From: a virus
Taxonomy: Duplodnaviria; Caudoviricetes
Reading direction: 5' to 3' (one strand)
Length of the DNA stretch: 64,000 nt
Virus record (IMG/VR): IMGVR_UViG_3300010262_000137
Coordinates: 22,155 to 86,154 of that record
Both the position numbers and the translations under genes were made by a program. The notes under the pieces are model-generated. The model worked only from the letters and a program-made list of their open reading frames with translations, did no database searches and was not told the origin of the DNA. This document shows positions 1 through 64,000 of this stretch, piece after piece (the first letter of the stretch is position 1; each line of letters opens with the position of its first letter).

Positions 1-367
1 TATTAGACATTAAGATACTTTGCAATTCAGAAATTATTGTAAAAATTGCATGTTGATTATCTTCGTCTTCTTGTTCAAATATATTTAATACTCTTTTTAG
101 CATTTGAGGAAATTCGTTATTTATAGAATTTAGAACATCTAAATCATCCCATATCATAGGCTCTCTTATATCTGTTTCTCCACGCAAAAAAGATCCACTC
201 ACATTAAAAAATTTTTCTAGTGCAACCATATTCTGTGAGCTAGGTTCTCTTACGCCACGTTCCCAATTCATAATTGTTCTAAATGGAATATTTAACTGTT
301 CACCCATTTGTTTTTGTGTTAAACCTTTTTCTTTTCTTAAAAGTCTTATGTTGTCAGCGAGCTTCAC
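1..367 (-). CDS. XRE-family HTH prophage repressor (3' end truncated by window edge; absent from ORF track)
   Basis: Manual translation from GTG at 367 with RBS GAGGTG: (M)KLADNIRLLRKEKGLTQKQMGEQLNIPFRTIMNWERGVREPS..., open to position 1; divergent from the early operon. Confidence 0.9.
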   Translation of the reverse strand, partial: MKLADNIRLLRKEKGLTQKQMGEQLNIPFRTIMNWERGVREPSSQNMVALEKFFNVSGSFLRGETDIREPMIWDDLDVLNSINNEFPQMLKRVLNIFEQEDEDNQHAIFTIISELQSILMSN

Positions 368-400
368 GCTTATCACCTCTTTTATAGTATAGCAATTATG

Positions 401-499
401 TAACCACTTGGATAGAAAAAACACATCTAATAAATAAAAAAATGTCTTGACCTAACCATGTGGGTATCTTATAATATGGTTAAGGTAGCCATATGGATA
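401..499. promoter_or_regulatory. Three 14-bp imperfect palindromic operators in the immunity region
   Basis: TAACCACTTGGATA (401-414), TAACCATGTGGGTA (453-466), TAGCCATATGGATA (486-499); the middle copy lies in the promoter spacer. Confidence 0.75.
447..475 (+). promoter_or_regulatory. Sigma-A promoter of the early (lytic) operon
   Basis: TTGACC (447-452), 17-bp spacer, TATAAT (470-475). Confidence 0.8.
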
Positions 500-516
500 C
501 ATTTGGAGGTGATTAT

Positions 517-726
517 ATGTATTTAATACCTAATATTGACGAAATCAAAAAAAAGAGAAAAGCTAAAGGTTTGTCTAAATGCAAATTATCTATTGAGGCA
601 GGCTTAGGTAATCAAGCTCTAAGCAGAATTGAAAGGCAAGAAACAAAAAAGATACATCCGTTAAGAGCTAAAGAAATTGCAAGAGTATTGGAATGTAATG
701 TAAATGATATTTTTAAGGAGGAATAA
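517..726 (+). CDS. Ner/Cro-like XRE HTH regulator
   Basis: HTH (KKRKAKGLSKCKLSIEAGLGNQALSRIE); RBS GGAGG at 505-509 favours ATG 517 over 493; ner position. Confidence 0.8.
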   Translation: MYLIPNIDEIKKKRKAKGLSKCKLSIEAGLGNQALSRIERQETKKIHPLRAKEIARVLECNVNDIFKEE

Positions 727-728
727 TC

Positions 729-1331
729 ATGATTATTTTCTATTATAACGATAACAAACAAAACAATAACAAAGGTGTTAAAACCGAAGAAATAGATCGC
801 ACATTTTCTCACATAGAAAGGGCATCCGGATCCAACATAGACGTTGAACAATGTGAAATAGACACATTAGTTGAAGAAACGAATGAACATATAACAAATA
901 ATTTTAGTAAAAATCTTCGTTTATTAAGAAAATATTTCAAACTTAAACAAGAAGATATTGAAGAAAAAACTAATATTTCTCATCACACAATTGCAAGTTA
1001 TGAAATTGGTAGACGTGAGCCTACAGCAAAAAACCTTTGCTTACTTGCAAAACTCTTCAATGTAAATCCTATGTACTTAATGGAGAAAGACTTATCTAAA
1101 CACAATTATTTGCATGTTGTTAGTAAGAGCAATAGTTTTGCAGAGAATTTAAAAATAATAAGAAATTCTTTAAAAATGACACAAAAAGAATTTGCTTATT
1201 ACACTGGCTTAACTCTCAAATCAGTTATCAATTATGAAAATAAAGTTCATTTACCTGATTATTCAAGTTTAAAAATACTAGCTGAGAAGCTGGTTATAGA
1301 TCCATTTGAATTAGTGGGTACTGGTAAATAA
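729..1331 (+). CDS. Protein with two tandem XRE HTH domains
   Basis: FSKNLRLLRKYFKLKQEDI...IASYEIGRREP and FAENLKIIRNSLKMTQKEFA...VINYENK; start uncertain. Confidence 0.75.
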   Translation: MIIFYYNDNKQNNNKGVKTEEIDRTFSHIERASGSNIDVEQCEIDTLVEETNEHITNNFSKNLRLLRKYFKLKQEDIEEKTNISHHTIASYEIGRREPTAKNLCLLAKLFNVNPMYLMEKDLSKHNYLHVVSKSNSFAENLKIIRNSLKMTQKEFAYYTGLTLKSVINYENKVHLPDYSSLKILAEKLVIDPFELVGTGK

Positions 1332-1345
1332 TATCCAGTCCTTCT

Positions 1346-1390
1346 TAATGCAGCCAGCGGAGGTCACAAGCCCTCGAATAATGCAGAGTG
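1346..1390 (+). repeat. 45-bp early-region repeat, copy 1
   Basis: TAATGCAGCCAGCGGAGGTCACAAGCCCTCGAATAATGCAGAGTG immediately before the transposase RBS. Confidence 0.95.
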
Positions 1391-1403
1391 AGGAGGTGGT
1401 TAA

Positions 1404-3332
1404 ATGGAGACGCTAACACTTCAAGAATTAGCAGAATTAAAAGGATGTCACAGAGTTAGAATTCAACAACTTGTTACAGAAGGCTTTTATAAATCTGTAC
1501 AAGTTAAAAATTCAAGAGGTAGATTAGTTCATGCCATACCTCTAGATCAACTGACAGAAGAGGAACAACAAAAATACTACCAATCTAAAGGTATCTTAAA
1601 CACTAACATTGAAGTGCAAAATGCTGAAAAGTTAGAGTTCATGAGTACCGAAGAAAGAGAAGAGTGTGTATTTTGGGAAAACGTTATAAATGAATGGCAA
1701 TCATTCAGGAATAAAGAAAACGCAAGAAATAAGAGTGAAGTTGATGAACTATTTATCACAAAGGTGAAGCTAGAACATCCTGAACTTAATATCTCCACAA
1801 GTATTCTTTATCGGAAGTTTAAAGCCTTAAAAAACGGAGATCTAGAAGGCTTGATTGATAAACGAGGAAAAGCCAAGAAAGGCTATACAAAAATTGATGA
1901 ACATGTGTGGCAAGTATTCTTGAGTTTCTTGTTAGACCAAGCAAAGCATCCACTTAGAAAATGCTATCAATATACTCAGCTATATATTCAAGATACAGCA
2001 CCTGAGTTATATGAGGATATACCAGCTTATTGCACTTTTACAAGGCATGTAAAAGCCGATATACCTGATGCAATACTAACTCTTGGAAGAGATGGAGATA
2101 AGGCGTTTGACGATAGATGTGCACCATACATACGAAGAACCTATGACAATATGGATTCAAATGACTATTGGATTGGTGATAACCATACAATCGATGTAAT
2201 CGTTGGGGATGGCGAAAAAACATTCAGACTATACCTAACAGCCTTTATGGATGCACGTAGTGGAATTATGACATGTATCTATATTACAGATACACCATCA
2301 TCACAAGCTTCAATTTATTCATTAAGACGAGGCATTAAGAAGTATGGAATACCTAAGAATGTTTACTTAGACAATGGTCGAGAGTTCTTAACGTTTGACT
2401 TTGGTGGTTCAGGACACAGAAAGAAGAAAAAGGACGAAGATAAATTCGCTCCTCCACCAATTCTTGAACGATTGGGAATTAATATGGTCAATGCATTAGT
2501 TAGAAATGCGAAGGCTAAAATCATAGAAAGAAGATTCTTAGATTTCAAAAACAGTATTTCTAGATTATTTGCAACTTATACAGGCGGAAACGTAGTTGAA
2601 AAGCCTGAAATATTAAAAGTTGAACTTAAAAACGGAAATATACCTGATAAAGAAGCGTTTATCAAAGAAATCGAAGAACTGATTGAATATTACTTGAATT
2701 ATGAGGAGTACAACGGTGCAGTTGTAGCAGATAAAGGTAAAAGAAAGATTGATGTATATCAAGAGAGCCTACATACGAAGATAACTGCAACCGAAGAGCA
2801 ATTAAATCTCATGATGTTAAGATCCACTAGAGCTCAAAAAGTGACAAGACGTGGCGTTAGTTTGAAGATTGGTGGAACTCAGCTAGATTACTTCAACAAT
2901 GAACTAATCATGCAGATGCTGAATAAGAAAGTTTATCTAAGATATGATCCTGATGATTTATCCAGTGTTAGGGTTTATGACCTTGATGATAGATTCATTA
3001 TGGAAGTTGAAGCAGATAATGTCGCTGTACTTGAATATGGAGCAAGTAAAGAAGACGTTAAACAAGCGATGGCTAAAACTAGAGAGCTTAAGAAAATCAC
3101 TAAGAAAGCAATCAATGATTCAATCATCGCTAACATTGATAGAAACACTGCACTTGAATTGATGTTGAAATCAGCTAAAGACAACAAAGACAGTGATATT
3201 TCTAAATCAAGCTACGATTTAGAGGTCTTAAGGTCGGACGAAGATCCAATGTTATACAAAATGCCTGATGTTGATTTAGACAAGATGAATATAAACTCAA
3301 TTAAGCGACAAGGAGGAGATTATTATGCTTAA
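1404..3332 (+). CDS. Mu-type DDE transposase (MuA-like)
   Basis: N-terminal HTH; WIGDNHTID, YLDNGREF, KIIERRF catalytic segments; C-terminal Mu-transposase-like region (VYLRYDPDDLSSVRVYD). Confidence 0.93.
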   Translation: METLTLQELAELKGCHRVRIQQLVTEGFYKSVQVKNSRGRLVHAIPLDQLTEEEQQKYYQSKGILNTNIEVQNAEKLEFMSTEEREECVFWENVINEWQSFRNKENARNKSEVDELFITKVKLEHPELNISTSILYRKFKALKNGDLEGLIDKRGKAKKGYTKIDEHVWQVFLSFLLDQAKHPLRKCYQYTQLYIQDTAPELYEDIPAYCTFTRHVKADIPDAILTLGRDGDKAFDDRCAPYIRRTYDNMDSNDYWIGDNHTIDVIVGDGEKTFRLYLTAFMDARSGIMTCIYITDTPSSQASIYSLRRGIKKYGIPKNVYLDNGREFLTFDFGGSGHRKKKKDEDKFAPPPILERLGINMVNALVRNAKAKIIERRFLDFKNSISRLFATYTGGNVVEKPEILKVELKNGNIPDKEAFIKEIEELIEYYLNYEEYNGAVVADKGKRKIDVYQESLHTKITATEEQLNLMMLRSTRAQKVTRRGVSLKIGGTQLDYFNNELIMQMLNKKVYLRYDPDDLSSVRVYDLDDRFIMEVEADNVAVLEYGASKEDVKQAMAKTRELKKITKKAINDSIIANIDRNTALELMLKSAKDNKDSDISKSSYDLEVLRSDEDPMLYKMPDVDLDKMNINSIKRQGGDYYA

Positions 3333-4272
3333 CGTTGCAGTTAAAGAAAGACTTGAGAACTACATGAAAGAAGCTGGTGTTTCTCAAGCAAAGATTGCGC
3401 CATTGATTGGCGTGAGTATGACAGCTCTATCACAGTATAGAGGTGGTAAATACAAGGGTGATGTAACAGCAGTAGAAGCTAAAATTGTTGAATATTTAGA
3501 CACTATTACTGAACAAGAGGAAATCAAAGAAAAGGTTCAAACATATAAACCGATAGATGATTACATTCCTATTTCTATTAGCGAAGACATTTATAAGATG
3601 ATTAGATACGCTCAATTAAACGGAGGTATCGCCATTGCCCATGGTGATGCAGGAATTGGTAAAACAAAAGCAGCACAGAAGTATGTAAGAGAAAATCCAA
3701 CGCAAGCAATCTATATGGAAATGAGTCCTGTAGCTGGAACTCTAGGCAATATGCTTAGACTTCTAGCTAGGACACTTAAAATTCCTGAAAGCAGAAACAA
3801 GATGGAGTTGATGCTTGCTATCCGAGATAAATTGGAAGGAACAAACCGAGTGATCATCATTGATGAGGCTCAACATTTGAAGTTATCTGCTCTTGAACAG
3901 ATAAGAACCCTTGCTGATCCAAACTCAATCACAGGAACAAAGGGTGTTGGAATCGTGTTAATCGGAAACACAGAGGTCTATTCAAAGATGAAAGGTAAAC
4001 AGGAAGCACAATTCGCTCAGTTATTCTCAAGAATTAAGATGAGCCGATACTATTCAACATCCAGTGTTACCGATGACGATGTAGAAAAACTATTCCCAGT
4101 ATTAAAACAACAAGGTTTGAATAAAGAATTAAACTTCTTAAAAGGTGTTTGTAAATCAAAATGGGGCATTCGTGGAGCGACCAATGTTTATGAAAACAGC
4201 ATTAACAATGATGATGTTTCAGTAAATGGATTGTTCGCCATGGCTAGAACATTAGGAATAGAGGTTATTTAA
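3325..4272 (+). CDS. MuB-like AAA transposition ATPase
   Basis: N-terminal HTH, Walker A GDAGIGKT, Walker B IIIDEAQHL; overlaps the transposase stop. Confidence 0.92.
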   Translation: MLNVAVKERLENYMKEAGVSQAKIAPLIGVSMTALSQYRGGKYKGDVTAVEAKIVEYLDTITEQEEIKEKVQTYKPIDDYIPISISEDIYKMIRYAQLNGGIAIAHGDAGIGKTKAAQKYVRENPTQAIYMEMSPVAGTLGNMLRLLARTLKIPESRNKMELMLAIRDKLEGTNRVIIIDEAQHLKLSALEQIRTLADPNSITGTKGVGIVLIGNTEVYSKMKGKQEAQFAQLFSRIKMSRYYSTSSVTDDDVEKLFPVLKQQGLNKELNFLKGVCKSKWGIRGATNVYENSINNDDVSVNGLFAMARTLGIEVI

Positions 4273-4377
4273 ATATGTTAAATACACTGATTGAAATAGT
4301 TCATAACATCTGCACTGCCATTGTTGTATATGCAATCTATGTAAGTATTAAAAACAATAAAGAGGAGAAAAGCGAAA

Positions 4378-4635
4378 GTGAAAAAGATTAGGATTAAAAA
4401 AACATTGATTAGCGTTGTTGTTGGAGTGATTTTAGGCGTTTTACTTAGTCAAGTGACTTCTAAATTAAGCATACAAGATTGTTTGTTATTAGCAACCATT
4501 CTATTTATCCTTGTGATCGTAACTGCAGCTATTATGGCTGAAGATTTAGAAATAAGAATTAAAAAAGCCTATTTGGAAGGAAAACAAACGCATAATTGCA
4601 AATGCACACACACATTAAAAACTGAGGACAAATAA
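4378..4635 (+). CDS. Small membrane protein, hypothetical
   Basis: Two hydrophobic segments; RBS GAGGAG. Confidence 0.6.
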   Translation: MKKIRIKKTLISVVVGVILGVLLSQVTSKLSIQDCLLLATILFILVIVTAAIMAEDLEIRIKKAYLEGKQTHNCKCTHTLKTEDK

Positions 4636-4644
4636 AGTCCTCCT

Positions 4645-4689
4645 TAATGCAGCCAACGGAGGTCACAAGCCCTCGAAAAATGCAGAGTG
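4645..4689 (+). repeat. 45-bp early-region repeat, copy 2
   Basis: TAATGCAGCCAACGGAGGTCACAAGCCCTCGAAAAATGCAGAGTG, 2 differences from copy 1, followed by the same AGGAGGTGGT. Confidence 0.95.
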
Positions 4690-4703
4690 AGGAGGTGGTA
4701 GGA

Positions 4704-5075
4704 ATGGCAACTAAGAAATATAAACGTATGACTAATCGTGAAAAAGATGAAAGAAAGCGTGTCAAAAAGATTTTACAAGAAGATGGGATTCTTCCACCTG
4801 ATAAACCTAGACTAAACAGAAAGAAGTTCGCTCAAGAAGTTTATGATGAATGGAAAGATTACTGCTTAGGAGATTGTACGAAACTGAATACATTCATCAT
4901 TGTCTTAGAAATGATGACGAATTCAGGTCGATATGGAAGCATCAGTAAAGAAGACCTTGGTATTTTAAAACTAAAAAAATGTGCGATGGTGTTGGATCGA
5001 AAACTTCAAGAGAACGGTAATAGGATGACTTATGAACAGATTATTGAAGCTCTTGAACCTATATGGAAATTGTGA
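4704..5075 (+). CDS. Hypothetical early protein (addiction-module/phage conserved type)
   Basis: ORF track 4647-5075; RBS AGGAGG favours ATG 4704 (MATKKYKRMT...). Confidence 0.65.
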   Translation: MATKKYKRMTNREKDERKRVKKILQEDGILPPDKPRLNRKKFAQEVYDEWKDYCLGDCTKLNTFIIVLEMMTNSGRYGSISKEDLGILKLKKCAMVLDRKLQENGNRMTYEQIIEALEPIWKL

Positions 5076-5085
5076 GGTGATAAAT

Positions 5086-5271
5086 ATGGACTATCAGAAC
5101 ATGACCAACGAACAAATTAAAAGAAGAATTGAATGGATTGATAGAGAGTTATTCTATATCGACATGAAAGACAGATGGGATGCTTGCGATTGGAGTTTAG
5201 TACACCAGTATGAAAAAGAAAAAAGAGAGCTTCAAGCAATGCTGGAAGCTAGATGCAAGAAAATAGTATGA
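5086..5271 (+). CDS. Hypothetical early protein
   Basis: RBS GAGGTG before ATG 5086; operon packing. Confidence 0.55.
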   Translation: MDYQNMTNEQIKRRIEWIDRELFYIDMKDRWDACDWSLVHQYEKEKRELQAMLEARCKKIV

Positions 5272-5486
5272 CTGGACAAGAATTCTTTGAAAAAGTAACT
5301 AAAAATACTAGATACAAGCACTTATACGAGAACAACATACATTTCAATACGCAAATGCAATATATCAAGTCAAAACCCAAAGTCCTTACATCAACCTTGC
5401 TTGGCTCAATCGCATACTTAAGCATGCTTCTTATGTATCAAGATCTAGAAAAAATAAGAGAAAATGACAATGGAATAGGAGTTTAA
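5253..5486 (+). CDS. Hypothetical early protein
   Basis: ORF track; overlaps neighbour in operon fashion. Confidence 0.5.
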   Translation: MQENSMTGQEFFEKVTKNTRYKHLYENNIHFNTQMQYIKSKPKVLTSTLLGSIAYLSMLLMYQDLEKIRENDNGIGV

Positions 5487-5487
5487 C

Positions 5488-5634
5488 GTGGATAAAAAAG
5501 AGGTTTTAAACAAACTTAAAAAATGCGAAGAGGATTTAAAAAAAACTTCATCGCCAATGAGAAAAAGAGACCTGTTGAAGTACAAAAAAAGACTTCAAAA
5601 AGAAATGAACAAATGCAGGAGGATGGAACAATGA
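5488..5634 (+). CDS. Small basic hypothetical protein (48 aa, not in ORF track)
   Basis: GTG start after AGGAG; (M)DKKEVLNKLKKCEEDLKKTSSPMRKRDLLKYKKRLQKEMNKCRRMEQ; ATGA overlap with the next gene. Confidence 0.5.
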   Translation: MDKKEVLNKLKKCEEDLKKTSSPMRKRDLLKYKKRLQKEMNKCRRMEQ

Positions 5635-6236
5635 AAAGATTGATTCTGATTGTTTCACTAATGCTCACTATCATGGTAACGAATAAGATATATACCTTGA
5701 CAATCGCTCTAGATAAGAAACCAACAACAATCGAAACACAAATTGTTGATATCAAAGCTAAAGAGTTAAAAACAGAGGTCAGGACATATTACGATGTCCC
5801 TCTAGATATGGAGTTTCAAGATTATATTAGAGAAGAGTGCATAAATGCAGGATTAGATATGGAATTAGTTCTTGCGATTATGAAAGTAGAAAGTGATTTC
5901 AATTCAGAAGTTATATCAAGCACAGATGACTTCGGACTTATGCAAGTCAATAAAATCAATTTTGAAGAGGTAGAAAGAGAGCTTGGACTAACATATATGC
6001 TTGATCCGCACCAAGGCGCTAAGGCTGGCATCTATTTATTAAGCAAGTTGCAATGGTGTGAAAGCGAACATCAAATGCTCATGGCTTATAACATGGGTGT
6101 TACAGGTGCTCAAAGGTTATGGAAAGAAGGCATTTATGAAACAAACTACTCTAAGAAAGTATTAAAAGCAAAAGAACTGATAGGAGGTACTCAATATGAA
6201 ATCACAGTATTTTGTAATCAAGAAGCTGAACGATGA
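5631..6236 (+). CDS. Lytic transglycosylase (SLT domain) with N-terminal membrane anchor
   Basis: LAIMKVESDFN (catalytic Glu), DFGLMQVN, LMAYNMG; RBS GGAGG before ATG 5631. Confidence 0.85.
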   Translation: MKRLILIVSLMLTIMVTNKIYTLTIALDKKPTTIETQIVDIKAKELKTEVRTYYDVPLDMEFQDYIREECINAGLDMELVLAIMKVESDFNSEVISSTDDFGLMQVNKINFEEVERELGLTYMLDPHQGAKAGIYLLSKLQWCESEHQMLMAYNMGVTGAQRLWKEGIYETNYSKKVLKAKELIGGTQYEITVFCNQEAER

Positions 6237-6363
6237 AAAGCGATTTGCCAAGGTTGATGAAGAGCTGACAGTAGAAGAGTTTATGGCTTGCTTTTCTTTG
6301 TATGTTAAAGAAGCCTATCCGATTACAGAAGATGAATACAAAAAATGCATTGGGGATAAATAA
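6196..6363 (+). CDS. Small hypothetical protein (55 aa, not in ORF track)
   Basis: RBS AGGAGG then MKSQYFVIKKLNDEKRFAKVDEELTVEEFMACFSLYVKEAYPITEDEYKKCIGDK. Confidence 0.55.
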   Translation: MKSQYFVIKKLNDEKRFAKVDEELTVEEFMACFSLYVKEAYPITEDEYKKCIGDK

Positions 6364-6373
6364 CCCATTGCTC

Positions 6374-6418
6374 TAATGCAGCCAACGGAGGTCACAAGCC
6401 CTCGAATAATGCAGAGTG
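6374..6418 (+). repeat. 45-bp early-region repeat, copy 3
   Basis: TAATGCAGCCAACGGAGGTCACAAGCCCTCGAATAATGCAGAGTG. Confidence 0.95.
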
Positions 6419-6448
6419 GAGCATAGGAAAGCAAAGGAGGAAAAACAG

Positions 6449-6706
6449 ATGGAAAACAAACTTTTTAAAAAGATTTCTAGAACTGGTGGAATAACAATTC
6501 CTGCACAGGTGAGACATCAGATGAACATTCCAAAAGGTGCAGCAGTAGAAATCGTTCAAACGGAAGACAATAGCCTTCTCATCAAAAAGCATATCCCTAC
6601 ATGCATGTGTTGTGGAACTGCTGACCATGTAAAAGTATTTAATGGTGTGGAACTATGTACGACATGTGCTAGTAAGTTCATTGGAGGTGGCGAACATGGA
6701 AATTAG
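6449..6706 (+). CDS. AbrB/SpoVT-like DNA-binding protein with C-terminal Zn ribbon
   Basis: KKISRTGGITIPAQVRHQMNI..GAAVEI; CMCCG...LCTTC; RBS AAGGAGG. Confidence 0.8.
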   Translation: MENKLFKKISRTGGITIPAQVRHQMNIPKGAAVEIVQTEDNSLLIKKHIPTCMCCGTADHVKVFNGVELCTTCASKFIGGGEHGN

Positions 6707-7328
6707 AGAGAAAGTTGATCGCTACGCTGAACTAGATGCACAATTGGCAGGCATCAAAAATGAAATGGATAATCTAAAGGCTAACTTTGAAGAATACGCT
6801 GAAAAGGATCTACAGGATACGAAACTAAAAACTGTAGAAATCTACGGAAATAATGGTGCTAAAATCATCGTACAAAATGCAGCAACAGTCAAACCAATTT
6901 CATGGGTAGTCATCAAAGAGGTTTTAGGAAAGACTGTTCCTGATTTCATCAAAGAAGAAACAAAGCTCTCATTGACCGATGTTGCCAAAACAATGTTGGC
7001 GAATATGTTTAAGGGAGATTATATTGAAGATACATTATCCAATGTTGTCACTCATATGACTGCTGACAAAAAGAAACAAACGCTTCTTATGAAACGTTTA
7101 AAAGGTAAATACAAGCAAGACCAAAAGAACATCTTGAAGTACACTGACCTTAGCGAAAAAGAAGCAAGTGACACTGCATTCCTTGTACAGGATGTTATGG
7201 CTTATCAAAATATCTTAAGAATTATTGAAGCTTCAGGATTTGATGGAACTGTTGAAGAAGCAGTAGCTAAAATCAAGAGTTCATTGATTGTTGAAGATTC
7301 AGTCAAGGTAACGCTAGAAGCGGAATAA
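6696..7328 (+). CDS. Hypothetical Mu-like phage early protein (coiled-coil N-terminus)
   Basis: RBS GGAGG before ATG 6696; ORF track. Confidence 0.65.
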   Translation: MEIREKVDRYAELDAQLAGIKNEMDNLKANFEEYAEKDLQDTKLKTVEIYGNNGAKIIVQNAATVKPISWVVIKEVLGKTVPDFIKEETKLSLTDVAKTMLANMFKGDYIEDTLSNVVTHMTADKKKQTLLMKRLKGKYKQDQKNILKYTDLSEKEASDTAFLVQDVMAYQNILRIIEASGFDGTVEEAVAKIKSSLIVEDSVKVTLEAE

Positions 7329-7798
7329 TGGAAAGGAGCAATCTTATTATGAAAACTGTTGAGAGATGGCAGACCAAAAAAATATATGCTATTGCAAGTG
7401 CATTAGGATATGTTGATCGCCAAGATAAAGATAATGACATTTTGCATATGATTATTTTTAGTCAAACATGTAAATATTCAACTAAAGAACTAACGTATCG
7501 TGAAGCCAATGAAATCATCGCCTACTTGGAAAAACAACAGAATAATAAGATTGATGAAGTCATGACTGCAGGACAAAAAAAGAAATGCTGGTCATTGATG
7601 TATGAACTTCAATCTTTAGATAGAGAGCCCAATACTGCTCCTGTAGGCGAAAGATTGGCAGGTATTATAGAAAGACAGTTCCAAGTAAGATCAACCCCAC
7701 AACGCATATTTAATCGCCTTTCAAGAGATGATGGAAACAAACTGATTGAGATTTTGAAAAACTATGTTAAAACGGCTGAAAGAAAATGGATGAATTAA
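7328..7798 (+). CDS. gemA: GemA/DUF1018-like regulatory protein (Mu gp16-like)
   Basis: KKIYAIASALG...STKELTYREANEII pattern; directly upstream of mor. Confidence 0.7.
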   Translation: MERSNLIMKTVERWQTKKIYAIASALGYVDRQDKDNDILHMIIFSQTCKYSTKELTYREANEIIAYLEKQQNNKIDEVMTAGQKKKCWSLMYELQSLDREPNTAPVGERLAGIIERQFQVRSTPQRIFNRLSRDDGNKLIEILKNYVKTAERKWMN

Positions 7799-8118
7799 TG
7801 ACAGAAAGTGCAGATGTAACGTTGGATGATCTAAATGAAGAACAGTTACAGGTCGTTGAAGTCATTGGTTTAGAAGCCTATAAGCGTTTGATTTACTATT
7901 ATGCAGGAACAAGCATCTACATTCCTAAGTTCAGTGAAATTGAGCGAAGAAAGCGTAATGAAAAGATACGCATTGAATATGAAAAAAATGGGGATATCAA
8001 AGCACTTGCCTTGAAGTATGGTTTATCAGAAATACAGATACGTACAATCATCGGTGATTTGTTTAAAAACAAAAAAACTGATCCATATGAAGGACAAATC
8101 ACATTGTTTGATTTATAG
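7786..8118 (+). CDS. mor: Mor/C-family transcription activator
   Basis: VIGLEAYKRLIYYYAGTSIYIPK...RNEKIR...ALALKYGLSEIQIRTII. Confidence 0.88.
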   Translation: MDELMTESADVTLDDLNEEQLQVVEVIGLEAYKRLIYYYAGTSIYIPKFSEIERRKRNEKIRIEYEKNGDIKALALKYGLSEIQIRTIIGDLFKNKKTDPYEGQITLFDL

Positions 8119-8125
8119 AAAATTT

Positions 8126-8183
8126 AAAGAAAGTAGTAAAGTTTAACTATAAAGTAGTTTATTTTACCACTTTCTTTTTTTTA
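8126..8183 (+). terminator. Long dyad plus T-run after mor (terminator and/or Mor-binding dyad)
   Basis: AAAGAAAGTAGTAAA (8126-8140) vs TTTACCACTTTCTTT (8163-8177), one mismatch, followed by more T. Confidence 0.5.
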
Positions 8184-8224
8184 TCTAAAATTTCCCTTGT
8201 AATAACGAGCAAGGAGGTATAGAA

Positions 8225-8581
8225 ATGGAATATTTTTTAGAATTGGCAATTGGTACAGTCATTACAGTTATCACTTACTTTTTAAAAAAAACAATGGATA
8301 AAATCGACAAAACAGAACATAAAGTTCAACAAATTGAAAAAGATTATATTACCGAAATTGCTCACGAAAAGATTATTAAAGAAATAAAGAAAGATATTCA
8401 AGACATCAAAACTGACTACACGCCCAAAACTGAATTTAAGGAAGCGGTAAAAGAATTCAGAAATGATTTAAAAGAAGCGCAAAAGCAGTTTTTAACAAAA
8501 GAGGATTTTATTCGTGAACAACGAAAAACGGAAAACAAACTAGATGAAATCTATAAATTACTGTTGAAAGAGAGAGGATAG
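8225..8581 (+). CDS. Membrane-anchored coiled-coil protein, first late gene
   Basis: N-terminal TM segment, RBS AAGGAGG. Confidence 0.65.
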   Translation: MEYFLELAIGTVITVITYFLKKTMDKIDKTEHKVQQIEKDYITEIAHEKIIKEIKKDIQDIKTDYTPKTEFKEAVKEFRNDLKEAQKQFLTKEDFIREQRKTENKLDEIYKLLLKERG

Positions 8582-8583
8582 AA

Positions 8584-8925
8584 ATGGCAGATAAAGAAAT
8601 GTTAAAGAAGCGACTAGAAGCTGCTAACTTTATTAGCAACAATGGTCGTGTGTTAAGAACAATTAACGTTCTTAGATATAAGTATAACGAACTTAAAAGC
8701 GTTGAAACAGTGTTAGAAATGGATGGAGTTGAAAAGTGGGAATTTTTAGACTGTATCAACTATCTAACTGAAGAAAAATATATTCGTTTAAGAGATATCG
8801 CTACAAAAAATGAAGTATTGGAGCTATCTCAGGATGTCAACTACAGAAACCTTGAAGCTAAACTTACTAGCAAAGGAATAAGACTTTTAGCAAGAAACAT
8901 TGTAGACGATATGGTCGAGGTATAA
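8584..8925 (+). CDS. Hypothetical phage protein (winged-helix-like)
   Basis: ORF track; LTSKGIRLL C-terminal pattern. Confidence 0.6.
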   Translation: MADKEMLKKRLEAANFISNNGRVLRTINVLRYKYNELKSVETVLEMDGVEKWEFLDCINYLTEEKYIRLRDIATKNEVLELSQDVNYRNLEAKLTSKGIRLLARNIVDDMVEV

Positions 8926-8929
8926 GCCT

Positions 8930-9478
8930 ATGGCTAATCGAAAACACAGTAAGATTGACAACTTGCCTGAAGATCTTAAATCTGTAGTTGAAACTATGCT
9001 TCAGTCCGATGCAACTTATACGGAAATCGTAGAGTTCCTAAAAGAAAATGAACAATCGGTATCAGTAGCCAGTGTGTGTAGATATGCTCGTTCATTCAAT
9101 GCCAATATGGAAGCGTTGAAGATGACGCATCAGAATTTCAAGCTGGTAAAAGAAGAATTGGATCGTAATCCTGATCTAGATATGGCAGAAGCGATTATTC
9201 GTATCACATCAGGCAACGTGTTTAATCGCTTAGCAAGCACGAAAGAAGAAGACTGGGATGAAGTAGATCTAGCGAAACTGATGAAGGAGTCTAATGCTCT
9301 TATTCGTGCGACTGCGTATAAGAAAAGAGTTGAAATCCAAAACCAAGATGTTAAGGATGCAGCGATTGAAGAATTTAAAACATTATTGTTCTCTTCTATG
9401 GCGAAGGAAAAACCTGAACTATACAAAGAACTTGTCAAATATTTAAATGCAAAGAAAACAGAAGAAATGGAGGGATAG
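8930..9478 (+). CDS. DUF3486-family protein (Mu gp27-like, probable small terminase)
   Basis: RKHSKIDNLPEDLK...TYTEIVEFL...SVASVCRY. Confidence 0.8.
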   Translation: MANRKHSKIDNLPEDLKSVVETMLQSDATYTEIVEFLKENEQSVSVASVCRYARSFNANMEALKMTHQNFKLVKEELDRNPDLDMAEAIIRITSGNVFNRLASTKEEDWDEVDLAKLMKESNALIRATAYKKRVEIQNQDVKDAAIEEFKTLLFSSMAKEKPELYKELVKYLNAKKTEEMEG

Positions 9479-9480
9479 AT

Positions 9481-9996
9481 ATGTGGTGCGTGATACAAGT
9501 GAAAGGAAGCCAAGAACTTCAAATACAGAAGCAATTGGAGTCAGCTGGGTATCAATCCCTTGTTCCAAGAGAAAGTCGCTTGATTCGTTCAGGAGGCGCT
9601 TGGATTCAAAGAGAATACATATTATTCCCTAACTATGTTTTTGTAGAGACCGACTTCGAAGCAGAAGACTTCTACAAGATAAAAGGTATTAATGGTGTGC
9701 AACGTTTCTTGGGGAACAAAAGTTCCCCCTCCTCTCTTACTTTCCTAGAAGAAGAGTGGGTAAAAATTTTAAACAACGATGGACATCCATTAGAGCCGAC
9801 TGAGGTAACGATAGATGAAGATGGAAATGTCATCATTTTAAAAGGTATCCTTTTAAAATTTAAAAGCAGAATTAAAAGTTTTAATAAAAGACAAAGAAAA
9901 GCAACATTTGAAATTACTGTATGTAATGAAATTAAAGAAATCACGTTGAGTTTGAATGTGATTGACACTACAAAGCCAACAGAAACAAACGGTTGA
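9481..9996 (+). CDS. NusG paralog (LoaP/UpxY-type transcription antiterminator)
   Basis: NGN domain WCVIQV...LFPNYVFVE...IKGINGVQRFLG; C-terminal KOW-like IKSFNKRQRKATFEITV. Confidence 0.85.
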   Translation: MWCVIQVKGSQELQIQKQLESAGYQSLVPRESRLIRSGGAWIQREYILFPNYVFVETDFEAEDFYKIKGINGVQRFLGNKSSPSSLTFLEEEWVKILNNDGHPLEPTEVTIDEDGNVIILKGILLKFKSRIKSFNKRQRKATFEITVCNEIKEITLSLNVIDTTKPTETNG

Positions 9997-10186
9997 TTCG
10001 TCCTGTACGTGGAAATTGGTGGTTAAATAGCATGAACTATCCTAGAAAATAAAATTTCTCGGATGGCGAAGCATACCCTAATGTTCATAAAGGGCGCATT
10101 ACCTTTTAATTCGCACAAAACCCCCTTTAAAAAACGAATTAGACACAAAGTGGAGTAATTGTGGGGTGACAACATAAATAACGCTT

Positions 10187-10211
10187 AAAATCGCTTTATA
10201 GCGGTTTTTTT
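10187..10211 (+). terminator. Intrinsic terminator just upstream of the large terminase
   Basis: AAAATCGCT-TTAT-AGCGGTTTT stem followed by further Ts. Confidence 0.6.
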
Positions 10212-10234
10212 ATAAGACGAAAGGAGCTGATAGA

Positions 10235-12001
10235 ATGGGAAGACTCAAAAAAAGAAGTTTAGAAATGCTTTTGGAAGGAATTTTGGAAGCTGAAAATCAA
10301 ATAGCCGATAGTGAAGCATATGATACGCAAGAATATACAGCCTATTTGAATGACCTTTTAAAAGAGTTTTTAAAAAAGGACAACAACCTTTTAAGAAAAC
10401 AACTTCTTGATGATTTTGAAAGAGGTGCTCCTCTTACTGGCAAGAATGGAATACGAAAAAAATTGGCTTCGTTTGATATGGAATTTTTTGGAAGAGCCTA
10501 CCTCCCTCATTACTTTGTCAGAAAGTCTCCCCACTTTCATGAAGAGCTCGACAACATTTGGAAGCATGGTGTTATGAAGGATGAAGTCCCACTTTCAAAA
10601 AGAGTTCAAAAGAAGATAAGCAGAATGGAAGGTTGTAAAAGAGCGATAGCAGCACCTCGTGGTCATGCAAAATCAACCAACCTTACATTCAAAGGTTCAC
10701 TTCATGCAGCGCTATATGAGTATAAGCACTACATCATTATCTTGTCCGATAGTTCAGAACAGGCTGAAAGTTTCTTAGATTCTATTAAAACCGAGATGGA
10801 AGAAAATGAGCATATCGTCGAAGATTTTGGAAAACTAGATGGCAAGGTATGGCGTTCTAACGTTTTATTAACCAAGACAAACATCAAAATCGAAGCTATT
10901 GGTTCAGGCAAAAAGATTCGTGGTAGAAAACATAAGAATTGGAGACCTGATTTATTGGTTCTTGATGATATTGAGAATGATGAAAATGTAAGAACAATTG
11001 ACCAGCGAAAGAAACTATCCGACTGGTTTTATAAGGCAGTATCGAAAGCTGGCGATGATTACACCGATATCATTTACATCGGAACAATGCTTCATTATGA
11101 TTCATTGCTTGCCAATGTCTTAAAAAATCCAAGCTATAAAAGTATTAAATATCAAGCAGTCCTTTCTTTTTCCACTGCAGTTAATCTATGGGATGAATGG
11201 GAAAAGATATATACCGACCTTGATGAACCTGAACACGAAGCTGAAGCGTTGAAGTTTTTTGAACAACATAAAAAAGAAATGCTGGAAGGCACAAAAGTGT
11301 TATGGGAAGACAAACTTTCCTATTACAACCTTATGTGTATCAAAGTATCTGAAGGCGATGCATCGTTCAATTCAGAATTACAGAATGAACCAATCAGCCC
11401 TGATGACTGCTTATTCCAAGAAGAATGGTTTGATTACTACAACGAATATGAAATGAACTTCAATTCAAAGGATTTTGAGTTCTATGGAGCAGTAGATCCA
11501 TCGCTTGGTAAGAATAAGAAATCAGACTATTCAGCCATTATCACTATCGCTAAACAAAAGGCAACTGGATATATGTATGTCCTTGATGCCGATGTAATGC
11601 GTAGACATCCTGATCGCATCATTAACGATGTGCTTGAAAAAGAAAGATGGCTTAGAAAGACTTACGGCATAGGTTATAAAAAACTTGGATGCGAAACTGT
11701 ACAGTTCCAATGGTTCTTAAAAGAGGAAATTTCCAAGGCTTCTGCCAAAGCTGGTCTTTACTTGCCGATTGAAGAAATTAATTCAACTGGTGACAAGGTG
11801 CTGCGTATTCAATCGTTGCAACCTGATATCAAGAATAAATACATCAAGTTCAATCGTAGACACAAATTGCTTTTAGAACAGCTTAAGCATTTCCCTATGG
11901 CAAGTCATGATGATGCGCCTGATGCATTAGAAATGGCACGAACGATTGCTAAAAAAGGAAAGAGATTCAGAATATTAGACCGTTCGCTTTTTGGAGGATA
12001 G
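10235..12001 (+). CDS. terL: Terminase large subunit
   Basis: AAPRGHAKST, LLVLDDIE, GAVDPSLG, HDDAPDAL. Confidence 0.93.
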   Translation: MGRLKKRSLEMLLEGILEAENQIADSEAYDTQEYTAYLNDLLKEFLKKDNNLLRKQLLDDFERGAPLTGKNGIRKKLASFDMEFFGRAYLPHYFVRKSPHFHEELDNIWKHGVMKDEVPLSKRVQKKISRMEGCKRAIAAPRGHAKSTNLTFKGSLHAALYEYKHYIIILSDSSEQAESFLDSIKTEMEENEHIVEDFGKLDGKVWRSNVLLTKTNIKIEAIGSGKKIRGRKHKNWRPDLLVLDDIENDENVRTIDQRKKLSDWFYKAVSKAGDDYTDIIYIGTMLHYDSLLANVLKNPSYKSIKYQAVLSFSTAVNLWDEWEKIYTDLDEPEHEAEALKFFEQHKKEMLEGTKVLWEDKLSYYNLMCIKVSEGDASFNSELQNEPISPDDCLFQEEWFDYYNEYEMNFNSKDFEFYGAVDPSLGKNKKSDYSAIITIAKQKATGYMYVLDADVMRRHPDRIINDVLEKERWLRKTYGIGYKKLGCETVQFQWFLKEEISKASAKAGLYLPIEEINSTGDKVLRIQSLQPDIKNKYIKFNRRHKLLLEQLKHFPMASHDDAPDALEMARTIAKKGKRFRILDRSLFGG

Positions 12002-12011
12002 GAGGTAAAAA

Positions 12012-13364
12012 ATGGCAGTAATTTATATGGATAAAGAGAGTTTTAACTCTTTGGATGAAAATGATATCAAAAGGATCTATATGGAAAATCGATATTTAAA
12101 CAGTACATATAGAACTCTTGATAACTACTATGCTGGGAAGCATAAAATCGTGTACAAGCAAAAATATAACGCAAACGATCCCAATAATAAGATTGTCAAC
12201 AACATGTGTAAGTACATAACCGATAGCATGGTTGGTTATTTTGTTGGAGATCCTATCAAATACAACTCACAGAATGATGAGTATATGGAAAAGATACAGA
12301 ATGTACTTGAATACAACGATGAGCAGGATGAAAACACAGAAATCGCTAAAAAGACATCCATTCATGGCGATTGTTTTGAAATTCTATATATAGACGAAGA
12401 TGCCAACATTCGTTTTGCGAAAGTTCCAGCAAACGAAGGTATCTTGATTCGTGATTCAGGTGGCGAAGATAACTATTTAGGTTTTATTCGCATAATTCGT
12501 TCATATACCAAGCGAAAGGTCGAAATATTGAAATTGGAATTCAGTACAAGTGAAAGCACTTGGTATTTTGAGTCAAGAGCTGGTGGAAGTCTTCAATTGA
12601 TAAACATTATTGATCATTATTGGAACGATGTTCCTGTTGTTGAATATGTAAACAACGAAGAGCGTATTGGTGACTTTGAAGGAATTATTAGTATTATCGA
12701 CGCCTATAACACTGTTCAATCGAATACTGCAAACTTATTCCAGTACAACGATGAGGCATTGATGAAGATTTCTAAACTTGGCGATGTAACAACAACCGAC
12801 ATTCAAGAAATGCGTAAAAAAGGAGCAATCATTCTTGACGATGGTGGCGATGTATCTTGGATGTTGAAAGAGATCAATGATACAGCTTTAGAAAACTATA
12901 AGAACCGACTGGTAAGCGATATGCATTTGTTTAGTTCAGTTCCGAATATGACAGATAATGCTTTTTCAGGAAATCTTTCAGGTGTGGCTATTTCTTACAA
13001 GATGTGGTCAATGGATCAAGTTATAGCCATCAAAGAAAGAAAATTCAAAAAATCGCTTCAAAGAAGGATTGAACTGATTACCAATATCTTGAATTTATTC
13101 GGTGGCAATTATGATTATCGAGATATCAACATCGTATTCAATCGAAATCGACCTCAAAACAAGCTAGAGAACGCTCAAATTGCTCAAATGATATCACCAT
13201 TTATTTCACATCAGACACTTCTTTCTAAATTGGATGATATTGAAAATGTTCAAGAAGAATTAGAAAACATCAAAGAAGAAAACAAAGACGAAGAAGTCAA
13301 GCAAGGTGTTTATCAAAATCTAGCTAAGGCTTTTGAGTTAAATGAGGATGAATTGGATGAATAA
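12012..13364 (+). CDS. Portal protein (SPP1 gp6-like)
   Basis: NKIVNNMCKYITD...YFVGDPIKY, GNLSGVAI; follows terL. Confidence 0.9.
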   Translation: MAVIYMDKESFNSLDENDIKRIYMENRYLNSTYRTLDNYYAGKHKIVYKQKYNANDPNNKIVNNMCKYITDSMVGYFVGDPIKYNSQNDEYMEKIQNVLEYNDEQDENTEIAKKTSIHGDCFEILYIDEDANIRFAKVPANEGILIRDSGGEDNYLGFIRIIRSYTKRKVEILKLEFSTSESTWYFESRAGGSLQLINIIDHYWNDVPVVEYVNNEERIGDFEGIISIIDAYNTVQSNTANLFQYNDEALMKISKLGDVTTTDIQEMRKKGAIILDDGGDVSWMLKEINDTALENYKNRLVSDMHLFSSVPNMTDNAFSGNLSGVAISYKMWSMDQVIAIKERKFKKSLQRRIELITNILNLFGGNYDYRDINIVFNRNRPQNKLENAQIAQMISPFISHQTLLSKLDDIENVQEELENIKEENKDEEVKQGVYQNLAKAFELNEDELDE

Positions 13365-14373
13365 GAATGAAAAAGAAAAACAGCTAGCAATTGCCAAAGA
13401 GTGTCTTTTGGATGAGCTTAAAGAAATAGATGACATTGTAGATGATTTGCTGGATGTCTATGATGAAGCAGCAAAACGGTTAAAAGCAGATATTCAACAA
13501 TCCTTGATTCGTTTTGCAGAAAACAACGAAATATCTATTGAGGAAGCAAAAGGACTTCTAAGCAGCAAGGAATTTTCTAAATGGAAAAAAGGCATTAAAG
13601 AATACATTGAACAAATAGAAAAAGAAGCCGATGGAACAAAAATGTTATTGGAATTAAATACTTTGTCAGCCAAGACCAGCATTTCAAGAAAGGAAGAACT
13701 ACTTTCACAGATTGATAAAGAAATGATGACTTTAGCTAACAAAACTACTAAAAGCATTAAAAAGCATCTTGGCATTGTACTTGTCAATAACTATTATCGT
13801 GGTTTCTATTCTGTTCAAAAAACAGTCGGCTTGGGATTTAATGTGGCAAGATTTAATCCTGATCTAGTTAAAAGTGTTCTTGAATACCCATGGTCAACGA
13901 AAGTGTATTCCAAAACCATTTGGGACAACATTGACAAATTGACCGAAACCTTAAGAAAAGAACTGGCAACAGGATTTGTGGATGGAAGTTCTATTCAAAA
14001 GATGACAAAGCGAATTGATGATGTTCTTGGTAAAGGCAAGTATGTAACAGAGCGTGTTGTAAGGACGGAAGCGAAGTATTTTGCTCAACAAGCGCAGTTG
14101 ATGTCATATAAAAAAATGAAAATAGATGAATATATGTATCGAGGTGCTGGATGTCCGAAATGCATACCATTGAATGGTCAAAAATTCAAAATCGAAGATG
14201 CAATAGTCGGTGTCAATTGTCCACCAATGCATCCGAATTGCAAATGCCGAGTAATCGCAGTCCATTCAATGAGTATTTTTGATTTAGAAAGAAATGTCGT
14301 TCCATTGGATAAGAATATCAACTATCAAAAATGGAAAGAAAGATTTGTTAAAAATGGTAATAAAGCGAAATAA
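13342..14373 (+). CDS. Minor head protein (SPP1 gp7 / Mu gpF family)
   Basis: ERVVRTE, C..C..L.G, PPMHPNCKC. Confidence 0.88.
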   Translation: MRMNWMNKNEKEKQLAIAKECLLDELKEIDDIVDDLLDVYDEAAKRLKADIQQSLIRFAENNEISIEEAKGLLSSKEFSKWKKGIKEYIEQIEKEADGTKMLLELNTLSAKTSISRKEELLSQIDKEMMTLANKTTKSIKKHLGIVLVNNYYRGFYSVQKTVGLGFNVARFNPDLVKSVLEYPWSTKVYSKTIWDNIDKLTETLRKELATGFVDGSSIQKMTKRIDDVLGKGKYVTERVVRTEAKYFAQQAQLMSYKKMKIDEYMYRGAGCPKCIPLNGQKFKIEDAIVGVNCPPMHPNCKCRVIAVHSMSIFDLERNVVPLDKNINYQKWKERFVKNGNKAK

Positions 14374-14412
14374 GGCTTTGTTATAGATGAGTGGTTAAAG
14401 GAGGATAACGAA

Positions 14413-15039
14413 ATGGAAAAAGCTCAAGAAACAAAACAAGAAGAAACAAAGTTAAAAACAATTGGCGAAAAAATCAAAGAAGTTGTTTTTGGCAAAAAGA
14501 GCGATGAAGAGACATCGCAATCAGAAGTTGTAGAAACAACAGTTGAAACAGAACCAACTGCTGAAGAGCCAAAGGCAGATGAAGTTCAAGAAGACGTTTT
14601 ATCAAATGGAGATATGGATGCAGCCATTGAAAAAGCGAAAGCAGAAGCTATTGAAGAATATAAAAAAGCAGAAGCTGAAAAAGAAAGAAAAGCATCCTTG
14701 ACACCTGAAGAGTTAAAAGCAGAAGAAGATGCTGAAAAAGACAAGAAGATTCAGGCGTTGGAACATGAAATCATGGTCAACAACTCTAAAAACGATGCAA
14801 TTAAAAAATTAGATGAAGCTGGGTTGCCAGTTAAATTGGCAGATATTATTAACTATTCTACAAAAGAATCTGCTGAAGCATCGTTAGAACACATTATTAA
14901 AACTTATAGTGAGTGTCTTGAAAATGGAATTAAAGAGAAGTTAAAAGGAAAGACACCTGAAGGGTTGCGTTCAAATACTGCAATCAATAATCTGCAAGAT
15001 AAACAAAATTCAATGAGAAAATATATGGGTATTAAGTAA
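14413..15039 (+). CDS. Capsid scaffold protein (DUF4355-like)
   Basis: Acidic coiled-coil, EKLKGKTP near C-terminus; position before capsid. Confidence 0.75.
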   Translation: MEKAQETKQEETKLKTIGEKIKEVVFGKKSDEETSQSEVVETTVETEPTAEEPKADEVQEDVLSNGDMDAAIEKAKAEAIEEYKKAEAEKERKASLTPEELKAEEDAEKDKKIQALEHEIMVNNSKNDAIKKLDEAGLPVKLADIINYSTKESAEASLEHIIKTYSECLENGIKEKLKGKTPEGLRSNTAINNLQDKQNSMRKYMGIK

Positions 15040-15055
15040 TAGGAGGAAAGAAAAA

Positions 15056-15916
15056 ATGGAAAATGTAATTGATTATGCTACTTTATTTGCCCCTTTAATG
15101 GATGAACTTTACAAACAAGAGGCGAAAACTGCCATTCTCGAAGGTGATGAAACAACAGTTAAGAAAGGTGCTCATGGAGAAATCAAGGTTGCAAAAATTG
15201 ATATGGATGCACTTGGTGATTATGATCGTAAATCAGGATATACAAAAGGTGGCACAAAATTCTCTTGGGAAACAGTCAAATATGACAAAGAACGTTCTCA
15301 ATCTTTGAATATTGACCGATTGGATAATGATGAAGCGTTAGAAATACCAGCAGCAAAACTATTGAGCGAATTCATTCGTACAAAAGTTATTCCTGAAACG
15401 GATGCAGCACGTATTGCTAAAATCTGTGGAACTAGTGGTATCACAGTAAAAGAAGAAAAATTAGCTGATGGTGCAGCGGTTGTAAAAGCATTAAGAGCAT
15501 CATCTGATAAATTGGACAACGATGAAGTGCCTGAAGAATCACGTATACTATTCATTGTCGGTTCTTACCTTTCAATGGTTGAAGATATGGATACAACAAA
15601 ATCTAAAAAAATTTTAGATAAATTCTCAACAATCATTAAAATGCCACAATCTAGAATGTACACTCAAATTACATTAGCAACTGGTGAAACTGAATATGGT
15701 TATAAGAAAACACCAACAACTGGTAAAAATGTTAACTTTGTTGTTGTTGAAAAATCAGCTGCAGTATCAGCAATGGAGCAATGGATTAAGTATTTCACAC
15801 CTGATCAAAACCAAAATGGCGATTCTCATAAATGGGATTATCGAAACAATAACTTATATGCACATGTTTATGAAAATAAATTAGCTGGAGTTTATTGCTC
15901 ACACGATACTGAATAG
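15056..15916 (+). CDS. Major capsid protein
   Basis: IDRLDNDE, EFIRTKVIPETDA; position and size. Confidence 0.8.
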   Translation: MENVIDYATLFAPLMDELYKQEAKTAILEGDETTVKKGAHGEIKVAKIDMDALGDYDRKSGYTKGGTKFSWETVKYDKERSQSLNIDRLDNDEALEIPAAKLLSEFIRTKVIPETDAARIAKICGTSGITVKEEKLADGAAVVKALRASSDKLDNDEVPEESRILFIVGSYLSMVEDMDTTKSKKILDKFSTIIKMPQSRMYTQITLATGETEYGYKKTPTTGKNVNFVVVEKSAAVSAMEQWIKYFTPDQNQNGDSHKWDYRNNNLYAHVYENKLAGVYCSHDTE

Positions 15917-15927
15917 GAGGACAAAAC

Positions 15928-16158
15928 ATGGAAACAAAAGGAACAGTGATTGGTTTAGGTACTAAAAAACCGACAAGCGAATTAGAAGAACTAAAAAAAG
16001 AACTTTCTAAAAAAGATAGTGAAATCAAAAAACTATCAGAAGAAAATACTTCTTTGAAAAAGAATATTGATGAACTTGAAAAAGGAGGCTCTACAGATGG
16101 AACAAATGGCAAGGATACTGAAGGAGGTTCTGGAGCATCCAAAGGTAAGAAATCTTAG
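15928..16158 (+). CDS. Small coiled-coil head-associated protein
   Basis: RBS AGGAGG; ORF track. Confidence 0.55.
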   Translation: METKGTVIGLGTKKPTSELEELKKELSKKDSEIKKLSEENTSLKKNIDELEKGGSTDGTNGKDTEGGSGASKGKKS

Positions 16159-16492
16159 TGATGAACAAAAAGAACAGTTAGAACCGATTATCACACGATA
16201 TGCAAGACGTGCTAAATTAAAGATTTTAGCACATTGCAATCGTGATGATTTACCTGAAGCGCTGGAATCAGTGGTAGCAGAAATTACTGAAGAAATGCTG
16301 ATGGCTGACAAAGTTATCGCTACCGATAACAAGGAAGTTGCCAGCGTAAGCCGAGGTGATACAAGCATTACCTACAAAGATCCTGCTTCAGCCTATAACA
16401 ATGCAATTGACTTTATGAAAGATTATTCATGTCAATTAGTCCACTTTAAAAGAATGAGGCTTCCAAGAGATCCTAATGATGAGCGAAGCTGA
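16097..16492 (+). CDS. Head-tail connector (gp15-like adaptor)
   Basis: ILAHCNRDDLPEALE, SVSRGDTSITY; RBS AAAGGAGG at 16081. Confidence 0.8.
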   Translation: MEQMARILKEVLEHPKVRNLSDEQKEQLEPIITRYARRAKLKILAHCNRDDLPEALESVVAEITEEMLMADKVIATDNKEVASVSRGDTSITYKDPASAYNNAIDFMKDYSCQLVHFKRMRLPRDPNDERS

Positions 16493-16841
16493 AATTCTAG
16501 CATTAACTTATTACGATAAAATGAGCGTTTATCGACCTTTTAAAGACACTTTACCAACTGGCGAAAGTGTCTTTTATAAAGGTCTAGATGGCAAGAAAAT
16601 ATATGATGATATACCATGCGCTTTGTCTAGCTTTTCTAATGGCAAGTCAAACAAGAATGATGTAAACGTGAAAATCGAAAGTGACTATAAGTTATTTTAT
16701 GATCCAAAAATCAAAGTCGAAAAGAATGACACGATTGTTTGCACACACGAAGGCACACGCTATGTATTGGTGGCTGGAAAGCAATATACCCTACCAAGTC
16801 ATGCAGAACTTCCAGTCTTGGAGGAAAAGAACACAGCATGA
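16476..16841 (+). CDS. Head closure protein
   Basis: IPCALS, YKLFYDPKIKVEKNDTI; gene order. Confidence 0.65.
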   Translation: MMSEAEILALTYYDKMSVYRPFKDTLPTGESVFYKGLDGKKIYDDIPCALSSFSNGKSNKNDVNVKIESDYKLFYDPKIKVEKNDTIVCTHEGTRYVLVAGKQYTLPSHAELPVLEEKNTA

Positions 16842-17242
16842 GTCAAACGGATATTGTTATTGAAGGTTTGGATGAATTTGAAAAGAAGCTTGCAAAGATT
16901 ATTTCACATGATTATCCACGTGAGTTTGAAAAGATGGTCATTCAAATTGCAACGGATCTTCAAATTGCTACTGCAGATGCTACTCCAGTTGATACGAGCA
17001 GGCTTCAAGAAAATTGGTTTGTCGGAGACCTGGTCAAACGAGGAAATGACTATTACATCGAGGTATATAACAATGTTGAGTATGCCGAACCTGTCGAGTA
17101 TGGACATAGAACAAAAAACGGTGGTTTTGTTGAAGGAGCTCATATGATGGAAATATCAGTAGAACTTTTAAAAATACAGTTACCTTCCTTTTTAAGAGAC
17201 TGGTTGAGTGATTTCATAAATAATCATGATCTAAATGATTAA
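16838..17242 (+). CDS. HK97 gp10-like tail completion protein
   Basis: TPVDTSRLQENW, NNVEYAEPVEYGHR. Confidence 0.85.
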   Translation: MSQTDIVIEGLDEFEKKLAKIISHDYPREFEKMVIQIATDLQIATADATPVDTSRLQENWFVGDLVKRGNDYYIEVYNNVEYAEPVEYGHRTKNGGFVEGAHMMEISVELLKIQLPSFLRDWLSDFINNHDLND

Positions 17243-17684
17243 GATTACAGAAATTAAAACGACCATAACCAGCCTTTTGAAAAAAACGGAAGATATTGAT
17301 GTGTTTTTTACAAATGTCAGCAAAACGGATTCGAATGTTGAAGAAAACCGAATTTATAAGTATTTCTATGTTTCTTTGATTCCAATTAGTACAGCGCTAT
17401 TTGGAAAGTATTTGAGAGATAGAGCGTTGTTTGTGGATGTCGCTTATATCAATGACGAAGCAGATAACAATACTTTCTGTAATTGGATGGAAACAATGGA
17501 TCAAAACTTTTTACCTTATGTTCAAATCGGCAAACGCTCAATCACAATAGAAAACAGTTCTTTTAAAATCGTGGACAATATAGGACATTACACTTTCACA
17601 TTAAAGTTTAGAGATGTGATTGATTATAAAGAGCAAGGTGTGCTTGCAGAAAATCTAAACATTAACTTTGTACAGGAGGATTAA
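17235..17684 (+). CDS. Tail terminator protein (putative)
   Basis: Position between gp10-like and sheath genes. Confidence 0.6.
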   Translation: MIKITEIKTTITSLLKKTEDIDVFFTNVSKTDSNVEENRIYKYFYVSLIPISTALFGKYLRDRALFVDVAYINDEADNNTFCNWMETMDQNFLPYVQIGKRSITIENSSFKIVDNIGHYTFTLKFRDVIDYKEQGVLAENLNINFVQED

Positions 17685-17689
17685 ATTTT

Positions 17690-18751
17690 ATGAATTTACC
17701 ACAAATTGTAATTGAGTTTAAAAGCAAAGCTCAATCTATCATTCAACGAAGCGAACGTGGAGTTGTTGCAGTTATTCTAAAAGACAACACAGAAGGTGCG
17801 AGTCCATTTAGTATTTATAAAAGTTTGAGTGATGTAGATTTTGAAAAGATGAGCGAGAAAAACTATCGCTATTTGAAATTGATTTTTGACGGTGCGCCAT
17901 ACAAAGTCATGGTCGCAGTTGTTTCTGAAGATGAAAATAACTACAGTGGTGCGTTAAAAATCTTAGAAAACTATAAATGGAACTATCTAGTTGTCCCATC
18001 AGCGGATGTAGAAAGCACTCCAGTTATTAGTTCATGGATCAAAGAGCAAAGAACCAATAACAAGAAAACATTTAAAGCAGTGCTTGCTAATCATGCTGCA
18101 GATTGCGAAGGGATTATTAATTTCACAACTGAGAATATCGTTTCAACCATTACAGGTAGTGAAGTGAAGCTAACGGCTGCTGAATATTGTGCTCGTATTG
18201 CTGGGATCGTTGCAGGATTAAGTTTGTCTCGCAGTTTAACATACTATGTTCTAACAGATATTATCTCAGCCGATATTCCTAGCAATCCTGAAGAATTAGT
18301 CAATAAAGGCGAATTGGTTATTTTATTCGATGGAGAAAAATACAAAATCGCAAGAGGTATCAATAGTTATACTTCAGGAAACAATGAAGACCTTAAAAAA
18401 ATTAAAGTTATCGAAGGCAAAGATACAGTCTATCAAGACATCAAGACTACTTTTGAAGAAAAGTATATCGGTAAGGTTATTAATGATTATGACAATAAAC
18501 AAAACCTCGTAGCAGCGATTATCACATACTTCAAAAGCATTGAAGGAGATGTCTTGGATCGTACTTACGATAACAGTTGTGCAATTTCACTTGAAGACCA
18601 ACGCAGTTATTTAGAAAGCCAAGGCGAAGATACGGAAGCTATGAGTGATGTTGAAATCTTACAAGCCAATACAGGAAGTATGGTTTTCTTGACTGCAGCA
18701 ATTAAGTTTGTTGATGCAATGGAAGATTTAAAAATGGAAATCAGTATGTAG
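17690..18751 (+). CDS. Contractile tail sheath (XkdK-like)
   Basis: LPQIVIEFKSKA...RGVVAVIL; ARGINS...KKIKVIE. Confidence 0.88.
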   Translation: MNLPQIVIEFKSKAQSIIQRSERGVVAVILKDNTEGASPFSIYKSLSDVDFEKMSEKNYRYLKLIFDGAPYKVMVAVVSEDENNYSGALKILENYKWNYLVVPSADVESTPVISSWIKEQRTNNKKTFKAVLANHAADCEGIINFTTENIVSTITGSEVKLTAAEYCARIAGIVAGLSLSRSLTYYVLTDIISADIPSNPEELVNKGELVILFDGEKYKIARGINSYTSGNNEDLKKIKVIEGKDTVYQDIKTTFEEKYIGKVINDYDNKQNLVAAIITYFKSIEGDVLDRTYDNSCAISLEDQRSYLESQGEDTEAMSDVEILQANTGSMVFLTAAIKFVDAMEDLKMEISM

Positions 18752-18769
18752 GAATAGGAGGATACAACA

Positions 18770-19204
18770 ATGAGTATAAGAGGAAACAAAGTCCTTTCAG
18801 GTACATGGGGCGAAATTTGGGTAGATGGTGTTCCAATTATCGAATTTAAGAAAGTTGAAGCGAAAGTATCAACCAATCGTGAAGATGTTCAGATTGGTAT
18901 TGATGTCGATAGCAAAATGACAGGCATCAAAGGAGAAATCACAATCACAATTAACAAAACATACAGTAATTACAATGACGTTATGAAGAATTATGTTCGA
19001 GGTAAGGATGTACGTTCTCAAGTAATCGCAAAGCTTGCAGATCCTGATGCAGTGAATGCTCAACAAGAACGTTGGTCATTCGATAATGTATGGTGGAATG
19101 ATATTCCGTTATTCGTTGCTGAAAAAGGCGCACTTATTGAAGAGGAATTAACTGGAGGCTTTACACCTAGCGATGCAGTTAACTTAGATACAATCAAACG
19201 ATAG
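18770..19204 (+). CDS. Tail tube protein (XkdM-like)
   Basis: VLSGTWGEIWVDG, LADPDAVNAQ, EEELTGGFTP. Confidence 0.88.
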   Translation: MSIRGNKVLSGTWGEIWVDGVPIIEFKKVEAKVSTNREDVQIGIDVDSKMTGIKGEITITINKTYSNYNDVMKNYVRGKDVRSQVIAKLADPDAVNAQQERWSFDNVWWNDIPLFVAEKGALIEEELTGGFTPSDAVNLDTIKR

Positions 19205-19215
19205 GAGGAATTTAC

Positions 19216-19656
19216 ATGGAAAAGAAATCAACACTAGAAATATTCGCTGCGAAAGCTTCAGCAGCTATGAAAAGAAAAAGATCATTCGTGCAATACACTT
19301 TAAGCTTCCCTTCTTTTGAAAAGTTAGAAGATGAAAATGGCGAAGGACAACCATTGGAAATTAAATTCAGAACATTATCTGATGCAGAAATCAATGATTG
19401 CTTGGCATATGAAAGCGATGATCCAAACGGAGCAGATAAATATGCTATGTATATTGCTTCGGTTGAACCATCATTAAAACAATTAGGTCAAGCCTTAAAA
19501 GAAACTGGTGAGATTGTTCATCCTATGGAAGTGATGGAAATGTTTGAACGTCACGAAATCACAGAAGCTGCCATGATCATCATGGAAAAATCAGGCGTAC
19601 TAAGTAAAAACAAAGTTACAGTCGTTGATAAAGGATTAGAAAACTTAAAAAACTAA
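19216..19656 (+). CDS. Tail assembly chaperone (XkdN-like) with -1 frameshift extension to 19841
   Basis: Ends at slippery A AAA AAC (19647-19653); -1 frame open for KKLIRTNG...FYKASMDVAIEE...GNR*. Confidence 0.8.
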   Translation: MEKKSTLEIFAAKASAAMKRKRSFVQYTLSFPSFEKLEDENGEGQPLEIKFRTLSDAEINDCLAYESDDPNGADKYAMYIASVEPSLKQLGQALKETGEIVHPMEVMEMFERHEITEAAMIIMEKSGVLSKNKVTVVDKGLENLKN

Positions 19657-19827
19657 TTCGAACTAATGGTGATTTTAATCTGCTACATCATTATGTTCAA
19701 TTGGGATGGAAAATAGAGGAGTTTGTAGAATTGCCGAATTACTACAAACTTTTTTATAAAGCTTCTATGGATGTCGCAATAGAAGAAATGCAAAAAGCAT
19801 CGCAGATTAAGATTGGAGGTGGCAAGA

Positions 19828-22143
19828 ATGGCAATCGTTGAGAAGATTAAGATTTCTGATGAAGGTATAGGAACTCTTAAAAAGTTAAGAGATGAACATA
19901 AAACCTTTAAGGACGAAGTCAAATCAACAAGAGATGAGTTGAAAAAAGCGTGGGATCATAAATATAAGCCAGCTATTGAGACAACATCAGCCATGAAATC
20001 AATTCGAGCCATGCAATCCAAAGCAAATGAATTTAAGAACAACTTAAAAGCAAGATTTCATTTAGAAGATAACGCAGCTTTAATCAAATTAAATAGTATT
20101 TATAAAAGGCTTTTAAAACTATCAACAATGACAGTTGCACCGATTGTTAAAATTAGAGATCATGCATTATCCAAACTGAAATCTACAATCAAATTGTTTA
20201 ATGATCTAAAAAATAAAGTAGTTTCCCCTATCGTCAAGATTAAGGACAATTTCACTTCAAAGGCTAAGAAAATCAAAGCAGAAACTAAGTGGCTTTCAAA
20301 AACAGTTGCAAGACCAGTAGTATTTTTGAAGGACATGATAACCAGCAAGTTATCTCCGATTAAGATTGCCTTGAAAACGATAACCAAAAAAGCGTATAAG
20401 GCAACGATAACAGCAGTCAATAAAACAGCTAGTGGTATATCTTCTGCTATGAAGGGCTTGGCTAAAATAGGAAAGAAATTAGTCATACCTGTAACAGTAG
20501 CAGCGACAGTCACCACTGCTGCACTTGGTGCTGCAGTCAAATCAGGAATGGCTTTAGAAAATCAACAAGTCAGTATTGAACACTTTATCGGTGCTACCAA
20601 TAAAGATTATGGTGAAGCACAGATAAAAGAAGCTGCAAAAACATTTACTGAGCAGTTAAGACAAAATGCCAATGCAACACCATTTGAAACTGGCGAAGTC
20701 ATTCAAGCAGGAAGTCGTGCAATAGCGATTACGCAAGGAAACACGAAGTCAGCGATGTCCTTGGTTCGATTGGCAGAAGACATGGCAGCTGCTTCAGGTG
20801 GTACGAAATCAATCAGTGATGCCATGGAAGCCTTAGCTGATGCGAAACTTGGAGAAATGGAGCGTTTAAAGGAATTTGGCTTTAAAGTATCAGCCGATGA
20901 ATTTAAACAAAAAGGATTTGAAGGTATTTCCAAAGATTTAGAAAACTTCTATGGTGGCGCTGCATCCAAACTGGCTTCAACTGGTTCAGGGTTATTATCT
21001 ACAATTACTGGTAAGTTAAAGTCAGGAATGGCTGATTTTGGATTAAATATTGTAGAACAACTAAAACCAGTCTTTACAAACATTATCGGCTTGATTGATA
21101 AAGCGATGCCTTACATTCAAGAGTTCGGTGTAACGTTTGGTGAAGGACTTGGAAAAGGAATTCAATACATATCATCAATCATGCCATCGTTTATCAATGG
21201 TTTCAAAATGATGATGCCTGCAATCCAATCAATTATTTCAGGAGTTCAGCAGATGTTGCCACCGATCATGGCTTTTGGTGGAACTATCGTTACTACGATA
21301 CAAAACGTAGTAGTCAAGGCAACACCGATAATTGATCAGATTATTCAAGCGATTGCTCGTATCTTACCTGCAGTTCAACCGATTTTTTCTACTATCGTTA
21401 CAACAATTGGAAATATAGTCACAACTGTATTGCCTCCACTTGGGAATGCTTTTTCAATGATTGCAGATGTTATCGTAGCGATAGCTCCTATTATTTCAGA
21501 TACCTTCTCAGCAATCAGTGAAGTTGTAACGAATGCAATATCAGGTATTAGTACGGTGATTCAAGGTGGACTTGATCTAATCAGTGCCATTTGGTCAGGA
21601 AGTTGGCAAGGAGTCGTAGATGCCTTTGGCTCAATCTTTGGTGGCATCGCTGAAATTTGCAAAGCTCCTATTAATGCAGTCATTGCGATTATCAATGGAG
21701 CGATTAGGGCAATCAACAGTATTTCAGTTGATATCCCTGACTGGGTTCCAGTTGTTGGTGGTCAACACTGGGGATTAAACTTAGGACAAATCCCATACCT
21801 TGCCAAGGGTGGTGTTGTCGATGAGGCAACAACAGCAGTCATTGGTGAAGCTGGTAAAGAAGCGGTTATGCCTCTTGAACGAAATACAGGTTGGATTGGT
21901 CAGTTAGCAGGACAGATTATGAGTAGGATGGCTGGATTCAGTATCCAATTGCCTACTGTAAGTAAAGATATACCGATGACCAATGGAAACACTATGTCTC
22001 CAGCTTCTAGTGGAAAGACTTTATCAGTAGTTATCACGATTGCAAAACTTGCAGAAAGTATCGTAGTCAAGGAAAAACAAGATATTGATGACATTACTGA
22101 AGAAGTGGCTGATAAGATTTTAGAAGTTGTTGAGAATTTATAG
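19828..22143 (+). CDS. Tape measure protein
   Basis: ANATPFETGEVIQA motif, amphipathic repeats, IPYLAKGGVV...IGEAGKEAV. Confidence 0.9.
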   Translation: MAIVEKIKISDEGIGTLKKLRDEHKTFKDEVKSTRDELKKAWDHKYKPAIETTSAMKSIRAMQSKANEFKNNLKARFHLEDNAALIKLNSIYKRLLKLSTMTVAPIVKIRDHALSKLKSTIKLFNDLKNKVVSPIVKIKDNFTSKAKKIKAETKWLSKTVARPVVFLKDMITSKLSPIKIALKTITKKAYKATITAVNKTASGISSAMKGLAKIGKKLVIPVTVAATVTTAALGAAVKSGMALENQQVSIEHFIGATNKDYGEAQIKEAAKTFTEQLRQNANATPFETGEVIQAGSRAIAITQGNTKSAMSLVRLAEDMAAASGGTKSISDAMEALADAKLGEMERLKEFGFKVSADEFKQKGFEGISKDLENFYGGAASKLASTGSGLLSTITGKLKSGMADFGLNIVEQLKPVFTNIIGLIDKAMPYIQEFGVTFGEGLGKGIQYISSIMPSFINGFKMMMPAIQSIISGVQQMLPPIMAFGGTIVTTIQNVVVKATPIIDQIIQAIARILPAVQPIFSTIVTTIGNIVTTVLPPLGNAFSMIADVIVAIAPIISDTFSAISEVVTNAISGISTVIQGGLDLISAIWSGSWQGVVDAFGSIFGGIAEICKAPINAVIAIINGAIRAINSISVDIPDWVPVVGGQHWGLNLGQIPYLAKGGVVDEATTAVIGEAGKEAVMPLERNTGWIGQLAGQIMSRMAGFSIQLPTVSKDIPMTNGNTMSPASSGKTLSVVITIAKLAESIVVKEKQDIDDITEEVADKILEVVENL

Positions 22144-22156
22144 GAAGGAGATTTGC

Positions 22157-22867
22157 ATGAAAAGAAGAATAATTGAATTGAATGTGAATAACCGACAGGA
22201 ATTTTTAAAGCTATCAGTAAATCCAGCTTCTATTGTTTTTACCGATATGCAAAATAACCAACAAATTAATTTGTTGGAAGTGGGAACTGCACTTCTTTTA
22301 GGGAACAGAGGCTTGATAACGACAACGCTTGAGAGCTTCTTCCCTTCTGAAAGTTCGCCTTTTTATAAAAGATATGGAGGGGTTAGGACACCACAGGAGT
22401 GCAAGGATCTTATTAAAAAATGGAAAGATAAAAATATGATTGTTCGCTTGATCATATCAGATATGGATATCAATCTAGCCATGGCAATCAATAACTTCAC
22501 GACAACACATCGTGAAGGAGATGATGATATTTATTACAGCATTGAGTTAGTTGAATATAAAACTTTAAACGTGCCAACAGTTAAGGTTTCGACCAAAGTG
22601 AAAAGTTCTATTCAAAGAAGACCTGCCCCAACCGCTCCCTCAAAGGCTAAACCATCAGGTGGCTCATCTGCAGGAAGATCATACACTATCAAAAGTGGTG
22701 ATACTTTATGGGCGATTGCTACAAGATACTATGGTAATGGTGCTCAATATTCAAAGATATATAACGCTAACAAAGGAACTATAGAGTCTGTAGCCAAAAG
22801 TCGAGGGTTTGGAAGCTCACAAAACGGACACTGGATTTTCCCAGGTACGAGCATAACGATTCCATAA
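22157..22867 (+). CDS. LysM-containing tail tube initiator (XkdP-like)
   Basis: YTIKSGDTLWAIATRYYG...WIFPGTSITIP. Confidence 0.85.
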   Translation: MKRRIIELNVNNRQEFLKLSVNPASIVFTDMQNNQQINLLEVGTALLLGNRGLITTTLESFFPSESSPFYKRYGGVRTPQECKDLIKKWKDKNMIVRLIISDMDINLAMAINNFTTTHREGDDDIYYSIELVEYKTLNVPTVKVSTKVKSSIQRRPAPTAPSKAKPSGGSSAGRSYTIKSGDTLWAIATRYYGNGAQYSKIYNANKGTIESVAKSRGFGSSQNGHWIFPGTSITIP

Positions 22868-23823
22868 TGCAATTATTAACAGGTGGAAAAGATATCATTG
22901 AGCTTGTAAGGGAGATAACATGGTCAGGCGATACGAAAGAAGTATCTAGAAAACTCAATTTTGTAATTTATCAAAACGACATAGATAAGTTAATGCCAGC
23001 AGTTTCTATCAATGAAGGAGATGACATCATTTTTAAAGACGATACAGGAAAAGCTATCTTTGGTGGAGTCATTCATAAAAAAGATAGAAAAGCAGCAGAA
23101 AAGAGTTTCACTTTTCTAGCATATGATCTACTGTTCTATGTCAACAAATCAGAAATATCCAAGATATTCAATTCAACTCCTGAAGCAATTACAAGATCGA
23201 TTTGTAATGATCTAAATATTCCAGTCGGAAGTCTAGCTTCAACCAATGTTAAGGTTTATTATCCTTGTCTTGGCAAATCAGCTTATGAAGCCATAATGAT
23301 TGCTTATACGCAAGCAGGCTATCAAACTGGAAATGTTTATATTCCTGTCATGAAAGATATAAACAAATTGAATATCATCCAAAAAGGTCAGTATTCAAAT
23401 GTTGTTTTAGAAGGCACGTATAACCTTGAAGACAGCACTTATTCAGTGACTTCTGAAAATGTAGTTAATCAAGTTGTGATTACCGATAAGGAAGGAAATG
23501 CCATCAGGACATTAGAAGATATTGATTCTATGAATAAGTACGGAACAATTCAAAAGGTTTATAAAACACAAGATGGGAAAGATTCCAACACTGAGGCAAA
23601 AGCGCTCATGCATGGGATTGATAAAAACGGTTCTGTTCTAGCTTTAGGTGATGTTCGTGCGATATCAGGATATTCAGTAGCTGTACAGGAAAGCAAGTCT
23701 GGACTGTATGGTCTTTTTTATATTGAAAGTGATTCTCATACATTTATGGATGGGAAACACGAAATGTCACTCACATTAGCATTTGAAAATATGATGGATG
23801 AAAAGGAACTTCCTACATCCTAG
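22867..23823 (+). CDS. Baseplate hub (XkdQ-like)
   Basis: ITWSGD...SRKLNF, KYGTIQKV, GLFYIESDSHTF. Confidence 0.82.
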   Translation: MQLLTGGKDIIELVREITWSGDTKEVSRKLNFVIYQNDIDKLMPAVSINEGDDIIFKDDTGKAIFGGVIHKKDRKAAEKSFTFLAYDLLFYVNKSEISKIFNSTPEAITRSICNDLNIPVGSLASTNVKVYYPCLGKSAYEAIMIAYTQAGYQTGNVYIPVMKDINKLNIIQKGQYSNVVLEGTYNLEDSTYSVTSENVVNQVVITDKEGNAIRTLEDIDSMNKYGTIQKVYKTQDGKDSNTEAKALMHGIDKNGSVLALGDVRAISGYSVAVQESKSGLYGLFYIESDSHTFMDGKHEMSLTLAFENMMDEKELPTS

Positions 23824-23835
23824 AAAGGAGCACCT

Positions 23836-24192
23836 ATGAAAAAAACAGATAGAAAAATAGTGGATTTAGTGAATGCACTAAAAAGTAAATGTCAAAATAG
23901 CAACAATCTTTATGTTGCTAAAGTAGTCAGTACAAGTCCATTCAAACTAAAGCTGTATGATCAAACGATTACTGAACATATTTATGTCAATAACTCATTT
24001 CTAAAGACATCATCAAAAGCGATAGATTCCAATATTACTTGGGATGAAAATCACGATTATGTTCCTAGCAGTTTACTTAGCTTTACAAGAAAGATGTTTA
24101 AAGCTGACCTATTAAGTGCTGGCGATACTGTTATCGTTCTTTTAGATGGTGTTTCCTTTTATGTATTGGAAAGAGTCACGAAGGTCGCATGA
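23836..24192 (+). CDS. Baseplate spike-related protein (DUF2577/XkdR-like)
   Basis: VAKVVSTSPFKL, LSAGDTVIVL; gene order. Confidence 0.7.
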   Translation: MKKTDRKIVDLVNALKSKCQNSNNLYVAKVVSTSPFKLKLYDQTITEHIYVNNSFLKTSSKAIDSNITWDENHDYVPSSLLSFTRKMFKADLLSAGDTVIVLLDGVSFYVLERVTKVA

Positions 24193-24644
24193 GCAATTCA
24201 ATCTTTCCTTTTATTGATACAAGCAAGTACGAAGATGTTATTGAGAGTGATAAATTAGAAGAATTATGCGAGTATGCGTTTGATTTCAAGAATGACTGCC
24301 TTTTAACAAACAGTGCAGGACAAAACTATTATGTATATCGAAATGAGGCTTTGAAAGTTTGGATATATAAGGCATTAATGACTCCACGCTATCAGCATCT
24401 AGCCTATACGGAAGATTATGGAAATGAGATGTTTTCTATGATTTCTCAAGCGATAGACCAAGAAGTCATGCTTCTTGAATTAAAGAGATACATTACAGAA
24501 GCATTGATGTATAACCCTTATATTCAGGAATTAAATAGTTTTGAATTTGAAGTCAAAGGCTCGGAAGTATTGATTCGATTTACTGTAATTTCTATATATG
24601 GACAAATGCAGTATGAACAGATAATGAAAGAAGGTGTTGGATAA
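24189..24644 (+). CDS. Baseplate wedge (XkdS/DUF2634-like)
   Basis: EALKVWIYKALMTPRY...YTEDYGNE. Confidence 0.85.
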   Translation: MSNSIFPFIDTSKYEDVIESDKLEELCEYAFDFKNDCLLTNSAGQNYYVYRNEALKVWIYKALMTPRYQHLAYTEDYGNEMFSMISQAIDQEVMLLELKRYITEALMYNPYIQELNSFEFEVKGSEVLIRFTVISIYGQMQYEQIMKEGVG

Positions 24645-25744
24645 TGGAAAGAGATTATCAAGAAGTGATAGATGCTATGAGTAATGGCGAATACACTGCT
24701 GAAGAAATCAAAAGTCGTATTAGATCATACTTGAATAATCCAGCATCTAAAATCGAAGGTTCATTTGCTATGGATAGCATACAGGCAGTAGCTCAAGAAA
24801 TGGCAAGAGCTATCAATATGCGAATTATTGATTTCATTGATATGGCAATGCTAGACACAGCAGTATATGAATTTTTAGATCGAAAAGGATTAGATTATGG
24901 ATTGGCAAGAAATCCAGCAACTGCTTCTAGTGGTTATGTTAAATTCACTGGAGTGCAAGGAACGATTATTCCAAAAGGAACAACCCTTTTGTCGGACACC
25001 CACACGTTTACAACTGATTTTGAAGCAATCATCTCTTCTTCAGGAACAGTTAGTGTGAGAGCGACATGTACAGAACTCGGAATTGCTGGAAACGTTCTAG
25101 CAGGTGCGATTACTGGAATTAGGGCTACCGAAGGAATTGATGGTGTAAAAGTAACCAACGAAGAGCCTTTTGAAGGTGGAACTGAAGAAGAAACGGATGA
25201 TTCTTACCGTAAAAGAATTTATGAAAAGATACAAATGCCGATTGCTTCAGGAAATGCCAATTCTTATATATATTGGGCGAAGCAGGTTTCAGGTGTCGGT
25301 AACGCTCGATGTATCCCTTTATGGAATGGAGCTGGAACTGTTAAGGTTGTAATTTTATCTTCAGATGGGACTGCTCCTGATGATACTGTTATAAAAAATG
25401 TTGCTGACTATATTGAAACACAAAGACCAATAGGTGCTAAAGTAACAGTTTCAAAAGCTGAAGCAAAAGAAATTGTTATAGAAGGTACAATTAAAGTTTC
25501 AGCAGGTCATAGGCTTGCTGATGTTCAAACGGAAGCCAATCGTATTATTCGTGAATATCTAACAGGAATTGCTTATGAGGAAGAAAGCAAGGTTTTATCT
25601 TATTTCAAGATAAGTGACTTGATATTTAATGTTGAAGGTATTTCAGATGTCTTGGATTATACGGTTAATGGTAAAAAACAATCCATCATGGCAGAGGCTG
25701 CAGAATTTTTTTCTCTATCGGAGATAACGCTTCATGAGAATTGA
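24644..25744 (+). CDS. Baseplate J-like protein (XkdT)
   Basis: GGTEEETDDSYR, SGNANSYIYWAKQVSGV, PLWNGAGTVKV. Confidence 0.9.
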   Translation: MERDYQEVIDAMSNGEYTAEEIKSRIRSYLNNPASKIEGSFAMDSIQAVAQEMARAINMRIIDFIDMAMLDTAVYEFLDRKGLDYGLARNPATASSGYVKFTGVQGTIIPKGTTLLSDTHTFTTDFEAIISSSGTVSVRATCTELGIAGNVLAGAITGIRATEGIDGVKVTNEEPFEGGTEEETDDSYRKRIYEKIQMPIASGNANSYIYWAKQVSGVGNARCIPLWNGAGTVKVVILSSDGTAPDDTVIKNVADYIETQRPIGAKVTVSKAEAKEIVIEGTIKVSAGHRLADVQTEANRIIREYLTGIAYEEESKVLSYFKISDLIFNVEGISDVLDYTVNGKKQSIMAEAAEFFSLSEITLHEN

Positions 25745-26621
25745 TTCAGTTAATTATCTTCCTCAATTTATACTTGATATTCCTGAGATGAAAGAACTTC
25801 TATATGCTGAGCAAAAAGGATTAGATGAGTTCTTTGACTACATTGAATTGATGCGTAATCAGACATCAATCAGTACAGCGAGTATTTATCTTTCAAGATA
25901 CGAGAAAATGTTTGGACTTAATATTAGTCCTGCACTTACTGATTCGGAAAGAATAGGAAGAATTCTAGCAAAACTAAATACAAGAACCAATTCAACTGTA
26001 GATGCCATCAAAACAGTTGTTTCATCTATTACAGGATGTGATACAGAGATAGAAGAATACTATGATAAGTATGCTTTTATGATTGATGTTTTAAGAGATA
26101 ATGACCAGTTAATCAATATCGAAGACATCAAAGCAGCAGTAGAAATCATTAAACCAGCACACCTTGCATTTACAGTTATGATGTGTTGGAAATGGACAAT
26201 TGGAATTAAAGTCAATTCGTTCATTTACAAAGTAGCTCATGATGTATGTGGTGGTCTTGGCAATGATTATGACTATTGTGGAGAAACACCTGATTTAAGC
26301 TATTTAGGAAAGATAGAAGGAACTGGAATAAAAGTAGAAGTAAGAAAAGAAAATCATTCATTTCCTTATGTTTTCACTGGTCAATATCCAGTTATTTCAA
26401 CTTTAGGAAGTATAAAGGATGGAGATATAAAAGTTAGTGCAGTGCATGAAACACATGGATATGATTATGATTTCACATCTTTTGAAGCAGGTGTAGTCCC
26501 TCATATATCAATGCTAGGCGCTGATAAGCAAGAGAACGGACAAATAAACGTGGAAACAGAAAACTACGCCACACCGCTTTTATTTGCCCAAGAAGATGGC
26601 GATTTTTGTGGCGAAGATTAA
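25734..26621 (+). CDS. Baseplate I-like protein (XkdU/YmfQ, DUF2313) with C-terminal extension
   Basis: LSRYEKMFGL, EIIKPAHL. Confidence 0.8.
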   Translation: MRIDSVNYLPQFILDIPEMKELLYAEQKGLDEFFDYIELMRNQTSISTASIYLSRYEKMFGLNISPALTDSERIGRILAKLNTRTNSTVDAIKTVVSSITGCDTEIEEYYDKYAFMIDVLRDNDQLINIEDIKAAVEIIKPAHLAFTVMMCWKWTIGIKVNSFIYKVAHDVCGGLGNDYDYCGETPDLSYLGKIEGTGIKVEVRKENHSFPYVFTGQYPVISTLGSIKDGDIKVSAVHETHGYDYDFTSFEAGVVPHISMLGADKQENGQINVETENYATPLLFAQEDGDFCGED

Positions 26622-26636
26622 TTAGGAGGTATAAAT

Positions 26637-26945
26637 ATGCCGTTTAGTATAAAAGCATTTAAAGGCTTGGTATCTCATACGCACAGAGAAATTGTTTCAG
26701 CAAAGTATAAAATCAAAAATACTTATTATGAGGCAACGATTAACAGTATTGAAGAGAAAGAATCGGAGTTGGTATTGCATTTGCAATTAAATCCTTCAAT
26801 CACTCAAGAAGTAACTGTATCTGAAATTGCCTTATTTGATACATCGGGTGATTTATTTTATAAAAAAGCTGAAAACATTAAATTCAATCCTTTAAATGAA
26901 GGAATTATTGTAAAGATAACGATTAATTTTATGGAGGTAAGCTAG
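26637..26945 (+). CDS. Tail protein, hypothetical
   Basis: VSEIALFDTSG; ORF track. Confidence 0.6.
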   Translation: MPFSIKAFKGLVSHTHREIVSAKYKIKNTYYEATINSIEEKESELVLHLQLNPSITQEVTVSEIALFDTSGDLFYKKAENIKFNPLNEGIIVKITINFMEVS

Positions 26946-26946
26946 T

Positions 26947-27447
26947 ATGGGGTTATTGTATAAAGCAACGAAATGGCTTGATCATGTTACGCAATATCCA
27001 ATGCGTAGACGTATTACGAATAATGATGATGGAACAAGTGATGTAGTTCGTGCAGAAGGTGAAATCATTCAACAAGGAACACCGAGAAACGCTAAGAATT
27101 ATAATAATATGGAAGAAGGCATTCTTGCTAATCAGATTCTTGCTTTGTGTTTACAACAAGAAATGGTTCAACTAAAAAGGTCAGCTGCAGAAAATCATGG
27201 TGAGTTTGGAGTGGTAAACATTAAGAATACGAATAAGTATCCTTTTTCATCTGCTTCAATAACAATACCAATAAAAGAAAAAAGATCTAATTTTGATTAT
27301 GTGGTTCAAATCGAAGTGGCAGAAACGGACGGGAACATTGAAAGTATTGAAGTTTTTGATAAACAGTTAAATGGCTTTAAACTGGCATTTAAAGGCAGTG
27401 CAAAAAATGTGAAATTAAAATATAAAGTAACAGGAGGACGATATTAA
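26947..27447 (+). CDS. Tail fibre-associated protein, hypothetical
   Basis: IIQQGTPRNAKNYNNME; ORF track. Confidence 0.6.
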   Translation: MGLLYKATKWLDHVTQYPMRRRITNNDDGTSDVVRAEGEIIQQGTPRNAKNYNNMEEGILANQILALCLQQEMVQLKRSAAENHGEFGVVNIKNTNKYPFSSASITIPIKEKRSNFDYVVQIEVAETDGNIESIEVFDKQLNGFKLAFKGSAKNVKLKYKVTGGRY

Positions 27448-27779
27448 TGAATGAAGCAAAGATAATCAATATGAACAAAGGAGCAAAGATTGACTATGAA
27501 ATTATGGGAAATAAAATTATTTTCAATGACGAATTAATGTTGAATCTTGCTAAGTATGAGCGTGATGACCCTATGCATATTGATATATGCATGGATGAGT
27601 TTGGGTGTTTGTGTATGGGATTGGCTAACAATTATATTGCACAAATTGATATTCCTGCTCGTGAATATGAGTTTGTTGAAGATGGTGTGGATGAAGAAGG
27701 AAAAACTAAATATAACAAGGTAGCAATTCCATTTGATATTAAAAAAGTAGTCATTACATTATGGGAGGTTGAAGAATAA
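27447..27779 (+). CDS. Tail protein, hypothetical
   Basis: Overlapping stop/start with both neighbours. Confidence 0.6.
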   Translation: MNEAKIINMNKGAKIDYEIMGNKIIFNDELMLNLAKYERDDPMHIDICMDEFGCLCMGLANNYIAQIDIPAREYEFVEDGVDEEGKTKYNKVAIPFDIKKVVITLWEVEE

Positions 27780-28858
27780 TGGAAACAAATTTTGATGCGA
27801 TCAAATTAGCAGTAGAAGCAGCTACTGGTGGAAAAAATACAGTATTATTTGATGATTTAGGTAATCCTTCAATCATGGTTAGAATTCCTAAATTTAAAAT
27901 TTCAGATGTAATCGCTGGTGGATCTAATTCTGTTCATCCTGCGTTTATTGTAAATGGTGTAGAAAAAGATGAAATATTCATAAGTAAATATCAAAATATC
28001 GTAGTAAATGATCGAGCTTATTCTTTACCGATGCAAGATCCAAAAGCTTATATTGATTTTGATACAGCAAAAAAAGCCTGTGAAAACAAAGGTAAGGGTT
28101 GGCATCTAATGACAAACGCAGAATGGGCTGCAATTGCTTTATGGTGTAAAAAGAATGATTACTTCCCAAGAGGTAACAACAATTACGGAAGTGATGTATC
28201 TTACCCTCATGAAAAGGGTGTAGAAACATATAACTATGACGGTAAAACTGGTAGAGTTGCTTCGGGTTCTGGGCCAGTTACATGGGCTCATGATGGTAGC
28301 AACTCAGGTATATTCGATTTAAATGGTAATGTTTGGGAATGGGTTGGAGGACTTCGTTTAGTTGATGGTGAAATCCAAGTCATCGCCGATAATAATGCAG
28401 CAAATGGTGCAGATATGACAGTGAATTCTAGTCATTGGAAAGCCATTGATAAGAGTGGAAACTTAGTTGCTCCAAAATCAGCTAATACATTAAAGTTTGA
28501 TTATACAGTAGATCCAGGTACTACAAATGTAGGAAAAGGAGTTCCAAAATTAGTAACAACTTTAACTCATCAACAAACAAGTGATGAACCATATGCAGCA
28601 GGACAATTTGAAGATATGACGGCAGATGATGGTATCACTCCACCAGAAATATTAAAGTCGTTAGCGATTTATCCTGAGGGAACAAAAGCAAATCATGGAG
28701 ATTACATCTATATGAGAAATAAGGGAGAGCGTTTGCCTTTTCGTGGTGGCCTTTGGCATAACGGAAGCACTGCAGGCGTGTTCGCTTTGAATTTGCACAA
28801 CCCACGCTCTTATGCTGACTATGATAGGGGTTTTCGCTCCGCTTTCGTAGGTCTGTAA
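27779..28858 (+). CDS. DGR target: Mtd-like receptor-binding protein with FGE-sulfatase/C-type-lectin fold
   Basis: WHLMTNAEW, GIFDLNGNVWEWV, C-terminal VR RGG..W...N.R....GFRS; last gene of the tail module. Confidence 0.9.
   Translation: METNFDAIKLAVEAATGGKNTVLFDDLGNPSIMVRIPKFKISDVIAGGSNSVHPAFIVNGVEKDEIFISKYQNIVVNDRAYSLPMQDPKAYIDFDTAKKACENKGKGWHLMTNAEWAAIALWCKKNDYFPRGNNNYGSDVSYPHEKGVETYNYDGKTGRVASGSGPVTWAHDGSNSGIFDLNGNVWEWVGGLRLVDGEIQVIADNNAANGADMTVNSSHWKAIDKSGNLVAPKSANTLKFDYTVDPGTTNVGKGVPKLVTTLTHQQTSDEPYAAGQFEDMTADDGITPPEILKSLAIYPEGTKANHGDYIYMRNKGERLPFRGGLWHNGSTAGVFALNLHNPRSYADYDRGFRSAFVGL
28733..28843 (+). repeat. DGR variable repeat (VR)
   Basis: 111 nt colinear with three downstream template units; encodes LPFRGGLWHNGSTAGVFALNLHNPRSYADYDRGFRSA. 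Confidence 0.95.
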
Positions 28859-28880
28859 TTTTGGCTTCAGTGTTCGGTTT

Positions 28881-28898
28881 TTGCCACGTGAGTGGCAA
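28881..28898. other. DGR target hairpin/cruciform downstream of VR
   Basis: TTGCCAC-GTGA-GTGGCAA, perfect 7-bp stem and 4-nt loop, 23 nt after the target stop; such hairpins are established DGR target-recognition elements. Confidence 0.75.
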
Positions 28899-28902
28899 TC
28901 AT

Positions 28903-28940
28903 TCCCACCAGCGATTTAGCTGGTGGGATTATTTTTTTAT
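28903..28940 (+). terminator. Intrinsic terminator ending the tail operon
   Basis: TCCCACCAGC-GATTTA-GCTGGTGGGA 10-bp stem followed by TTATTTTTTT. Confidence 0.85.
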
Positions 28941-28967
28941 TGTGTAAATTTTTACACATGATATAAT
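28940..28967 (+). promoter_or_regulatory. Promoter with overlapping palindromic operator for avd-TR-RT
   Basis: Extended -10 TGaTATAAT (28959-28967); perfect dyad TGTGTAAA-TT-TTTACACA (28941-28958) over the -35/spacer. Confidence 0.65.
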
Positions 28968-28982
28968 TTACTTGAGGTGGTA

Positions 28983-29486
28983 ATGATGGATAGTCAATTA
29001 GGATTGTATGAGACTCAGCTTGTCATACAGCAGGAGGTTTATGATATGTTACTATATGCCTATCCGTTGTTAGATCATTTTCCAAAGAGTCAAAAATTCT
29101 CTTTAGTTCAAGATATCAAAAGAAGTATGGATTTAGTTCTTAAATATGCAATTACTGCTAATAAAAAATACAGCAAGACTACAACGCTTGAAAAAATGGA
29201 TGTAGAACTAGCTGCTTTAAAGGTTTATATAAGATTAGCATTTGAATTGCATTTTTTTAAAGGCGAAAAGCACTATATGGAAATGTCTCGAAGATTAGAT
29301 AAAGTCGGCAAGATGTTAGGTGGCTGGATTAAGGCTGAAAAAGAAAAATCAGGGAATAAAGCTATTGAAAAAACATATGTTTGCGAGAAATGCGGTGCAA
29401 AAATAACTCCTAAATCTTATGAATATTCAATAAGGAATTTTGGTAAATCTCTTTGTTATGCATGTCAAAAAAGTCATAAGGATTAG
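28983..29486 (+). CDS. avd: Avd (accessory variability determinant) fused to a C-terminal Zn finger
   Basis: FPKSQKFSLVQDIK...LEKMDVEL..LK..IRLA...VGKMLGGWIK four-helix pattern; tail CEKCGAKI...YS..NFGKSLCYACQK. Confidence 0.9.
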   Translation: MMDSQLGLYETQLVIQQEVYDMLLYAYPLLDHFPKSQKFSLVQDIKRSMDLVLKYAITANKKYSKTTTLEKMDVELAALKVYIRLAFELHFFKGEKHYMEMSRRLDKVGKMLGGWIKAEKEKSGNKAIEKTYVCEKCGAKITPKSYEYSIRNFGKSLCYACQKSHKD

Positions 29487-29500
29487 ATGAATAGTGAGAA

Positions 29501-29567
29501 CTTTTCGTGTTGGCGTTGGATTCTGTACGCTTTGGCTCTGCTCTCCGAGAGGTTTTCGCTCCGCTCT
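29501..29567 (+). repeat. Degenerate, internally deleted template unit U0
   Basis: Keeps CTTTTCGTG(T)TGGC, ACGC and GGTTTTCGCTCCGCTCT; lacks the central GCAGGCGTGTTCG block. Confidence 0.75.
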
Positions 29568-29604
29568 ATTCTTTTATGCTATTTTGGGATTAGGCTATTA
29601 GCGT

Positions 29605-29715
29605 TTGCCTTTTCGTGGTGGCTCTTTCAATAATTCTAGCAATGCAGGCGTGTTCGCTTTGAATTTGAACAACCCACGCTCCAACACTTGGAACAATCTA
29701 GGTTTTCGCTCCGCT
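29605..29715 (+). repeat. Template unit U1
   Basis: 111 nt colinear with VR; 9 AAY codons; reads LPFRGGSFNNSSNAGVFALNLNNPRSNTWNNLGFRSA. Confidence 0.93.
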
Positions 29716-29743
29716 TTATCCTTATGGGATTAGACTATTATGA

Positions 29744-29854
29744 AGACCTTTTCGTGGTGGCGCTTTTTGGGAGCATTCGAATGCAGGCGTGTTCGAATTG
29801 AATCTGAATAACCCACGCTCTTATGCTGACAATGATAGAGGTTTTCGCTCCGCT
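29744..29854 (+). repeat. Template unit U2
   Basis: 111 nt colinear with VR; 5 AAY codons; reads RPFRGGAFWEHSNAGVFELNLNNPRSYADNDRGFRSA. Confidence 0.93.
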
Positions 29855-29892
29855 CTAACCCAATAAAGAGTAATGGGATTGGACTATATGAA

Positions 29893-30003
29893 TTGCCTTT
29901 TCGTGGTGGCAATTGGAATAACGGAAGCAATGCAGGCGTGTTCGCTGTAAACTTGAATAACCCACGCTCCAATTCCAATCACAATGTAGGTTTTCGCTCC
30001 GCT
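29893..30003 (+). repeat. Template unit U3 (canonical RT-proximal TR)
   Basis: 111 nt colinear with VR; 10 AAY codons; reads LPFRGGNWNNGSNAGVFAVNLNNPRSNSNHNVGFRSA; followed by a 163-nt spacer to the RT start. Confidence 0.95.
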
Positions 30004-30166
30004 CTGCTCTTGCAATTAGGTATATGATGGATACGTCTGTCATTTCAAATCAAGGGAATAAAGGAGTCTAATTCCATGCTGAACAAGCAAAAAAATATAT
30101 AAAGATGAAAACCGATTGTAATGTTAAATGAACTCCGTTAAGCATCTTAAAAATTAGGTGATGATC

Positions 30167-31321
30167 ATGGCGAAAATAAAGAATGTATATGACTATATCG
30201 TTAGTGATGAAAACATATACAATGCTTATTTGAACGCTCGCAAAAGCAAAAGATATAGAAAAGATGTACTCATATTTACTCAAAATCTATAAGCAAATCT
30301 AGTTAAGATTCAAAATGAATTAAGAAGCGAAGTTGTTGATTATCCTAAATATAGAGAGTTCTATATTTACGAACCAAAGTGTCGCTTGATTCTTGCTCAA
30401 GACTTTCCTGAAGTGATAAAACAGTGGGCGTTTTATCAAGTTTTAAGTCCTATGTTTACTAGGATGTACATCAAGGATTCTTATGCATGCATTAAAGGAA
30501 AAGGACAAATTGCAGCAATTAAAAGGCTTCATTATTGGCTTAAATTGGTCAATAGCAAAAGATACAATAAACTGAAAAACGGTTTAGATGTATCTGATTT
30601 AAACAAGTGGTATTACTTGAAAATAGACTTTAGCAAATACTTTTATAGAGTAGATCATAAAGTCATGATTGATGCATTGAAGAAGAAAATTAAAGATGAT
30701 CGTGTTGTTAGATGGCTTGAAACACGCATAGAAAGCCCTGATATGCCTTTTGGATTACCTAAAGGCATGCGTCCTGAAGATGTTGAAATGAGTGAACGTT
30801 TATATGATAAAGGAATGCCAGTAGGCGCTTTGGTTTCACAAATGTTAGCGAATGTTTACAATGATCAGATAGATCAATATGCTAAAAGGACATTAGGAAT
30901 TAAGTATTATATACGCTATCAGGATGATATTGTGGTGCTTTGCGATGATAAGAAACAAATAAAAGAATGGCATCATAAACTAGAGAAGTTCGCAAATGAT
31001 GTCATGAAAATGGAAATGAACCAAAAGACCTGTATTAGACCAATCAATCAAGGGATAGAATTTTGTGGTTTTCGCTTATGGGCTACACATATTAAAATAA
31101 GGAAAAGCACTTCCTTGAGAATTAAAAGGAACTTAAAAGGCGTGATGAAACGATACAATGAAGGAGATTGTACTTTAGAACACGCTACGCAAGTAGTTAA
31201 TTCATATTTTGGACTGCTGAAACATTGTAATAGTTATGCATTAAAAACTGAAATATTTGGTGATTATGAAAAAGGAATAGATGGTTGGTTTGTACTGACT
31301 AGAAATCAAGGTAACGATTAA
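30167..31321 (+). pseudogene. DGR reverse transcriptase with in-frame nonsense codon (TAA 30290-30292, codon 42)
   Basis: ATG 30167 with RBS AGGTG is in frame with ORF 30386-31321; ENIYNAYLNARKSK...QNL*ANL; LKIDFSKYF, GMPVGALVSQ, RYQDD, IEFCGF. Confidence 0.88.
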
Positions 31322-31411
31322 TTTCGTTACCTTTTAATTATGTTTTAAAGTTCTTTATTTTTCGACTTTATTTATTTTATATAAAATGTGCGATGAAAGG
31401 AGGAATATATA

Positions 31412-31786
31412 ATGGATATTTCAAAAACAACATCATTACTATTATTATTAATCGTTTTTGCAGTGTTGATTCAATTTATCGTTGAACGCTTAAAAGCAGT
31501 CTTAGGTAATAAGGTAATGAAGTATCTACCAGCGGATGTATTGGCTGCATTATTAGGTATTTTGTTTGCATTTATGTTTAGCATTGATGTATTCAAATAC
31601 TTTGATTTGAATGGAACAATTCCATATGTTGGCAATATTATTTCAGGTTTGATTATTTCAGCTGGAGCACCTGCTATTCATGAGTTTATTGCTAATATTC
31701 GTGAACAAAGAAAGTTACTACAAGATTCTATCTCTACTGGAGCGGTAGAACCATTAAAAAAAGTAGGAGGTAAAGAAAATGAATGA
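31412..31786 (+). CDS. Holin (putative)
   Basis: Three hydrophobic segments, charged C-terminus, upstream of the endolysin. Confidence 0.7.
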   Translation: MDISKTTSLLLLLIVFAVLIQFIVERLKAVLGNKVMKYLPADVLAALLGILFAFMFSIDVFKYFDLNGTIPYVGNIISGLIISAGAPAIHEFIANIREQRKLLQDSISTGAVEPLKKVGGKENE

Positions 31787-31871
31787 AGATGTAAAAGATA
31801 TTGTAATTACTTCAGAAATGGAAGAAGAACTTAACACTATGGGAAAAGGTGAAGAAGGAAGTGATGAATAA
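31779..31871 (+). CDS. 30-aa acidic micro-ORF between holin and endolysin
   Basis: RBS AGGAGG; MNEDVKDIVITSEMEEELNTMGKGEEGSDE*; TAATG coupling to the endolysin. Confidence 0.55.
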   Translation: MNEDVKDIVITSEMEEELNTMGKGEEGSDE

Positions 31872-32854
31872 TGGATTGGAAAAACTTAAATGCCGATGTC
31901 AATAAAATCATGAATAAACACTATACTAAGGGGCGTTCAGGACGAAAAATTGATAAAATAATCATCCATTATAACGCAGGTGATTTAACTGCAGAAGGAT
32001 GTTATTCTGTATGGCAAAACAGAGCAGCTTCGGCACACTATCAAGTTGAATCTTCAGGTCGTATTGGACAATTGGTTTGGGATGGTGATACAGCATGGCA
32101 TGCTGGCAACTGGGATGCCAACTGTTCAAGTATCGGAATTGAACATGCAAATAAAGCAGGTGGATATATTAGTGAAGCATGCTTAGATGCAGGAGCTCAT
32201 TTAGTTGCAGCATTATGTAAGTATTATGGATTGGGACGTCCTAAATGGAAGGTAAATGTATTCCCTCATAATCATTTTGCAGCTACATCTTGTCCTGGTC
32301 GATTACAGGATGAGCAAAGAGATGCTTATATGCATAAAGCTCAACAATGGTATGATCAAATGGTGAATGGGGTTGAAACTCCATCTAAACCAAGCGAACC
32401 ATCTACAGGTAAAAAAACTAATGAGGAAGTAGCAAAAGAGGTTATTGCTGGCAAATGGGGTAATGGAAATGAACGTAAGAGCAGTTTGACAAGTGCTGGA
32501 TACGATTATAATGTTATTCAATCGTTAGTAAATCAAATGTTAGGAATTCCAACGTCTGATCCAAAACCAACAAAAACTATTGATCAGTTAGCGGATGAAG
32601 TTATTGCTGGCAAATGGGGTAATGGTGAAGAACGTAAAAATCGTTTAACCAAAGCAGGATACAATTATGATGCAGTTCAAGCGAAAGTTAATCAAAAATT
32701 ACATGGAGTAAACAGTAACAAGTCCAATGAAACAATCGCTAGAGAAGTTATTGCTGGCAAATGGGGTAATGGAGCTGAACGTAAGAACCGATTAACAGCT
32801 GCAGGATATAACTATGATGCCATACAAAGTATTGTGAATAGTTTGTGTAAATAA
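31871..32854 (+). CDS. Endolysin: Amidase_2 domain plus three Cpl-7 (CW_7) cell-wall-binding repeats
   Basis: IIIHYNAG, ASAHYQV, AWHAG, SIGIEH, TSCPG; three EVIAGKWGNG.ERK..L..AGY repeats. Confidence 0.92.
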   Translation: MDWKNLNADVNKIMNKHYTKGRSGRKIDKIIIHYNAGDLTAEGCYSVWQNRAASAHYQVESSGRIGQLVWDGDTAWHAGNWDANCSSIGIEHANKAGGYISEACLDAGAHLVAALCKYYGLGRPKWKVNVFPHNHFAATSCPGRLQDEQRDAYMHKAQQWYDQMVNGVETPSKPSEPSTGKKTNEEVAKEVIAGKWGNGNERKSSLTSAGYDYNVIQSLVNQMLGIPTSDPKPTKTIDQLADEVIAGKWGNGEERKNRLTKAGYNYDAVQAKVNQKLHGVNSNKSNETIAREVIAGKWGNGAERKNRLTAAGYNYDAIQSIVNSLCK

Positions 32855-32857
32855 TTT

Positions 32858-32892
32858 GTAGGATAGTAGGAATGCTATCCTACTCTCCTTTT
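32858..32892 (+). terminator. Terminator after the endolysin
   Basis: GTAGGATAG-N8-CTATCCTAC 9-bp stem, then TCTCCTTTT. Confidence 0.6.
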
Positions 32893-32928
32893 CATAGCAA
32901 TGCCCTTTGTTTGAAAGGAGAGATAAAA

Positions 32929-33684
32929 ATGAATAGTTTTATACCATGGATTGGTGGTAAAAAGTTACTTAGAAAAGAGATATTAAACAGATTTCCAAAA
33001 GAGCAACCATCTCGCTATATCGAAGTGTTTGGAGGTGCAGGGTGGGTATTATTTGCGAAGGAACAAAATAGTAAGCAATTAGAAGTATTTAACGATCTCA
33101 ATGGCAATTTAATTAACCTATATAGATGTGTTAAATATCATGCTCAGGAAGTCCAAAAAGAATGTGAATTCTTATTGAATTCTAGAGAGTTATTCTTTGA
33201 CTATAAAGAACAAATTGACATTAAAGGTTTGACTGATATACAAAGAGCAGCTCGTTTCCTATATATTATAAAAGTATCATTTGGAGCAGATGGTAAAACT
33301 TATGGCACAAATGCTAAGAATATTTCATATTCAATTAATATGCTTCCGATGATTAGCGAACGACTTAATAGAGTTGTTATAGAAAATAAAAGCTATGATA
33401 ACCTCATTAAGGTATATGATAGAGATAATGCTCTATTTTATTTAGATCCACCTTATTATAAGACTGAAAAGTATTATGGTAATTTGTTTGCTGAAGATGA
33501 TCATATTAAATTAAGAGATATTCTAAAGGATATAAAAGGTAAATTCATTCTATCTTATAATGATTGTGAATTTATAAGAGAGTTATATTCAGATTTTTAT
33601 ATTGAAGAGGTAGAAAGAAATAACAGTCTTGTAAAAGATGGTAATTCAAAATATAAAGAATTGATTATAAGAAATTACAAGTAA
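32929..33684 (+). CDS. Dam-like (D12 class) N6-adenine DNA methyltransferase in the mom position
   Basis: PWIGGKKLL, YIEVFGGAGWV, NDLNGNLINLY, FYLDPPYY. Confidence 0.92.
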   Translation: MNSFIPWIGGKKLLRKEILNRFPKEQPSRYIEVFGGAGWVLFAKEQNSKQLEVFNDLNGNLINLYRCVKYHAQEVQKECEFLLNSRELFFDYKEQIDIKGLTDIQRAARFLYIIKVSFGADGKTYGTNAKNISYSINMLPMISERLNRVVIENKSYDNLIKVYDRDNALFYLDPPYYKTEKYYGNLFAEDDHIKLRDILKDIKGKFILSYNDCEFIRELYSDFYIEEVERNNSLVKDGNSKYKELIIRNYK

Positions 33685-33764
33685 AATATCAAAATACGAT
33701 ATAAAATATCAATAATGTTATAGCAATGCTTAGAGTGTTAAAATTCACTTAAAGGGGCGTTGCT

Positions 33765-33974
33765 ATGGCGATTAAAATATGCTTGTCTGATATACTAGGA
33801 AAGAAGAAAATGACTCAGGCAGAGCTTGCTAGAAAGACGGGTATTCGACCTAATACAATTAACGAAATTTATTGGGATATGGTTGATAGAATTAGTCTAG
33901 AACATATTGAAAAAATATGCTCAGTTTTGAATTGTGAAGTGTGTGATTTAATCAAAATAACAAGTATAAAATAA
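33765..33974 (+). CDS. Small XRE HTH regulator, last phage gene
   Basis: LSDILGKKKMTQAELARKTGIRPNTI...ICSVLNCEVCDLI. Confidence 0.85.
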   Translation: MAIKICLSDILGKKKMTQAELARKTGIRPNTINEIYWDMVDRISLEHIEKICSVLNCEVCDLIKITSIK

Positions 33975-33979
33975 GTATT

Positions 33980-34030
33980 AAAAAAGGACATTTACTTGGC
34001 GTTTAAAAGCCTGTTAAAATGTCTTTTTTT
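33980..34030. terminator. Bidirectional terminator-like hairpin near the phage right end
   Basis: AAAAAAGGACATTT ... AAATGTCTTTTTTT arms (one G-T pair) enclosing GGC-N8-GCC. Confidence 0.6.
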
Positions 34031-34054
34031 AAACCTATTTTTTTTCATTTTATT

Positions 34055-34088
34055 TGCAACATTTTTGCGTTTTGCGTGCAACATTACA
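34055..34088. repeat. Putative Mu-type right end (attR)
   Basis: TGCAACATT at 34055 and 34077 (22-bp period), ending ...ATTACA; ordinary coding sequence resumes right after. Confidence 0.65.
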
Positions 34089-35008
34089 ATCAAGAATTAG
34101 AAATTCAAAATTTTGAAAAAGAAGATTATATTACTCAATTAGAAAGTATTAATACAAGTTTGAAGGATAGTGAACTGGAACAAGAGAAAAATACAAAAGA
34201 ATTAATACGTTTAAATATAGAAAAATATGAATTAGAAAATAAGAAATATAATTTTATAAGTTTTGTTACTCAAAGATTTTCTGATATGAATAAAATAAAT
34301 GAAGTTAATAGTTTAATTGATAATCTTACAAAAGAACAGTTAAAATTAAGTCGTGAATATTATGAAATGAGTGAAATAAAGTCAATTATTGAGATGGAAA
34401 TTGATATTATCAATGACTTGAAAGATAGTATTAAACAACTTAAAGATGATAAACCCAAACTTAAATATCGTTATGATTATTTATTAAGGGATCTATTTTG
34501 GCATTTCTCAGATGAACCAGAGAATTTTAAAGAATCTGTTTCAAGGCAGGTCAATGCTAAAGATAACATTAAAAATTTAAAAAATAAGTATGAAAAGATT
34601 CTAAGTTACGCTAGTGAACAAAAAAAACAAGATATGTATTTTTCAAATATCATAAGCACTTTATGTAATAATGTATGGTATGGTAGAAATCCAACTGAGA
34701 TTGCATTAACAGACGGAGAGAATTTAATTCATATTGAAGGTTATACATTTGAATACGGTTATGAACAATTTATGCCTACAGTATCAATTTCTTTAAATGA
34801 AAAAATGTTGTATAGTAAGAATATTTATAACAAAGGAATGTTTGATGATTTAGATAAGGCTATTCAAGAATTAAAGAAGAATATAATTTTTGATAATTTA
34901 GTGGTAAAAGAACATCAAGAAGAATTCCACAAAACACAAATATCTAAAATGGGTTTCAGTGAATCAAATGAGAAAGATGGCATAGAAGATGAATATGAGA
35001 TGGAGTAA
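34089..35008 (+). pseudogene. 3' part of a cargo gene interrupted by the prophage
   Basis: ORF-track 34019-35008 starts in the phage-end sequence with no RBS; coiled-coil protein from ...QELEIQNFEKED to EDEYEME*. Confidence 0.6.
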
Positions 35009-35054
35009 ATTTCATCATTACGGCAACTTGCCGTAATATGGAGGAGATAAAAAA

Positions 35055-35786
35055 TTGAATGAACAGATATCCATATTTGATTATATTGAAGATGATTTAT
35101 TAAAACCAGATGAAAGATATGTCATAACAAAAGAAGAATTAAATCAAAAGAAAAGTAATTTTACAATGAAGAAATTAACATACATTTATGTGCTTATTAA
35201 CAATCCTAGAGAATACTGGTATCGTAACGAAACATTAGCAAGATTAAATGATCATTACATATATAGTAATGGTTTCATAGAATATTTTGATAAAGAATCA
35301 TCAGCAACTGCATTTTATAACAAAAGATTAAAAGAACTTGATGATTTATATATTGAAAATCAGAATATTAAAGAAGAAGATAATTGCAAAAAGAATGATG
35401 TTGTTTATTTAGAATATGAAAATAATTTTATTTTTCAGAATAATGTTTACCTTTCTTCCGAACCGGATGACAAATCATTTGTTCCCTTATGGCATTCTAA
35501 CTGTATAGGCTATTGGGGATTATATCCTTCATATTATGATAAATTATCAACTGATGATAAAGTTATATTTTGCAAGGAACATTTAAATAAAAATTTAAAA
35601 GATATTTTAAGAAATATAGAATATAAACCACCTATATATTACATAGATTTAAAAAAATATGATATTCTTTTTAAAGAGTTAATGGCTTTAGGATATAAAG
35701 ATGATGAATTTTATGAAAATCATCTTACCCAAGATTTTATTGATAGTGAACTAGCTGAAGAACAAGAAGAATTAGAAATGGAATAA
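35055..35786 (+). CDS. Hypothetical cargo protein
   Basis: RBS GGAGGAG, TTG start; NEQISIFDYI...EEQEELEME. Confidence 0.7.
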   Translation: MNEQISIFDYIEDDLLKPDERYVITKEELNQKKSNFTMKKLTYIYVLINNPREYWYRNETLARLNDHYIYSNGFIEYFDKESSATAFYNKRLKELDDLYIENQNIKEEDNCKKNDVVYLEYENNFIFQNNVYLSSEPDDKSFVPLWHSNCIGYWGLYPSYYDKLSTDDKVIFCKEHLNKNLKDILRNIEYKPPIYYIDLKKYDILFKELMALGYKDDEFYENHLTQDFIDSELAEEQEELEME

Positions 35787-35822
35787 AGACGGCAACTTGC
35801 CGTCTTTTTAGGTGTATAAAAA

Positions 35823-36875
35823 ATGAATAAAACAATACAGATGAATTTATTTGATTATTTTATGGATGATCCAAGCTTTACAATTCCGCAGGCAACTGAA
35901 GTTATAAAAGAGATTAATGAAATGTCTGTAAACAATGAATCAATAAGAGCAAGGATTTATGAAGGCGTAGATAAAGGTATATTTGAAAAAATATCAAGAG
36001 GTGTTTATAAAGTCTGTTCTCAAATCAATGGAAAGGAAACTTCATGTCTCTTGATTAATGGTGATGGTAGAGATTTAAGTATGATAGCTGATAATTCTAT
36101 AGATGGAATTGTTACAGATCATCCATATTCTTTAAAAAAACAACTAAAGGGAGGTAATAGAAATTTTGCAAAGTATGAACTGTTTAGATATGAAAAAAGA
36201 GATTTTAAAGAAAAGATGCGTGTTCTTAAGGATGGTGCATTTCTAGTTGAATTTCTTCCTGAAGAAAGCGAAATTAACTATGAATATCTTTATGAAATCA
36301 AGCAATTAGCCAGAAGTGTCGGATTTACCTATTATTCAAAAGTTTCTTGGACTAAGGGAACGTTTAAAGCCAATACTGGTAGAAAAACGTCTAACAGTGA
36401 AGATGTTCTTATTCTTTCTAAGGGTAAGCCAAGAACATTGAGATTATATCAGAAGAAGAACTTACAAATTGCAAGAGATAATGGTCTGAATGTTAAAGGG
36501 CTAACTTCTGAAGAAGTCGGAAATATTTTAATGGAAAATGGATTAGATGTTTATTATATGTCAGGAACAAACGGAATGCTGCCTACTGAGTTCAATTTTC
36601 AGCCACGATCCAAAAATCAAAAGATTATGGAAGCTGAAAAACCAGTAGAATTATTAGAAGAAATTATAAATTATATTTCTCGACCGTATGAAGTTCTTTT
36701 AGATCAATATGGTGGAAGTGGGAATTTTGGTGTTGCATGTCTTAACACTGACAGATACGGAATACTCATTGAAAAAGATAAAGAAATCTATGAAATGATG
36801 AAAAGTAATATTGAGATGTCTGTTTCTGACATGATGGAAGAATTTGAAAACGAAGAAGATTATGAAATGGAATAA
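35823..36875 (+). CDS. Orphan N4/N6 DNA methyltransferase (beta class) with N-terminal wHTH-like segment
   Basis: LINGDGRDLSMIADNSIDGIVTDHPY, EKPVELLEEII, LLDQYGGSGNFG. Confidence 0.82.
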   Translation: MNKTIQMNLFDYFMDDPSFTIPQATEVIKEINEMSVNNESIRARIYEGVDKGIFEKISRGVYKVCSQINGKETSCLLINGDGRDLSMIADNSIDGIVTDHPYSLKKQLKGGNRNFAKYELFRYEKRDFKEKMRVLKDGAFLVEFLPEESEINYEYLYEIKQLARSVGFTYYSKVSWTKGTFKANTGRKTSNSEDVLILSKGKPRTLRLYQKKNLQIARDNGLNVKGLTSEEVGNILMENGLDVYYMSGTNGMLPTEFNFQPRSKNQKIMEAEKPVELLEEIINYISRPYEVLLDQYGGSGNFGVACLNTDRYGILIEKDKEIYEMMKSNIEMSVSDMMEEFENEEDYEME

Positions 36876-36907
36876 GGACGGCAAGTTGCCGTAATTGGAG
36901 GAACGTT

Positions 36908-37291
36908 ATGAAATCAATTGAAAAAGAAACAAAAATAAAATTCTTAAATCCTGAAAGGATTTTTTTAGAAGATGAAGAATCACATGATATTCATCTTGAA
37001 ATAGAAATGCGTGAAGGCAAAGATATCTATAACAAGACCGCAATATTTATTGCATATGTTGGTGGAGAAGATGAAAATAAAGCTAGATATGCAGTTTTGT
37101 CAATCTATGATGTAGAATGTACAACAAAGGAAGTGAAACTAGAACATGATGACTTATTAAAGGTTTTTGCTGAAGAAATAAGCAAAGATCTGATTACAAA
37201 GATTATTATCACTGATTCTATGTTAGAGAGTAACATGGAAATGTTGTTTGAAAGCGAAGAAAAAGTGGAAGATGATTTAGAGGTCTGCTAA
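36908..37291 (+). CDS. Hypothetical acidic cargo protein
   Basis: RBS GGAGG; ORF track. Confidence 0.65.
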   Translation: MKSIEKETKIKFLNPERIFLEDEESHDIHLEIEMREGKDIYNKTAIFIAYVGGEDENKARYAVLSIYDVECTTKEVKLEHDDLLKVFAEEISKDLITKIIITDSMLESNMEMLFESEEKVEDDLEVC

Positions 37292-37450
37292 TTACGGCAA
37301 CTTGCCGTAATGATTAGGGAGGAAACAAATGTGTATTTTCCTCAATATATTTATATATTTTATAACAATATAAAAAATAATATTCATTAGTCTAGAAATG
37401 AAGAACAAATGTATATAGAATGGTGTTATAAAGAAAAGGAGGTGTTCATA

Positions 37451-37681
37451 ATGCCATTAGAATTAAATGAAACTGAATTAGAGTTAGAAAAACCTATCCT
37501 AGTAGAAAACACAACAAAGGAACAAAGAATTGAAATAGTAAAAAAAGGTATGGCTTTTGCTAATATTAATTCAAGTAAAGAATTGACTCTTGATATGTAT
37601 GATGATTATATCGAAGGAAGAAAAGAATTAAGAGAAGTCGTTAATACAATCATTGAAGGATTGGTGAACGAAAATGAATAA
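37451..37681 (+). CDS. vbhA: VbhA-like antitoxin
   Basis: TTKEQRIEIVKKGMA...LDMYDDYIEGR; overlaps the Fic start. Confidence 0.65.
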   Translation: MPLELNETELELEKPILVENTTKEQRIEIVKKGMAFANINSSKELTLDMYDDYIEGRKELREVVNTIIEGLVNENE

Positions 37682-38564
37682 TATCTTTTATCCAAATACT
37701 TCAGTATTGAAAAATAAGTTAAATATTAAAGATAACAAAAGATTGAATGCTATTGAAAGTCAGATAGTCATGCACAAAAAAACAATAATAGATCAAGTGA
37801 TGAACATATCGCATGGCAATGATTTTAATATGGAAAGATTAAAGGATATACATCATTTCTTATTTGATGATATTTATGATTGGGCTGGTACATTTAGAAC
37901 AAATGATATATATAGAACTGAAGAAGTTCTAGGTGGAAAGACAATGTCATTTACTGAAAGTAATCAAATTGAAAAACAACTTTTACAGATTATGAAATAT
38001 TACAATTCTCCAAGATGGAATTACCAAGATATTTCAGATGAAGTAAAGCTACATGGATGGATGGAGTTGTTAAGTAACTTGTTTCAAGTTCATATGTTTA
38101 ATGAAGGTAACACTTATACAAGTGTTGCTTTTGCTTTACAGTTTGCTGATAAAGTTGGATTACAATTAAATAAGGAATACTTTTTTGAAAACTCAAAATA
38201 TTTAAGAGATTGTCTTTGCTTATACTGTAATGGCGAAGGAACAAATCTTATGTCTTTTGTTTCTCAAGCATTTCAGCAAGAAGCTAGTCCAAATCTATTA
38301 GAACTAAAGAGTAATATTTTTGAAAAAATGACAATACCAGAAATAAATAAAACTTTTGATTCATGGTTGCAGGAATATAACAATCCAATTATTAACAACT
38401 ATATTCATGTTAATATGAGAAAAGTTATAGCAGCTATGCAAGAAGAATCATATTCATCTATGGAACTAATCAAAGAAAAGTTTATGACAGTTGTAGATGA
38501 TCTGCTAGATCATGATTTTAGAAATGAACAATTTAATGAAATCGAAGATAACGAATTAGAATAA
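37674..38564 (+). CDS. Fic-domain protein with degenerate motif
   Basis: YPNTSVLKNKLNI, IHHFLFDDIYDWAGTFRT, HMFNEGNTYT. Confidence 0.85.
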   Translation: MNNIFYPNTSVLKNKLNIKDNKRLNAIESQIVMHKKTIIDQVMNISHGNDFNMERLKDIHHFLFDDIYDWAGTFRTNDIYRTEEVLGGKTMSFTESNQIEKQLLQIMKYYNSPRWNYQDISDEVKLHGWMELLSNLFQVHMFNEGNTYTSVAFALQFADKVGLQLNKEYFFENSKYLRDCLCLYCNGEGTNLMSFVSQAFQQEASPNLLELKSNIFEKMTIPEINKTFDSWLQEYNNPIINNYIHVNMRKVIAAMQEESYSSMELIKEKFMTVVDDLLDHDFRNEQFNEIEDNELE

Positions 38565-38566
38565 AC

Positions 38567-38610
38567 AAAACCTAGACTTCACACTTCAAAGTGAAATCTA
38601 GGTTTTTTAT
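38567..38610 (+). terminator. Terminator after the fic gene
   Basis: AAAACCTAGA..TTCAC-N8-GTGAA..TCTAGGTTTT plus T-tract. Confidence 0.75.
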
Positions 38611-38722
38611 TTTTAGGACGGCAACTTGCCGTAAAAAAACTAATTTTTTTTTGCTCAAGACTTCTGCGATTTTTAAAAGCATGATAAAATATGAATAGAA
38701 AAACAGAAAGGAGTATACAGAA

Positions 38723-39268
38723 ATGTTCAAATTTCAATATAGAAGCAAAAAAAGGGAGTTAAATTTGATTAAGAATGATACATTAGAAAATGATACAAAT
38801 ATATGTGAAACAAGTAGTATATCTAAATATACAGAAGTAGAAATAGCTAATAAAAGATTATTCAATATCAAAAACCGCATGGTAACGAAAAAACAAAATA
38901 ATAAGATTTATGATAAAAACAAAAACAGCATAATAATATGTACAAGTTTTACTATTTCAGTATATATCTTTCTTGGCATGATAGCACAATTTGATTGGTT
39001 AGGAATTGGTGAAGAAAATCAGTTTTATTTTTCTTTGTTAAATAAAATTATAGAGTTAATTTATTTTCCGACATTTATTTGGCTTTTTGGAAATAGTATT
39101 TATAAAGTAAATGAAAATAAAAAGAGAAATCAAGAACTAAGAAAAGAATTCTTGGATTTAGCAACTCCCTTATACGTTTCTAACGAATTAGACAAAAAAC
39201 TCATAGATTTTTTTGAATATTTAATATCTGATGACAAAGCAAAATATGATTATGATATTGATTTTTAA
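38723..39268 (+). CDS. Two-TM membrane protein, hypothetical
   Basis: Two hydrophobic segments; RBS AAAGGAG. Confidence 0.65.
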   Translation: MFKFQYRSKKRELNLIKNDTLENDTNICETSSISKYTEVEIANKRLFNIKNRMVTKKQNNKIYDKNKNSIIICTSFTISVYIFLGMIAQFDWLGIGEENQFYFSLLNKIIELIYFPTFIWLFGNSIYKVNENKKRNQELRKEFLDLATPLYVSNELDKKLIDFFEYLISDDKAKYDYDIDF

Positions 39269-39807
39269 ATTCAGAAAAATCAAATCCGGCAAGTTGCCGG
39301 ATTTTATATTGTTTACAATAAAATCTCCAGTTAGGCTGGGGGCTCTATTAAGAATTTGAATATGTTAGTGTTTATATAAAAAAGTACCATATTAAACAAT
39401 ATAATTATTTAAAAAACTTTGTTAAATTTTTTATAATAAACGATAATTTAGAAATTAAAATAATTCCGATAAATAGAAGATAAATTAAGTTTTATTAAAA
39501 TGTGCTTTTTCTTTACTTTTTGTAAAGTAAAGAAAAACATTGCAAAAAATCTAGAAATACATGTAAAGTCAAGTGTGATAAAATGGTAATATGGAAGTAA
39601 TGGGTAGATACTTCCATACCTTTCTGTGCATTATTCAAGTGCTTTCCCTGTGAATAATGACTTATAAAATAAAAGTACGGCATATATTGTCGTATTTTTA
39701 TTTTTTCAAAGACACTTAAAGAATTTTACGATCTTGTTTTATTGATGATATATAAGTGTTCTTTAAAAAAATAATTGTTGCAATATATTAAGGAGGAAAT
39801 TGTTTAT

Positions 39808-40107
39808 ATGAAAAATGAAAAACAAAAAATTGATCAATGTGTAAAAATATCTCGTGAATTAAATCAATTAGAGCATGATGATATATTGCTGATTTATAGA
39901 ATGCTCAGTGATGAAAGGAAAGATGATATTGAGTTTTGTTATTTATATAATATTGTTAGCGAAGAATTAGATATTTCATTTGAAGATAAAATTATTTTTT
40001 TAAACAAGACTATAAGTGATTATTATGAAGTTGAATATAATAAAACATTATTAGAATTTTTAAAAGAAAGAATTGTGGAAAGTAATATATATGTTAAATC
40101 AAAATAA
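39808..40107 (+). CDS. Hypothetical protein
   Basis: RBS AAGGAGG before ATG 39808. Confidence 0.6.
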   Translation: MKNEKQKIDQCVKISRELNQLEHDDILLIYRMLSDERKDDIEFCYLYNIVSEELDISFEDKIIFLNKTISDYYEVEYNKTLLEFLKERIVESNIYVKSK

Positions 40108-40243
40108 GAGGGAGGAAGTAAATGAGTATTTTGGCTAGTTTTACTATGTCTTATTGTTATCTATAATGCTAAATATGAAAATAGGTTGAAAATCAAATAA
40201 AAACTATTTATCATAAATGTGTAAGATAAGGGAGGACAAATAT

Positions 40244-41470
40244 ATGAAAGTATCAAAACAATTAAAAAGCGGAATCATATTGTCTATGATCATACCAACA
40301 TTATATGCATGTAATAGTCAGATATTACATACAAAAGAAGAACTAACTGTTGAGTTTGGAAATCCAATTTCAACAAATATTCAAGATTATTTAGATACTG
40401 AAAAAATCGACAAGGAAGATTTGACTAAAATTCTTGCTGAAACAAAGTTGACAATCAAGGAAGATAAATTAGTTGAAGAACAAAAGTACCAAGCAATCGG
40501 TGATTATATTATCGAACTTGTCTTTGATGATGAAAAGGCAGAGATCAAGGTATCTGTTAAAGATACGATAAAGCCAGTATTCAAGAATTTTAAAACTTCT
40601 TTAGAATATATCAAAGATTGTAAGCCAAGTTCCGAAGATTTGATTAAGCAATTCAATGCAGAAGATTTAGCAAACGTAACAATTACAGTTGATGACAGCA
40701 AGGTAGACTATTCTAAAGAGGGTAGTTATCAAGCAACTGTAAAAGCTGTTGATGAAAGCAAGAATGAGATTTCACAAGAAACAACAATCAAGATTGTAAA
40801 ACCAACAATCAAGTTAGATGTTTCAAAGAAATCAGTTTATGCAAAAGAAAGTTTTGTTTTAAATCCAACAATCAAAGGTAAAGAAACAAAGGCAACATTT
40901 AAGTCAAGCAACACATCAGTTGCAACTGTATCTGATAGTGGGAAAGTAACTGCCAAGAAAAAAGGTAGTGCAACTATCACAGCCACTGCAAATGGTGTCA
41001 ATGCAACTTGCAAGGTAACAGTTAAGGCTGTTCCGAGTGGTTCTAAGACAACAACACAAACAGTAACAAACCCAACAACTGGTAAGACAGAAGAAGTTAT
41101 TGTCATTAAGCCTACTGAACCAAGCACAGCAAGTGCAACAACTTCAAGAGAGGCATTTAATCTATTCAATCAAGAACGTGTAAAAGCAGGATTGACCGAA
41201 TTACAGTGGGATAATAATTTGGCGAATTCGGCTAAAATTAGAGCAGAGGAAATAATCGTTAAATATGGACATGTTAGACCAGATGGAAGTAATCCATTAG
41301 ATATGCCTAATGTATGGGGTGAAATTATATGTAATAGACCAAATGCAAAAATGGCAGTAAATGCTTGGATGAATAGTACAGGTCATAAACATGCAATATT
41401 AGATAGTGACTATACAAAGTGTGCAGTTGCAAGATGTGGTGAGTATTGGGTAGGGTTATTTGGTAAATAA
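40244..41470 (+). CDS. Lipoprotein with Ig-like repeats, Big_2 domain and C-terminal CAP domain
   Basis: LYAC lipobox; VDDSKVDYSKEGSY; TFKSSNTSVATVSDSGKVTAKKKG; AVNAWMNSTGHKHAIL. Confidence 0.85.
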   Translation: MKVSKQLKSGIILSMIIPTLYACNSQILHTKEELTVEFGNPISTNIQDYLDTEKIDKEDLTKILAETKLTIKEDKLVEEQKYQAIGDYIIELVFDDEKAEIKVSVKDTIKPVFKNFKTSLEYIKDCKPSSEDLIKQFNAEDLANVTITVDDSKVDYSKEGSYQATVKAVDESKNEISQETTIKIVKPTIKLDVSKKSVYAKESFVLNPTIKGKETKATFKSSNTSVATVSDSGKVTAKKKGSATITATANGVNATCKVTVKAVPSGSKTTTQTVTNPTTGKTEEVIVIKPTEPSTASATTSREAFNLFNQERVKAGLTELQWDNNLANSAKIRAEEIIVKYGHVRPDGSNPLDMPNVWGEIICNRPNAKMAVNAWMNSTGHKHAILDSDYTKCAVARCGEYWVGLFGK

Positions 41471-41487
41471 AATTTAATAAGTTTTAC

Positions 41488-41521
41488 AGTGGAAACATAT
41501 ATTGATGTTTTCACTTTTTTC
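41488..41521 (+). terminator. Intrinsic terminator
   Basis: AGTGGAAACAT-N6-ATGTTTTCACT plus T-tract. Confidence 0.7.
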
Positions 41522-41752
41522 TATTTAAAAAAACGAGGAGATGAATAAAGTAATGAGTTTAATAATTATATATTATTATAATAGTGGTTTTGGCTGACAT
41601 CATTAAGATGTCAACATGGAGTACATGATTAAGGATATATCGACGGATATATCTTTTTTATTTTTGAAATGAATTCTTATAAGAAGTTATTTTACAGAGT
41701 TGAATACAGCAACTTTAAAATTGTAAATTATAAATAAGAGAGAGGAAAGTTT

Positions 41753-44700
41753 ATGAAAATCAAGAAATTTTGTAAGAAGATAGGTATGATTACACTATCA
41801 TTTTTAATGATGCTATCGTGTGTTAATTTACAAGGTTTCCAAGATGTCAAAGCATTGACCTTAAATTATCAAGGAAAGTCTGGTATATCTAAAAGCGTTG
41901 AATTAAATGATGTATGGGGAATGTCCGGCACTCATGGATATAAAATTAATATAGGAGATTCAGCTGGTTTTTGTTTGGATTTTGGAAAAGCAATGAAGAA
42001 AGATTTATATTTAGACAGAAAAAGTTGGTCAGGTGTAAGTGAAAGCACAGAAACAAAAAAAGCAATGAATTATTATTATTCTAATCCTAGTGATTATTCG
42101 TATTGGGTGGCTGCAACGTTAATCTGGGGCTATCAATTAGGAAAAATTTCAAGCCCTTTGGATGGAGAAAATTTTCAACCAGGTATTGGGTATACTTATA
42201 CGGCTAGTGCTGAAATTTTTAGAGTTATGACAGCGTTAGACATACCATTACCACCAGGTTATGCCGCTATGGGACAAATTGCTGAAACATTAAAGGAAGT
42301 AGATAAAGCTTCAAGTGATGGTGCATTCTATTTATATGAATATTCTTCTGGTTACCAAAGAGTAGCTACAAATGCAAAAGGTTATGTACCAACATATAAT
42401 TTATCAAAAGTTGAAAGTACAAAAACATATTCAATCACTGATAACATTGAATTGAATATCGACAAGAAAGATGTAGATACATCTAATGGTCTAGGTAATG
42501 TTCAATTTGACTTGTATCGTGACGAAGTGAAAATAGGTACTGTTACAACTGATAGTCAAGGTAAGGCTAACTATACATTTGAAAAGAAATATACAGAAAG
42601 CGGAACCGCTCGAAAGACATACTGTGATAATTATGATGAATTATCACCAGACAATAAAAAAGCAGTAGGTACTGTAGATTTCACTTCAAAATCGGCTGCA
42701 CAAAAAGAGGCTGATAAGGTTGCTTTAGCAAACGCAAAAAAATTAGTTAATGATTTGTTGGCTGAAAAGCATACTTACAAGGCTGTAGAAACAAAAACTC
42801 GTCAAGAGTATTATCTAAATCCTACATCAACTACTCAATCTAAGGAATATGCAAGTGGTGATGGTACTGGTAGCGTAACTTTCTCTTATACTAACAAAAG
42901 ACAGTTAGGTAAGATTTCTATTACAAAGTTAGATGAAGAAACTAACATTGCATTAGATGGATTTAGTTATGTATTGAAAGCAAACGAAACAATCAATCAC
43001 CCAGACGGACATACTGGTGTTCTTTATAACAAGGGTGATGTTGTTGGAACTTTCCCAACTACAGATGTAAACGGACATTCTGAATTAAATGATTTGTATA
43101 TGGGAAAATACACAGTTGAAGAAACTAATGCCTCTACTGGATATGTAAAAAGTTCAAGAGTCTATGAAGTTGAATTGACATCAACAAACAATGATGTATC
43201 AATCATTGACACAAGTACAAATGTGTATGACAAGGTACAACGTGCAAGAGTTGATTTAGTCAAGGAAGATAAAGAGTTACATAATGGAACTCAAAATTCA
43301 AGTATCGTTGATGGAAACAATGATGGGGCACAAGGCGATGCAACTCGTCAAAATGCAACTTATGGATTGTATGCTGAAAATGATATTGTTCACGCTGATG
43401 GGAAAACTGGTGTTGTTCAATACAATTCAACAGTTGGCTCTATCAATGAATTAAAAGCAACTAAAGGTAAAAATCTTTCTGTCAAGAATGTAAAGGCAAC
43501 TGCTGGAACATTGCTTGCTACAATTCAAACTGATGAAAATGGTGAGTTTGGATTTGAACATCTATACAATGGTTTGTATTATGTTCAAGAAATCGACCCA
43601 TCAACTGGTTATCTTCTTGACACTACAAAATATACTATTGATCTAAGATATACAAATCAAGATGAAGAAGTTATTTCTAAAACACAAACAGTTTTAGAAC
43701 AAGTCAAGAAACAAGGATTTGACTTACAAAAAATCGGTCATAGTGCTGGAACAAGTGGTGTCGACAAGCCATTAGGTAATGTTGTCTTTACAGTATGGTT
43801 AGAAAGCGACATTCAAAGATTGATGAACACTGGCTTGACTTTAGCACAAGCAAAAGAACAAGCACCAGTATATGACAGAATTACAACAAATGATAAAGGA
43901 CAAGGATTTAGTAATGTTGAATTCCCATACGGATATTATCGAGTAGGTGAAACAACACCAGCAGTAGATTATGCAACTGCAGATGATTTCTTTGTCAATA
44001 TCACAGAAGATAATCGTACACATCAACATTACACTGATAAGATTATCACTGATGAAATCTTTAGTGCCATGATTAAGGCTGTTAAGTTAGATAAGGAAAC
44101 TGGAAAGCAAGTTGCCTTACCAAATACAGAATTTAAAATCAAGGTTCTTTCTGATGAGGTTTATGTAGATGGTGAAAAATTTGTTAAAGGTGAATATATC
44201 GGTTACTGGAATTGGAACATCTTTGATGGTTTCTATACTGACAGTTGGAAAACAAATAAAGATGGTTATGTATTAATCAATGAAAAATTAAGTGCTGGTG
44301 AATATCAGTTAGAAGAAATTCACGCTCCTTTTGGTTATGTCTTAGATACAACACCTATCAAGTTTAAAGTAACTAATCAAGGAATGTATCAAATCGCAGA
44401 TGATGGAAAAACACCAATCATCACAACTTATAAATCAGATGTTTCTGTTAAAGGACAAATCACATTATCTAAAAAAGGTGAAGTCTTAACTGATTTCCAA
44501 GACGGACAATTTGTCTATGAAGAACGTGGTTTATCAAATGCAGAGTATGGTATCTATGCTGATGAAGACATCTTAGACCCATCAAATGATGGAACTGTCT
44601 TATTTGCAAAAGATACATTAGTTGATACTGTCACTACTGGAGCAGATGGAAAAGGAACATCAAACAAACTTCCTTTAGGAAAATACTATTCTAAGGAATT

Positions 44701-47155
44701 GAAAGCACCACATGGATTTACTGTTTCTGATGAAGTATTGCATTTTGAATTGACTTATGTAGATGAAAATACTGAACTTGTCTTTGATGATGGTGAATAC
44801 ACAAATGAAAGACAAAAAGTAAATGCAAACATTCAAAAGGTAGATGAAAAAGAAAATACAATTGGATTGAGTGGTGCAGAATTTGATTTTATCGCAAGTG
44901 AAGACATCTACAACGTAGATAATGAATTAATCGTAGCAAAAGGCACAGTATTATCACATTACATTAGTGATGTCTATGGTGACATTCAAATCAAACAAGA
45001 CTTGCCATTAGATTACAATTTTGAATTGGTTGAAACTAAAGCACCAGATGGTTATGTATTAGATGAAACACCAGTTACATTCAATACTGATTATCAAGGT
45101 CAAGATATTGAAATTATCCAAATCAAGAAGACTAAGGAAAATGAACGTACACACGTTGATTTCTCTAAGATTGATGTAACAACAAGCAAGGAACTTGCTG
45201 GAAATCAAATGAAAATCTTTGAAAAGGATAATGAGGGAGCAACTTTTGAAATATGGATTTCTGGAGATAAACCTCATACAGTAGAAAATCTTTCTATTGA
45301 TACAAGATATATATTAAGAGAAACAAGTGCTGTTAAAGGGTTCTATCTTGCAAATGACATTGAATTTGAAATTGATAAATACGGAAACGTATATATCTTT
45401 GATGAAGATGGAAACAAGCAACTTGCAGAAGATAACTTGATTGTTATGGAAAACGATTTAGTTAAAGGTAAGTTAGAATGGAATAAGCAAGGAACTATCT
45501 TTACTTATACAGATAACGGACAAACTGAATTTGGCAGTGTTCAAACTCCAGTATGGGAAGTTTCTAACCTATTACAAAGTGATATTACAATCTACGCTGG
45601 TGAAGATATTACTTTAGGAAATAATGAAACATACTATAAGAAAGACCAAATGATTGAAAAATTAGAAAGTGATTTAGATAGCGTTCAATCAATCGAATTA
45701 TTGGTTGGTAAATACTATTATGTGGAAACAAGAACACCACATGGTTACGTAAGAGATACTGACAAGCATTATTTTGAAGTCAAAGACAATCAATCCAGCG
45801 AACTTCAAATCATTACTTCAACTCTTGAAAATGAAAGACCAAAAGTAAACATTGAATTCACAAAATTCATGGAAACATTTACACATCACAATAAGTTAGA
45901 TAACGCTTATAAAGATGTCGTGTTTGGTATCTTCGCAAGAGAAGATATTTATACTTATAAAGGTAGTGTAGGCATTGAAAACGGAACTATGGTAGCAACT
46001 ACTGGTATTGATGAATTAGGTCAACTTATCAGTGTACCTGACTTACCAAATGGAGTTTACTACTTAAAAGAACTTCAAACAAATGATGATTATGTATTAG
46101 ATACAAATGAATATGATTTTGAAATCGCTTATCATGGTGAAGATGTTTCTGAATATACAGTTGTGATTGGAAATGGAGACATTGAAAACAAATTAGTCAG
46201 AGGAAATATCGAAGTCAGAAAACATGATATTGATGATGAAACAAAAATCTTAAAAGATGTTGAATTTAACATTTCAGCAGACAAAGACATGATTGATGTT
46301 ATCTCTACTGCTAAAACTGATGATAAAGGTGTCGCAAGATTTGAAGATATGGAAATTGGCGAATACTATATTCAAGAGGCTAAACAAGTAGACGGATATA
46401 CATTCAATGACACAATCTACAAAGTTGAAATTACAACAAATGGCGAAGTCTTGACTATTGATGTCAACAACAAGCCTACAGAAATGGAATTTACAAAAGT
46501 AGATGAAACAGGTGTCAATGAATTAGAGGGTGCAAAGGTAGAAATTATTGATAAGGAAACTGGTGGCATTGTTGACAGTTGGATTTCTACAAAAGAACCA
46601 CATAAGATTAAATATCTAGTAGAGGGTAAAGAATATATCTTCAAAGAAACTTCAGCACCTTATGGATATGAAATTTCAGAAGAAATTGTATTCACTGCAA
46701 AAGATGGTGTAAAAGTCACAATGAAAGATATGCCTATCTTAACTGATATTCAAGTCAATAAGGTTGATTCTCAAACTATGCAACCTATTGTTTCAAAGGA
46801 CTTTGAATTTACTATGTATGCAGATGAAAAATGTACTCAAGTATTGGATGTTGTGAAAGCTGATCAAGAAGATGGAACAGCAACATTCAAAGATGTACGT
46901 TTTGGAACTGTATATATCAAAGAAACAAAAGCACCTAAAGGATACGAATTATCAAGTGAAGTCAAGAAGATTGTTATTGATCAAAATTTAGAGGGTGTTG
47001 GTGAAGTACACAGCTTTGTTTACTTAAATACATTATTACCAACAACTATTATCAAGACAGATGATAATACTATGATTGCAGGAACAACTTTATTATTATG
47101 TGCAAGTATTATTGGTATGATTGCAACTAAGAAAAAGAAAAAAGAAACTGAATAA
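41753..47155 (+). CDS. Large surface adhesin with many SpaA/CnaB-type domains
   Basis: Signal peptide; repeated K.D..T...L.G..F..Y / Y...E..AP.GY modules; TIIKTDD-TM-KKKKK anchor. Confidence 0.9.
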   Translation: MKIKKFCKKIGMITLSFLMMLSCVNLQGFQDVKALTLNYQGKSGISKSVELNDVWGMSGTHGYKINIGDSAGFCLDFGKAMKKDLYLDRKSWSGVSESTETKKAMNYYYSNPSDYSYWVAATLIWGYQLGKISSPLDGENFQPGIGYTYTASAEIFRVMTALDIPLPPGYAAMGQIAETLKEVDKASSDGAFYLYEYSSGYQRVATNAKGYVPTYNLSKVESTKTYSITDNIELNIDKKDVDTSNGLGNVQFDLYRDEVKIGTVTTDSQGKANYTFEKKYTESGTARKTYCDNYDELSPDNKKAVGTVDFTSKSAAQKEADKVALANAKKLVNDLLAEKHTYKAVETKTRQEYYLNPTSTTQSKEYASGDGTGSVTFSYTNKRQLGKISITKLDEETNIALDGFSYVLKANETINHPDGHTGVLYNKGDVVGTFPTTDVNGHSELNDLYMGKYTVEETNASTGYVKSSRVYEVELTSTNNDVSIIDTSTNVYDKVQRARVDLVKEDKELHNGTQNSSIVDGNNDGAQGDATRQNATYGLYAENDIVHADGKTGVVQYNSTVGSINELKATKGKNLSVKNVKATAGTLLATIQTDENGEFGFEHLYNGLYYVQEIDPSTGYLLDTTKYTIDLRYTNQDEEVISKTQTVLEQVKKQGFDLQKIGHSAGTSGVDKPLGNVVFTVWLESDIQRLMNTGLTLAQAKEQAPVYDRITTNDKGQGFSNVEFPYGYYRVGETTPAVDYATADDFFVNITEDNRTHQHYTDKIITDEIFSAMIKAVKLDKETGKQVALPNTEFKIKVLSDEVYVDGEKFVKGEYIGYWNWNIFDGFYTDSWKTNKDGYVLINEKLSAGEYQLEEIHAPFGYVLDTTPIKFKVTNQGMYQIADDGKTPIITTYKSDVSVKGQITLSKKGEVLTDFQDGQFVYEERGLSNAEYGIYADEDILDPSNDGTVLFAKDTLVDTVTTGADGKGTSNKLPLGKYYSKELKAPHGFTVSDEVLHFELTYVDENTELVFDDGEYTNERQKVNANIQKVDEKENTIGLSGAEFDFIASEDIYNVDNELIVAKGTVLSHYISDVYGDIQIKQDLPLDYNFELVETKAPDGYVLDETPVTFNTDYQGQDIEIIQIKKTKENERTHVDFSKIDVTTSKELAGNQMKIFEKDNEGATFEIWISGDKPHTVENLSIDTRYILRETSAVKGFYLANDIEFEIDKYGNVYIFDEDGNKQLAEDNLIVMENDLVKGKLEWNKQGTIFTYTDNGQTEFGSVQTPVWEVSNLLQSDITIYAGEDITLGNNETYYKKDQMIEKLESDLDSVQSIELLVGKYYYVETRTPHGYVRDTDKHYFEVKDNQSSELQIITSTLENERPKVNIEFTKFMETFTHHNKLDNAYKDVVFGIFAREDIYTYKGSVGIENGTMVATTGIDELGQLISVPDLPNGVYYLKELQTNDDYVLDTNEYDFEIAYHGEDVSEYTVVIGNGDIENKLVRGNIEVRKHDIDDETKILKDVEFNISADKDMIDVISTAKTDDKGVARFEDMEIGEYYIQEAKQVDGYTFNDTIYKVEITTNGEVLTIDVNNKPTEMEFTKVDETGVNELEGAKVEIIDKETGGIVDSWISTKEPHKIKYLVEGKEYIFKETSAPYGYEISEEIVFTAKDGVKVTMKDMPILTDIQVNKVDSQTMQPIVSKDFEFTMYADEKCTQVLDVVKADQEDGTATFKDVRFGTVYIKETKAPKGYELSSEVKKIVIDQNLEGVGEVHSFVYLNTLLPTTIIKTDDNTMIAGTTLLLCASIIGMIATKKKKKETE

Positions 47156-47216
47156 AAGTAAGCAATACCAATGTCATTAAGTTAATTTAGTGGCATTGGT
47201 AATAATGCTACTTTTT
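47155..47216 (+). terminator. Long hairpin terminator after the adhesin
   Basis: TACCAATGTCATTA / TAGTGGCATTGGTA inner stem, AAAGT..AGCA / TGCTACTTT outer stem. Confidence 0.65.
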
Positions 47217-47289
47217 ATTTCAAAAGGAGAAATGAGTATTTATTGATTTGAATATTACTTTTTTGATAAAATATTATTGGTGATGAATA

Positions 47290-48336
47290 ATGTTAAAGAC
47301 AAAAAGAATAATAGAAGTGTTAAAAGGAAACAGTAAGTACTCTAAAAAAATAGATATGGCAAATGAAATTAAAGATGTTTTAGACGTTGATTCAGTACCT
47401 TTTAATCAAATTTTAGATAAACTTAATTCTAGGAAAATGAATGCATATGAGCTAGTACAAGTAGAAGGTTTTTTTAGTGAGTTTGGTTGTCTAGAAACAC
47501 CAATGACCTTTACAAAGATACAAGCAATAAATGAGGGAATGAATTATATTCCTAATGCACAGGGAGATATGGAACGTATTCAAAAAACTTTAATGACACC
47601 ACCTTTGCTTCCATCTGTTTACCCTGATGAAATAGAAAATTACAAATTAGGTTTTTTATATTCTACGCATGAAAATAATTTTAAGATTGAGACTTTAGAT
47701 TCGAAACATATTTGTATAAATGAGTATAATAAATTTGTGCCATTTCTTATTGATTCTGAAATGTATTATAAACACTGTCAAAAGTATGTTCGTATGATAG
47801 CGGAAATAGTTCCTCTAAATGAACAAATGATAGATACATTAATGAATATAGAGGATAAAGAATTAAAAGAGGTTATATCTTATTTTACTGATGAATATTA
47901 TCCATTTATTACTAGTTTCATACTAGTATGTAAGTATATTGAAGATGTCAATAAGGTTCAATACAAGTTAAATAGAACTATTTCTTTTACAGTAGAGTAT
48001 GAAATTTCTAATCCTAATATTACAGAAAATGTTATTCGTTCAAAATTTATGAAAGCATATAAAGTTATGAATGATTATAACTTACCGATTTCTTTTAAGA
48101 ACGATGACACTGAAATATGGTGTAATAGCAAGGAAGGAATTCAAGTAAGACTAAGAGATAATTATATAGGTTTTTACAAAGAAATTCATCCTGATAATTT
48201 GTCTGAATATCGAAAAGATATGGAAAATATAGAACATTATATTAATGAATTTTTATCTAAATTAAAGTTGAGATGTCAATTAAATTATATATCAGATTAT
48301 AGGCGAAAAAAGATATATGAATTTATAGCACAGTAA
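47290..48336 (+). CDS. Hypothetical protein, no recognised domain
   Basis: 348-aa ORF in ORF track. Confidence 0.7.
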   Translation: MLKTKRIIEVLKGNSKYSKKIDMANEIKDVLDVDSVPFNQILDKLNSRKMNAYELVQVEGFFSEFGCLETPMTFTKIQAINEGMNYIPNAQGDMERIQKTLMTPPLLPSVYPDEIENYKLGFLYSTHENNFKIETLDSKHICINEYNKFVPFLIDSEMYYKHCQKYVRMIAEIVPLNEQMIDTLMNIEDKELKEVISYFTDEYYPFITSFILVCKYIEDVNKVQYKLNRTISFTVEYEISNPNITENVIRSKFMKAYKVMNDYNLPISFKNDDTEIWCNSKEGIQVRLRDNYIGFYKEIHPDNLSEYRKDMENIEHYINEFLSKLKLRCQLNYISDYRRKKIYEFIAQ

Positions 48337-48426
48337 ATATTATCATCAAAAAAATGCTAAAGTTGTGGCAAATTTAATTTGTTGCAGCTTTTTTGTTTTA
48401 TAAATTTTTTAGAAAGGGGAGCGTTC

Positions 48427-51400
48427 ATGAAAAAAACATTGAATAGGTTAAGGAAAATATTTTTATCTTTATTATTAATTTTTTCTTCACTATATTTAGG
48501 TGGTATTCAAAATGTCAGTGCTTCGACTTTTATAACGCAAGATAAGAATAGCTATCACATTCCTTCACAATATTCATTTGAGATTAAATATAGTTCTCAA
48601 ACAACTGTTAAATTGTATTCACCACATGGGACATGGAGTGGTGAAAATGAAAAATCATTAACTGGTTTTACTGATAGTGATAAAGGAAAAGTCTATGCGT
48701 TATATAGTAATGTCGGAAGATATGATGGAAAGAATATTGATGCGAAAATCACTTATACAGATTGGAACAATCCTAAGAAGTTGATTTTCAATATCAAGGA
48801 AATTGGTATTGGTAACGCAACGCAGGCTGAAACTGGGGCGTACAATACAAGATGGATTGATGTAAAAGTTGAATATTTTGTAAGTGGAACAAGCACACCG
48901 ATTAATATTAATGGACATGGTGTTATTGGTGACTTAGATAAATTTGAAAGATTGGATTTATCAAATAGTAATATTTCAACAATTATATTTGATAGCAATC
49001 AAACTAGCAAATACGATAAAGTAAGCAATAACCTAATAGGAAGTAATGTAGGTGGAACTGGTAGTGCAGACGGAGCAAGTTTTGCTTACTTGTTTAGTGG
49101 AACTTCGACTACTTTCAGATGGCGAGGAGCGTACTTGACTTTTGGTAAGACACATTTATTTGATGTTGAACCTAAATATAACATCACAACATCAAGCACG
49201 AATGCAAGTATAACTGGCAATCAATATGATATTGTCAAAGGAACAAACAAGACTATTTCTTGGAGTGCGATTGATGGGTATTACATTTCATCAGTTGTTG
49301 TAGATGGTGTTAGTCAATCCATTTCTGATTATAGAGGTGGAAGTTATACATTCAACAGTATCAGTGCAAATCATACTGTCAGTGTCAGTGCAAGTCCATG
49401 CTATGTGATTACAACACAAGGCACTAATGCGACTATTACTGGTAATCAAGTGAAGATAGATCCTGATTCAAGTCGTACTATTTCATGGAGTGCAAATGAT
49501 GGATATTGGTTATCTAGTGTCATTGTTGATGGTGTTAGTCAATCAATACCGAATTACAGAAATGGAAGTTACACATTCAACAATATCAATGCTAATCATG
49601 ATGTAAAGGTTGTGGCAAATCCATGCTATAACATCACGACAGAAGTCGTGCATGGAAACATTACAGGAAATCAAACAAAGATAGACCCACATTCAAATAG
49701 AAAAATAGATTTTTCTGCTGAAAGTGGATATTATGTCAGTCAAGTTATCGTTGATGGAATAGCATACTCATATAAAGATTATGCAACATCTTACACTTTC
49801 AGTAATATCACAAGCAATCATCATATAAAGGTCATCTGTGAACCATTGAAAAATATTGTAACTGAAATTGAGAATGGTGTAATCACTAAGACAATGACGG
49901 GAGTACACCCAGACGAGATAAGAGATGTTATCTTCAATTCTTACTGGGATTACTATATTGATAGTGTTGTGGTAGATGGTACAAATGTAGCAGTTCAAGA
50001 TTTTGTAGAAGGAAACTATGAATTTAACACTGTTCAAACAGACCACTATGTTAAGGTTGTATGTCTACCAAAGCCAGTTGTCTATACTGAAATTACAAAT
50101 GGGGATATTACACCACAATTTAGCGTATACCCTCATGAAGATGGAAAGACAGTTGCAACAGCACATGAAAATTATTATATTTCTCGTGTTTTGGTAAACG
50201 GACAAGAAATCAATGATTTTGAGGAATATCAAAACACATATACATTTAAGGATATAACACAAGACCAACATATCTATGTTGAATGTGTGCCTATTCCAGA
50301 AATCGTATTAGATAAGACAACTGATAAAGATACATACAATTATAAAGATACAATTCATTATAATGTCAATGTGAAACAATCAGTAGAAAATGCAACTGCA
50401 ACAAATGTAACTGTTACAGATGTATTGCCATCCAATCTCAAAATCAAAGAAAATTCATTTGTTATTGATGGTGTCAATGAAGATAAATACCAATTAGAAA
50501 CAACTGAAAAGGGATTTAAGGCTGTCTTTGATGAAATCGGATATAACCAAGATGTCAATATATCATATGATGTTGAAGTGCAAGATATATTAATGGTAGG
50601 CAACAGCATAACAAACAATGTCTATGCAACTTGCGACCATTTCAACAATCAAGTACATGACAACATTACAAATAATGTCTTAAAACCAGTCTTGAATGTT
50701 GATAAATCGACTGATAGTGAAAAATACAATGTCAATGATATTGTTACATATTCTATTGATGTCAAACAGACTGTAGAAAATGCGAAAGCATTTGATGTTG
50801 TCTTGACAGATACAAATATGACAAGTGGAATTGATATAGATTATTCTTCAATAGAAGTCTTAGGGACTGATAAAGATAATTATACAATCAGTCAATTAGA
50901 TAAAGGGTTTAAGATTATCTTCAAGGAATTATCAAGTGAGGTAATAACTGTTACATATAACGGAAAGATTACTGATAATTCACTCGCTGGAAAGACAATA
51001 TCAAACAGTGCAACAGTAACAAGTCTTACAAGTGATGGAGTTCAAAAGGTAACTGTTACAAATGAAGTCTATAAACCAAATCTAGTTATTTCTAAGACAG
51101 CCGATAAAGATTATTACAATGTCTTAGATAACATTACATTCAATATTGCCTTATCTCAAAGCGTAGAGAATGCAAAAGCATTCAATGTCGTATTGACAGA
51201 TACAGATATATCAAATGGCATTGATATTGATTATTTTTCAATCAAGGTATTAGGAACTGATGAAGATAATTATACAATCAATCAATTAGATAAAGGATTT
51301 AAGATTATCTTCAAGGAATTATCTAATGAAAACATCAATGTTATATACAGTGGAAAGATTAATGATAATTCATTATCTGGAACTGATATAAGAAATTCTG

Positions 51401-54306
51401 TCAGTGCAACTTGCGATAACAATACTGATGTCGTAACATCAAGTGTTGTTAAGCCAGTATTAAAACCAAAATTAACTGTTTCTAAGACACAAGATAAGGA
51501 TAACTACAATGTTAAAGATAACTTGGTTTATACAATCAATGTCAAGCAAACTGTAGAAAATGCGATTGCTAATAATGTTGTGATTAAGGATTTGGATTTA
51601 ACAGATGGTATTGAATTGGATTTAGATACTATCAAGGTAAGTGGAATTGATGAAACATTATATGAAATCATCAAGAAAGATAATTCATTTGAAGTTGTAT
51701 TGAAATCACTTGCCTACAATCAAGAAGTCATTATTACAGTAAATGGAAAAGTATCTGATAATTCACTTGCTGGAGAAACAATCGAAAATAGCGTTTCTAC
51801 AAGTTGTGATAACAATACAAGCGTTGTTAAAGATACAGTTCAAGCAGATGTCTACAAGCCACAATTAGAAATAACTAAAAAGGCTGATAAGGACATCTAC
51901 AATGTATTAGATACAATCTCTTATACATTGAATGTCAAGCAAACTGTAAAAGGTGCAAGAGCAAATGATGTTGTTATCACTGATACATTGAATAGTGGAA
52001 TGACTTTAGATATGAAATCATTTGTTATTGATGGAATTGATAAAGATGATTATTCTGTTCAAAAGACAGATAAAGGATTTATCGTTAAAATCACTTCATT
52101 GGAAGATGAATGTACAATCACCTACAAAGCAAAAATTGAAGATGATGAACTTGCTGGTACAGATGTAATAAACAAGGCAAGTGTAACATCTTCAAACAAT
52201 ACTGATGTCGTAAAAACTGAAATAAACAGCAAAGTAGCAAAACCTACTTTAGAATTGACTAAGGTTGCTGATAAGCAAAAATACAATGTCGGTGATGTTG
52301 TCGACTATACTGTTACATTAAGACAGACAGATAAGAATGCAAAAGCATTCAATGTCTTATTGAAAGATAATGTCATGACAAAAGGTGTTGAATTAGATTA
52401 TTCTTCAATCACTGTTAAAGGATTGGAAGATGATAATTATAGTCTTGAAACATTTACCAATGGCTTTGACTTGATGATTAAAAGACTTGATTTTGGGATG
52501 CCAGTTGAAATTTCATTGAAAGCAAAAATTACAGACCCACAACTCGCAGAAAAAGAAATCATGAATATTGTCAATGCAAATTGCGATAACAACAAGGAAA
52601 TCGTCAATGCAAAGGCAGTTAGTGAAGTCTACAAGCCACAATTAGAGATAACTAAAAAGGCTGATAAGGACATCTACAACGTATTAGATACAATCACTTA
52701 TACATTGAATGTCAAGCAAACTGTAAAAGGTGCTAAAGCAAATGATGTTGTTATCACTGATACATTGAATGATGGTATGTCATTGAATATGAAATCATTT
52801 GTTATTGATGGAATTGATGAAGATGATTATTCTGTTCAAAAAACTGATAAGGGATTTATCGTTAAAATCACTTCATTGGAAGATGAATGTACAATCACCT
52901 ATAAGGCAAAAATTGAAGATTATGAACTTGCTGGTACAGATATTTTAAACAAGGCAAGTGTAACATCTTCAAACAATACTGATATCGTAAAAACTGAAAT
53001 AAATAGCAAGGTTGCAAAACCTACTTTAGAATTGACTAAGACAACTGATAAAGATTATTACAATGTTCATGATGTGATTGAATATAAGATAACTGCAAAA
53101 CAAACACAAGAAAATGCCATTGCTCATGATGTCATTATTAAGGACTTTGGAATAACAGATGGTGTTAAATTAGATTTAGATAGCATTAAGGTAACTGGAA
53201 TTGAGGACTATTCTATTAAAAAATTAGACAATGAATTTATTATCAATATTCCTATGATGAAAAATGAAAGCATTGATATAAGCGTGAAAGGAACAATTGA
53301 AGATAGTACATTAGCAAATAAAGAAATCCATAATCAATCATCTATCACTTGTTCAAACAATACTGATGTTGTAACTGCAACATCTAAAAGCAAGGTATTA
53401 ATGCCAGAATTTAAAATAACAAAAGCAGCTGATAAAGATTATTACAATATTGAAGATACAATTCATTATACAATCAAGGCAAAACAAACAGTAGAGAATG
53501 CGAAAGCGTTTGATGTTGTCTTAGATGATAGTCATATCAACAAAGGTGTTTCTATTGATAAGGAAAGTATCAAGGTAACTGGAATTGATGAAGATGATTA
53601 TGACATTGAATTTAAGGATAATGGATATTTGTTGGTTTATCTCAAATCAATGACAGATGAAGAAATCACGATAGAATATGATGGTGTGTTGATTGATGAA
53701 AGTCTTGCTGGTACTGAAATTATGCATGAGGTCTATATCTCATGTTCTAACAACCCTTATGTATCATCATGGAAAGACAATGTAACAAGTCAAGTCTTAA
53801 AGCCACAATGGGAATTATCAAAGATAGCAGATAAGAAAGAGGCTTATAAAGATGATACAGTTCATTATACAATCAAGGCAAAACAGACTATAGAAAATGC
53901 GAAAGCATTTGACATAGATATTGTTGATGAATTAGAAAGCAATCAAGAATTGATTGAAAATACAATCAAGATAACAAATGTGTCAGAGTCAGATAATGAA
54001 TATCAAATCATCACTTCTCAAAATGGATTTACAGTACATTTTGACGAGTTAATTGATGTTCAAGATATAGTGATTGAATATGATACCAAAGTTACTGATG
54101 ACTTAAAGGAAACATCTGTTAATGAAGTTTTGTTAAGTGATAGATACAATAGTATTAGTGCTTCATCAGAATTAGCTATAAAGAAGATGCCAACTATTGT
54201 GATTACTGAAGATCCATTTGTCAGTTCGGTATTTGTAACGACACTAGTTTTCTCGTTTGTAGGATTTATTTATCTATTAAAAGAAAAAGAAAATCAAAAT
54301 ATTTAA
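48427..54306 (+). CDS. Giant surface protein: Ig-like repeats followed by about ten DUF11/isopeptide-type repeats, C-terminal TM anchor
   Basis: Signal peptide; GY.I..V.VDG...Y.F..I...H.V repeats; KP.L...KTADK..YNV.D.I.Y repeats. Confidence 0.88.
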   Translation: MKKTLNRLRKIFLSLLLIFSSLYLGGIQNVSASTFITQDKNSYHIPSQYSFEIKYSSQTTVKLYSPHGTWSGENEKSLTGFTDSDKGKVYALYSNVGRYDGKNIDAKITYTDWNNPKKLIFNIKEIGIGNATQAETGAYNTRWIDVKVEYFVSGTSTPININGHGVIGDLDKFERLDLSNSNISTIIFDSNQTSKYDKVSNNLIGSNVGGTGSADGASFAYLFSGTSTTFRWRGAYLTFGKTHLFDVEPKYNITTSSTNASITGNQYDIVKGTNKTISWSAIDGYYISSVVVDGVSQSISDYRGGSYTFNSISANHTVSVSASPCYVITTQGTNATITGNQVKIDPDSSRTISWSANDGYWLSSVIVDGVSQSIPNYRNGSYTFNNINANHDVKVVANPCYNITTEVVHGNITGNQTKIDPHSNRKIDFSAESGYYVSQVIVDGIAYSYKDYATSYTFSNITSNHHIKVICEPLKNIVTEIENGVITKTMTGVHPDEIRDVIFNSYWDYYIDSVVVDGTNVAVQDFVEGNYEFNTVQTDHYVKVVCLPKPVVYTEITNGDITPQFSVYPHEDGKTVATAHENYYISRVLVNGQEINDFEEYQNTYTFKDITQDQHIYVECVPIPEIVLDKTTDKDTYNYKDTIHYNVNVKQSVENATATNVTVTDVLPSNLKIKENSFVIDGVNEDKYQLETTEKGFKAVFDEIGYNQDVNISYDVEVQDILMVGNSITNNVYATCDHFNNQVHDNITNNVLKPVLNVDKSTDSEKYNVNDIVTYSIDVKQTVENAKAFDVVLTDTNMTSGIDIDYSSIEVLGTDKDNYTISQLDKGFKIIFKELSSEVITVTYNGKITDNSLAGKTISNSATVTSLTSDGVQKVTVTNEVYKPNLVISKTADKDYYNVLDNITFNIALSQSVENAKAFNVVLTDTDISNGIDIDYFSIKVLGTDEDNYTINQLDKGFKIIFKELSNENINVIYSGKINDNSLSGTDIRNSVSATCDNNTDVVTSSVVKPVLKPKLTVSKTQDKDNYNVKDNLVYTINVKQTVENAIANNVVIKDLDLTDGIELDLDTIKVSGIDETLYEIIKKDNSFEVVLKSLAYNQEVIITVNGKVSDNSLAGETIENSVSTSCDNNTSVVKDTVQADVYKPQLEITKKADKDIYNVLDTISYTLNVKQTVKGARANDVVITDTLNSGMTLDMKSFVIDGIDKDDYSVQKTDKGFIVKITSLEDECTITYKAKIEDDELAGTDVINKASVTSSNNTDVVKTEINSKVAKPTLELTKVADKQKYNVGDVVDYTVTLRQTDKNAKAFNVLLKDNVMTKGVELDYSSITVKGLEDDNYSLETFTNGFDLMIKRLDFGMPVEISLKAKITDPQLAEKEIMNIVNANCDNNKEIVNAKAVSEVYKPQLEITKKADKDIYNVLDTITYTLNVKQTVKGAKANDVVITDTLNDGMSLNMKSFVIDGIDEDDYSVQKTDKGFIVKITSLEDECTITYKAKIEDYELAGTDILNKASVTSSNNTDIVKTEINSKVAKPTLELTKTTDKDYYNVHDVIEYKITAKQTQENAIAHDVIIKDFGITDGVKLDLDSIKVTGIEDYSIKKLDNEFIINIPMMKNESIDISVKGTIEDSTLANKEIHNQSSITCSNNTDVVTATSKSKVLMPEFKITKAADKDYYNIEDTIHYTIKAKQTVENAKAFDVVLDDSHINKGVSIDKESIKVTGIDEDDYDIEFKDNGYLLVYLKSMTDEEITIEYDGVLIDESLAGTEIMHEVYISCSNNPYVSSWKDNVTSQVLKPQWELSKIADKKEAYKDDTVHYTIKAKQTIENAKAFDIDIVDELESNQELIENTIKITNVSESDNEYQIITSQNGFTVHFDELIDVQDIVIEYDTKVTDDLKETSVNEVLLSDRYNSISASSELAIKKMPTIVITEDPFVSSVFVTTLVFSFVGFIYLLKEKENQNI
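51850..53040 (+). repeat. Near-identical ~414-bp intragenic duplication (51850-52263 and 52627-53040)
   Basis: Both start GTCTACAAGCCACAATTAGA and end CCTACTTTAGAATTGACTAAG, offset 777 bp. Confidence 0.9.
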
Positions 54307-54381
54307 TTATTAATGAGATGAGTTTTTATCTTTGGGTGAAAACTCTCTTTTATATATGCAAAAAAAAGAAAGGTGAATGAA

Positions 54382-55197
54382 ATGTATAAGAAAATTATTG
54401 TATTAATTATGTCCTTGCTATTTTTAACAGGTTGTTCCTTATTTAATAACAAAGTAGAGTTAACACATACAATACAGTTCAAAGATAGTAATGTAATAGA
54501 ATATGGCTCAGATATTAATTCATCTTCTTTTATCATTGCAGTTGATGATATATCGGTTAATCAAAGTAATATAGAAAAAAATAAATTATATATATCTAAT
54601 TTTTATGTTGAATGTCCTGATATTCCTAAGATTTTAGGCAAGCATCAGCTTGTTTATAAAATAGGCAAAGAAGAATATACTTTTGATATTGAAATCAAGG
54701 ATACAAAAGTACCTATAATTCAATTAAATAAAAGAAAGTATGTAATTGAAAGAGGTCAAGAATTAAAACTATCAGATGTAGCTTACAAAGTTAAAGATAA
54801 TTATTCTCAAGAAAAAAACATCAAGATTGAATTAAAAAAGAATGGTAATAATTATCAAATTATTGCAATTGATGAAAATGGAAATAAGTCTTTTGCTGAT
54901 ATTCAAGTTGATTTCAAAGAAATAAAAAAGGATGAAAATAAAAAAGATAATTCCACATCATCATCTAACAATTCAAAAGATACAAGCACAACTGATAATT
55001 CTTTGTCAACAAATAAACCATCTTCATCAAATAAACCAGCTACAAAGCTATTTACAATTGATACTTATGATGATTTAGAAACATGCGAGCAAGAATGCAT
55101 TGCATATATTGTCAGTTGCAAATACTCTGGTTCAGCAAGTGCAATTCCAATTAAGAGAGATGGTATATATTACGGCTATCAAGCCGTTTTTAATTAA
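54382..55197 (+). CDS. Lipoprotein with Ig-like domains
   Basis: LFLTGC lipobox; KDTKVPII. Confidence 0.75.
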   Translation: MYKKIIVLIMSLLFLTGCSLFNNKVELTHTIQFKDSNVIEYGSDINSSSFIIAVDDISVNQSNIEKNKLYISNFYVECPDIPKILGKHQLVYKIGKEEYTFDIEIKDTKVPIIQLNKRKYVIERGQELKLSDVAYKVKDNYSQEKNIKIELKKNGNNYQIIAIDENGNKSFADIQVDFKEIKKDENKKDNSTSSSNNSKDTSTTDNSLSTNKPSSSNKPATKLFTIDTYDDLETCEQECIAYIVSCKYSGSASAIPIKRDGIYYGYQAVFN

Positions 55198-55216
55198 TAT
55201 GATAGGAGGTGTTTAT

Positions 55217-55432
55217 ATGCTAGAATTTATTAAAAATCTATTTGGTTTTCCAGGTATACTTTTCTTTGTCGGTGGATGTATCATCAGTTTTTGTTTTTTA
55301 TCTACTCGTGTAAAAGAAGATAGTATAGAAAAAGGTGATGAAATATTCTTAACAATATTAAAAATTGCAGGTGTTACAATTGCTGGTGGATTAATAGTTG
55401 GAATTATATTTGCTTTAGGTTTTTTAAATTAG
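55217..55432 (+). CDS. Small two-TM membrane protein
   Basis: RBS AGGAGG before ATG 55217. Confidence 0.6.
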   Translation: MLEFIKNLFGFPGILFFVGGCIISFCFLSTRVKEDSIEKGDEIFLTILKIAGVTIAGGLIVGIIFALGFLN

Positions 55433-55448
55433 AGAGGAGATTAGGATA

Positions 55449-56264
55449 ATGGAAAACAATGAAAATAAGTTTGATGGTTTTGTCATTTCAAGAAAACAAG
55501 TGACAAGAGAATTAAACGGAAAAGTAAAATCAATTAATATACATAATCATGAATATGCAAGAATCATATTGCCATCTAATATTAATTATGGTGGTATATT
55601 AGATAAAGACAACAATCCAATTCATGTGTTACCAGAAGGTTCGGTTGCTACTTTTTTAGTACCATATAAATGTGTTCAGAATCATAGATATGATGATCAT
55701 AAGTCATATGTAAATGTTCCAAAAAATTATAAGTTTAGAATTTCTGTTGATTTAGGAACTACTGGAATGTTATTGGCCAATGGAAAAAGTGAACATGAGT
55801 GGACTTATATTCAAGGAGTAACTTTAGAACAAATGAAAGAATTTTTCAATCAAAATAAATTTGTTTCTTTTACAATTTCAAAAAATCAAAAGGGTGTTAA
55901 TTATCATACTCAGGACGGAAGTGAAAGAACCACTATCATTATTCCAAGTCAGGGAAAAGAATATGCAGGTGGAAGAATAGCGTGTTCACCTAAATGTTTT
56001 TATGATATACCAGGACATCCAAATATTTATCAAGTGAAATTACCTTGTCATGCACAATTCTCAATACAAAAAGGAGAGATAATTGGTGAAAATCCAACAA
56101 CTGGAAAACCTGTCTATGGAAATGTAAAAATTGTTGGAAAGAAAAATGGTTATGAAATTGCTCAAATGTTTGCTGCTCCTGAAAAAGAAGAAATAACTTT
56201 AAATAAAGAAAATTCTTCTCAAGTTGATAGCCTTAATGAACAAGGAGAAGATATTGAATTTTAA
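55449..56264 (+). CDS. Hypothetical conjugation-region protein with two similar halves
   Basis: F.IS..Q...IILP pattern occurs twice; ends EQGEDIEF. Confidence 0.65.
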   Translation: MENNENKFDGFVISRKQVTRELNGKVKSINIHNHEYARIILPSNINYGGILDKDNNPIHVLPEGSVATFLVPYKCVQNHRYDDHKSYVNVPKNYKFRISVDLGTTGMLLANGKSEHEWTYIQGVTLEQMKEFFNQNKFVSFTISKNQKGVNYHTQDGSERTTIIIPSQGKEYAGGRIACSPKCFYDIPGHPNIYQVKLPCHAQFSIQKGEIIGENPTTGKPVYGNVKIVGKKNGYEIAQMFAAPEKEEITLNKENSSQVDSLNEQGEDIEF

Positions 56265-56293
56265 TTTTTCAAAGAAAGGTGGGTTATATAAAT

Positions 56294-56587
56294 ATGAATA
56301 AAATCTTAATTACTGCAATTACACAATTAACTGTAGCTTCTGGATCGTTTGCACCATTAACAAATATTTTTTTAAATTTCTTGACACAATCGAGAATTTT
56401 CTTACAAAGCTTGACCGTTGGGGTAGTAACATGTATGTCAATTTATTATAAAATCAGAGAAATAACAGCTCATAATCAAGAAGAACAACAGTTTTCTCAG
56501 AAAACTGTAAATGTATTAATTGGATGTGCTTTTATTTTTGTGGTGCCAACTGTTGTAAATGTTATTAAAAGCTTTTTTAACGTATAG
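56294..56587 (+). CDS. VirB2/TrbC-like pilin
   Basis: Small, two hydrophobic helices, K..NVLIGCAFIFVVPTVVNVI; heads the T4SS cluster. Confidence 0.7.
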   Translation: MNKILITAITQLTVASGSFAPLTNIFLNFLTQSRIFLQSLTVGVVTCMSIYYKIREITAHNQEEQQFSQKTVNVLIGCAFIFVVPTVVNVIKSFFNV

Positions 56588-56610
56588 GTTTAGAAAGATA
56601 GGTGGTAAAC

Positions 56611-57243
56611 ATGAATGGAGTTTCAAATTATATTCCATATTGGTATGAAAAATTTGGAAAAGATTATATGCAAACTTGGATGAAGAAATATGAATTAGAA
56701 CCAACTTCTTTCGTTTTTAGATTTCAACCATCTCATCTGTTAGATAAAATTGAAAACTCAGATGATTTAATGGAATTTAGTGAATATGTAAATGGTTTTA
56801 AGGAATCTAAGTTAGTTTCATACTATGCAGCAGAATGTAATAATTTTTATCATATGAAGAATCAAATAACGCTTGAACTTGATGATACTGAAGATGAAGA
56901 TAATGATAATTTCAATGAAATCATTGAATTGGTGTGGGATAATATCCAAGATATTTCAATGAATGTTTCAGCTATCAAGGATTATTCGGAAAAAATCAAT
57001 AAGATATTTGAATTAACTAATCAAATTAATGACGTTTTATCGGGTTTAAATACAAAGCAAGTTGAAAAAAATGCTAAATTTCAACAAGTAAAAGAAATAC
57101 AAGATATGATCAAAGAACTTCAGACAAATATACTTCTACAAAATGATAAGTTTAGCACCATAAGGAAATTAAATTATAAAAGTATTGCTATAATGACTGT
57201 TGTAGCGATACTTTTCTTCATATTAGGAGGAATGTTATTATGA
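56611..57243 (+). CDS. Coiled-coil protein with C-terminal TM, conjugation region
   Basis: ORF track; overlaps the next gene. Confidence 0.65.
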   Translation: MNGVSNYIPYWYEKFGKDYMQTWMKKYELEPTSFVFRFQPSHLLDKIENSDDLMEFSEYVNGFKESKLVSYYAAECNNFYHMKNQITLELDDTEDEDNDNFNEIIELVWDNIQDISMNVSAIKDYSEKINKIFELTNQINDVLSGLNTKQVEKNAKFQQVKEIQDMIKELQTNILLQNDKFSTIRKLNYKSIAIMTVVAILFFILGGMLL

Positions 57244-58955
57244 GTCCATTAATCTATGATATATTTGGTATTGGTGCAACAATTGAAAATTTTATTAGAG
57301 GTTTTTTCTGGGGAATGATCAAAGTGCTTATGAGCATGGTATCTGGTATGATAGATGCAATGATTTCTGGGGTACTTTCTTTTAATGTTTTATCGAATGA
57401 ATGGGTACAGGATGGTTTCAAGGCAGCTTTGGTTGTAATGTTTGTAATGTTGCCAACGAAAATGATATATGAAGTTCTTTTTTCTATACTAACTGATAAT
57501 GAACAGACTATGGATATATCAAAAAAAATACTGGGATGCATTACTGGGGTTATGATTGCTGTTTCTGTGCCAGTGGTTGTTCCAATGGCAAACAATATTA
57601 TTGTTCAATCTTCCAAAGTTATGACAACTGATGTTAGCCAGAATGAAAGTCAACTTGGAGATGCATTATTATCAAGTGTATTTGTAGGGTTTGGAGGAAT
57701 GAGTGAGCAAGGACCATATGGGGCAGATAAACTGATTAAAGATTACCAAAAAGAGAACTTTAGTATCACACAAAGAAATGATGCTGATAGTTATGTATGG
57801 GATTTTTCTGAATTCATGGTAATTGTAGGTATGGTGATATATGTTGTCTTACTATTTGCCATAACTATACAAATTGCAACACGTATTTTTCTAATAGCAT
57901 TATTATATATGATGGCTCCAATATGCTGCACGTCTTTAACAAAGTACCAGGAGCCTCAAGCGTTTAATATTTGGAAGAGTACTCTTTTAGGACAAATGGC
58001 AATGAATTTTAGTCAAATTATTGGGCTAGCTTTTTTAGCAAATATCGTTGGTTCAATTTCTAACATTGGTACAGCGACATTTACAGGATTACCAGTAACA
58101 ATGGCACAATTGGCATTATTTTTTGGTGCTTTTTCACTGATATTGACACTACCTAATTTTATACAAGCGATGATAGGAGGATATTCTTCAGGTGTTATGG
58201 AAGTTGCAAATCAAATACAAAGTGGTATGCACATGATGAGAGCAGGTACTATTGGTTTAGCAACTGCTGGAATTGCAGCAACGATTGGACGTAGAAATTC
58301 TTATACTGGATTTAGAGAAGGTGGAATACGTGGTGCAATTGCAGGAAATAAGCATAATGATGGTACACGTCGAGGAGGTATTGTAGGTGCAACAGCTGGA
58401 CAAAAGGACGTTAATGGCAATCGACAAGGTGGAATTAGAGGTGCAGTAATGGGTGATACAGTGACAAGAGGACAAACTTCCGTAACTTCAGGTGGATTAC
58501 GTGGAGCAGTTATGGGTTCTGTCGCAAGAACGCAACATAAAGACGGAAGTTCATCAGTGGCACATCAAGGAGGTATCAGAGGTGTAGTCATGGGCAGACA
58601 AATGGATTCTGTTGCTACTCCGAAAGCAGAATCGGATAACGATCAACAATTAAAGACATCAACTTATCAAGGTGGAATTAGAGGTGCGGTTATGGGTACA
58701 ACACAAGTATCTCATCAAAATGATTCGAAAACAAAGCAAAGAACAGGTGGAATACGTGGTGCAGGAGCAAGTGCAGTACGAACAAGACAATATCAAAGAC
58801 AGGGTGTTAGAAGTTCTCAGGCACACGCTTCAACAAAAGCAAGCCATCAAAGAACTCAAAGTGGATTATCAAAACAACGTCAAGCATCTTCAATACAAAA
58901 AGAAAAAAATGAATCAACTCGTTCTACTATAAAAAATAGAGGAGGAAAACGCTAA
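57240..58955 (+). CDS. VirB6/TrbL-like polytopic membrane protein with Gly-rich repeat tail
   Basis: Multiple TM segments, RIFLIALLYMMAPI; seven GG(I/L)(R/V)G(A/V) repeats. Confidence 0.78.
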   Translation: MSPLIYDIFGIGATIENFIRGFFWGMIKVLMSMVSGMIDAMISGVLSFNVLSNEWVQDGFKAALVVMFVMLPTKMIYEVLFSILTDNEQTMDISKKILGCITGVMIAVSVPVVVPMANNIIVQSSKVMTTDVSQNESQLGDALLSSVFVGFGGMSEQGPYGADKLIKDYQKENFSITQRNDADSYVWDFSEFMVIVGMVIYVVLLFAITIQIATRIFLIALLYMMAPICCTSLTKYQEPQAFNIWKSTLLGQMAMNFSQIIGLAFLANIVGSISNIGTATFTGLPVTMAQLALFFGAFSLILTLPNFIQAMIGGYSSGVMEVANQIQSGMHMMRAGTIGLATAGIAATIGRRNSYTGFREGGIRGAIAGNKHNDGTRRGGIVGATAGQKDVNGNRQGGIRGAVMGDTVTRGQTSVTSGGLRGAVMGSVARTQHKDGSSSVAHQGGIRGVVMGRQMDSVATPKAESDNDQQLKTSTYQGGIRGAVMGTTQVSHQNDSKTKQRTGGIRGAGASAVRTRQYQRQGVRSSQAHASTKASHQRTQSGLSKQRQASSIQKEKNESTRSTIKNRGGKR

Positions 58956-59362
58956 TGTTTGATAAAGTGCAAGTTATTCTAGATAAAGGAAAGACAAAAG
59001 CGAAAGTATTGGTTTTCTATGATTTGACAGATGCGTTTGTTATTATGTTTTTTGGAATTATGGGTTACGCTTTTGGCAATATGTTTGGAGAATTATATCA
59101 ACTTGTATTGTGTCTTTCCTTTGCAGGTGTTGTAGCATTTTTGCGTTTTGAATTTCCTAATAGTTTTAGTACATACGACTATATAAAAATGGGATATCAT
59201 TACTATTTTAAAATGCCTAAAGGCTATGTGTATTTTCCAATTATAAATGAAAGTGAGGAATTAATCGAAAATGAAGTCAGCGAAGAAAAAACAATTACAA
59301 TCAAGCACAAACGTAAAAAAACAAAAAGGAAAGGCAAAACACTCAAACAAAAAACAAATTAA
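58955..59362 (+). CDS. VirB3/PrgI-like membrane protein
   Basis: FYDLTDAFVIMFFG, two TM segments, directly before virB4. Confidence 0.6.
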   Translation: MFDKVQVILDKGKTKAKVLVFYDLTDAFVIMFFGIMGYAFGNMFGELYQLVLCLSFAGVVAFLRFEFPNSFSTYDYIKMGYHYYFKMPKGYVYFPIINESEELIENEVSEEKTITIKHKRKKTKRKGKTLKQKTN

Positions 59363-61793
59363 TATACAGCATATATCACATGGATTGCCTTTTTCTTTTG
59401 ATGAACAGACAAAGCTCTTTGTATCTGATGAACAAGAATATATTAAAATGATCAGAATCACAGGAATTAATTTATTTGGAATGAAACAGGATGATCAAGA
59501 ATTAAGAATGGTATCTTTGCAAAGAATGTTTAATCATCTTGTTCGTATAGGTCAAATATATTCGTACGAAATCCCAGCAGATGTTGATGGATATATATCT
59601 GATTATGAATATTTTGAAAGTCAATTAGATTTAACTCACGAACTTGATTATATTAAATATGATATTTTAGAGGAAAATAAAGAAAGACTAGTCAATACAT
59701 CTATTACACGAGAACTTGTGGATAGATGTTTTTTGTTAATAATCAAGGATAAGAATATTAGTCGTCTTGATCAAAGAATAAATGATGCTTATAAATATAT
59801 TTCATCATATAATCAAGCAGAAATACTAGACTATCAGCAAATGGCTGAAATTATTTATTCTTATTACAATCCAAGAGAGAGTGTATTTACTAAAACAGGC
59901 AAGACAATAAGTGAGGATATAATGGATTACATTTATCCTGATAATATTGGTTTTGTTGATAGATCATTAAATCAATATATAAAATTAAATGGTATTTACT
60001 GTTCCATCTTATATGTATCAAAATTCACAAAAATAAATCTGGGATTTTTAAGTGTACTTGCTACATATCCTGATGTTGAATTTTCTTTACATTTTGAACA
60101 GGCTCCTAAAAATGAGATTACAAATGTATTAAATAAATCGTTAAAGAATACAACAGGTAATCTTGAAAAAGAAAAGGAAGGTTCTAAAATACTTGAATTA
60201 CAGGATCAGGAAAAGAAAACGATAGAATTTATTAATCAAATCAGTGTTGATGATGATATACCTTTTTATTTTTCAGTATGTATCCGATTAAAATCAAATG
60301 ATTTAGATGATCTTAATGCTTATACGGATGATGTAAGGAAAGAACTTAATGGAATGGGATTAAAAGTAAGGTCAGGCATCTGGCAAAGCTATGAATTATT
60401 TAATACATGTGCACCTATATGCATGAATGAAGCACCAGTATATATGAAACAGACAACTAATGATACGCTTGGATGGGGTTATCCGTTTGTGTTTGAAACT
60501 TTGTATGATAGTACCCCAAAATATCAAGATGATGTATTGGTTAGTCATTATCCGCCGTTATATATAGGAAACACTAATCCTACTGGCGGAGTTGTGTTTT
60601 ACGATAACTTTACTAAGTTAAAAGATAGGGCAAACTATAACGAATTCATCGAAGGGAAAAGTGGTTTTGGTAAGACTACTCTTATGATGGCACTTATCAA
60701 GTTTCGTCATGCAGTTGGATACCAACAATATATTTTAGATGTAGAAGGTAAGGAATTAAATAGATTGACATATGAATTGGGTGGAGAAATTATCAATGGT
60801 GCAAATGGTGATTCTGGGATAATTAATCCTATGCAGGTAAGAATAGTTGTTCCTGAAGATCCTACCAAAAGCAAGACAAAGATACCATTGGATCAAATTA
60901 AGCCATTGAGATCTCATATTCGTTTTTTAAGGTCGTTTTTGCGTTCGTATAAAGGTGATACAAAAGATATATCACGTTTGCATGATAGTAAGATTGAAGA
61001 TGCTGAAATTGATGTATATAAAGAATATGGTATTGACTTTGATACAAATGCTCAGGAGATTGTTTCGCTATCTAATGACAAGTTTCCAATTTTTTCAGAT
61101 GTTTATAAAAAATTAGAAGAATATAAAGCTGATGAAGAAAACAAAGATGTTTCTGATTCACACACGATTAAGATATTAAATGACTGTCTTGCTTTCTTAA
61201 AACCTATTTCTTTTGGTGCAGATGCAGATGTTTTTAATGGACATACGAGTATTAATCTTGAAAACTCATTGTTATGTTTTGATGTATCAGGATTACACGA
61301 CAATACAAGTTCCGAAATTTTAGGAACTCAATATTTAAACATACTTTCTTTTATATGGTCAAGAATTGAATCAAGTGATGGAACTCAGCGAATACAAGTC
61401 TATGAAGATGAAGTTGCAGTTATACAAGATCCAAAATATATGGATATCATTATTATGAATGAAGATATGACACGACGTGTAAGAAAATATCTTTGTGGAA
61501 TGACATTTGGAACTCAACAATTAACTGATATGCTAAAAGAATCAATCAAGGAAAACACAAAAACATTGATGCAGCAATCGGTATATCAGTTCTATTTCAA
61601 TACTGATCCAGAATCATTAGAATATTTAAGAAATCATAATCTGGTTCCTAATAGTGAAATAGAATGGCTTCAAAAAAGCGAAATAGGTCAATGTTTTGTA
61701 AAACTTGGTAATATGACATCAATGAGGGTTAATGTTGATTTAGGCGAAAAAACTCTATCTCAATTTAAACGTTTAAAAGGGGAGACAGAGTAA
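59271..61793 (+). CDS. virB4: VirB4-like conjugation ATPase
   Basis: Walker A GKSGFGKT, ILDVEGKE, YEDEV Walker B, RRVRKY, TQQLTD. Confidence 0.9.
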   Translation: MKSAKKKQLQSSTNVKKQKGKAKHSNKKQINIQHISHGLPFSFDEQTKLFVSDEQEYIKMIRITGINLFGMKQDDQELRMVSLQRMFNHLVRIGQIYSYEIPADVDGYISDYEYFESQLDLTHELDYIKYDILEENKERLVNTSITRELVDRCFLLIIKDKNISRLDQRINDAYKYISSYNQAEILDYQQMAEIIYSYYNPRESVFTKTGKTISEDIMDYIYPDNIGFVDRSLNQYIKLNGIYCSILYVSKFTKINLGFLSVLATYPDVEFSLHFEQAPKNEITNVLNKSLKNTTGNLEKEKEGSKILELQDQEKKTIEFINQISVDDDIPFYFSVCIRLKSNDLDDLNAYTDDVRKELNGMGLKVRSGIWQSYELFNTCAPICMNEAPVYMKQTTNDTLGWGYPFVFETLYDSTPKYQDDVLVSHYPPLYIGNTNPTGGVVFYDNFTKLKDRANYNEFIEGKSGFGKTTLMMALIKFRHAVGYQQYILDVEGKELNRLTYELGGEIINGANGDSGIINPMQVRIVVPEDPTKSKTKIPLDQIKPLRSHIRFLRSFLRSYKGDTKDISRLHDSKIEDAEIDVYKEYGIDFDTNAQEIVSLSNDKFPIFSDVYKKLEEYKADEENKDVSDSHTIKILNDCLAFLKPISFGADADVFNGHTSINLENSLLCFDVSGLHDNTSSEILGTQYLNILSFIWSRIESSDGTQRIQVYEDEVAVIQDPKYMDIIIMNEDMTRRVRKYLCGMTFGTQQLTDMLKESIKENTKTLMQQSVYQFYFNTDPESLEYLRNHNLVPNSEIEWLQKSEIGQCFVKLGNMTSMRVNVDLGEKTLSQFKRLKGETE

Positions 61794-61794
61794 C

Positions 61795-62658
61795 ATGAAA
61801 AAGAAAAAAGGAATTCTAGGTATTGGATTAGGAGGATTTTTTTCTTTTTTCTTTATCATTATCATTATGGTAGTTTCTGCAGCTGGTGGTGGTGCTGAAG
61901 CACAGAGTGAAAGTTATAGTCAAAATATATCTGTTTATGAAATTGCTATTTCCAACGCAGCAGAAAATAATGATGGTTATGAAGTTAAGTTAAATGAAAT
62001 AGCTTGGTATTACATGATGACAGGTATTGAACCAATTCAAAATAATGTGATAAAAGAAGCGAATTGGATTGCCAAAAATAAAAGCAATTATGAACAGATT
62101 GCTAAGCATTATAAGAATGTTAGTCCATACAAAGAAAATCTTCAAAAGCATTCTGTAAACGATCTCGTAGCATATATTGATGGAATAGAAGAAATCAATG
62201 AGTCAAGAGAAGAAATAGATGATGAAGATATTACTGTTGAAGGTGGAAGTGAGGAAGGCAGAAAGATTGTCGAAAAAGCACTGACACGACTAGGATATAT
62301 GTATAAATGGGGTGGTTGTCATACTGAAAAAGAAATAAAGAATCCAAATCAAAAGCTATTTGATTGTAGTGGTTTGGTTAATTGGTCTTTCTATCAGTGT
62401 GGATACAATATCTCAGCTTCTAATACAACAAAGACATTGGTAAATATGGGAAAATTGGTATCACGTTCACATTTATCACCTGGTGATATTATTCTTTTTT
62501 CTAACAATGGGAAAGAAAGTGGTGTTCATCATGTTGGTATTTATAAAGGTGACGGAAATATGGTACATGCTCCAAGAACAGGAAAACCAATTCAAGTTTC
62601 AAATATCACAACAGGATATTATGCAAGAGAATATTATTGTGCAAGAAGATTGTATTAG
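61795..62658 (+). CDS. NlpC/P60 peptidoglycan hydrolase (VirB1-role)
   Basis: LGYMYKWGG, FDCSGLV, PGDIILF, HHVGIYKGDGNMVHAP. Confidence 0.9.
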   Translation: MKKKKGILGIGLGGFFSFFFIIIIMVVSAAGGGAEAQSESYSQNISVYEIAISNAAENNDGYEVKLNEIAWYYMMTGIEPIQNNVIKEANWIAKNKSNYEQIAKHYKNVSPYKENLQKHSVNDLVAYIDGIEEINESREEIDDEDITVEGGSEEGRKIVEKALTRLGYMYKWGGCHTEKEIKNPNQKLFDCSGLVNWSFYQCGYNISASNTTKTLVNMGKLVSRSHLSPGDIILFSNNGKESGVHHVGIYKGDGNMVHAPRTGKPIQVSNITTGYYAREYYCARRLY

Positions 62659-62674
62659 AGAAGGAAGTGGATAA

Positions 62675-64000
62675 AGTGTGAAAGAAAAAGGTAAAAAAAG
62701 TGCGACTTAAAAACAAGTCGTTAAAAGATTTTTCAAAAACTTAATAATAAATGATTAACTATCTTGTTGAATTTTTGGTATTTGAATTTGAGAAATATCT
62801 ACACCTAAAGATTGTAAGTGTTCAAGGGCTTGTTTCGTTGTCATTTTTGATTGATTTTGTTTTGGATTTTTAAATGAATCATAATCTGATGGATGAAAGT
62901 TTTCACCAGTCTTGACCATATGATAGATGGAAACAAGTAACATTCTGGCAATAGCTATTATGGCTTTCTTATGACCACGTCTTTTCTTGATTCTGTTATA
63001 TTTGATTTTGAAGTATGGTTCACTATTACATTTTATGGCGGCTAAGGCGCATTGGACAAGGATAGGTTTGATATATTGACCTGCTTTAGATATACGAACT
63101 GATTTCTTCTTATTGGCACTTTCGTTATTTTGAGGAGTAACCCCAACCCAAGAAGCAACTTCCTTGTCTGATGCCCATTGGTTCATATCAATGCCAATTT
63201 CTGAAAGAATGATCATTGCTGATATAAGAGAAATACCAGGAAGCTGAGTAATGTGTTTAACGATATCAATGAAAGGTGCACAGCGTTTAACCATCTCAAT
63301 TTCACAATCTTGAATATATTTATCAAGGTTATCAAGATGTTTCATGGCATGATCTAATTTAAAGCGTTGATCAGTTTCAATGTGTGAATGTTGAATAGCT
63401 TGCATAACCTGTTCAGATTTTTTTGAAGCAGATTTAAGAAGCAATTTCTTGATATTTTCTTCAGTGACGATATTAGAATGCATAACTTCTTCTAAAACAG
63501 CACGACTGCTTTTTCCTAAAGAATCTGAGAAAACAGAACCAAGACCAATATTTGAAACAGTTAAGCAGTTTTGATAACGATTTTTTTCAGAAGAACGCAT
63601 GCCAACAAGCTTGATACGATAGCGTGAAATTTCTCTGAGTTCTCTAATATGCTTAGGTGGAATAAAAGAAAACTTGAGAAGATCATGCTTAAAGATATCT
63701 GCAATCCATTTGGAATCCTTTTTATCAGTTTTCTTGCCCTTGATGGCTTTAACGTATTTAGGATGTGTCAGGAAAACATTAAGTTCTGTTTCAAGAATAT
63801 TGAAAATAGGGATCCAATACTTACCAGTTGATTCCATGCAGACATCATAACAGTTGTTTTCCTTGAGCCAGTTTAAGAGATTCAACAAGTCATAGTTAAA
63901 AGTCGAAAATTGTTTTTGAAGATAAGTTGTCACATTATTATCATCAGTAGAAGCGATAGTCGCAACGATGATATCCTTGTGAACATCCATGCCACAACAA
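62675..64000 (-). mobile_element. IS110-family insertion sequence (5' part outside window; boundary approximate)
   Basis: Transposase below; short 3' region with hairpin CGACTT/AAGTCG; opposite orientation to the tra operon. Confidence 0.75.
62755..64000 (-). CDS. IS110-family DEDD transposase (N-terminus truncated by window)
   Basis: (CCG)MDVHK, CMESTGKYW, KTDKKDSKWIA, LPGIS...ILSEIG, VGVTPQNNESA, AIIAIARMLL; frame open to the window edge. Confidence 0.92.
   Translation of the reverse strand, partial: CCGMDVHKDIIVATIASTDDNNVTTYLQKQFSTFNYDLLNLLNWLKENNCYDVCMESTGKYWIPIFNILETELNVFLTHPKYVKAIKGKKTDKKDSKWIADIFKHDLLKFSFIPPKHIRELREISRYRIKLVGMRSSEKNRYQNCLTVSNIGLGSVFSDSLGKSSRAVLEEVMHSNIVTEENIKKLLLKSASKKSEQVMQAIQHSHIETDQRFKLDHAMKHLDNLDKYIQDCEIEMVKRCAPFIDIVKHITQLPGISLISAMIILSEIGIDMNQWASDKEVASWVGVTPQNNESANKKKSVRISKAGQYIKPILVQCALAAIKCNSEPYFKIKYNRIKKRRGHKKAIIAIARMLLVSIYHMVKTGENFHPSDYDSFKNPKQNQSKMTTKQALEHLQSLGVDISQIQIPKIQQDS

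Follow-up and report, generated by a model that had tools for sequence, protein, structure and literature searches.

Adenine-restricted mosaicism of a variable repeat beside a tandem template array in the DGR of a gut prophage

We analysed a window of 64,000 nucleotides (IMG/VR record IMGVR_UViG_3300010262_000137, positions 22,155 to 86,154; Duplodnaviria, Caudoviricetes), which is part of an 86-kb virus record. The phage is a prophage of a gut bacterium. The locus studied here lies on the plus strand of the window and consists, in this order, of baseplate genes, the target gene with its variable repeat (VR), a terminator, the accessory gene avd, the template units U0, U1, U2 and U3, a spacer, the reverse transcriptase (RT) gene, and holin-like and endolysin genes. 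It is a diversity-generating retroelement (DGR) with a tandem library, in which a single VR is served by three template cassettes that work (U1-U3) and by a fourth one that has decayed (U0). No further copy of the repeat was found in the whole 86-kb virus record beyond the VR and the array, and a blastn search of the locus against the INPHARED phages gave no match.

The target gene (positions 27779-28858, plus strand) encodes a variable protein of 359 aa with a C-type-lectin/FGE-sulfatase fold, and is located downstream of genes for baseplate protein families. The protein matched the Pfam FGE-sulfatase domain, and its residues 6-357 matched the variable protein of a Thermus aquaticus DGR (PDB 5vf4; E = 7e-75). 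The target is taken to be a tail-associated binding protein with a lectin fold that carries the VR at its C-terminal tip. The VR (28733-28843, plus strand) comprises 111 nt, which are the fourth copy of the repeat and form the last 37 target codons before a 5-codon tail. It ends 15 nt upstream of the stop codon of the target gene, in agreement with the C-terminal VR of lectin-fold DGR targets. The VR and the template units U1, U2 and U3 are colinear without gaps. Four common blocks (TTGCCTTTTCGTGGTGGC, GCAGGCGTGTTCGC, CCCACGCTC and GGTTTTCGCTCCGCT) delimit three variable segments, which we call segment A (28751-28771), segment B (28784-28801) and segment C (28808-28828).

The last of these blocks, the 15-nt sequence GGTTTTCGCTCCGCT (28829-28843, plus strand), was identical in the VR, in every template unit of the window and in all relatives. 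Its position corresponds to the (GC)14 part of the IMH in BPP-1. A hairpin with a 7-bp stem and a GNNA-type tetraloop lies 37 nt 3' of the VR (28881-28898, plus strand), in a region with a DNA fold z of -4.96. In 11 relatives the stem was kept while the loop varied (GTGA, GTAA, GCTA, GCAA), and single-template relatives had different stems at this position. The hairpin is a candidate for the target-recognition hairpin of the DGR. By presence, the locus thus has the shared GC-rich 3' element and the hairpin downstream of the VR that are expected of a DGR. The target gene is closed by an intrinsic terminator with a 10-bp stem followed by a T run (28903-28928, plus strand).

The avd gene (28983-29486, plus strand) encodes 167 aa when read from the ATG chosen by the gene callers; a GTG at 28977 is open too. 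As in other DGRs, its product is a recognisable Avd protein, with matches to Pfam bAvd (E = 1.9e-26) and to the PHROG 'Avd protein of DGR' (E = 4e-34). The protein has a C-terminal CxxC-N20-CxxC extension, which was present in all four multi-template relatives and in none of the seven single-template relatives. The RT gene (30167-31321, plus strand) matched RVT_1 (E = 5.9e-15). Its translation contains the sequence VGALVSQ, which we take to be an instance of [LIV]GxxxSQ, the motif typical of DGR-type RTs.

The RT gene of the window is interrupted at codon 42 by an in-frame TAA (30290-30292), where 12 relatives and three near-isogenic copies have GAA instead. Most likely, the RT of the window has been knocked out by this private nonsense codon (GAA to TAA), as the comparison with its relatives suggests. 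A sequencing error is possible; the only contig identical to the window (L121) stops just before the base that creates the TAA. Recoding of the stop codon was ruled out, since GAA is present at this codon in all relatives and the neighbouring open reading frames are uninterrupted and closely spaced.

The template array begins directly behind avd. The decayed unit U0 (about 29500-29565, plus strand) has lost some 41 nt through an internal deletion, as revealed by alignment to the full-length U0 of a relative (L007). Where U0 is of full length, it contains few adenines (10-12). In the window, U0 is followed by three units of 111 nt on the plus strand, U1 (29605-29715), U2 (29744-29854) and U3 (29893-30003). 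Homology of U2 with the VR starts at column 4, and U3, the unit nearest to the RT gene, is the richest in adenine. In front of every unit, the 3' end of avd is repeated (GGATTAG...). The possibility that U1 and U2 are archived copies of U3 after adenine mutagenesis was ruled out by their many differences from U3 at positions other than adenine. Between U3 and the RT gene lies a spacer of 163 nt (30004-30166, plus strand), defined by position only, which is presumed to be the equivalent of the Sp priming region of BPP-1. Since no terminator was found between avd and the end of the RT gene, and the cassettes lie within 400 nt, the cassettes are probably carried on one RNA, and avd, the array and the RT gene probably form a single transcript.

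We compared the VR with the three full units by script, in a 111-nt alignment register starting at 28733 (VR), 29605 (U1), 29744 (U2) and 29893 (U3). The initial annotation had described the VR, from a hand alignment, as a mosaic of three templates with differences at template adenines only, and the scripted comparison reproduced this description. No single unit explained the VR, which showed 16, 17 and 11 mismatches at positions other than adenine (non-A mismatches) with U1, U2 and U3, respectively. Segment A, however, differed from U3 at four positions, segment B from U1 at one position, and segment C from U2 at two positions, and the donor had an adenine in each case. A donor-path search by dynamic programming likewise returned the mosaic U3-U1-U2, with zero non-A mismatches, seven A-site differences and two switches. 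Both switch intervals are inside blocks that are identical in all units. Hence, all seven of the seven differences between the VR of the window and its donors are at donor adenines, as expected for a DGR. In a control in which the alignment columns were shuffled, none of 1000 shuffles reached zero non-A mismatches with two or fewer switches (mean 11.8, minimum 5). The blockiness of the VR is not a matter of chance.

The assignment of segment B is thinly discriminated, as had been cautioned, with U2 excluded by two non-A sites and U3 by three. This caveat is small, because U1 is an active donor in the same phage background, where one VR (L120) derives from U1 only, and because non-A mismatches are rare. 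As the RT of the window is interrupted by a nonsense codon, the mosaic in the window is probably frozen and would be a record of earlier events.

Near-isogenic contigs from other samples were retrieved by a look-up of two exact neighbouring proteins. Their flanks were 99.8-100% identical to the window, and the 399-nt array from U1 to U3 was identical base for base (399/399) in eight assemblies. In contrast, the VRs of these assemblies all differed, except for the VR of L121, a MEGAHIT contig that is 100% identical to the window over 7.8 kb, possibly stems from the same sample, and has the mosaic of the window. Two different VRs derived from U3 only (L118 and L132), one from U1 only (L120, with a 1-nt deletion) and one from U2 only (L127). 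The others were mosaics, with segments A, B and C derived from U3, U3 and U2 (L122), from U3, U2 and U2 (L130), from U3, U2 and U3 (L134, with a 1-nt insertion), and from U1 or U3, U2 and U2 (L135, a contig without the 5' part of the VR). Including the window, the near-isogenic set thus comprised nine different VRs, five of which were mosaic, and the differences from the donor were at adenines in each case. Two VR alleles occurred in one assembly (ERZ28642270; L127 and L130).

These results show that the array behaves as an invariant set of templates, that the VR is rewritten, and that all three cassettes are used. Information flow is one-way, from an invariant template to a variable VR, as in other DGRs. 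The claim that each of the three units donates adenine-mutagenised sequence to one VR is borne out by these phages with their identical arrays, and this comparison is the strongest evidence that the mosaic is a property of the system. Many contigs were also seen to stop or start exactly at the VR.

A search pattern that demanded two tandem units found the array in six IMG/VR contigs, in 13 contigs from human-gut metagenomes and in three genomes (Holdemanella sp. MSK.7.32, Eubacterium sp. TM05-53 and one Holdemanella MAG). Among 401 genomes of the host family, the array was found only in the three genomes already known. The arrays of the relatives contained two to four units. The more distant relatives had 14 distinct VRs, of which five were copied from a single donor (U1, U2 or U3) and nine were mosaic. 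Over the whole family, including the near-isogenic set, mosaics made up 13 of the 22 distinct VRs and single-donor VRs the other nine. The initial annotation had named VRs that always match one unit as the outcome that would refute it, and this outcome was not observed. One of the mosaics, of the type U3-U2, is in the genome of an isolate (Holdemanella sp. MSK.7.32), and two-donor mosaics were also present in L011 and L100, members of a diverged clade that has four different cassettes.

The donor combinations observed across segments A, B and C included 3-1-2, 3-3-2, 3-2-2, 3-2-3, 1-1-3, 2-3-3 and others. The junctions were in conserved blocks, with one exception inside segment C of L092. In 12 VRs we counted how many of the donor adenines had been changed, which amounted to 36 of 74 (49%) in segment A, 28 of 68 (41%) in segment B and 31 of 94 (33%) in segment C, or 95 of 236 in total. 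The same 12 VRs contained six non-A mismatches in all, three of which vanish if one extra switch is allowed. Because donor adenines were changed in all three segments, the segments appear to have been installed by mutagenic copying rather than by faithful DNA conversion. Taking the evidence from the window and its relatives together, we consider the VR to be a real mosaic, derived from several donors and made by the RT, with a probability of roughly 0.9. Overall, the interpretation given in the initial annotation was supported. Its figure of 3x3x3 segment combinations is an upper bound and not a measured repertoire.

Among the closest known systems is the DGR of Bordetella phage BPP-1 (mtd VR - avd - TR - spacer - brt), which has the same gene order as the locus described here. 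In both, template and VR differ at adenines only, the VR lies C-terminally in a receptor-binding protein with a lectin fold, VR and template have a GC-rich block in common at their 3' ends, a hairpin follows the VR, and the template is preceded by a duplicate of the avd 3' end. However, BPP-1 has one template, whereas three working templates and a decayed one are arranged in tandem here. Moreover, the VR in our window is built from segments of different templates, only the last of which adjoins the spacer, and the Avd protein has the added CxxC-N20-CxxC tail. The T. aquaticus variable protein TaqVP (PDB 5vf4; PMC6328139) is a full-length homologue of the target with a C-terminal VR, but its system was described with a single template repeat (TR), and its host and mobile context differ from those of our phage. 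In summary, the locus displays every testable feature of a DGR except a single template. The canonical architecture provides one TR per VR, whereas the single VR here is supplied by three full units and a remnant, and we therefore regard the locus as a variant DGR rather than as a canonical member.

DGRs with more than one template repeat per RT, as at this locus, have been reported before. The published studies assigned a separate VR to each TR or left such cases aside (PMC6642488, PMC11661182, PMC12386605). One survey noted VRs that were matched by at least two TRs and then removed them (PMC11661182). Wu et al. and Roux et al. did not discuss multi-TR cases. In the literature that we searched, mostly without subscription journals, we found no description of mosaic VRs or of several TRs feeding one VR.

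How are the segments of different cassettes brought together? By analogy with BPP-1, we infer that retrohoming at this locus proceeds through an RNA intermediate. At a little short of even odds, we favour an origin of the mosaic from successive partial retrohoming events that are anchored at the 3' side. A cassette would first be transcribed; the RT would then make a copy that is error-prone at adenines, and this copy would be transferred to the VR. The cassettes and the VR share only the four conserved blocks, so that the cDNA of another cassette would pair with the resident VR at these blocks alone. Internal resolution, and hence partial 3'-anchored replacement, is therefore to be expected from a foreign cassette. 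Each event would be anchored at GGTTTTCGCTCCGCT and resolved on its 5' side at TTGCCTTTTCGTGGTGGC, GCAGGCGTGTTCGC or CCCACGCTC. In BPP-1, the starting point of transfer is fixed and lies within the GC-rich 3' element. Furthermore, 5' integration of the BPP-1 cDNA takes place where it shares at least 8 bp of identity with the target, and cryptic internal 5' sites are used if the normal one is missing (PMC3240598). Synthesis of this cDNA depends on the last 20 nt before the TR that belong to avd and on the spacer behind the TR (PMC6182149), and at our locus every unit follows a repeat of the avd 3' end.

Applied to the window, a full U3 event may have come first, followed by a U1 event resolved in GCAGGCGTGTTCGC and then by a U2 event resolved in CCCACGCTC. 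Repeated partial events with different cassettes would in this way produce nested mosaics such as U3-U1-U2. The RT of the window copy would have been lost afterwards through the nonsense codon, leaving the mosaic as a frozen product. We infer the anchoring at the 3' side and the sequence of events, as we do the RNA intermediate. Several observations weigh against successive partial retrohoming. The 3-2-3 VR of L134 would cost three events. In one relative (L006), the 5' segment of the unit in the U1 slot is derived from U2 and A-mutagenised while its 3' part is original, and such a 5'-only replacement is not a direct product of strict 3' anchoring. The spacer primes cDNA synthesis in BPP-1, but only U3 adjoins it here, and the model does not account for the priming of U1 and U2. 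In addition, the RT of the window is broken, and most of the sequences are metagenome assemblies.

Some of these difficulties disappear if the RT jumps between cassettes at conserved blocks during cDNA synthesis, so that the entire VR is exchanged at once for a chimeric cDNA. We regard such copy-choice as a possible alternative, with a likelihood clearly below one half. The cassettes, which are within 400 nt without a terminator between avd and RT, are probably on one RNA, and the junctions are in blocks that are identical in all units. Both the 3-2-3 mosaic and the 3-1-2 mosaic would cost only two jumps. If the RT started next to the spacer and then jumped within the 15-nt block common to all units, the use of U1 and U2 would be explained, and the U1 slot of L006, in which only the 5' part has been replaced, is compatible as well. 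The BPP-1 authors have already suggested that the DGR RT switches from its RNA template to the target DNA during 5' integration (PMC3240598). However, our literature search gave no report of a DGR RT that switches from one RNA template to another, and the term 'template switching' is absent from PMC6182149. Moreover, the particle of RT, Avd and RNA in BPP-1 gives a privileged start and short cDNAs. Successive partial retrohoming and copy-choice yield the same products and are inseparable by sequence data.

A third explanation invokes DNA recombination independent of the RT, by gene conversion from cassette to VR or by crossovers between the VRs of co-infecting phages, with adenine mutagenesis as a separate, earlier process. 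A few segments do match a cassette without any change, namely segment A in L106 and L127 and segment C in L122. The cassettes also recombine among themselves, as seen in L106, where one unit is a hybrid of U1 and U2 and carries a deletion, and the two alleles of ERZ28642270 show that different VRs coexist in one sample. Segmental gene conversion of this kind is well known from Neisseria pilE/pilS, Borrelia vlsE/vls and the pseudo-V genes of chicken Ig, where silent, promoterless, in-register cassettes contribute to a mosaic expressed copy. As in these systems, an array of cassettes is found here beside one expressed locus, and the junctions are in conserved blocks. Those systems, however, copy DNA faithfully and without an RT, whereas the phage locus encodes RT and Avd and its mutations are adenine-specific, with 33-49% of the donor adenines changed per segment. 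The resemblance is functional only.

Other evidence makes DNA recombination improbable as well. In most mosaics each segment has its own A-site changes relative to its donor, which a late and faithful conversion would not produce. Crossovers would be needed repeatedly inside blocks of 9-14 nt within 111 nt, despite kilobases of near-identical flank. Moreover, the array is identical at 399 of 399 positions while the VRs differ, which implies that information flows one way.

It is less probable still that the VR was copied from a former U3/U1/U2 hybrid template that has since been lost or replaced. Hybrid or overwritten cassettes do occur in relatives, as in the hybrid unit of L106 and in L093, where the U1 slot holds a copy of U2 with eight A-site differences and no others. 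Yet each of the 13 mosaic VRs would require a separate lost hybrid and none of them has a matching one, and the near-isogenic array is identical in eight assemblies while five of the nine VRs are mosaic.

Least credible of all is an assembly artefact in which VR variants, or VR and template reads, were threaded into one chimeric VR: chimeric joins around the repeat, running from the target gene straight to cassette flanks, are found in L008, L009, L096 and L119, and many contigs break at the VR, but every VR segment of the window has private A-site changes so that none is template sequence, the junction blocks, at 14 and 11 nt, fall short of every k-mer commonly used in assembly, the VR recurs in a second record (the MEGAHIT contig, perhaps of the same sample), and mosaics occur in an isolate genome and in 13 assemblies from different pipelines.

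DGRs are understood to vary only those residues that are encoded at template adenines, with a scaffold that is fixed by one template. At the locus studied here, adenine mutagenesis is supplemented by the choice of template and by the mixing of segments. A template library combined with segmental mixing lifts the limit of a single scaffold and multiplies the reachable repertoire. Non-adenine positions change in three stretches of the binding site, and the codons of segment A, for example, encode SFNNSSN, AFWEHSN or NWNNGSN. Tandem template libraries might even be a programmed second layer of DGR diversification, in which the RT-Avd complex, with its zinc-ribbon-tailed Avd, selects cassettes and actively recombines them at conserved joints, and which is widespread among gut-phage DGRs that current pipelines discard as 'multi-TR'. 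We offer this idea tentatively, as one that has a real but lesser chance of being correct. If it is true, such phages would search scaffold space at non-adenine positions combinatorially, besides the adenine-coded positions, and their DGRs would be a retroelement counterpart of immunoglobulin gene conversion plus hypermutation.

The findings bear on host retargeting by gut phages and on the design of DGR-based tools for directed evolution, in which several templates could be mixed. They also bear on how DGR-finding software handles loci with several TRs, given that at least one survey removed such cases (PMC11661182). Furthermore, the family offers a natural system with a readable record of the 5' integration and template-switching step of retrohoming.

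Between orthologous cassette alleles of the more distant phages, 19 of 37 polymorphisms were at adenines, compared to 245 of 398 in the flanks, which is no enrichment (p = 0.22). Given this result and the invariant array, we dropped the idea that cassettes are frequent recipients of adenine mutagenesis; the U1 slots of L093 and L006 are isolated cases. More distant homologues of the target, with about 50-60% identity, had an ordinary single, AAC-rich template. Contigs of related strains, which are outside the counts given above, hinted at more U1-like and U3-like VRs.

The template array of the DGR comprises three working cassettes of 111 nt (U1, U2 and the RT-adjoining U3) and a decayed unit, U0. 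In the related contig L093, the U1 slot (753-863, reverse strand) retained the U1 flanks on both sides and was occupied by a copy of U2. This copy carried eight differences, all at adenine sites, and no others, and the altered 5' segment of the slot was also found in another related contig (L006:6777-6887). Thus, a mutagenised copy of a neighbouring cassette can occasionally overwrite a cassette slot. The locus in the Holdemanella MAG (L106) contained only two cassettes. The first (L106:5805-5915) was a hybrid of U1 and U2, with segments A and B of U1, a U2-like segment C and the 3' flank of U2, as deletion via inter-cassette recombination would produce.

The fourth unit, U0, has an internal deletion in the window (29500-29565), and full-length copies occurred at L007:6719-6829 and L094 4219-4329 (reverse strand). 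Full-length U0 contained 10-12 adenines, a VR-like poverty, compared with 20-27 in the working units. Adenine content dropped with distance from the RT gene, from 23.5 in U3 to 20.8 in U2, 20.1 in U1 and 11 in U0.

The RT gene itself carried a nonsense mutation at codon 42 (GAA to TAA; window 30290-30292) that was private to the window copy, as GAA was found in 12 of 12 relatives and in all three near-isogenic copies. L121, the sole contig identical to the window, stops exactly one base short of the TAA codon.

Avd ends in a zinc-ribbon-like CxxC-N20-CxxC tail (window 29361-29486; approximately residues 127-167), which was present in all four multi-template relatives checked and in none of the seven single-template relatives. 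This association of tail and array is only a correlation, because a single clade is involved.

Four related contigs (L008:2603-3001, L009:5964-6145, L096:749-1008 and L119:6287-6685) had the target gene fused directly to cassette flanks, and lacked avd and the VR 3' flank. These joins are possibly real deletions, but most likely arose when the assembler collapsed the repeat, and they call for caution in automated DGR calling at such loci. Furthermore, three VRs (L120:6287-6396; L134, upstream of avd at 1106; and L094 3450-3559, reverse strand) contained a frame-breaking 1-nt deletion or insertion that disrupts the target gene. These indels may have been introduced by the RT or by faulty assembly at low coverage.

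The endolysin gene (31871-32854) contains three direct repeats, each about 130 nt long (window 32413-32848). They are probably ordinary cell-wall-binding repeats, since Pfam CW_7 was present in near-isogenic copies of this gene.

Sequence related to window 28300-30400 was found in Logan contigs of sequencing runs X1-X18, at up to 0.35 of sampled words. These contigs came from gut metagenomes of cattle and other animals, and from three coded organisms; hence, the phage family extends beyond the human-gut assemblies in which it was otherwise found.

Follow-up and report, generated by a model that had tools for sequence, protein, structure and literature searches.

A diversity-generating retroelement of a Holdemanella prophage with a likely tandem bank of alternative templates for one variable repeat

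We analysed a 64,000-nucleotide stretch of DNA (the window) from an 86-kb IMG/VR virus record. It contains a diversity-generating retroelement (DGR) of the BPP-1 type, carried by a prophage of the human-gut bacterium Holdemanella, in the order target gene with variable repeat (VR), avd, template, spacer (Sp) and reverse transcriptase (RT). The neighbourhood is the tail module of a tailed phage, with genes for baseplate J, a gp48-like product and a 359-residue FGE-sulfatase/C-type-lectin-like protein. The last of these is the target gene, an open reading frame downstream of the other two (27779–28858; this and all other features below are on the plus strand). It is followed by a terminator, the Avd gene, the repeats, a 163-nt spacer, the RT, a holin-like gene and the gene of an amidase/CW_7 endolysin. 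The target protein matches Pfam family PF03781 (FGE-sulfatase/C-type-lectin-like domain) with an E-value of 1.7e-08, and its residues 303–357 match phrog_2889 and a tail-protein PHROG. The core of the VR (28736–28843), measured from the first to the last of four blocks that it shares with the template units, comprises codons 320–355 of the 359-codon gene and ends four codons before the stop. Judged by the PF03781 match, the VR appears to occupy the 3′ end of a gene for a protein of the C-type-lectin/FGE fold, as is characteristic of DGRs.

DGRs require a GC-rich hairpin or cruciform with a 4-nt loop, located a few to 34 bp after the VR (PMC3240598). A 7-bp inverted repeat with a 4-nt loop at 28881–28898, which starts 37 nt past block 4 and 22 nt past the stop codon, is a candidate for this element and would provide the post-VR hairpin of a BPP-1-type DGR. 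Its stem is invariant across all relatives examined below, and its loop varies (GTGA, GTAA or GCTA), deviating at position 2 from the published GRNA consensus. The target gene ends in an intrinsic terminator (28903–28938) with a 10-bp stem, 7 GC pairs and a subsequent T run. Immediately downstream, a promoter-like site recognized by eye (28940–28967; TTGTGT, 16 nt, TG-n-TATAAT with an extended −10) may drive avd, the array and the RT; its −35 hexamer fits at three of six positions only, and it was unlisted by the promoter scan.

The avd reading frame (28977–29486) has 169 codons, with a likely start at ATG 28983 or 28986. Residues 15–120 of its product match PF22296 (bAvd, E = 1.9e-26), and the protein also matches phrog_3206, annotated as Avd protein of DGR (E = 4e-34), and the BPP-1 Avd structure 4dwl (E = 0.007). 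A C-terminal extension of about 50 residues (29337–29486, residues ∼121–169) contains a CxxC...CxxC arrangement, with weak matches to zinc fingers (phrog_13782). The RT gene (30167–31321) is identified by RVT_1 (E = 4.7e-15) and phrog_1423 and contains an in-frame TAA at 30290–30292. The best PDB match of an intact homologue (from locus L010) is the BPP-1 bRT, 8ub7 (E = 5e-39), with group II intron RTs reaching only 4e-09. The terminator scan placed one terminator-like hairpin where the RT gene ends (31308–31333) and none inside the array. The lysis module 3′ of the RT (31412–32854) encodes a 124-residue membrane (holin-like) protein and an Amidase_2 endolysin with three CW_7 repeats.

The template region comprises three tandem units of 108 nt each, U1 (29608–29715; 23 A, 9 AAY codons), U2 (29747–29854; 21 A, 5 AAY codons) and U3 (29896–30003; 27 A, 10 AAY codons). 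The last adjoins the spacer, which by sequence comparison extends over the 163 nt from 30004 to 30166. Exact searches located the four blocks at 29608, 29641, 29671 and 29701 in U1, at 29747, 29780, 29810 and 29840 in U2, at 29896, 29929, 29959 and 29989 in U3, and at 28736, 28772, 28799 and 28829 in the VR. These searches agree with the original prediction of three repeats spaced 139 and 149 nt apart with four common blocks and a long spacer after U3 only. The units are gapless against the VR and open over its 36 core codons, so that they are colinear and stop-free in the VR frame as had been proposed; they also differ at many non-A positions, with 11–16 single-donor non-A differences from the VR. 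Each has the hallmarks of a template, with 5–10 AAY codons and 0–1 codons that mutagenesis of A could turn into a stop. The five copies of block 4 cannot be due to chance, since in 64 kb any one 15-mer should turn up about 1e-4 times. The array was missed by Tandem Repeats Finder because the units are too divergent.

The fifth copy of block 4 belongs to a fourth unit, U0 (29503–29565), which was absent from the original prediction and was found by exact block search and alignment. U0 is degenerate and internally deleted, with block 4 intact, and the true avd 3′ end (29478–29502) lies immediately before it. It is full length in the related loci L010/L060 and L009. In L010/L060 the full-length U0 is A-poor and has no AAY codon; in L010 (3073–3180) it contains 11 A and degenerate inner blocks and looks like an old acceptor of mutagenised cDNA, not a template.

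Upstream of each of the three complete units lies a leader of some 25 nt, similar to the true avd 3′ end and containing a conserved 13-nt motif. The leader of U1 spans 29583–29607 (motif GGGATTRGRCTAT at 29586–29598), that of U2 29722–29746 (motif at 29726–29738) and that of U3 29871–29895 (motif at 29875–29887). U1 matches the VR 8 nt further upstream (28728–28735) and 2 nt further downstream than U2 and U3 do. The linker between U2 and U3 contains, by eye, a short partial copy (29862–29874) of spacer positions 54–69, the stretch before and into the leader-binding site described below, which hints that the duplications took in part of the spacer. Neither the phage record nor three host genomes contained a further VR-like copy; thus, the extra units do not serve remote targets.

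Relatives of the locus were retrieved via the RT from five IMG/VR contigs, three bacterial genomes (Eubacterium sp. TM05-53, Holdemanella sp. MSK.7.32 and a Holdemanella MAG) and three human-gut metagenome contigs. A blastn search of the locus against a phage collection gave no match, and a sample of Erysipelotrichaceae genomes yielded only three further, distant RT matches, without arrays. A scan of IMG/VR with the block 4 pattern returned arrays from this clade only, and the other contigs with two matches are ordinary VR and template repeat (TR) pairs.

The VR of the window does not derive from any one unit. Single-donor fits leave 16 (U1), 16 (U2) and 11 (U3) non-A mismatches, and a mosaic with segment 1 from U3, segment 2 from U1 and segment 3 from U2 leaves none, with seven differences that all fall at donor adenines (four in segment 1, one in segment 2 and two in segment 3). 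The share of U1 is defined by about four informative sites, and a two-donor path costs only two non-A mismatches. Donors were assigned at 10 loci by dynamic programming of each VR against its units, with a penalty for switching. This gave 70 mismatches at donor adenines against one elsewhere, with 0–2 switches per VR. The direction of transfer is asymmetric: under a high switch penalty the VRs leave 0–2 non-A mismatches, and units treated as targets leave 7–25. For example, the VR of L006 is derived from U3 with eight A and no non-A differences, and the reverse requires none and eight, respectively. The TR/VR differences are therefore confined to template adenines, as in a BPP-1-type DGR.

Eight independent relatives, drawn from isolate prophages and from gut metagenome contigs, have VRs that are either whole copies of U1, U2 or U3 or mixtures of units. 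The VR corresponds to whole U1 in L010/L060 (seven differences) and to whole U2 in L065 (eight differences), in each case with every difference at an A of the unit, and to whole U3 in L006. The VR of the isolate genome L061 is U3|U3|U2, and that of L063 is U2|U1|U1+U2 with one non-A mismatch. L062, a MAG with a two-unit array that may be partly a product of assembly, has U1|U1|U3, with segment 1 equal to U1 and no A changed. L009, from a phage with 77% RT identity and four full units, has Uc|Ud|Ud. Lineage-specific variants of a phage's own units recur in its VR segments, and the number of columns that vary between phages is 15 for U2, 10 for U3 and 50 for the VR.

Judged by these alignments, the single VR has drawn on each of the cassettes as donor, with changes at template adenines only. 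The view that U1–U3 are usable donors is borne out by the VRs copied from whole U1, U2 and U3 as well as by the mosaics, and U1 and U2 are not merely mutagenised U3, since each donates to VRs with differences at A sites only. The opposite outcome envisaged at the outset, relatives that carry U3 only with U1 and U2 in decay, was not encountered: close relatives keep all three, and only U0 decays. We therefore consider it very likely that the element is a DGR whose template is a tandem bank, made up of three alternative cassettes and a fourth in decay. Each cassette is a complete in-frame, AAY-rich version of the VR with its own leader derived from the end of avd, and the cassettes would be shuffled into a single VR, so that the tail-fibre tip would vary by this shuffling on top of adenine mutagenesis.

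The most serious competing explanation accepts the units as real templates, with the RT copying one unit per event, and attributes the mosaics to homologous recombination or gene conversion at the DNA level, between VR and array or within the array. All crossovers but one lie within stretches of 11–21 nt common to both donors (the exception, in L063, has no shared stretch), and the blocks thus offer identity for such exchange, yet they are short for exchange of the RecA type. Two assemblies contain junctions that could reflect it. In the IMG/VR contig L008 (2600–2713) the 5′ flank of the target gene is joined directly to U1, with the VR, avd and U0 missing, which is either a real deletion by VR/U1 recombination or an assembly collapse. 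L062 (4080–4336) has only two units. The first is a hybrid, with segments 1–2 of U1 and with segment 3 and the linker of U2, such as unequal crossing-over at block 3, or again a collapse, could produce. DNA-level exchange may therefore occur, and the unchanged U1 segment in the L062 VR also fits it, but both loci are metagenome assemblies. Against this explanation, all mosaic segments but one carry A-site changes of their own relative to the donor, which argues that each donor passed through the RT; the transferred segments bear adenine-specific changes, and RT and Avd are encoded in the locus, unlike what recombination without reverse transcription would leave. Ordinary DNA recombination may contribute to the exchange, but since almost every mosaic segment has its own A-site changes it is not the whole story, and we regard it as an unlikely source of the mosaics.

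A second alternative, that U3 alone is the working TR and that the other units (U1, U2 and U0) have no part as donors, being dead duplicates or fossils of the VR, would account for the full spacer being present after U3 only, for the decay of U0 and its A-poor, used-VR-like composition where it is full length, and for the overwriting of the U1 slot in L064 and L006, as would befall a target. It is very improbable, given that the VRs of L010/L060 and L065 are whole U1 and U2 that differ at adenines of the unit only, with the reverse derivation failing, and that U1 and U2 keep 5–9 AAY codons conserved across phages. Least probable of all is an artefact of assembly, in which reads of the VR were combined with those of the units, or co-existing VR variants with one another. 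Metagenome contigs do make up most of the loci, and L008 and L062 look collapsed, but usual assembly words exceed the shared blocks (at most 21 nt) in length, the segments of the VR are not unit reads because they depart from the units at A sites, and the same pattern is seen in genomes of cultured isolates (L060, L061) and in independent studies.

Within the reading of a cassette bank, two routes to a mosaic VR can be envisaged. Information transfer in BPP-1 has a fixed 3′ end within the IMH, and for integration at the 5′ end homology of 8 bp or more is enough; internal cryptic sites can serve as well, possibly through template switching (PMC3240598). By the first route, successive rounds of 3′-anchored partial retrohoming from different units would each overwrite the VR from block 4 to an internal block. 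By the second, the RT would jump between identical blocks of different units within one cDNA. We favour successive partial retrohoming, to which we give about an even chance, over jumping by the RT, which is possible but distinctly less probable.

Some of the units were in turn overwritten by A-mutagenised versions of an adjacent unit. The U1 slot of L064, with U1's own flanks kept, holds a copy of U2 with eight changes, all at U2 adenines. Segment 1 of U1 in L006 is U2-like with four A-only changes, and segments 2–3 of Ua in L009 correspond to Ub with three A-only changes. U3 of L062 has an AA>CT change, and contigs of one public run (X7) carry a full-length mosaic unit in the U0 slot. The rewriting of the U1 slot in L064 and L006, together with these other changes, indicates that the TR is not strictly invariant here. 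Instead of one invariant TR per VR family, the element has three used units and U0, with a U1 slot that has been rewritten. The additional flank shared by U1 and the VR may explain why U1 is the slot most often overwritten. Among the polymorphic columns of U3, A alleles account for 7 of 10; this enrichment is not significant, and we claim no general self-mutagenesis of U3.

The spacer RNA offers a candidate means of choosing among the units. The first ∼80 nt of the spacer are nearly invariant, even in L009. The predicted fold includes an 8-bp stem capped by a UACG tetraloop (30024–30043) inside a longer stem at the 5′ end of the spacer. By analogy with Sp 3–33 of BPP-1, where a tetraloop-capped stem at the spacer 5′ end binds Avd (bioRxiv 10.1101/2023.10.23.563531), this is a candidate Avd-binding stem-loop. 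Synthesis of cDNA in BPP-1 requires 20 nt of avd that lie upstream of the TR (PMC6182149); in the cryo-EM structure they form an 11-bp duplex with spacer positions 59–70 that adjoins the template:primer duplex, and upstream:downstream duplexes with a mean of 13 bp have been predicted in 207 DGRs (bioRxiv 10.1101/2023.10.23.563531). Here, Sp 62–74 (30065–30077) is complementary to every leader and, by fold and duplex energies, is a candidate counterpart of the avd:Sp ‘cPRT Stop’ duplex of BPP-1. The leader of U3 is predicted to pair with it as a 13-bp duplex in both the MFE and the centroid fold. Predicted duplex energies are −17.6 (U1), −19.1 (U2) and −18.2 (U3) kcal/mol, compared to a mean of −10.75 (sd 2.9) for random 25-mers of the window, 5% of which reach −16 kcal/mol; the leaders thus rank only in about the best 2–5% of random 25-mers. 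The fold of the whole RNA is no better than that of shuffles (z −0.7), and a search for a template:primer duplex between Sp 50–61 and the 3′ ends of the units gave nothing convincing for any unit. The outgroup, whose RT is 42% identical, also has a predicted duplex at this Sp position, in which two double changes are compensatory and one change is G-U.

A leader copy before each cassette implies that each would keep the upstream element that BPP-1 needs, with all of them competing for one spacer. Pairing between leader and spacer is thus a plausible selector of the unit to be copied, with moderate support from the predicted duplexes and the analogy to BPP-1. We propose that avd, the array, the spacer and the RT would be expressed as one transcript, that RT and Avd would assemble on the single spacer, and that the cassette copied may depend on which leader pairs with 30065–30077, together with the identical 3′ block. 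A more comprehensive model would then be a two-layer diversifier, with a self-renewing cassette bank, choice by leader:spacer pairing, block-by-block shuffling and rewriting of the bank by the RT. We advance this model tentatively, as it falls a little short of an even chance.

The copy in the window has probably come to rest. The TAA at 30290–30292 is codon 42 of its RT and corresponds to GAA (Glu) in L006, L010 and L009, where the RT is intact with 382–387 residues. As a result of this GAA>TAA nonsense change, the window DGR is probably inactive and its state frozen, and the freezing would be recent, because the window VR has no non-A difference from its donors. A sequencing error at this codon is possible. 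In the nearest outgroup (L083/L084) a single TR lies 621 nt from a single VR, which argues that the array is derived within the clade of Holdemanella phages. The outgroup resembles the present element in its homologous target protein, Avd and RT, in the same type of 3′ block and in the leader:spacer duplex at the same position. It differs in its single TR and VR and in its Avd (L083, 2594–2929), which has 111 residues and no Zn-ribbon tail. The tail thus co-occurs with the multi-template array in one comparison only, that with the L083 Avd.

Compared with the BPP-1 DGR, the order is the same (mtd VR, avd, TR, spacer and brt), the accessory protein is of the bAvd type and bRT is the nearest solved relative of the RT. 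Both have the VR at the 3′ end of the gene for a lectin-fold tail protein, adenine-specific transfer and a hairpin with a 4-nt loop after the VR. The tetraloop-capped 5′ stem of the spacer and the duplex between the avd 3′ end and the spacer are predicted features here. Unlike BPP-1, with its one invariant TR, the present element has three or four non-identical alternative TRs in tandem, each with an avd-end leader, a VR assembled from pieces of these TRs, occasional rewriting of TR units and an Avd with the added Zn-ribbon tail.

The original prediction regarded several templates for one VR as a reversal of known multi-target DGRs and knew of no description of it. More than one TR per RT is on record: a MAG survey counted 53 DGRs with at least two TRs (PMC11661182), Stenotrophomonas sp. 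SKA14 has two TRs and six VRs (PMC6642488), and the zeta crAss-like phages Lera/ct1yV3 have TR1–3 (PMC12386605). These systems share the presence of several TRs with ours, but each TR has its own VR(s) or the case is merely counted, without tandem alternative TRs for one VR, mosaic VRs or TR-to-TR transfer (PMC11661182, PMC6642488, PMC12386605). Non-A mismatches are reported for the TR2/TR3 pairs of Lera (PMC12386605) and might hide the same arrangement. The large DGR surveys (PMC5758913, PMC8144416) do not discuss such arrays. The claim of novelty has to be narrowed accordingly. In the literature searched, which left out most subscription papers and does not prove absence, we found neither mosaic VRs nor TR-to-TR transfer described, nor tandem TRs that act as alternatives for one VR.

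In the way it works, and in that only, the element resembles systems of silent-cassette gene conversion. Borrelia vlsE/vls, Neisseria pilE/pilS and the chicken immunoglobulin pseudo-V genes each place an untranslated in-frame bank beside one expressed mosaic site. Crossovers in these systems fall in conserved blocks between variable segments, and transfer is by DNA recombination. The likeness is limited to the cassette bank, the single mosaic expressed site and the crossovers in conserved blocks; the adenine signature of the RT and the presence of RT and Avd genes in the locus set the present element apart, and it belongs to none of those families.

DGRs are taken to vary only the adenine-templated positions of one invariant TR, and a bank of alternative TRs lifts that limit. 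Residues beyond the reach of adenine mutagenesis alone become variable, and a combinatorial layer is added, comparable to cassette conversion with hypermutation in the variation systems of vertebrates and pathogens. If the two-layer model is true, diversity would be the product of combinatorial choice and adenine mutagenesis, with non-adenine positions variable as well. The arrangement bears on template choice and exit by RT–Avd, on the site of integration of the cDNA 5′ end and on what keeps a TR invariant, and it offers a natural system with built-in markers for these mechanistic questions, as well as a design idea for engineered DGR mutagenesis. Pipelines for DGR detection assume one TR per VR, and would discard such loci or mis-score them as having non-A mismatches.

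Further traces of this element are found in public sequence data. Contigs from an RNA library (X18) span portions of the array and spacer, but they include the target gene as well and are no demonstration of transcription. The contig set of one public run (X3) contains a VR with a U3-like 3′ part. Contigs from bovine, canine and other animal gut metagenomes hold about one third of the sampled words of 28300–30200, indicating that relatives of the Holdemanella phage DGR are not confined to human samples.
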